The position numbers and the translations under genes are program-made. A model generated the notes under the pieces. It had not been told where the DNA came from, made no database searches, and saw only the letters and a program-made list of their open reading frames with translations. This document shows positions 1-22,317 of a stretch of DNA of 22,317 nt, one piece after another. Numbering within the stretch: position 1 is the stretch's first letter; each line of letters begins with the position of its first letter. Origin of the DNA: Nitrospinota bacterium (lineage in GTDB: Bacteria > UBA8248); contig JAYGFR010000384.1 of NCBI GenBank assembly GCA_046581755.1, positions 1 through 22,317 of the forward strand, in the 5' to 3' direction.

Positions 1-139
1 AGGCGATCTCCTCGGCAAACCCCGACTCCGCCAGCCGCTTCGTGATCGCCGCCGTCAGCGTCGTCTTCCCATGGTCAACGTGTCCGATCGTCCCTACGTT
101 CACGTGCGGCTTTGTCCGCTCAAACTTCGCCTTCGCCAT
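1..139 (-). CDS. tuf: Elongation factor Tu, 5' part (runs off window edge)
   Basis: Minus strand from ATG at 139 reads [33 protein letters not shown] (EF-Tu P-loop). GGAG RBS upstream. Follows the tRNA Thr-Tyr-Gly-Thr cluster. Missing from the ORF track. Confidence 0.99.
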
Positions 140-197
140 GGTTTGATAGCTCCATCTGAAGAAAATGAAAAAATTCCGGGGTCCGCCCACGCCGCAG

Positions 198-273
<76 letters not shown>

Positions 274-442
274 GTGCTCTTTAAATTCGGCGCCGGACCT
301 TTTTCCTGCTCCCAACAATATAGAAGACGGGCCGCAGCAGCCTGCCTCGTCACCTAAACCCAATTACGCTTATCTTCGCCCGACCGTTTACGCCCGATCG
401 TTTGCACCTGGCGGGAACCCCGATCCGCCCGCCGTAACCTTT

Positions 443-518
<76 letters not shown>

Positions 519-562
519 CCAAGCCATCCAGCCGGATTTTTTGGCCGACTATCATTCACAAC

Positions 563-647
563 TGGTGGGGAGGGGAGGATTCGAACCTCCGAAGGCTGAG
601 CCGTCAGATTTACAGTCTGATCCCTTTAACCACTCGGGAACCTCCCC
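563..647 (-). tRNA. tRNA-Tyr(GTA)
   Basis: GGGGAGGTTCCCGAGTGGTTAAAGGG...CTGTAAA..., long variable arm, GGTTCGAATCC, ends ACCA; 85 nt. Confidence 0.98.
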
Positions 648-698
648 AGACCCGTATCGCTTATTGTACTGCGAAGGTTCCTTCGCGCCCCATGACCA

Positions 699-773
699 TG
701 GAGCTGGCGAGAGGAATTGAACCTCCGACCCGCTGATTACAAATCAGCCGCTCTACCGCTGAGCTACGCCAGC
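699..773 (-). tRNA. tRNA-Thr(TGT)
   Basis: GCTGGCGTAGCTCAGCGGTAGAGC...TTTGTAA...GGTTCAATTCC...AGCTCCA; 75 nt. Confidence 0.97.
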
Positions 774-780
774 CAGCAAA

Positions 781-817
781 GGCGCTGCAAAATAGGGCCA
801 ACCAAGATAGATGTCAA
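781..817 (-). promoter_or_regulatory. Sigma-70 promoter of the tRNA-tuf operon with GC-rich discriminator
   Basis: TTGACA (817-812), 17-bp spacer, TATTTT (794-789), then GCAGCGCC. The -35 box contains the rlmB stop codon. Confidence 0.8.
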
Positions 818-1605
818 GCCTTTGCGTACTCGGAGTCACGCGTTTTCCGGGGTTTACTCCCCCCCGCCCGGGATATGGTCTCATGGAGAAGAATTCCGGC
901 GGCAACCGACACATTCAGGGACATCACTATACCCCCAGAAACAGGAATTCGCACCCCCATATCGCATTTTTTCCGGACCAGCCGGCGAACGCCCTTGCCC
1001 TCTCCGCCCAGGACCAACGCGGTGGGCCAGGGCAACTGCGTTTCCCCCAGAACGGCCTCTCCCTCCGGGTCGCCCGCGACCGCCCAGTACCCGGCTTTTT
1101 TGACCGCCGAAACGGCCCGGGCCATGTTCGTCACCCGGGCCAGGGGAAGCGTCTCGACCCCCCCGGCCGCGGCCTTGACCACCGAGGGGGTTAAATCCAC
1201 CGCCGAATCCTTGGGCCACACCGCTCCCCCCGCTCCCAGGACCGCCGCCGTTCGGAGAATCGCGCCCAGATTCCGGGGGTCCTGAATTCCGTCGAGGAGA
1301 AGAATCGGGGGGCGCCCCGCGGGCTGGGCATCCAAAAATGCCTCCAGCGTGAGGATCGGGATCGGGTGAACCTCGGCCACCAGGCCTTGGTGCTGTGGGG
1401 TCTGGGCCATTTCCTCCAGGGCGGTGGAAGCGAATTCCACCACCGGAATTCCGGCCTTTTCCGTCAACTCGCGCGCCATTTCCGCCGGACGGCCCTTTCG
1501 CCCGCTCGCGATGAAAAGGCGCCGAACCCGATCCGGGCCCCGCTCCAGGGCCGCCAGGACAGCATGGACGCCGCAAATGACATCGCGCCCCTTTTTTTTC
1601 GCCAT
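814..1605 (-). CDS. rlmB: 23S rRNA (Gm2251) 2'-O-methyltransferase, SpoU family
   Basis: GxHAV, HQGLVA, LDGIQDPRNLGAILRTA, GGEGKG and SLNVSVAAGI motifs; directly downstream of cysS. Confidence 0.95.
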   Translation of the reverse strand: MAKKKGRDVICGVHAVLAALERGPDRVRRLFIASGRKGRPAEMARELTEKAGIPVVEFASTALEEMAQTPQHQGLVAEVHPIPILTLEAFLDAQPAGRPPILLLDGIQDPRNLGAILRTAAVLGAGGAVWPKDSAVDLTPSVVKAAAGGVETLPLARVTNMARAVSAVKKAGYWAVAGDPEGEAVLGETQLPWPTALVLGGEGKGVRRLVRKKCDMGVRIPVSGGIVMSLNVSVAAGILLHETISRAGGSKPRKTRDSEYAKA

Positions 1606-1606
1606 A

Positions 1607-3097
1607 TCAGGGCCTTCGCTTCCAAATCGTCCCCGAGGGGACGTCCTCTAATATGATCCCCGACGCAGTGAGTTCGTCCCGTATCCGGTCGGCTTCGGCA
1701 AAATCCTTGCGCTGCCGGGCATCGGACCTTCTCGATATAAGGTCGTCGATATCCCGGTCCGAAAGGTCGCCGTTGGCGGTCTCGGGGCCTCCGTCCGCCG
1801 CGCTGTCCGGCCGGGCCTCGCCCTCTCCCCTCTGGGACTGGCGGAACCACTCGTCCGGCTCCATCGTGAAAAGACCCAGAATTTTCCCGGCTTCTTCATA
1901 GGCATCGAGCGCCGGGCGGGCGGCCTCTTCGGGAATTTGCCAGCCCCCCTCCTGGAGGACGGCGTTAGATTCGCGCATGAAGTCGAACAGATGCCCCAGC
2001 CCCAGGGCGGTGTTGAAATCATCGTCCATCGCCCCGGTAAATTTCTCGATGAATTTCCGGGCCACCCCCTCCATCTTTTCCTTCAAGGCCTCCCCGCCGC
2101 CGGGTGCATTCCGCCGGAGACGGAGAATCGAGTTGTAGAGGCGGTCCAGGCCCTTTCTCGCCTCCAGCATCACCTGATCCGAGTAGTCCACCGGATGGCG
2201 GTAGTGGGTTCCCAGAAGGAAGAACCGGACCACCTCGGCGGGATGCTCCTTGAGAATCGCCTTGATGGTAAAGAAATTTCCCCTCGACTTGCTCATCTTC
2301 TCGTGGTTGATGTGAACCATTCCGTTGTGCATCCAATAGCGTACCCAACTGTGGCCGGTGCACCCTTCGCTCTGGGCGATCTCGTTTTCGTGGTGCGGGA
2401 AAACCAGGTCGTTTCCGCCCCCGTGGATATCGAAGCTCTCCCCCAGGTAGCGGCTGGACATGACCGAGCATCCAATATGCCATCCCGGGCGCCCATCCCC
2501 CCAAGGGCTCTCCCAGGACGGCTCTTCCGGCTTCGAGGCTTTCCAAAGGGCGAAATCCAGAGGGTTTTTTTTGCCCTCGCCGGGCTCGATCCGGTAGCCT
2601 GACTCCAGATCCTCGGTGTTGCGCCTGGAAAGCTTTCCGTATCCCTCGAATTTCGAGATGTCGTAGTAGACATCCCCGCTCTCGGCCCGGTAGGCGATTC
2701 CCTTTTCCTCCAGGCGGCGGATCATCTCGATCATATCGGGAATATGTTCGGTCGCCCGGGGAGATATGTCCGCCCGCTGGACGCCGAGGGCGTCCATGTC
2801 CTTGTAGTATTCCTGGATGTACTCCTCGGTCAGTTCGCCGGTCGAAATCTTCCGGCGGTTGGCGCGGACAATGATCTTGTCGTCGATGTCGGTGAAATTG
2901 CAGACGAAAGTGACTCGCTGGCCCCGGTAATTCAGGTAGCGGCGGATGACGTCGAAAACGATGCCGGCGCGGGCGTGGCCCAGGTGGCAGTGGTCGTAGA
3001 CCGTCACCCCGCAGACGTATATTTTCACGTGGCCTAGCTCGAGCGTCTCGAGCAGTTCCTTGCGCCGGGTCATGGTGTTGAAAAGCTGGATGGGCAA
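1607..3097 (-). CDS. cysS: Cysteine--tRNA ligase
   Basis: [13 protein letters not shown] (HIGH-type), [27 protein letters not shown] and KMSKS motifs. Likely TTG start at 3097 with GGAG RBS; the track starts at 3136. Confidence 0.97.
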
Positions 3098-3189
3098 CGG
3101 GAAAACTCCACAAAGCGAAAAAGACGGCGCCGGCATCCAGCCGGCGGATTCCTCAAGGGCGAGAATTTGTCATGCGGGCGGGAGAGACG

Positions 3190-3672
3190 TCAAGGCCGCT
3201 TCTCGCGGAGGGTGCAAACCGCCTGGGCGGCGATGCCCTCCCCCCGTCCGGTGAAGCCCAAACCCTCGCTGGTTGTCGCCTTGACGCCCACGGAATCCTC
3301 GGGCAGCCCAAGCGCCGCCGCCAGCCTTTTTCGCATTTCTGCGACGTGAGGCGCGAGCTTGGGGCGCTCGGCGATGACCACCGTATCGACGTTGTGGGGA
3401 ACCAGCCCGCGCCCGGCCGCCATGGCCACCACCTCCCGGAGAAGGTCCAGGCTGTCCGCGCCCGCGTAGCGCGCGTCCGAATCGGGGAAATGCGTTCCGA
3501 TATCCCCCAGGGCGGCGGCGCCCAATATCGCGTCGCAAACCGCATGCGCGAGAACATCCGCGTCGGAATGGCCGGCTAGGCCCTTATCGAAAGGGATTTC
3601 CACCCCCCCGAGGATAAGCGGCCGCCCCGCCTCGAGGCGGTGGACATCGAAACCGGTGCCGATGCGGATCAA
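3190..3672 (-). CDS. ispF: 2-C-methyl-D-erythritol 2,4-cyclodiphosphate synthase
   Basis: [25 protein letters not shown] and [16 protein letters not shown] motifs; TTG start overlaps the ispD stop. Confidence 0.97.
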
Positions 3673-4406
3673 TCGGCGCCCTCCGAGGCCACAAAAGCGG
3701 CGCCAGCCGCCTCCCGGCGGGCCAGAAACGATTCCGCCCAGGCCAGATCCCCGGGCGTGGTGATCTTGAGATTGGACCTGGCGCCCGGAACGAGCTTCAC
3801 CCGGACACCCGCGGCCTCCAGCAGGGCGGCCTCATCGGTGGCCTGAAAATCATTCTCGGCGGCCAGCCGCATCGCCCGCTCGAGCAAATCCCGCCGGGCC
3901 ACCTGGGGCGTCTGGGCCAGCCAGAGACTCTCCCGCGGTACGGTCTCCGCCACGAAATCTCCGCTCCCGGCCTGCTTGAGGGTATCCGAAACGGGCAAAG
4001 CGGCGATCGAGGCCCCGCTCTCTAGGGCCCCGGCAAGGCAGGCCTCGATGAGGCCGGAGGGAAGCAACGGGCGGGCGCCATCGTGGACAGCCACCCATTC
4101 GGCCCCCTCGGGCAGCGCGGCCAGCCCGTTCGCGACGGAATCCTGCCGGCGGGCGCCCCCGGCCACCACACGGACGAATACGGTAAGCCCCTCGGGCACC
4201 TCGAACGAATCCATCCCGTAGGGCGGGAGCACCAACACCATACTGCCCACGCGGCCATCCGCCGCGAGGCGGAGGAGGGTATGGTGGAGAAGGGGAATTC
4301 CGGCCAGCAGGCGGAACTGCTTGGCCACAGGGCCGGGCATGCGCTCGCCCAGACCGGCCGCCGGAACGACGGCCCCCACTTTCTCGGGCGGTGGAATTGA
4401 GGTCAT
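3669..4406 (-). CDS. ispD: 2-C-methyl-D-erythritol 4-phosphate cytidylyltransferase
   Basis: [33 protein letters not shown] and [10 protein letters not shown] motifs. Confidence 0.96.
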
Positions 4407-4446
4407 ATGAAAATTACACCCGCTAAAAAACCGCCAGAGGCCGCCC

Positions 4447-5535
4447 TCAGGCGCCGTTCCGGTTCGATTCGGAATCGTCCTTGATCTTGGTGAAAATCAT
4501 CCGTCCCGCGGTGGTTTGCAAAACACTGGTCACCGAGACGGAGACCTTGTCGCCGATGTGATCGCGGGCCTGATCGACGACCACCATGGTCCCGTCGTCG
4601 AGATACCCGACACCTTGGCCGAATTCCTTGCCCTCCTTCAGGACAAGAACGCTCATGATCTCGCCCGGCAGGACGACGGGCTTCACCGCGTTTGCCAACT
4701 CGTTGATGTTGAGAACCGATACGCCCTGGAGCTCGGCCACTTTGTTCAGGTTAAAGTCGTTCGTCATGACCTTGCCGCCCGTCTCCTTGGCCAGGAGAAC
4801 GAGCTTTGAATCCACCTCCCGGACCCTGGAAAAATCGGTGTCCACGATCCGGATGTCCAGCTCGGGGTTTTGCTGGATTTTCTTGAGAATCTCCAAACCG
4901 CGGCGGCCCCGGTTCCGCTTGAGCGAGTCCGAGGAGTCGGCGATTTGCTGGAGCTCATGGAGGACAAACTGGGGCAGGATCAACGGGCCATCCAGAAAAC
5001 CGGCCTCGCAAATATCGGCGATCCGGCCGTCGATGATAACGCTCGTATCGAGAATTTTCTCGATCGGGGAGTCCGAGGACCGGCCCTGATCGGCCACTTC
5101 CTTCGGCACGGCGCGGCGCCCCCCGTGGGCGGCGCCGACCGTGTTGGCCACATAAGCGCATATGAGGCCGACCAGAATTCCGGCGATGGGTCTCGAGGAG
5201 GGCGGCACGTTTTCGCCGATTACCGCCATGACGGCAAACGTGGCGCCGATTCCGATGATCAGCCCGGCGAGCCCCCCGACAATCGAACCCAGGCCGGTCC
5301 GAATGAGGCGGTCCACGAAACAAAACGACCAAAGCGCGGCCAGCCCGCCCGCCGCCGCGCCCACGGCCATACCCCGAACCGTCGAATAAAGAGAAAGCCC
5401 TAAAAATGCGCCCAGCATGGTTGCGGTGGCCAAGACCATCAGCCGGCCGCCGAGATGATATCGCCTTGGCCGACCCTTTTTCTTCTCCCCCGACTTCAAA
5501 GGCCCCGCTCTCGAACTCTGGTCCATTTCCTTCAT
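4447..5535 (-). CDS. PIN/TRAM domain membrane protein (YacL-like)
   Basis: N-terminal TM helices, [13 protein letters not shown] (PIN), [29 protein letters not shown] and [14 protein letters not shown] (TRAM). ATG at 5535 follows GGAGGT. Usual position upstream of ispD. Confidence 0.92.
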
Positions 5536-5584
5536 GATCCCACCTCCCGGCGGAAGGGGCAGCATTAAGATATACGAAGAATGA

Positions 5585-6070
5585 CTACTCCCCTTCTCTT
5601 ATGAATGTTCCACTCTTGCCGCCCGATTTTTTCATCAAGCGGATGCTCGAAATGGTGATTTCTTTGTCCACAGCCTTGCACATGTCATAAACCGTCAACG
5701 CGGCCACGCTGACCGCTGTCATGGCCTCCATCTCGACCCCGGTCCTGTCCCGCGCCCGGACGGTTCCCTCCACCTCGAGGGAGCCCTCCTCCTCGGAGGG
5801 CTCAAACCGCACCTCCACACTGGTCAGGCGCAGGGGATGGCACATCGGGATCAAATCCGGGCAATGCTTGGCAGCCATGACGCCCGCGATGCGCGCCGTT
5901 CCCAAAACATCCCCCTTAGGTAGCCCGCCCTCGAGAATCAGGCGAAGGGTTTCGGGCTTCATGTCCACCCGGCCCCGGGCAACCGCCTCCCTGAAGGTTT
6001 CCGGCTTTTCCCCCACCTCGACCATCCGGGCCTGGCCCTTTTCGTCGATATGGGATAGTTCTTTCGGCAT
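5585..6070 (-). CDS. moaC: Cyclic pyranopterin monophosphate synthase
   Basis: [41 protein letters not shown] and YDMCKAVD motifs; start revised to 6070. Confidence 0.96.
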
Positions 6071-6134
6071 CGCGCCCCCAAAATCAGAAAAATCAACCGA
6101 TTCCCTTGGCCTTCCATCAACGCAACCGAAAATC

Positions 6135-6163
6135 ATTATACATCCCCCCGGACATAATCGGAA
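6135..6163 (-). promoter_or_regulatory. Putative sigma-70 promoter for the moaC-PIN/TRAM-ispDF-cysS-rlmB run
   Basis: TTCCGA (6163-6158), 17 bp, perfect TATAAT (6140-6135), AT-rich upstream region. Confidence 0.55.
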
Positions 6164-6337
6164 TATTTTTGACTCTTGGTGGGAAAAGAAAACATAGGCG
6201 AAAAAATTGCAACTCATTAATAACAAATATGTTACATCATAATCAAGGGTGAATCGAAGGAGAGTGAGCGGCTGGTTGCCCCGGGGAGGCACGGAATCGG
6301 AGGCCAGACACAGCCGGCCGCCGGGGGGGGATGCGCC

Positions 6338-6892
6338 CTAGAGCTTGGGCAGGGTGAGTCCCTTCTGTTTCTGGTATTTCCCTTTTTTGTCCGCATAGGA
6401 AATCTGACACACCTCATCGCTCTCGAAAAAGAGCACCTGGGCGATTCCTTCGTTCGCGTAAATCTTGGCTGGAAGCGGGGTCGTGTTGGATATCTCAAGG
6501 GTGACATAGCCTTCCCATTCGGGTTCGAAAGGGGTGACGTTCACGATAATCCCGCAGCGCGCGTAGGTGCTCTTGCCCACACAAAGCGTCAGGATATTCC
6601 TCGGAATCCGAAAGTATTCGACCGTCCGCGCTAGCGCGAATGAATTCGGTGGAATGATGCAGGTGTCCGCGCTGCTTGAGACCAGGGAGCCTTCATCGAA
6701 ATTTTTCGGGTCCACGATAGTGGAGTTGACGTTGGTGAAAATATTGAACTCATTGGCGATCCGGATATCGTAGCCGTACGAGGAGACGCCATAGGAAATC
6801 TTTCCGTTCCGCACCTGTTCCGCCTCGAACGGTTCGATCATCCGCTTCTCGCGGGCCATCTCGATGATCCACCGATCACTCTTGATACTCAT
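6338..6892 (-). CDS. dcd: dCTP deaminase
   Basis: [43 protein letters not shown] and YANEGIAQ motifs. Confidence 0.97.
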
Positions 6893-7100
6893 ATTGCCTC
6901 ATTGCCTCCCGGTGCCGCACAAATCCGGATATGGAGCCAACCCCCTGGAATTGATGCCCTGGATTCGAATGGAGGAGGGAAAGCCTCTGGGGGCGGGAAG
7001 AGACACCACTCCCCCCTGCCCCCCAGAGCACGCGCCTCTGCCCGCCCGAAAGCAGGGGCGTGTGATTCGTAGGTCCGGTTCAAACTGATGGGGGGATTGA

Positions 7101-7158
7101 ATCACAATATATAGTACAGGGTCAAGAAAAAATACCTCTTAAACCACAAGATATTGTG
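7101..7158. promoter_or_regulatory. Tandem NrdR boxes overlapping the putative dcd promoter
   Basis: atCACAATATATAGTa (7101-7116) and acCACAAGATATTGTg (7143-7158), 42 bp apart. TTGACC -35 at 7125-7120 and TGaTTCAAT extended -10 on the minus strand. Confidence 0.75.
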
Positions 7159-7208
7159 GATAAGAAGTGGATAGCCCAGGGAGGAATTTGTGGAAAAGAT
7201 GTGGAAGA
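7155..7208. promoter_or_regulatory. DnaA box cluster
   Basis: TGTGGATAA (7155, perfect), AGTGGATAG (7166), TGTGGAAAA (7189) and TGTGGAAGA (7200); same orientation, two pairs with 11-bp period. Confidence 0.7.
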
Positions 7209-7277
7209 AACCGCCGCGCGGTCTTTTCGATAAAGCAGAGACGGCAGGTTCGGGGAAATGCCGGGAAGCCCGTGAAC

Positions 7278-8171
7278 CTAACGGAGGCGCCCGGGGTAGA
7301 GGACGGTCTTTCCCTCGCGCCTGAGCTTTCGCAGGAGGCTTTCGTAGGCATGGCGGCGGCGCGTTTCGAAGATCATTTCCTTCACTTCTTCCTTCACATC
7401 ATCGAAAACGGCGTCGGCATCCTCCCGCCGCTCGGTGACCCGAACGATTTGCCACCCCACCGGGGTTTTGATCGGCCCGCTCACCTCCCCGACCGGCAAG
7501 GCAAACGCCGCTTTTTCGAGATTCCGATCGAACTCCCCGCGCCGCACAATTCCCAGGGCGCCGCCTCTTTTTCGGGAAGATTCGAAAATGGAGCGCCTCC
7601 GGGCGACCTCCCCGAAGGATGCGCCGCCGCGAATCTCCCGGAGAGCCTTTATCGCCTCGGCCTCCGATCTCACAACGAGGTGGCTGAGCCGGACGAAGGC
7701 CTTTCGCCTGAACCGCTTCCGGTTGGCCCGGAAGTATTCACGAACTTCTTCCTCTCTGGCGGGCTTGATCCCCTTCAAAATGTTTTCGATCAGCACCCGG
7801 ATCAGTATCTGCCTCCGGGCGAGGCGGATTTTCGCCTGAACCCGGGTCGAAAAGTCCAGCTTCCTGCGGAGCGCCTCCTGGAAAAGCAGTTCGGTTTGAA
7901 GAAAACGCTCGAGAAATCGCTTGCCATCCTCCAGCGCGGTCACCCCCACCTCCGGCGGCAGTGCCCCCATCTGGTCCGCCACCATCGCGAGCGTAATCTT
8001 CCGGCCGTTGACCTCGGCCACCACGGTGCGCGAGGGGGTTTTCTTTTGGGTATCCGGTTTCCGCCGGAGCATTTCAGGAATGGCGCCGGCTTCGGCGTCC
8101 ATGGGCGCGGCGGCGGCTATCAGGGCCATGCACAAAAATACCGATCCCATCAATCTGCGAATAACATTCAT
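7278..8171 (-). CDS. Exported PpiC/parvulin-type peptidyl-prolyl isomerase (PrsA/SurA-like)
   Basis: Signal peptide, VVAEVNGRKIT, SHLVVRSEAEA, GASFGEVARRRS, GGALG and GEVSGPIKTPVGWQI motifs. Start estimated at 8171; the track extension overlaps the upstream gene. Confidence 0.88.
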   Translation of the reverse strand: MNVIRRLMGSVFLCMALIAAAAPMDAEAGAIPEMLRRKPDTQKKTPSRTVVAEVNGRKITLAMVADQMGALPPEVGVTALEDGKRFLERFLQTELLFQEALRRKLDFSTRVQAKIRLARRQILIRVLIENILKGIKPAREEEVREYFRANRKRFRRKAFVRLSHLVVRSEAEAIKALREIRGGASFGEVARRRSIFESSRKRGGALGIVRRGEFDRNLEKAAFALPVGEVSGPIKTPVGWQIVRVTERREDADAVFDDVKEEVKEMIFETRRRHAYESLLRKLRREGKTVLYPGRLR

Positions 8172-8209
8172 GGCCGCATTTCTCCGCCGGGGGGCGCTGG
8201 AAATATCCA

Positions 8210-8740
8210 TCAGACGCCGAACTGGCGGCCGATATATTGATAGACCGAATCGTGCATGAACTCTCGCTCGACATGGAGCGCCATGACGCATTCCTCGAAC
8301 CGGTCGGTCAGCTTCCGGAAAAATCGGGCCGACGGACGAAGAGCGTCGATTTCGGCGACATGATAGTAGGCGGCTTTCCCCTGCGAAACGTAAAACTGGG
8401 GATTCTTTTTCCGGTACTCGAGGTTTTCGGGATAAAGTCCGGTGAAGAAAAGACAAACGTCTCCCATCTGCTTTTTCAGTTCGCGCATGGAAGTATTTTC
8501 CATCCCCTGCGCTTCGGTGAGAAAATCCATGACATGCTCCATCCGGCCGCCCGTTTTACAGCTTTTTCTGAATAGCTGATCGACATGCACGAACCGCAAG
8601 AGCATTTTCCACACGTAATCGATAATTTCGCCGTCGCGGACCCCGACGGCATCAAACGCCGATTCCGTCGAGGAGCGGAAAAAACGGCCGAGCGAATGGG
8701 ATTCGGGTATCGGGGCGGCCTGGCTTGCGCAGCTCATCAT
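8210..8740 (-). CDS. Conserved hypothetical protein
   Basis: GGGAGG RBS; protein-like composition with GDVCLFFTGLYPE...YVSQGKAAY motif; fits the operon. Confidence 0.75.
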   Translation of the reverse strand: MMSCASQAAPIPESHSLGRFFRSSTESAFDAVGVRDGEIIDYVWKMLLRFVHVDQLFRKSCKTGGRMEHVMDFLTEAQGMENTSMRELKKQMGDVCLFFTGLYPENLEYRKKNPQFYVSQGKAAYYHVAEIDALRPSARFFRKLTDRFEECVMALHVEREFMHDSVYQYIGRQFGV

Positions 8741-8844
8741 TCATCCTCCCTTCAAGCGGGCGATTCCAAAGCACGGCCCATGTTATGGAACATTCCGCTC
8801 ACGAGTCAAATTCCCGGATTTGGCCATCTGCGCGGCCTTTGAAT

Positions 8845-9807
8845 TCACATGAAAAAGGCTGTCAGAAGAACCAGATAAACCCCGTAGATCGAAGCGAAAA
8901 CGATGCCGCTGGCGCGGCCGATCCCCCCCCGGAAGCCGGCCAGGAAATAAACGAGCAGCATCAAGGCGATCATGACCGGAAAATCGAGGATGAACATTTG
9001 CCGCTCGATGCCGAGCGGGAGGATCACCGCCGATCCGCCGAGAACCAGGGTGATGTTGAGCAGATTGGCGCCGATGACATTGCCCACCGCGATGTCTCCG
9101 TGCCCGCGAAGAGACGATGTGATGGCCGTGATCAACTCAGGCAGGGATGTTCCGAGCGCGACCAGGGTCAGCCCGATCACCAGTTCGGAAACCCCGGCCG
9201 CGCGGGCCAGCACGGCGGCATTTTGAACGATCAAAACGCTGCCGCCGACGACGCATGCGCCCCCGATCAGGAACTGCCGGAGGATCGGCCCCCAGCCGTG
9301 CGGGTTCGGGCCCGGTTCGGAGTTTCCATCGTTCCAGCCCGAGCGCCGGACCATGAGCCAGAGATAGGCGGCCGTTCCGGCCAGGAGAAGCGCCCCCTCC
9401 CATCTCACGAGTTGGCCGTCCCAGGCCAAAAGAACGATAGCGGCGCCGGCCGCCGTCATGGACAACCCCTGAAGGCGGGCCGTGGCCTTTTCGATTTTCA
9501 CCGGCTGAATCGCGGCCGCCAGCGCCAGGATGAGGCCGATGTTGATAATCGTTGAGCCCACCGCGTTGCCGACCGATGTGGCGGGGCGGCCCAAAAATGC
9601 CGCCATGAAGGATACGCTGACCTCGGGCGATGTCGTCGCGAGGCTGACCACGGTCGCGCCGATAAAAATTTTCGGAACCCCCGTCGCGTCGGCGATTCCC
9701 ACCGCCCCTTCGGTGAACCATTCGGCCCCCTTGAGAACGACGGCCAAGCCCGCCAGAAACGTGAGCAAGTTCAGCCACAGCGGCAGGTTTTGAAAAAAAG
9801 ATCCCAC
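8845..9807 (-). CDS. Ca2+/Na+ antiporter (CaCA, YrbG-like)
   Basis: Two alpha repeats (ATTSPE...GNAVGSTIIN and GTSLPE...GNVIGANLLN); about 10 TM helices. Confidence 0.93.
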   Translation of the reverse strand: MGSFFQNLPLWLNLLTFLAGLAVVLKGAEWFTEGAVGIADATGVPKIFIGATVVSLATTSPEVSVSFMAAFLGRPATSVGNAVGSTIINIGLILALAAAIQPVKIEKATARLQGLSMTAAGAAIVLLAWDGQLVRWEGALLLAGTAAYLWLMVRRSGWNDGNSEPGPNPHGWGPILRQFLIGGACVVGGSVLIVQNAAVLARAAGVSELVIGLTLVALGTSLPELITAITSSLRGHGDIAVGNVIGANLLNITLVLGGSAVILPLGIERQMFILDFPVMIALMLLVYFLAGFRGGIGRASGIVFASIYGVYLVLLTAFFM

Positions 9808-9858
9808 GCGAACGAATTCCCCCGGCGAATCTCCGGCTCTGGTCCGGAGCGCAAAAAT

Positions 9859-10638
9859 TCAGCTTCCCTGAAAACGGGGAGGACGCTTTTCCCCGAAGGC
9901 CGCCAGGCCCTCCCTGAAGTCGGCGCTCCGGCTCGTAACCCCCTGCGCCGCGGCCTCGGCAGCCAGTGCGGCACGGAACTCGCCCGGATTCTTCATCAGG
10001 CTCTTCACCGCCGAAAGGGCGAGCGTCGCACCCGACGCCAGCCGGCGGCCCAGCGAGAGCGCCTCCTCCATGAGGTCTTCATCCGGGAAGACCGAGCGGA
10101 CCAGGCCCAGCTCGTGCGCCTGACGGGCATCCAACATCTCTCCAGTCAGGATCAACTCAAGCGCCTTCGCCGGGCCGAGAACGCGGGAGAGAAGATAGGT
10201 GCCCCCGCAGTCCGGAACCAATCCCACCTGGGAGTAAATCTGAGAGAAGCGGGCGCTCTCGCCAGCCAGGCGAATATCACATGCCAGGGCCAGATCAAAA
10301 CCCCCGCCGACGGCATGGCCCTTGACCGCGGCTATCGTGGGGACGGGCGTTTCATACAAGGCCGCCACGGCGGCCTGATAGTCCGGCCCGAGGAACGCCT
10401 CCATTTTCTCGCCCGACTCCAGGCGGCCGCCAATTTCCTTGATATCGCCGCCGGCGCAAAAGGCGCGCCCCTCGCCGCTCACCACCAACGCCCGCGCACC
10501 GGAAGAAGCACAGCGGGCGCAGGCATCTTCTATCTCCTTACACATCAATGAATTGAGAGAATTCATGGCCCCCGGCCGGTTCAGGGTCAGAACCGCGAGA
10601 GCGCCTGAAACCTCAAAACGCACGCAATTCCATTCCAT
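9859..10638 (-). CDS. Enoyl-CoA hydratase/isomerase family protein (PaaG-like)
   Basis: LTLNRPGAMNSL, GRAFCAGGDI, GHAVGGG, GLVPDCGG and DFREGLAAFGEKRPPRF motifs. Confidence 0.92.
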   Translation of the reverse strand: MEWNCVRFEVSGALAVLTLNRPGAMNSLNSLMCKEIEDACARCASSGARALVVSGEGRAFCAGGDIKEIGGRLESGEKMEAFLGPDYQAAVAALYETPVPTIAAVKGHAVGGGFDLALACDIRLAGESARFSQIYSQVGLVPDCGGTYLLSRVLGPAKALELILTGEMLDARQAHELGLVRSVFPDEDLMEEALSLGRRLASGATLALSAVKSLMKNPGEFRAALAAEAAAQGVTSRSADFREGLAAFGEKRPPRFQGS

Positions 10639-10762
10639 CTGGCTCGCCTCCTAAATGGCTCCTTTTTTTTTGACAAAAAAAGGAAAGATTACGATATATT
10701 GAATGTGTCTTTGAGGCTACAGCCATATCATCCGTGAGGCGTATTTCTTTGCCCGCAAGATG

Positions 10763-10791
10763 TTGACGGAGGGTGAAACGCCTGATAACAT
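10763..10791 (+). promoter_or_regulatory. Putative sigma-70 promoter for the methyltransferase gene
   Basis: TTGACG, 17 bp, TAACAT, with TG extended -10. Confidence 0.55.
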
Positions 10792-10947
10792 TGATGGGAA
10801 TAATCTAGACCGTCCGGAATACTCTCGACCGCCAAAATCAAAACGAGCGAGCGAATAAAAATGAGGTTTCTATTTTCCAACGTCCCCAAAAGATGCGGGC
10901 GACATTGCGTTTTGACAATTTTTTGACCCGGGCAGAGGAAGGTTAAC

Positions 10948-11571
10948 GTGCAGAGCCAAGACTCCGTAATTAAAATTTACGACCGCTGGGGAAAAATCTA
11001 CGACATCATCTTCAAACATATTTTCAGCGAGGGCCGCGACGTGGGCTCCCGGATGCTCGAAGTGAAACCGGGAGAAAATCTCCTCGAAGTCGGCATCGGA
11101 ACCGGCCTTTCCCTTCCGCTCTACCCCCGGCATTGCCGGATCATGGGGATCGATATTTCCCCGAAGATGCTCGAAAAAGCCTCCGAGAAAGTGACCGAGC
11201 ACAGGCTGACCAACATCCAGCTCGAGGTCATGGACGCGCAGAATATGAGCTTTCCCGACAACAGCTTCGACTGCGTGACGGCCTGCTACGTGGTCAGCGC
11301 CGCCCCCGATCCCCTCAAGGTGGTCTCGGAGATTCGCCGCGTCTGCAAGCCGGGCGGGCGAATCGTTTTCATCAACCATTTCAAGAGCCACAACCCCATC
11401 CTCGCCGCGTTCGAAACCATGCTCAACGGGGTCTGCAAGAAATTCGGATGGGAGGCCACGCTGGACCTGGACGCCCTCCTCGGGGCCAGTAACATGACCC
11501 TGCTCGCCACGGAAAAGGTCAACATGTTTGACTACTGGCGAGCGGTGCTCTGCATCAACTCCGACAAATAA
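10948..11571 (+). CDS. Class I SAM methyltransferase, phospholipid N-methyltransferase (PmtA-like)
   Basis: YDRW..IYD..F, LEVGIGTGLSLPLY, GIDISPKML, MDAQNMSFPDNSFD and RVCKPGGRIVFINHF motifs; GTG start with GAGGAAGG RBS. Confidence 0.85.
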   Translation: MQSQDSVIKIYDRWGKIYDIIFKHIFSEGRDVGSRMLEVKPGENLLEVGIGTGLSLPLYPRHCRIMGIDISPKMLEKASEKVTEHRLTNIQLEVMDAQNMSFPDNSFDCVTACYVVSAAPDPLKVVSEIRRVCKPGGRIVFINHFKSHNPILAAFETMLNGVCKKFGWEATLDLDALLGASNMTLLATEKVNMFDYWRAVLCINSDK

Positions 11572-11658
11572 TTTTCTTGCCCCATTCGCTCCGGCTTCCC
11601 CGGCCCGGTTCCGGGGCGCGTCTTCCAATCTTTTTCCACCCGGGGCACCCGGAAGCCG

Positions 11659-12555
11659 ATGGGCCTCGATAGCCATACGATAGGCATCCTTTTCGCCACC
11701 GCCGCCGCCTTCACCTGGGCGGTGTTCACCTTCACCATGAAGATGGCCCTTCGCGGGGCCTCGGTCATAAAAACCACCGTCTTCGTGAACGCCCTGAACG
11801 CCATCCTCGTCACCGCCATCGCCCTGACCATCGTCCCGCCCGCTGAGTTTATTCCGAAATCCGCCGAATCGGCGGTTTATCTCGTTCTCGCCGGGATTTT
11901 TCACATCGCCATGGCGCGCCTTGTCTTTTACATCGCCATCCAGCGCCTGGGCCCCAACCGCGCCCTGCCCATCGGGTCGAGCTACCCGATCGTCACCGCC
12001 GTCTCGGCCGCCCTGATGCTCGGCGAGCGGCCCACCCCGCAAATCCTCGCCGGCCTGATCATTCTCCTCGGGGGGATCACCCTCATCGTCCGGGCCGAGC
12101 CGGGCAAGGCGGAACCCGGCGAGCCCGCCACGCCGGCCTGGAGAATGACCGGCTGGGCCTGCGCCGCCGCCACCGCCTTCCTCTGGGGGATCGCCGCCAT
12201 CTTCTTCAAAAAAGCCGCCATGGAATTGCATCCCCTGGCGGTCTCCGCCCTCGCCCTCTGGGTAGGCTTCGCGGCCGTCTGGCTGGCCGCCAGGTGGCTG
12301 GACCCGGATGGGGTGGTGCCTTCGCGCTCCTGGCGGTGGATCGCCCTCTCCGCCTGCTGCCAGACCGTCGCCGTCCCCCTCTACACCCTCGCCTTCACCT
12401 ACATCCTCGCCGTCCGCGTCTCGGCGATCGCCTCCACCCAGCCCTTGTTCGTGATTCCCCTCGGCTGGCTCTTCATGCGCGAGGCCGAAAACATCACCCC
12501 CCGCCTCATCGCCGGCGCGGCGCTCGTCGTCGGGGGCACGATTCTCATCGTTTGA
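11659..12555 (+). CDS. EamA/DMT family transporter
   Basis: About 10 TM helices in two EamA repeats (..SSYPIVTAV..LMLGERPT..; ..STQPLFV..EAENIT..). Confidence 0.9.
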   Translation: MGLDSHTIGILFATAAAFTWAVFTFTMKMALRGASVIKTTVFVNALNAILVTAIALTIVPPAEFIPKSAESAVYLVLAGIFHIAMARLVFYIAIQRLGPNRALPIGSSYPIVTAVSAALMLGERPTPQILAGLIILLGGITLIVRAEPGKAEPGEPATPAWRMTGWACAAATAFLWGIAAIFFKKAAMELHPLAVSALALWVGFAAVWLAARWLDPDGVVPSRSWRWIALSACCQTVAVPLYTLAFTYILAVRVSAIASTQPLFVIPLGWLFMREAENITPRLIAGAALVVGGTILIV

Positions 12556-12607
12556 AACGCCGCCACCCCCGGCACCTGCCGCCGCCTGCCAGCCCGCCAG
12601 GCGCCGT

Positions 12608-12636
12608 TTCGCCCCGCCCTGGCCAGGTGCTATGAT
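12608..12636 (+). promoter_or_regulatory. Putative extended -10 promoter of the OsmC-like gene
   Basis: TGcTATGAT (12628-12636) with a weak TTCGCC -35 at 17 bp. Confidence 0.45.
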
Positions 12637-12676
12637 TCCACCCGTTCATTCTCTTCAAAAAAAAAGGAGATACCCG

Positions 12677-13150
12677 ATGGGAGAAGTTATTCACGTCACC
12701 AAAGCCAGGGTCGTCAAGGAGGTCGGAAAGGGCATGAAGACGGCCTATCTCGATGCCTTCCCCGACGACCCAATCCCCTACGGCATCCACGGGGGCATCA
12801 TGGCCTACTACAAGGCCCAGCCCGAAGAGGAGCGGCCCGCGACGCTGGATCATCTCGTCGCCTCCGTCGCCGGCTGACTCACCGGCAATATGGGAGGCGC
12901 GCTGGATGCGCGCGGCATTTCGAGTGCTCCGGACAATCTGGTGAGCACAGTCGAAGGAATCATCGAAGACGTTGACGGCATGGCCCTGATCACCAAGATC
13001 AAGGTTCACTACAAGGTCCGCATCCCCAAGGGCAAGCGCGAGGAAGCCGAGCGTGCCCTTTCGGTCCACGACCTGGGGTGCCCCGCGAGCCAGAGCGTGC
13101 AGCGCGGGATCATCGTCGAGCACACCGCCGAATTTATCGAAGAGGATTAG
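12677..13150 (+). CDS. OsmC/Ohr-family protein, probable selenoprotein (UGA = Sec at codon 67), 157 aa
   Basis: AGGAGA RBS and ATG at 12677. In-frame TGA at 12875-12877 in PATLDHLVASVAG*LTG, matching the first conserved OsmC Cys. The frame continues to the second Cys (GCPASQSV) and TAG at 13150. Confidence 0.85.
12878..12920 (+). other. Putative bacterial SECIS hairpin
   Basis: GCGCGC-TGGAT-GCGCGC (12897-12913), loop 25 nt after the UGA with G at the second loop position; possible lower ATG/CAT stem. Confidence 0.6.
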
Positions 13151-13178
13151 GCCCGCTCCGCGAATTAAGCCACAAGCC

Positions 13179-13215
13179 AAAAAATCCCCGTGCCCAAAAG
13201 CGCGGGGGTTTTTTT
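13179..13215. terminator. Bidirectional intrinsic terminator
   Basis: A-tract, CCCCGTGC-ccaaaa-GCGCGGGG, then T7; lies between convergent genes. Confidence 0.85.
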
Positions 13216-13244
13216 GCGGGGAAAATTTTTAGTGGAAATTTAGC

Positions 13245-15059
13245 CTATCCATCGACCCTCCAGCCCAAAACCCACAGCCCCCCGCCAGCCATCAGAAGTG
13301 CCAGCGCATAACCCAGCGCGCCCGCCCAGGTGCCCACCAGGAGCGCGCCCAGGCAAAACATCGCGGCGAACGTCATGGCGCTGCAGAGCGCCCACCGGAC
13401 CACCAGCCCGGCGATCGGCGTCTGTGAATCGCCCGGCTCCCGCACGGGCCCCCATGCGCCGGGGGGGCGCACCATTTCGAAAAACGCGCGGAGGGTCTCC
13501 CTCTCCACCGGCCGGCTCATATAGGTCGCCGCGAGCATGGCGGCGCCGCCCACCGAGACCTCCCACAGGAGAAGGACGGCGAACTCGGGCGGTTTCTCCC
13601 CCATGTTGAGGACAGTCGCCGCCGCGAAGGCGCTCACCATCCCCGCTACCTCGGTCCAGGCCGTCGTCCGCCACCATAGCCAGCGCAGAATGACCGGAAG
13701 CCCGAGCCCCGCGCCGAGGGAGACGTTGAACTTCCAGGCCCACTCGATGCTCTCGATCTGGGCGGCCACGGCGAACGAGCCCAGCGTCATGAGGAGCACC
13801 CCCGCCCGGCTCGCGCGGACGGCCTCTTTTGCATCCGCCCCCGGCCGGATGAAGCGCGCGTACACATCGTTGATGAGATAGCTCACCCCCCAGTTCAGGT
13901 GGGTGTCCACCGTGCTCATGAACGCGCCCAGCATCCCCACCAGGGCGATGCCGAGCACCCCCGCCGGAAGCAACTGGCCCATGAGCAGGGGGTAGGCCGC
14001 CTCCCGGTCGGCGATGACCTGGGCCGCGATGGTGCCCGCTGGCGCCTCCATCCCCTTCGGGAAAAGGACCAGCCCCACCAGCCCGATGAGAATCCAGGGC
14101 CAGGGCCGGATGACGTAGTTCATGAATCCGAACCAGAGCATCCCCTTTTGTGCATCCGCCGGGCTCGCCGCCGCGCTCATCCGCTGGGCCGTGTAGCCCC
14201 CGCCGTCGGCGTTCCCCTGCGCCCACCAGACCACGAACAGGTAGATCAGAATAACCTGCCAGCCCGCCCATTCGGCCCCCTCGGGCGGGGTGAACGAGAG
14301 GATGCGCGCGGCCTCCCCCGCCCCGTAGATTTGACTCAACTTCGTGCTCAGCCCCGAGAGGCCGCCCACGTGCGCCACCGCCAGCCAGGCGAAGATGACG
14401 CTCCCCGAAAGGGCGATGACGAACTGGAAAAGATCCGTGAGCATGACCCCCCTAATCCCCCCCGCGCTCGAATAAATCCCCACCAGCGCGACCAGCGCCA
14501 CCACCGTCAGCGTCTCGTTCAGCGTCCCCATGATGAACGCCTCCGGCCAGCCCGCCTCGAGCCCGGCCCACACCCCGGCGGGCAAGACCTCGTTCCATTT
14601 TAAAAACGGGGCGGCGATCTTCCCCATCGCCCGAAAAACCCAGCCCATCACGATGAGGTTCACGATGAGCGAGGAGTAGATCGCCTTGAAAACCCGGAGC
14701 CAGCTGCCCGCGCCGGGCCCGTACCTGCGCTCGATGAGCTCCGCGTCCGTCACCACCCCGGCCCGCCGCCAGAGGGGCGCGAAGAACACCGCCACCCCCA
14801 TCGCCCCGATCGCCCAGGCCCACCAGAACCAGTTTCCCGAAATCCCCCGGGTCGCCACGATCCCAGCCACGACGAGCGGGGTGTCGGATGCAAACGTCGT
14901 CGCCACCATGGACGTTCCCACCCACCACCAGGGCAGGCTCCGGCCCGCCACAAAATAGGACACCAGGCTTTTCGAGGATTCCCGCGAAGTCCACACCCCG
15001 ACAGCTAACGCGAGAGCGAGATAGGCGAAGATGAGAGACCAGTCGAGGGTGGAGAGCAT
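13245..15059 (-). CDS. Sodium:solute symporter (SSS) family protein
   Basis: YFVAGRSLPWW, SMVATTFASDTPL, GGIRGVMLTDLFQ, AQRMSAA and AFMSTVDTHLNWG motifs; many TM helices. Confidence 0.93.
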   Translation of the reverse strand: MLSTLDWSLIFAYLALALAVGVWTSRESSKSLVSYFVAGRSLPWWWVGTSMVATTFASDTPLVVAGIVATRGISGNWFWWAWAIGAMGVAVFFAPLWRRAGVVTDAELIERRYGPGAGSWLRVFKAIYSSLIVNLIVMGWVFRAMGKIAAPFLKWNEVLPAGVWAGLEAGWPEAFIMGTLNETLTVVALVALVGIYSSAGGIRGVMLTDLFQFVIALSGSVIFAWLAVAHVGGLSGLSTKLSQIYGAGEAARILSFTPPEGAEWAGWQVILIYLFVVWWAQGNADGGGYTAQRMSAAASPADAQKGMLWFGFMNYVIRPWPWILIGLVGLVLFPKGMEAPAGTIAAQVIADREAAYPLLMGQLLPAGVLGIALVGMLGAFMSTVDTHLNWGVSYLINDVYARFIRPGADAKEAVRASRAGVLLMTLGSFAVAAQIESIEWAWKFNVSLGAGLGLPVILRWLWWRTTAWTEVAGMVSAFAAATVLNMGEKPPEFAVLLLWEVSVGGAAMLAATYMSRPVERETLRAFFEMVRPPGAWGPVREPGDSQTPIAGLVVRWALCSAMTFAAMFCLGALLVGTWAGALGYALALLMAGGGLWVLGWRVDG

Positions 15060-15519
15060 GGGGTGGTTTAGTTTTTGGGGCGGGGGGAATAAGTTAGAGA
15101 ATGCTACTGGATATCGAATGAAATCCCAACCCGAAGATATTCTGACTCATCCCCGGTGGCTGGAATTTCCGAGGCCAAGCCCTCTTCAATATCGATTCCA
15201 TACCGCACAACCACTACCAACAGATTCTTCGACCGAAAGCACGCCCGCGAACCTCCCCGCATTTCCGGTTGCGCCCCGGAACCCGGGATGGCCTACATTC
15301 GGTCCGACGGGGGGTTTGGGCCCCGAGAAAAAGGAGGAGGTTTTGGTGATTCGGATGCGGCGAACGGGTATTGCGGGCGTAAGCGAAAACACCGTGGGGG
15401 CCACGGAACTTTCGGGGGCTTTCGGGAGTTTACCGGTGATCGTTTCATATAGTGTTTTCGGGCTATCGGGCGCCGGGGTCTGGGGGCTTTCGAGCTTTCA
15501 GGCTCGGGGGGAGGGACCC

Positions 15520-16713
15520 CTACCCTCCGAGGAGTTGGGCCGCCACGGCCGCGAGCAGCACGACCAGCCAGGGCGGGAATTTCCAGATCGAGAGCAGGCC
15601 GAAGGCGGCGAGGCCGAGGGCGAAGTCTCTCGGCTTTAGGACGGCGCTGGTCCAGACCGGCTGGTAGAGGGCGGCCAGGAGAAGGCCCACAACGGCGGCG
15701 TTCAGCCCGCGCAGGGCGGATTGGACGCCGGGGCGCGCGCGGAAGGAGTCCCAGAATGGCAGGGCCCCGATCACGAGCAGCCAGGAGGGAAGAAAGACGC
15801 CCACCAGGCAGATGGCGGCGCCGGCGAGGCCGCGCGGGGCCGAGGACATGACCGCACCCAGGTAGGCCGAGAAGGCGAAAAGGGGCCCGGGCATGGCCTG
15901 GGCCGCACCGTAGCCGGCGAGGAAGCTCTCGTTCGTCACCCACCCGGGCGGAACCACCTCGGCCTGGAGCAGGGGCAGGACGACGTGCCCGCCCCCGAAG
16001 ACCAGGGAGCCCGCCCGGTAGAAGCTGTCGAAGCGGGCGAGAGCGGGGCTCGGAAACACCTGGGCCAGCAGGGGCAGACCGGCGAGGAGAATGAAAAACG
16101 CGGTGAGGCAAGAAAGGGCCGCGGCCCGGGGGATGGCGATCCCCATGGCGGCCGATGGCGGCCCGTCATCTACCTTCAACAAAAGGCGGCCGAGGAGCGC
16201 CCCGCCCAGGATGACGAATATCTGGACGGCGGCCCCCTGAATACCCAGCAGGGCGATGGCCGCGAGGAGAGCGATGGTGACGCGGGGCCAGTCCGGGCAG
16301 AGGGTTCCCGCCATGCCCCAGACCGCGCGGGCCACGACGGCCACGGCGGCGACCTTGAGCCCGTGGAGCCATTGGGTGCCCAAGGCCGCCTGGAGGGCCG
16401 GAAGCCCGAGGGCGAAGAAGACTAACAGGATCGCCGAGGGGAGGGTGAAGCCGAGCCATGCCACGAAGCCGCCCGGGATTCCCGCCCGGGCGATGCCCAG
16501 GGCGAATCCCACCTGGCTGCTGGCCGGTCCGGGAAGGGACTGGCAAAGGCCCACCAGGTCGGCGAAGGCGCGCTCGTCCACCCATCCGCGCCGCTCGACG
16601 ATCTCCTCGCGGTAGAAGCCGAGGTGCGCCGTGGGGCCCCCGAACGAGGTGAGCCCTAGCTTGGTGAAGACGCCTAGGACCTCGATGAAATTTCCGTTCA
16701 CGGGAGGCCTCAC
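15520..16713 (-). CDS. chrA: Chromate efflux transporter (long-chain CHR)
   Basis: LGLTSFGGPTAHLG, QSLPGPASSQ, GSLVFGGGHVVLPLL and AQAMPGPLF motifs; start at 16713 or 16701. Confidence 0.92.
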   Translation of the reverse strand: MRPPVNGNFIEVLGVFTKLGLTSFGGPTAHLGFYREEIVERRGWVDERAFADLVGLCQSLPGPASSQVGFALGIARAGIPGGFVAWLGFTLPSAILLVFFALGLPALQAALGTQWLHGLKVAAVAVVARAVWGMAGTLCPDWPRVTIALLAAIALLGIQGAAVQIFVILGGALLGRLLLKVDDGPPSAAMGIAIPRAAALSCLTAFFILLAGLPLLAQVFPSPALARFDSFYRAGSLVFGGGHVVLPLLQAEVVPPGWVTNESFLAGYGAAQAMPGPLFAFSAYLGAVMSSAPRGLAGAAICLVGVFLPSWLLVIGALPFWDSFRARPGVQSALRGLNAAVVGLLLAALYQPVWTSAVLKPRDFALGLAAFGLLSIWKFPPWLVVLLAAVAAQLLGG

Positions 16714-16746
16714 CTTCAGGCGGGGGAAACCCTTCTCTCCAAGCCG

Positions 16747-18978
16747 CTACTGTTTCTCCAGCTTCCCCAACACTTCGAGCACGTGGTCCGGGGTGATGGG
16801 TATACGGGTGATGCGCGCGCCGATGGCCTGGCTCACGGCACAGGCAACGGCGGCGGCGCCGGCGGTGCAGGGCGGCTCGCCGATGCCCTTTGCGCCGTAG
16901 GGGCCGAGCCCCTCGCCGGACTCGAGGTAGAACGAGTTCCACTCGGGCGTCTCGGAGGCGGTGGGTATCAGGTAGCTGTGAAACTCGTCGGTGGAGAGCA
17001 TGCCGCGGTCGGTCTTGATCTCCTCGGTGAGGCCGTGGCCGATGCCCATCATGGCCCCGCCCTCGAACTGGCCCTCGACGTGCTGGGGGTTAATCGCCTG
17101 GCCAACGTCGTGGCCCGAAGCGTAGTTGAGGAGCCTCACCTCGCCCGTCTCGATGTTCACCTCGGCCTCGGCCGCGTGAACGCCGAAGGTGTAGTCCATC
17201 CAGCCGCCCGGCGCGCCGAAGACCTCATGGCCCTCGAAAGTGTGAAGGCCGGTTTCCATCTTCGCGGTCGTGAAGAGGGGAATGTCCATCTCCTTGCACT
17301 TTTTCACGGCCTCGACGTAGTTCACCGATCGGGCCGCCGCGCCACGGACCGAGATGACGCCGTTCCTGGCCTCAAGGTCTTCCGGCGCCGCTTCGAGTAG
17401 CTCCGCCGCGCCCTTCAAGATGCGGGAGAGCAGCTCCTCGCCCCCGCGCTGGGTCGCCCCGCCCGTGATCAGGGTCTGGCGGCTTCCCGCCGTGATGCCG
17501 CACAGAGGCGTTACCTCGGAGTTCGACATCGTGGCCGAAACGCTCTCGAGCGGAACGCCCAGGGCCTCGGCCGCGATCTGCCGGTAGGCCTGGGTCTGGC
17601 CCGCGCCCACGTCGGAGGCCCCGCAGCGCAAGTTCACGCTGCCGTCGGCTTCGATGGAGATGTAGGCCTCGCCCTCGTTCCGGGGACGCCCGTATCCGGC
17701 GAGATTCGCGATATAGCCCACCCCCCGGCGCCAGGGGCCCTGGCTTTTCGATGAGTCGGGTCCGGCCTTCTTGCCGAAGGCTCTCTGGGCTTCCTCAAGA
17801 AGCTCGGGAAGCATGGTCGAGGTCGGGATGGGCTGTTTTTGCATGAGCGTCCCGCCCTTTTTGATGAAATTGCGGCGGCGGAACTCGAGCGGCTCCATCC
17901 CCAGCCGCTTGGCCACCTCGTCCATCTGGGACTCGTAGGCGAAGCAGACCTGGTTGGCGCCGACGCCGCGCATGGCCTCGGTGAAGGGGTTGTTCGTCTT
18001 GATAGCGCGCGCGCGCGCGCGGGAGTTGGGCACCTCGTAGGGGCCCTGGCTCACGACCATGCCACCCAGAACAAGACCGCCGCTGTTCGTCGGATAGGCG
18101 CCCGCGTCGGCGACAATATCGACTTCGACGGCGGTGAGCTTGCCTTCCCGCGTCGCTCCGGTCTTGTAGCGCATGAGGAAGGGGTGTTTTTTGCTGCACT
18201 GGCCCATAGATTCTTCGCGCGTATAGGCGATGCGGACAGGCCGGCCCGTCTTCATCGTGAGGAGACCGAGAAAATCCCCGAGCAGAGGATGCTCCTTGCC
18301 GCCGAAGGCGCCGCCCAGCATCGGACAGTCGTAGCGAACCCGGCTCGCGGGAAGGCCCAGCGTCGCCGCCACGTTCTGATAGTTCTCGATGGTTTGGGTG
18401 GGTACCCGGATGTTCACTGTGCCTCGCTCGTCCACCCAGGCGACACCGCCCTCGGGCTCGATAAATGCGTGGTCGATACAGGCGGCGAAATAGGTATTTT
18501 CGACGACGACATCGGCCTGGGCGAAACCGGCCTCGACGTCGCCCTTATCGGCACTCCAGTCACAGAGCACCACGCCCTCGATGTGCTCGAAGGCGTAGGT
18601 TCCCGGCAGGGGCTCATAGTCGATTTTAACAAGCCTGGCCGCCCACTCGGCAAGGTCGTGCGTCTCGGCAGCGAGAATCGCCACGGCGTCGCCGCCGAAG
18701 CAGACCGAATCCTCGGCCAGGACGGGATAATAGGGATAGCGGCCCGCGTTCTTGCCGGGTATGTCCTTCGCCGTCAGGACGCAGTATACGCCCGGCAATG
18801 CGAGCGCTCTGGAAGGGTCGATTTTTTTGATTTTCGCGGGCACCGCCGGCGGGCGGATCACCTTGCCAACAAGCTCGTTCGGGAACCGCAAATCGTCGCC
18901 GTAAACCGTATCGCCCACCGCCTTGGCGAGCGCGTCTTTTTTCACTGGAGAGTTCCCGACGTGGGTCATTTGAGGCAT
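16747..18978 (-). CDS. Xanthine dehydrogenase family molybdopterin-binding (large) subunit
   Basis: GGAFGGK, GAY, AMRGVG, DVGAGQ, AGSR, DVGQAINP..VEGQ..GG and KGIGEPP motifs; start estimated at ATG 18978. Confidence 0.93.
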   Translation of the reverse strand: MPQMTHVGNSPVKKDALAKAVGDTVYGDDLRFPNELVGKVIRPPAVPAKIKKIDPSRALALPGVYCVLTAKDIPGKNAGRYPYYPVLAEDSVCFGGDAVAILAAETHDLAEWAARLVKIDYEPLPGTYAFEHIEGVVLCDWSADKGDVEAGFAQADVVVENTYFAACIDHAFIEPEGGVAWVDERGTVNIRVPTQTIENYQNVAATLGLPASRVRYDCPMLGGAFGGKEHPLLGDFLGLLTMKTGRPVRIAYTREESMGQCSKKHPFLMRYKTGATREGKLTAVEVDIVADAGAYPTNSGGLVLGGMVVSQGPYEVPNSRARARAIKTNNPFTEAMRGVGANQVCFAYESQMDEVAKRLGMEPLEFRRRNFIKKGGTLMQKQPIPTSTMLPELLEEAQRAFGKKAGPDSSKSQGPWRRGVGYIANLAGYGRPRNEGEAYISIEADGSVNLRCGASDVGAGQTQAYRQIAAEALGVPLESVSATMSNSEVTPLCGITAGSRQTLITGGATQRGGEELLSRILKGAAELLEAAPEDLEARNGVISVRGAAARSVNYVEAVKKCKEMDIPLFTTAKMETGLHTFEGHEVFGAPGGWMDYTFGVHAAEAEVNIETGEVRLLNYASGHDVGQAINPQHVEGQFEGGAMMGIGHGLTEEIKTDRGMLSTDEFHSYLIPTASETPEWNSFYLESGEGLGPYGAKGIGEPPCTAGAAAVACAVSQAIGARITRIPITPDHVLEVLGKLEKQ

Positions 18979-19037
18979 CTTTAGTCCCGCTCTTTTGGGG
19001 GAAATAAATGAGACGGAAGACCGCTTCCGCAATTTCG

Positions 19038-20033
19038 CTACCGGTAGTCCGCGACCTCGACGATCCGGCCCGAGGTGGCGCTCTCGATCACAGCCTCCTG
19101 GACAGCCACCACCTCAATGCCTTCGGGGCCGCCGGTCTCAGGCGCGCCGCCATCGCGGATGCAGCGGGCAAACTCGGCCATCTCGTCGGCCAGGGCATCG
19201 CCTCCCTCGACCGGGAGTTCTTCGCGGGCCTGCTGGTCCACCTTTTGAAAGTAGAGCTTGGCGCCCTCCTCCTCGGCCCAGGCGCACGCATCGGTGCCGA
19301 AAGCGAAGGTGACGCAAATCTTCGGGAGGACCAGCGAGAATCCAATATACCCCAGAGGGCCGCTCTCGAATTCGAGGATGACCGCCGTGACGTCGTCGAT
19401 GTTCCCGGCTCTCAGGATTTTTTTGCTGAACGCGGACACCCGCTTCACCGGCCCGGCCAGGAAAAGGAGGTTATCGATCATGTGAACGCCGAGGCCGGTC
19501 AGACCCCCTGTCGGAATTTCGGCCGTATCGTTGCGCCAGCCCGGCTTGGGGTTTTGCCCCATAGGTAGGGAGAGGTTCGCCTCCAGTTGGTGAACCATCC
19601 CCAACTCGCCCTTATCGATCATTTCGCGCATGCGGCGGTTTCCGCCCTGACGGCGACGATGGTGACCCACCTGAAGGGTGACACCCGCTTTTTGTGTCGC
19701 CTCATAGGCCTGTTTCCCCTCGGCCACAGTAAGCGTCAGGGGTTTTTCGACGAACACATGCTTCCCAGCCGAAGCGGCATCGCATATCATATCCCTATGG
19801 GTGGAATGTGGGGTGACAATGACGACGCCCTCGACCTCTGGATCGTTCAGCACCTCATCCAGGCTAGACGCCTCGCGGCAGCCGAATTTTTCCGCAAAGG
19901 CCTTCCGGTTATCCTCGCTCCGCGCGAAGCAGGTGACCACCTCGGCGCAACCGCTCCTTTTAATGGCATCCATCATCATGCCGCCCCACCATCCAAGACC
20001 TATCGAAGCCAGACGTACTTTCTCTCCAACCAT
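19038..20033 (-). CDS. Gfo/Idh/MocA family oxidoreductase
   Basis: IGLGWWG Rossmann motif, TPHSTH, AGKHVFVEKP and GVHMID; ATG at 20033 after GAAGGAG. Confidence 0.93.
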   Translation of the reverse strand: MVGEKVRLASIGLGWWGGMMMDAIKRSGCAEVVTCFARSEDNRKAFAEKFGCREASSLDEVLNDPEVEGVVIVTPHSTHRDMICDAASAGKHVFVEKPLTLTVAEGKQAYEATQKAGVTLQVGHHRRRQGGNRRMREMIDKGELGMVHQLEANLSLPMGQNPKPGWRNDTAEIPTGGLTGLGVHMIDNLLFLAGPVKRVSAFSKKILRAGNIDDVTAVILEFESGPLGYIGFSLVLPKICVTFAFGTDACAWAEEEGAKLYFQKVDQQAREELPVEGGDALADEMAEFARCIRDGGAPETGGPEGIEVVAVQEAVIESATSGRIVEVADYR

Positions 20034-20201
20034 TTTTTCTCCTTCCAAATCGAAAATTTAGAATAAAGTCACACCCATGCCCCCGTGCACCTGCCGGAGA
20101 GACTGGTAGCGATGATTGGATGGAAAACAATAGATCAACCTGGGAATTTGGAAAAGCCGGAGGAAGGCATCTATGCACGATCAGCTTCACGACACCAGGG
20201 C

Positions 20202-20238
20202 AAAAAAATCTCCTCCCGCCCCGGAGGGTAGGAGGAGA
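20202..20238 (-). terminator. Intrinsic terminator
   Basis: UCUCCUCCUACCC-UCCG-GGGCGGGAGGAGA followed by U7 on the minus strand. Confidence 0.8.
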
Positions 20239-20342
20239 AATGATGATGACGTGGCGGTGGAGAGCCGAACCAATCGACTCATCCAGCCGCCTACTGGAGA
20301 GAGCGTGCCGCCTTATCCGCTCAATCCAGCATTTTATCTACC
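20202..20342 (-). ncRNA. Candidate sigma-54-dependent small RNA or attenuated leader (~140 nt)
   Basis: Bounded by a sigma-54 promoter and an intrinsic terminator; internal hairpins; no convincing ORF. Confidence 0.55.
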
Positions 20343-20352
20343 CAGAATAGAA

Positions 20353-20368
20353 AGCAATTGTCGTACCA
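20353..20368 (-). promoter_or_regulatory. Sigma-54 (-24/-12) promoter
   Basis: TGGTACG-ACAA-TTGCT versus consensus TGGCACG-N4-TTGCW: one mismatch, exact spacing. Confidence 0.75.
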
Positions 20369-20380
20369 TAATTAGAAAAC

Positions 20381-20393
20381 ACTCAACTCATTG
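20381..20393 (+). promoter_or_regulatory. Putative IHF site
   Basis: ACTCAACTCATTG versus WATCAANNNNTTR (one mismatch); lies in AT-rich DNA between the sigma-54 box and the upstream repeats. Confidence 0.5.
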
Positions 20394-20413
20394 AAAAAAT
20401 TCCAGATACCCCG

Positions 20414-20557
20414 CTTTGGCCAATTCGGAAAATTGCCAAAATGTCATATTTTGGGCTAATTTGGAGGCATTTGGGCAAATTGAAATGCCAGAGTGTCATT
20501 TTGCCAAAATGTCGATTTGATGGGGGGAGGCACAACAGGTGGTGGCCCTTTGGCCAA
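20414..20557. repeat. TGYCA-N3 repeat array, putative enhancer (UAS) sites
   Basis: TTGCCAAAATGTC at 20433 and 20501; TGCCA-gag-TGTCA-ttt-TGCCA-aaa-TGTCG at 20486-20514; CTTTGGCCAA at 20414 and 20548. Confidence 0.65.
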
Positions 20558-20604
20558 ATGTAGACAGGAGCCGTTTTTCAGTTTCAGGCTATAGGTGCCC
20601 TGCT

Positions 20605-21222
20605 CTAAGGGGCAACCTTTATCAAAGGTCGTGGAGCGGGTAACGCACCCAGCGCTTCCTCGACGGCGGCGCGCATTTCATTGCCCTGGCCAATCAGGGT
20701 GGTTCCCTCGGCCTTGGATTTCCAAAGAAGAGAACCGGTTCTGGCATCCACCAGCCACATATTTACCACGGCGATACAATGATACATTTCGGGACATTCG
20801 CTTTGCCCGCGAATCAGCAAAGCGGCCTCCACCCCCGAGGGAAGAATCTTCAAGAGCGCCTTTTTCATCCCTGGCCCCGGAGCGCCGCCAGTCCATTTGA
20901 CCTTACCCGCCTTGAGCGACCAATTCCGAACTTCGTATCCACGATCGATGAGAACACCCACAGGCAGGAATGTCGCCTCGACCTGGTCCACCTTTTCTAC
21001 AGCTGGCGGAATCAACCCCGCTTTCCGGTAAATATCCCTGAAATATCCCGTCCAACGGTGTGGATAACGAAAAGGTGCAACGGCGATAGACCGAATTTCG
21101 GCAAGGCGTCCGGGATTGACGACCCTCGAATCTTGATAGACGCCGTAGGCGCACCCCGCCACCCCTGTCAACAGAGCGAAAACCACTGCGGCATGCCGAT
21201 ATTTTGACATCTTTCCGCTCAT
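20605..21222 (-). CDS. Putative lipoprotein
   Basis: Basic N-terminus, hydrophobic stretch and VAGC lipobox; SIAVAPF and LVDARTGSLLWKS segments. ATG at 21222 overlaps the upstream TGA (ATGA). Confidence 0.75.
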   Translation of the reverse strand: MSGKMSKYRHAAVVFALLTGVAGCAYGVYQDSRVVNPGRLAEIRSIAVAPFRYPHRWTGYFRDIYRKAGLIPPAVEKVDQVEATFLPVGVLIDRGYEVRNWSLKAGKVKWTGGAPGPGMKKALLKILPSGVEAALLIRGQSECPEMYHCIAVVNMWLVDARTGSLLWKSKAEGTTLIGQGNEMRAAVEEALGALPAPRPLIKVAP

Positions 21223-21998
21223 CCATTCGCCGTCCACGCGATTCCGATGCGAATCCATTCCAAAATCACTTTCCCGGCCGATGCGTACACCGCACGGATT
21301 TCCATAATAAACTCGCCCCAGAATGGACCGAGTTCGCCGCCGCCGGCAGCGGCGAGGGCGGCTCCACCGCTGAAAAGAGCACCCACCAAATAGATCACCG
21401 ACCAGGAGAAAAGCCTGCCACCACGGTCGATATCCGGCTGAGAGGTCGCCAGTATCTGGAAGGTCATTATGACATGGAACGAAAGCGCAAGACCGGTCAG
21501 AAAGGAAACCAGGGGCTGGAAGCGATCATCCCCGGCCCCCCATCCGGCCACGGCGCCCGCCGCCAGGAAAATAGCTGCAAAAAAGGGGAAAAAATACGGC
21601 GCCAGCGTAATGAGAAAATTGGTGCCGCTCATGGCCACCTGGCCGCTCTCCCGCGATACGACCAGCCGGTTCACTTTTTTCCCGAACAAGAGGCCAAAAA
21701 GAAGATGGGTGATTTCATGGACGAACGTGTAGAGAAACCCGGGCGGACGAAGGCGGTGCCAGAGGGCGTACACCGCCGCGCCCCCGGCCAGGGCCCACCC
21801 CTCGGGAACGAGCACCCAGCCGCCGCCGGAGCCGGGAGGATGAAAAAAAGCGCCCGGAACCGTCCGGACAAACGCGCGCGTGACCGCCCAGCAAGCCGGT
21901 AGTATGGCCACCGCCGCGCCCCAGGCCAAAAAGCGGGAGAAAAGAAATGTCACCTCTTGGGGCCCCCTTCCTGTCGGGCGGGCAAAGAACGGAGCCAA
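21219..21998 (-). CDS. Membrane metallopeptidase, M50-like
   Basis: HEITH (HExxH) within hydrophobic segments, LAPYFFP, downstream Asp (QPDI); start codon uncertain. Confidence 0.75.
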   Translation of the reverse strand: MAPFFARPTGRGPQEVTFLFSRFLAWGAAVAILPACWAVTRAFVRTVPGAFFHPPGSGGGWVLVPEGWALAGGAAVYALWHRLRPPGFLYTFVHEITHLLFGLLFGKKVNRLVVSRESGQVAMSGTNFLITLAPYFFPFFAAIFLAAGAVAGWGAGDDRFQPLVSFLTGLALSFHVIMTFQILATSQPDIDRGGRLFSWSVIYLVGALFSGGAALAAAGGGELGPFWGEFIMEIRAVYASAGKVILEWIRIGIAWTANG

Positions 21999-22317
21999 CA
22001 GACTACCCCTCGGGCCCGCTCATTCCAACGCCGCCGCCCAGCGCCGCGGCGAGGTTCGTCTCGAATCCCCCCCCCAAGGCGAATATTTCGAAACGATTCC
22101 GCCCCATTTGCCGGAAAATTCACGAATATGCGCCAAGGCCCGCACAGATTTGCACACCCCCTTTTTTAATCTTCTGAAAGAAACCCAAGGTTCTTCCGGG
22201 AGGAAATTTAGGCAATTGCGGGGAGGTTCATTGAAAACGCCCTCTACCGCCGGATGGGAGGTGGAGTCCACCTCCACCCGCCGAACATGGTTCGAGCGGG
22301 GCAAGAGAGAGGGTTGG

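Follow-up and report, generated by a model that had tools for sequence, protein, structure and literature searches.

The window analysed here is a 22,317-nucleotide stretch of DNA from a Nitrospinota bacterium (contig JAYGFR010000384.1), the assembly of which is denoted G000. Its minus strand carries a predicted gene for a structured non-coding RNA, here called RNA A, together with the following features.

20486 to 20514, minus strand: distal enhancer (UAS) consisting of two palindromes of the form TG(A/C)CA-N3-TG(T/G)CA
20434 to 20446, minus strand: proximal site of the enhancer, which lies 78 nt before the -24 box and is the predicted binding site of the receiver-type activator
20383 to 20399, minus strand: putative IHF bending site, an AT-rich stretch that resembles the consensus given in PMC3045617
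20353 to 20368, minus strand: sigma-54 -24/-12 promoter, present before 34 of 39 distinct copies and at seven of seven metagenome loci
20202 to 20342, minus strand: RNA A, ~141 nt, with ends as implied by promoter and terminator
20293 to 20330, minus strand: SL1, a long covarying stem of variable sequence (two-sided changes at 10 of 14 pairs among 40 distinct sequences)
20306 to 20317, minus strand: loop 1, GGCGGCA, unpaired in the ensemble and the predicted pairing seed
20253 to 20291, minus strand: SL2, a bulged hairpin with a GAU-NGG-NUC cap, conserved in sequence
20239 to 20252, minus strand: single-stranded linker with a conserved U-x-A-U
20202 to 20238, minus strand: intrinsic terminator, a GC hairpin followed by U7
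20127 to 20155, minus strand: sigma-70-like promoter TTTTC(A/C)-17-TAT(T/G)GT, outside RNA A and serving the downstream operon
19038 to 20033, minus strand: Gfo/Idh/MocA oxidoreductase gene (Pfam PF01408/PF22725), the first gene of the neighbouring operon and not a cis target

Upstream of these features lie a lipoprotein-like open reading frame without a Pfam or NCBIfam match (20605-21258, minus strand) and a gene for an M50B-like peptidase (21219-21998, minus strand), both of which are syntenic with RNA A across the family. Elsewhere in the window, two short open reading frames on the plus strand (12677-13150) are linked by an in-frame TGA (12875-12877) and together make up an OsmC-like protein of 157 aa, which is probably a selenoprotein.

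The original prediction of a novel, stand-alone, sigma-54-dependent structured sRNA at this locus is well supported by the presence of rpoN, by the conservation of promoter, enhancer, fold and terminator, and by the lack of a matching Rfam family. The -24/-12 box at 20368-20353, the terminator hairpin with U7 ending at 20202, and the GGCGG (20312-20308) and CCGCC (20257-20253) segments all lie where they had been placed; the enhancer, a sister RNA and a candidate target had been missed. The three-way junction that was proposed to be closed by these two segments was not borne out, because it folds at -53.4 kcal/mol versus -67.6 for a two-hairpin fold and is therefore 14 kcal/mol dearer. Its UCCAGU/GCUGGA helix, of which four of six pairs were examined, reaches 70% pairing in 10 sequences and shows no two-sided change among them, and the junction model as a whole performs no better than shuffles. 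Similarly, the CU-rich tracts read as anti-Shine-Dalgarno (SD) elements proved to be base-paired within SL1, SL2 and the terminator. The fold of RNA A comprises instead a pair of neighbouring hairpins followed by a short unpaired linker and a terminator. The 141-nt strand has a folding energy of -69.5 kcal/mol (z = -6.1), and none of 200 shuffles was equally stable. Two-sided changes occur at 14 of 29 pairs of the two-hairpin model in an alignment that was not fitted to the model and at 13 of 29 pairs in the model-fitted alignment of 40 distinct sequences, and no shuffle out of 500 scored as high in either case; slid controls of the model-fitted alignment were 38-52% paired. In SL2, 97% of the alignment cells are paired, and seven of the 15 pairs are invariant. 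Across 42 aligned copies, G.U pairs outnumber A.C pairs by 164 to 18, which fixes the minus strand as that of RNA A. The sequence GGCGGCA of loop 1 and the closing C are identical in all 42 copies.

The complementarity between GGCGG of loop 1 and CCGCC, which sits buried in the base of SL2, raises the question of an intramolecular switch, in which the loop displaces the SL2 linker and pairs with the 3' CCGCC as a pseudoknot that gates ligand or protein binding. All 10 sequences examined could form the five pairs, and a G-to-A change in the linker with the partner C kept, seen in three of 42 copies, would also suit such an exchange. However, the pseudoknot pairs are invariant and therefore provide no covariation, the release of CCGCC costs 9-12 kcal/mol against a gain of about -8, and no expression platform accompanies the proposed switch, so that this fold is quite improbable.

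RNA A appears to be non-coding, with single-base indels among the copies and no conserved frame, and a leader peptide or antisense open reading frame was rejected on the same grounds. A covariance model was built from ten sequences, namely the window copy and BLAST matches in nine of 40 relatives, and it detected RNA A in 37 of the 42 family genomes, with 44 strong places in all, and in none of nine other genomes of the phylum. The family genomes without a match are G005, in which the contig ends inside the terminator, and four reduced genomes of genus g4. Seven further loci were recovered from metagenomes. A pattern scan outside the family returned at least 119 stretches, and the 12 true matches among the 80 examined come from records titled Nitrospinota, Nitrospinaceae, Tectomicrobia or "bacterium". 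The lineage that bears RNA A is, we assume, UBA8248 of the GTDB. A 24.8-bit match outside the family was rejected, because it has no promoter or terminator around it and resembles coding DNA.

The 4.2-Mb assembly G000 contains no second copy of RNA A. In five genomes of genus g8, a second copy lies 5-7 kb downstream, after a gene with an ARPP-1 domain (PF20208); the duplicated stretch (L164:10887-11030, L165:7242-7378, L166, L167 and L168) is almost exactly the RNA, with a length of 138-145 nt, and the sigma-54 box is decayed or missing there. In G045 (L029:1440-1654), a partial 5' duplicate of the RNA together with ~50 nt of unrelated sequence lies between the promoter and the full copy. Another neighbourhood, that of G008, contains a tRNA-Sec-like gene (L030:266-354; 42.5 bits, just below the Rfam threshold) ~1.2 kb upstream of RNA A and near an IS transposase. 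The expectation that RNA A belongs to no known RNA family held in searches of Rfam 15: the best hit in the window was an unrelated one of 19.9 bits, below the gathering threshold, five homologue loci yielded just a sub-threshold match in the terminator region, and a further copy yielded none. No account of RNA A was found in the searched part of the literature on sigma-54 sRNAs, Nitrospinota or UBA8248, and supplements of motif-discovery studies may hold an entry. Assembled expression contigs from four of six runs, which were preselected with this stretch and possibly include DNA, cover RNA A at a depth of ~3-5, one spanning 20190-20380 (past the predicted start) and another 20046-20321 (across the terminator). 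Judged by comparative sequence analysis, RNA A is a real, conserved and uncatalogued sRNA family that is confined, among the genomes and stretches covered, to one uncultured bacterial family.

The position of RNA A was also compatible with a terminator-controlled leader or riboswitch for the operon of gfo, Mo-hydroxylase and chrA genes, an option that the original prediction had left beside the stand-alone sRNA. RNA A usually precedes the Gfo/Idh/MocA gene and a Mo-hydroxylase subunit gene, and it lies before gfo at almost every primary locus and at seven of seven metagenome loci; chrA, however, adjoins it in just three of 21 regions compared. The leader reading is disfavoured because most primary loci possess a sigma-70-like promoter between the terminator and the gfo start codon, because opening of the terminator costs 17-28 kcal/mol in six of six homologues without a competing antiterminator in any of the six, because a second copy in G012, complete with promoter and terminator, is followed by a convergent gene, and because the operon is kept in the four g4 genomes, in which RNA A is gone. 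In these genomes the M50 peptidase gene runs straight into gfo, and the gap between them keeps just a sigma-70-like box. Neither an antiterminator nor an obligatory place 5' of a gene, as would characterize a riboswitch or attenuator, was observed. A leader function is accordingly very improbable, and RNA A is in all likelihood a stand-alone sigma-54 sRNA.

Transcription of RNA A would start near 20342, judging from sigma-54 geometry. The five distinct copies that lack a sigma-54 box are all second copies in genus g8, and the box of RNA A is among only five exact TGGYAC-N5-TTGCW boxes in the 4.2-Mb assembly, which encodes RpoN, as the original prediction would demand. Promoter, structure and terminator are conserved among relatives, and so is an enhancer of palindromic type TGACA-W3-TGTCA. 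Of 34 promoters, 29 have its proximal site at -75 to -79 and two at -65; one has a loose distal match alone and two have no match to the pattern. Most relatives also have a distal site, at -106 to -131 relative to the -24 box. Three features of a sigma-54-driven sRNA gene are found together, namely a conserved -24/-12 box with rpoN, a conserved enhancer with a co-occurring GAFTGA activator, and a non-coding, structured product with its own terminator that is independent of its neighbours.

Four GAFTGA activators are encoded in G000: two beside flagellar genes, one of the GAF type and one of the receiver type. The last is a receiver-AAA-HTH protein (C263:11549-12940), next to which a Cache/PAS histidine kinase is encoded (C263:12940-15132). 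Of the 42 genomes, 37 encode an orthologue of the receiver-type activator (at least 69% identity); searches found none in the four g4 genomes, which also lack RNA A and its sister RNA. Genus g8 shows just the receiver-type activator and one other, which occurs in g4 as well. Based on this elimination, the receiver-type activator was assigned to RNA A and probably drives its promoter; the assignment is one of co-occurrence alone, and the g4 genomes are reduced ones that lost much else. The activator genes are located ~20-50 kb from RNA A in most of the genomes that have both on one contig and farther away in some. Outside the family, G025 possesses an orthologue of the kinase and no match to RNA A, and in G016 the kinase gene is at a contig end. 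Other sigma-54 boxes in G000 include a strong one at C256:7768 (minus strand) with a ~350-nt leader, the gene behind which we take to resemble glycine-reductase component C, and boxes before flagellar genes on C173, C261, C302 and C94, presumably flgB-, fliD-, flgF- and flgE-like, respectively.

The only other top-scoring sigma-54 box of G000 with a strong enhancer match is on C327, a weaker case being on C315. Behind the box on C327 lies a second uncatalogued, structured, sigma-54 non-coding RNA, RNA B (C327:3974-4233, minus strand; L235), which is ~180-265 nt long and comprises four to five hairpins, several single-stranded C-rich tracts between them and a terminator conserved in sequence. 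RNA B was detected in 35 of 42 family genomes and in none of nine others, and it has no Rfam match. Of 30 RNA B loci, 27 have a sigma-54 box, and 26 of these 27 promoters carry the enhancer seen at RNA A, at about -174. By inspection RNAs A and B share no homology; their occurrence across the genomes compared follows that of a single receiver-type activator and its kinase. Their common enhancer and near-identical distribution would fit a sponge, in which the G-rich loop of RNA A titrates the C-rich tracts of co-induced RNA B in the manner of RosA and RoxS (PMC8216469). Cofolding argues otherwise: in a 6 x 6 matrix, cognate A-B pairs were no better than non-cognate ones and loop 1 was unused in all six cognate folds. 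Opposite the invariant C, moreover, the tract of RNA B varies among CGCC, CACC and UACC. A sponge function is therefore highly unlikely.

Searches of G000, which is 96.5% complete, found none of the RNA-binding proteins Hfq, ProQ, KhpA/B, RapZ and Ro60. The two proteins whose presence the original prediction had proposed to check thus fared differently, csrA being present in G000 within a flagellar cluster and hfq not being found. An analogy to Csr/Rsm RNAs had been drawn from the GGA motifs, and a CsrB/RsmZ-type decoy for CsrA might be imagined, as G000 has csrA and several GGA triplets in RNA A (RNA B has 11 GGA in its G000 copy and fewer in its homologues). However, csrA occurs in only seven of 42 family genomes against 37 of 42 for RNA A, and the loops hold no conserved GGA: the sole conserved GGA (39 of 42 copies) is paired in SL2, and the one at the edge of loop 1 is seen in three of 42. 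RNA A as a CsrA decoy is practically inconceivable. A relation to Y RNAs is likewise not indicated, as no Ro60 (TROVE) gene was found in the genome and the sequence of SL1 varies.

When 4423 start regions of G000 were scanned with loop 1, a gene for the nucleoid protein HU (C307:8527) came fifth. HU was chosen after the list of this one-genome scan had been seen, and the related genomes are not independent. The HU leader (G000 C307:8380-8526, plus strand; L303 and L326-L354) carries a conserved array of YCGCC motifs, and orthologous leaders, which are ~90-160 nt long and lie behind a sigma-70-like promoter, repeat the motif as well. In 30 HU leaders, YCGCC was observed 109 times versus 14.0 expected, compared with 16 versus 8.0 for the other HU/IHF paralogues (26 leaders) and 6 versus 5.7 for icd (29 leaders, one too-short locus having been dropped). 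By summed loop pairing the HU leader ranks 7th of 3558 upstream regions of G000, and by motif count it comes first among 175 promoter-defined leaders. The 7-mer TGCCGCC, the full complement of the loop, occurs at several positions in eight of 13 leaders outside g8 and g4 and in none of 13 g8 leaders or four g4 leaders; in g8 the pairing mostly amounts to 5-7 bp. The G048 leader has a single site, and the G004 leader has a G.U-compatible variant of the 7-mer complement. In the genus of the window, the site nearest the ribosome-binding site lies within a hairpin immediately 5' of the SD and can form 9-12 bp with the loop. With accessibility included, the best site was better than the mean of the shuffles in 21 of 23 genomes, and in 10 of 23 it was matched by no more than one of 25 shuffles. 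No conserved cis partner was found in the HU coding region or 3'UTR at 20 loci, and three leader loci had no Rfam match. The HU leader, with its YCGCC repeats complementary to GGCGGCA of loop 1, is the best target candidate and may be a direct pairing target of RNA A, a proposal that we hold slightly more doubtful than even. Conservation did not uphold icd as a second target, and scans with the linker yielded generic matches to ribosome-binding sites. The family-wide pattern of loop complement plus ribosome-binding site was too noisy, with 150 of ~1000 matches listed.

The g4 genomes complicate this picture. All four retain 2-3 clean YCGCC sites in HU leaders of ~30% GC although RNA A is gone, and in two of them the HU leader is the sole non-coding place among 18 double-motif matches. 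The sites are thus under selection without RNA A. Across HU leaders, 68 of 107 sites have C and 26 of 107 have U directly 3' of the motif, where the A of the loop would favour U. The sites are therefore also read by something else, perhaps as their sole reader. No replacement for RNA A was found in g4: matches to the loop pattern are coding DNA, a GGCGG-plus-terminator match is the 3' end of groEL, other matches are tRNA-Glu, upstream regions or coding, and an 18-bit match lies in a coding region and lacks the invariant C in other genomes. The repeats could be sites for an RNA-binding regulator, with C-rich RNA B titrating that protein and RNA A binding a protein through loop 1 and SL2, masking the sites of the regulator or acting on other mRNAs. 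The persistence of the repeats in g4 favours such a protein, as do their irregular spacing of 12-75 nt, which is that of multi-site protein binding, the conservation of SL2 in sequence even at paired positions, and the several single-stranded C-rich tracts of RNA B. On the other hand, no candidate protein emerged, as Hfq, ProQ, KhpA/B, RapZ and Ro60 were not found in G000 and csrA is limited to seven of 42 genomes. The leaders of G000 show no genome-wide strand bias of YCGCC (1284 versus 1403), and the C/U variation at both ends of the motif and the repeated 7-mer fit pairing to G. A protein reader is thus conceivable but on the unlikely side.

Based on these comparisons, a possible mechanism was proposed in which RNA A is the product of a two-component-induced sigma-54 sRNA gene with enhancer and terminator, and its loop pairs in trans with YCGCC of the HU leader and lowers HU translation; taken as a whole, it has about an even chance of being correct. 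The Cache/PAS kinase (C263:12940-15132) would phosphorylate the receiver-AAA-HTH activator (C263:11549-12940), which could then bind the TGACA-W3-TGTCA-type enhancer and open the sigma-54 promoters of RNAs A and B. RNA A folds into SL1, SL2, linker and terminator, a fold demonstrated by covariation, and presents GGCGGCA atop a long stem. Because no Hfq, ProQ, KhpA/B, RapZ or Ro60 was found, the GC-rich loop would be expected to initiate pairing with the HU leader on its own, at up to 3-5 sites. In the weakest step, binding near the ribosome site and at pyrimidine-rich leader tracts would repress HU, which is somewhat favoured over activation; the alternative sign could arise through opening of the SD-proximal hairpin. 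The transcription, activator, pairing and pairing sign of RNA A are all inferred from the genomes. A wider version is doubtful, namely that one kinase-activator pair controls two unrelated sRNAs and, as judged from strong enhancer matches, no protein genes, that the RNA A loop serves as a chaperone-free multivalent key, several copies of RNA A loading onto the HU-leader array, and that another factor, which survives in g4, also reads the same sites.

Of the systems compared, Pxr of Myxococcus xanthus with PxrK/PxrR is similar to RNA A in its sigma-54 promoter with an upstream enhancer and NtrC-like two-component system, in its three stem-loops with conserved SL1 and SL2 and a variable SL3, and in its functional SL1 loop, lack of Hfq and occasional paralogues, as described in PMC5684412 and PMC5568312. 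The SL1 loop of Pxr is essential, and its mode of action is left open in PMC5684412. In contrast, RNA A has no Rfam match to Pxr, belongs to a different phylum, is accompanied by a second RNA under the same enhancer, and is not adjacent to its activator genes, whereas Pxr sits directly behind pxrK-pxrR. GlmY and GlmZ of the Enterobacteriaceae, with GlrK/GlrR, likewise combine two sigma-54 sRNAs, one two-component system and IHF (PMC3045617). RNAs A and B differ from them in showing no mutual homology by inspection, in a 5-3-5 palindrome rather than TGTC-N10-GACA, and in having neither a RapZ or Hfq that could be found nor an Rfam match. The Qrr sRNAs of Vibrio are also pairing RNAs driven by a sigma-54 activator, LuxO, the box of which has a 5-3-5 layout similar to the RNA A enhancer, and they need Hfq. 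RNA A departs from Qrr in that Hfq was not found, no sequence match exists and the activator scores far under the LuxO family cut-off. Finally, RaiZ of Salmonella is a structured trans-acting sRNA that represses the HU mRNA hupA by pairing (PMC5391140); it is derived from a 3'UTR, depends on ProQ and binds the ribosome-binding site. Unlike RaiZ, RNA A is driven by a promoter of its own, ProQ was not found, and multiple sites are predicted upstream of the SD. RNA A therefore belongs to none of Pxr, GlmY/GlmZ, Qrr and RaiZ; it is an sRNA of a known type, newly arranged in that it comes with a sister RNA and with a candidate target that has several sites.

Only a few groups, namely Vibrio, enterobacteria, Pseudomonas and myxobacteria, are known to have sRNAs driven by sigma-54. 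The present analysis adds two structured RNA families, a shared enhancer, a probable activator and a candidate target, in an uncultured lineage in which no known RNA chaperone was found. As the action of the Pxr SL1 loop was left open, a worked case would inform the study of Hfq-independent loop-pairing RNAs. The YCGCC repeats kept in the absence of RNA A point to a further regulator of HU. If the proposal is true, a multivalent loop acting on the HU leader would tie chromosome packing in these bacteria to an outside signal.
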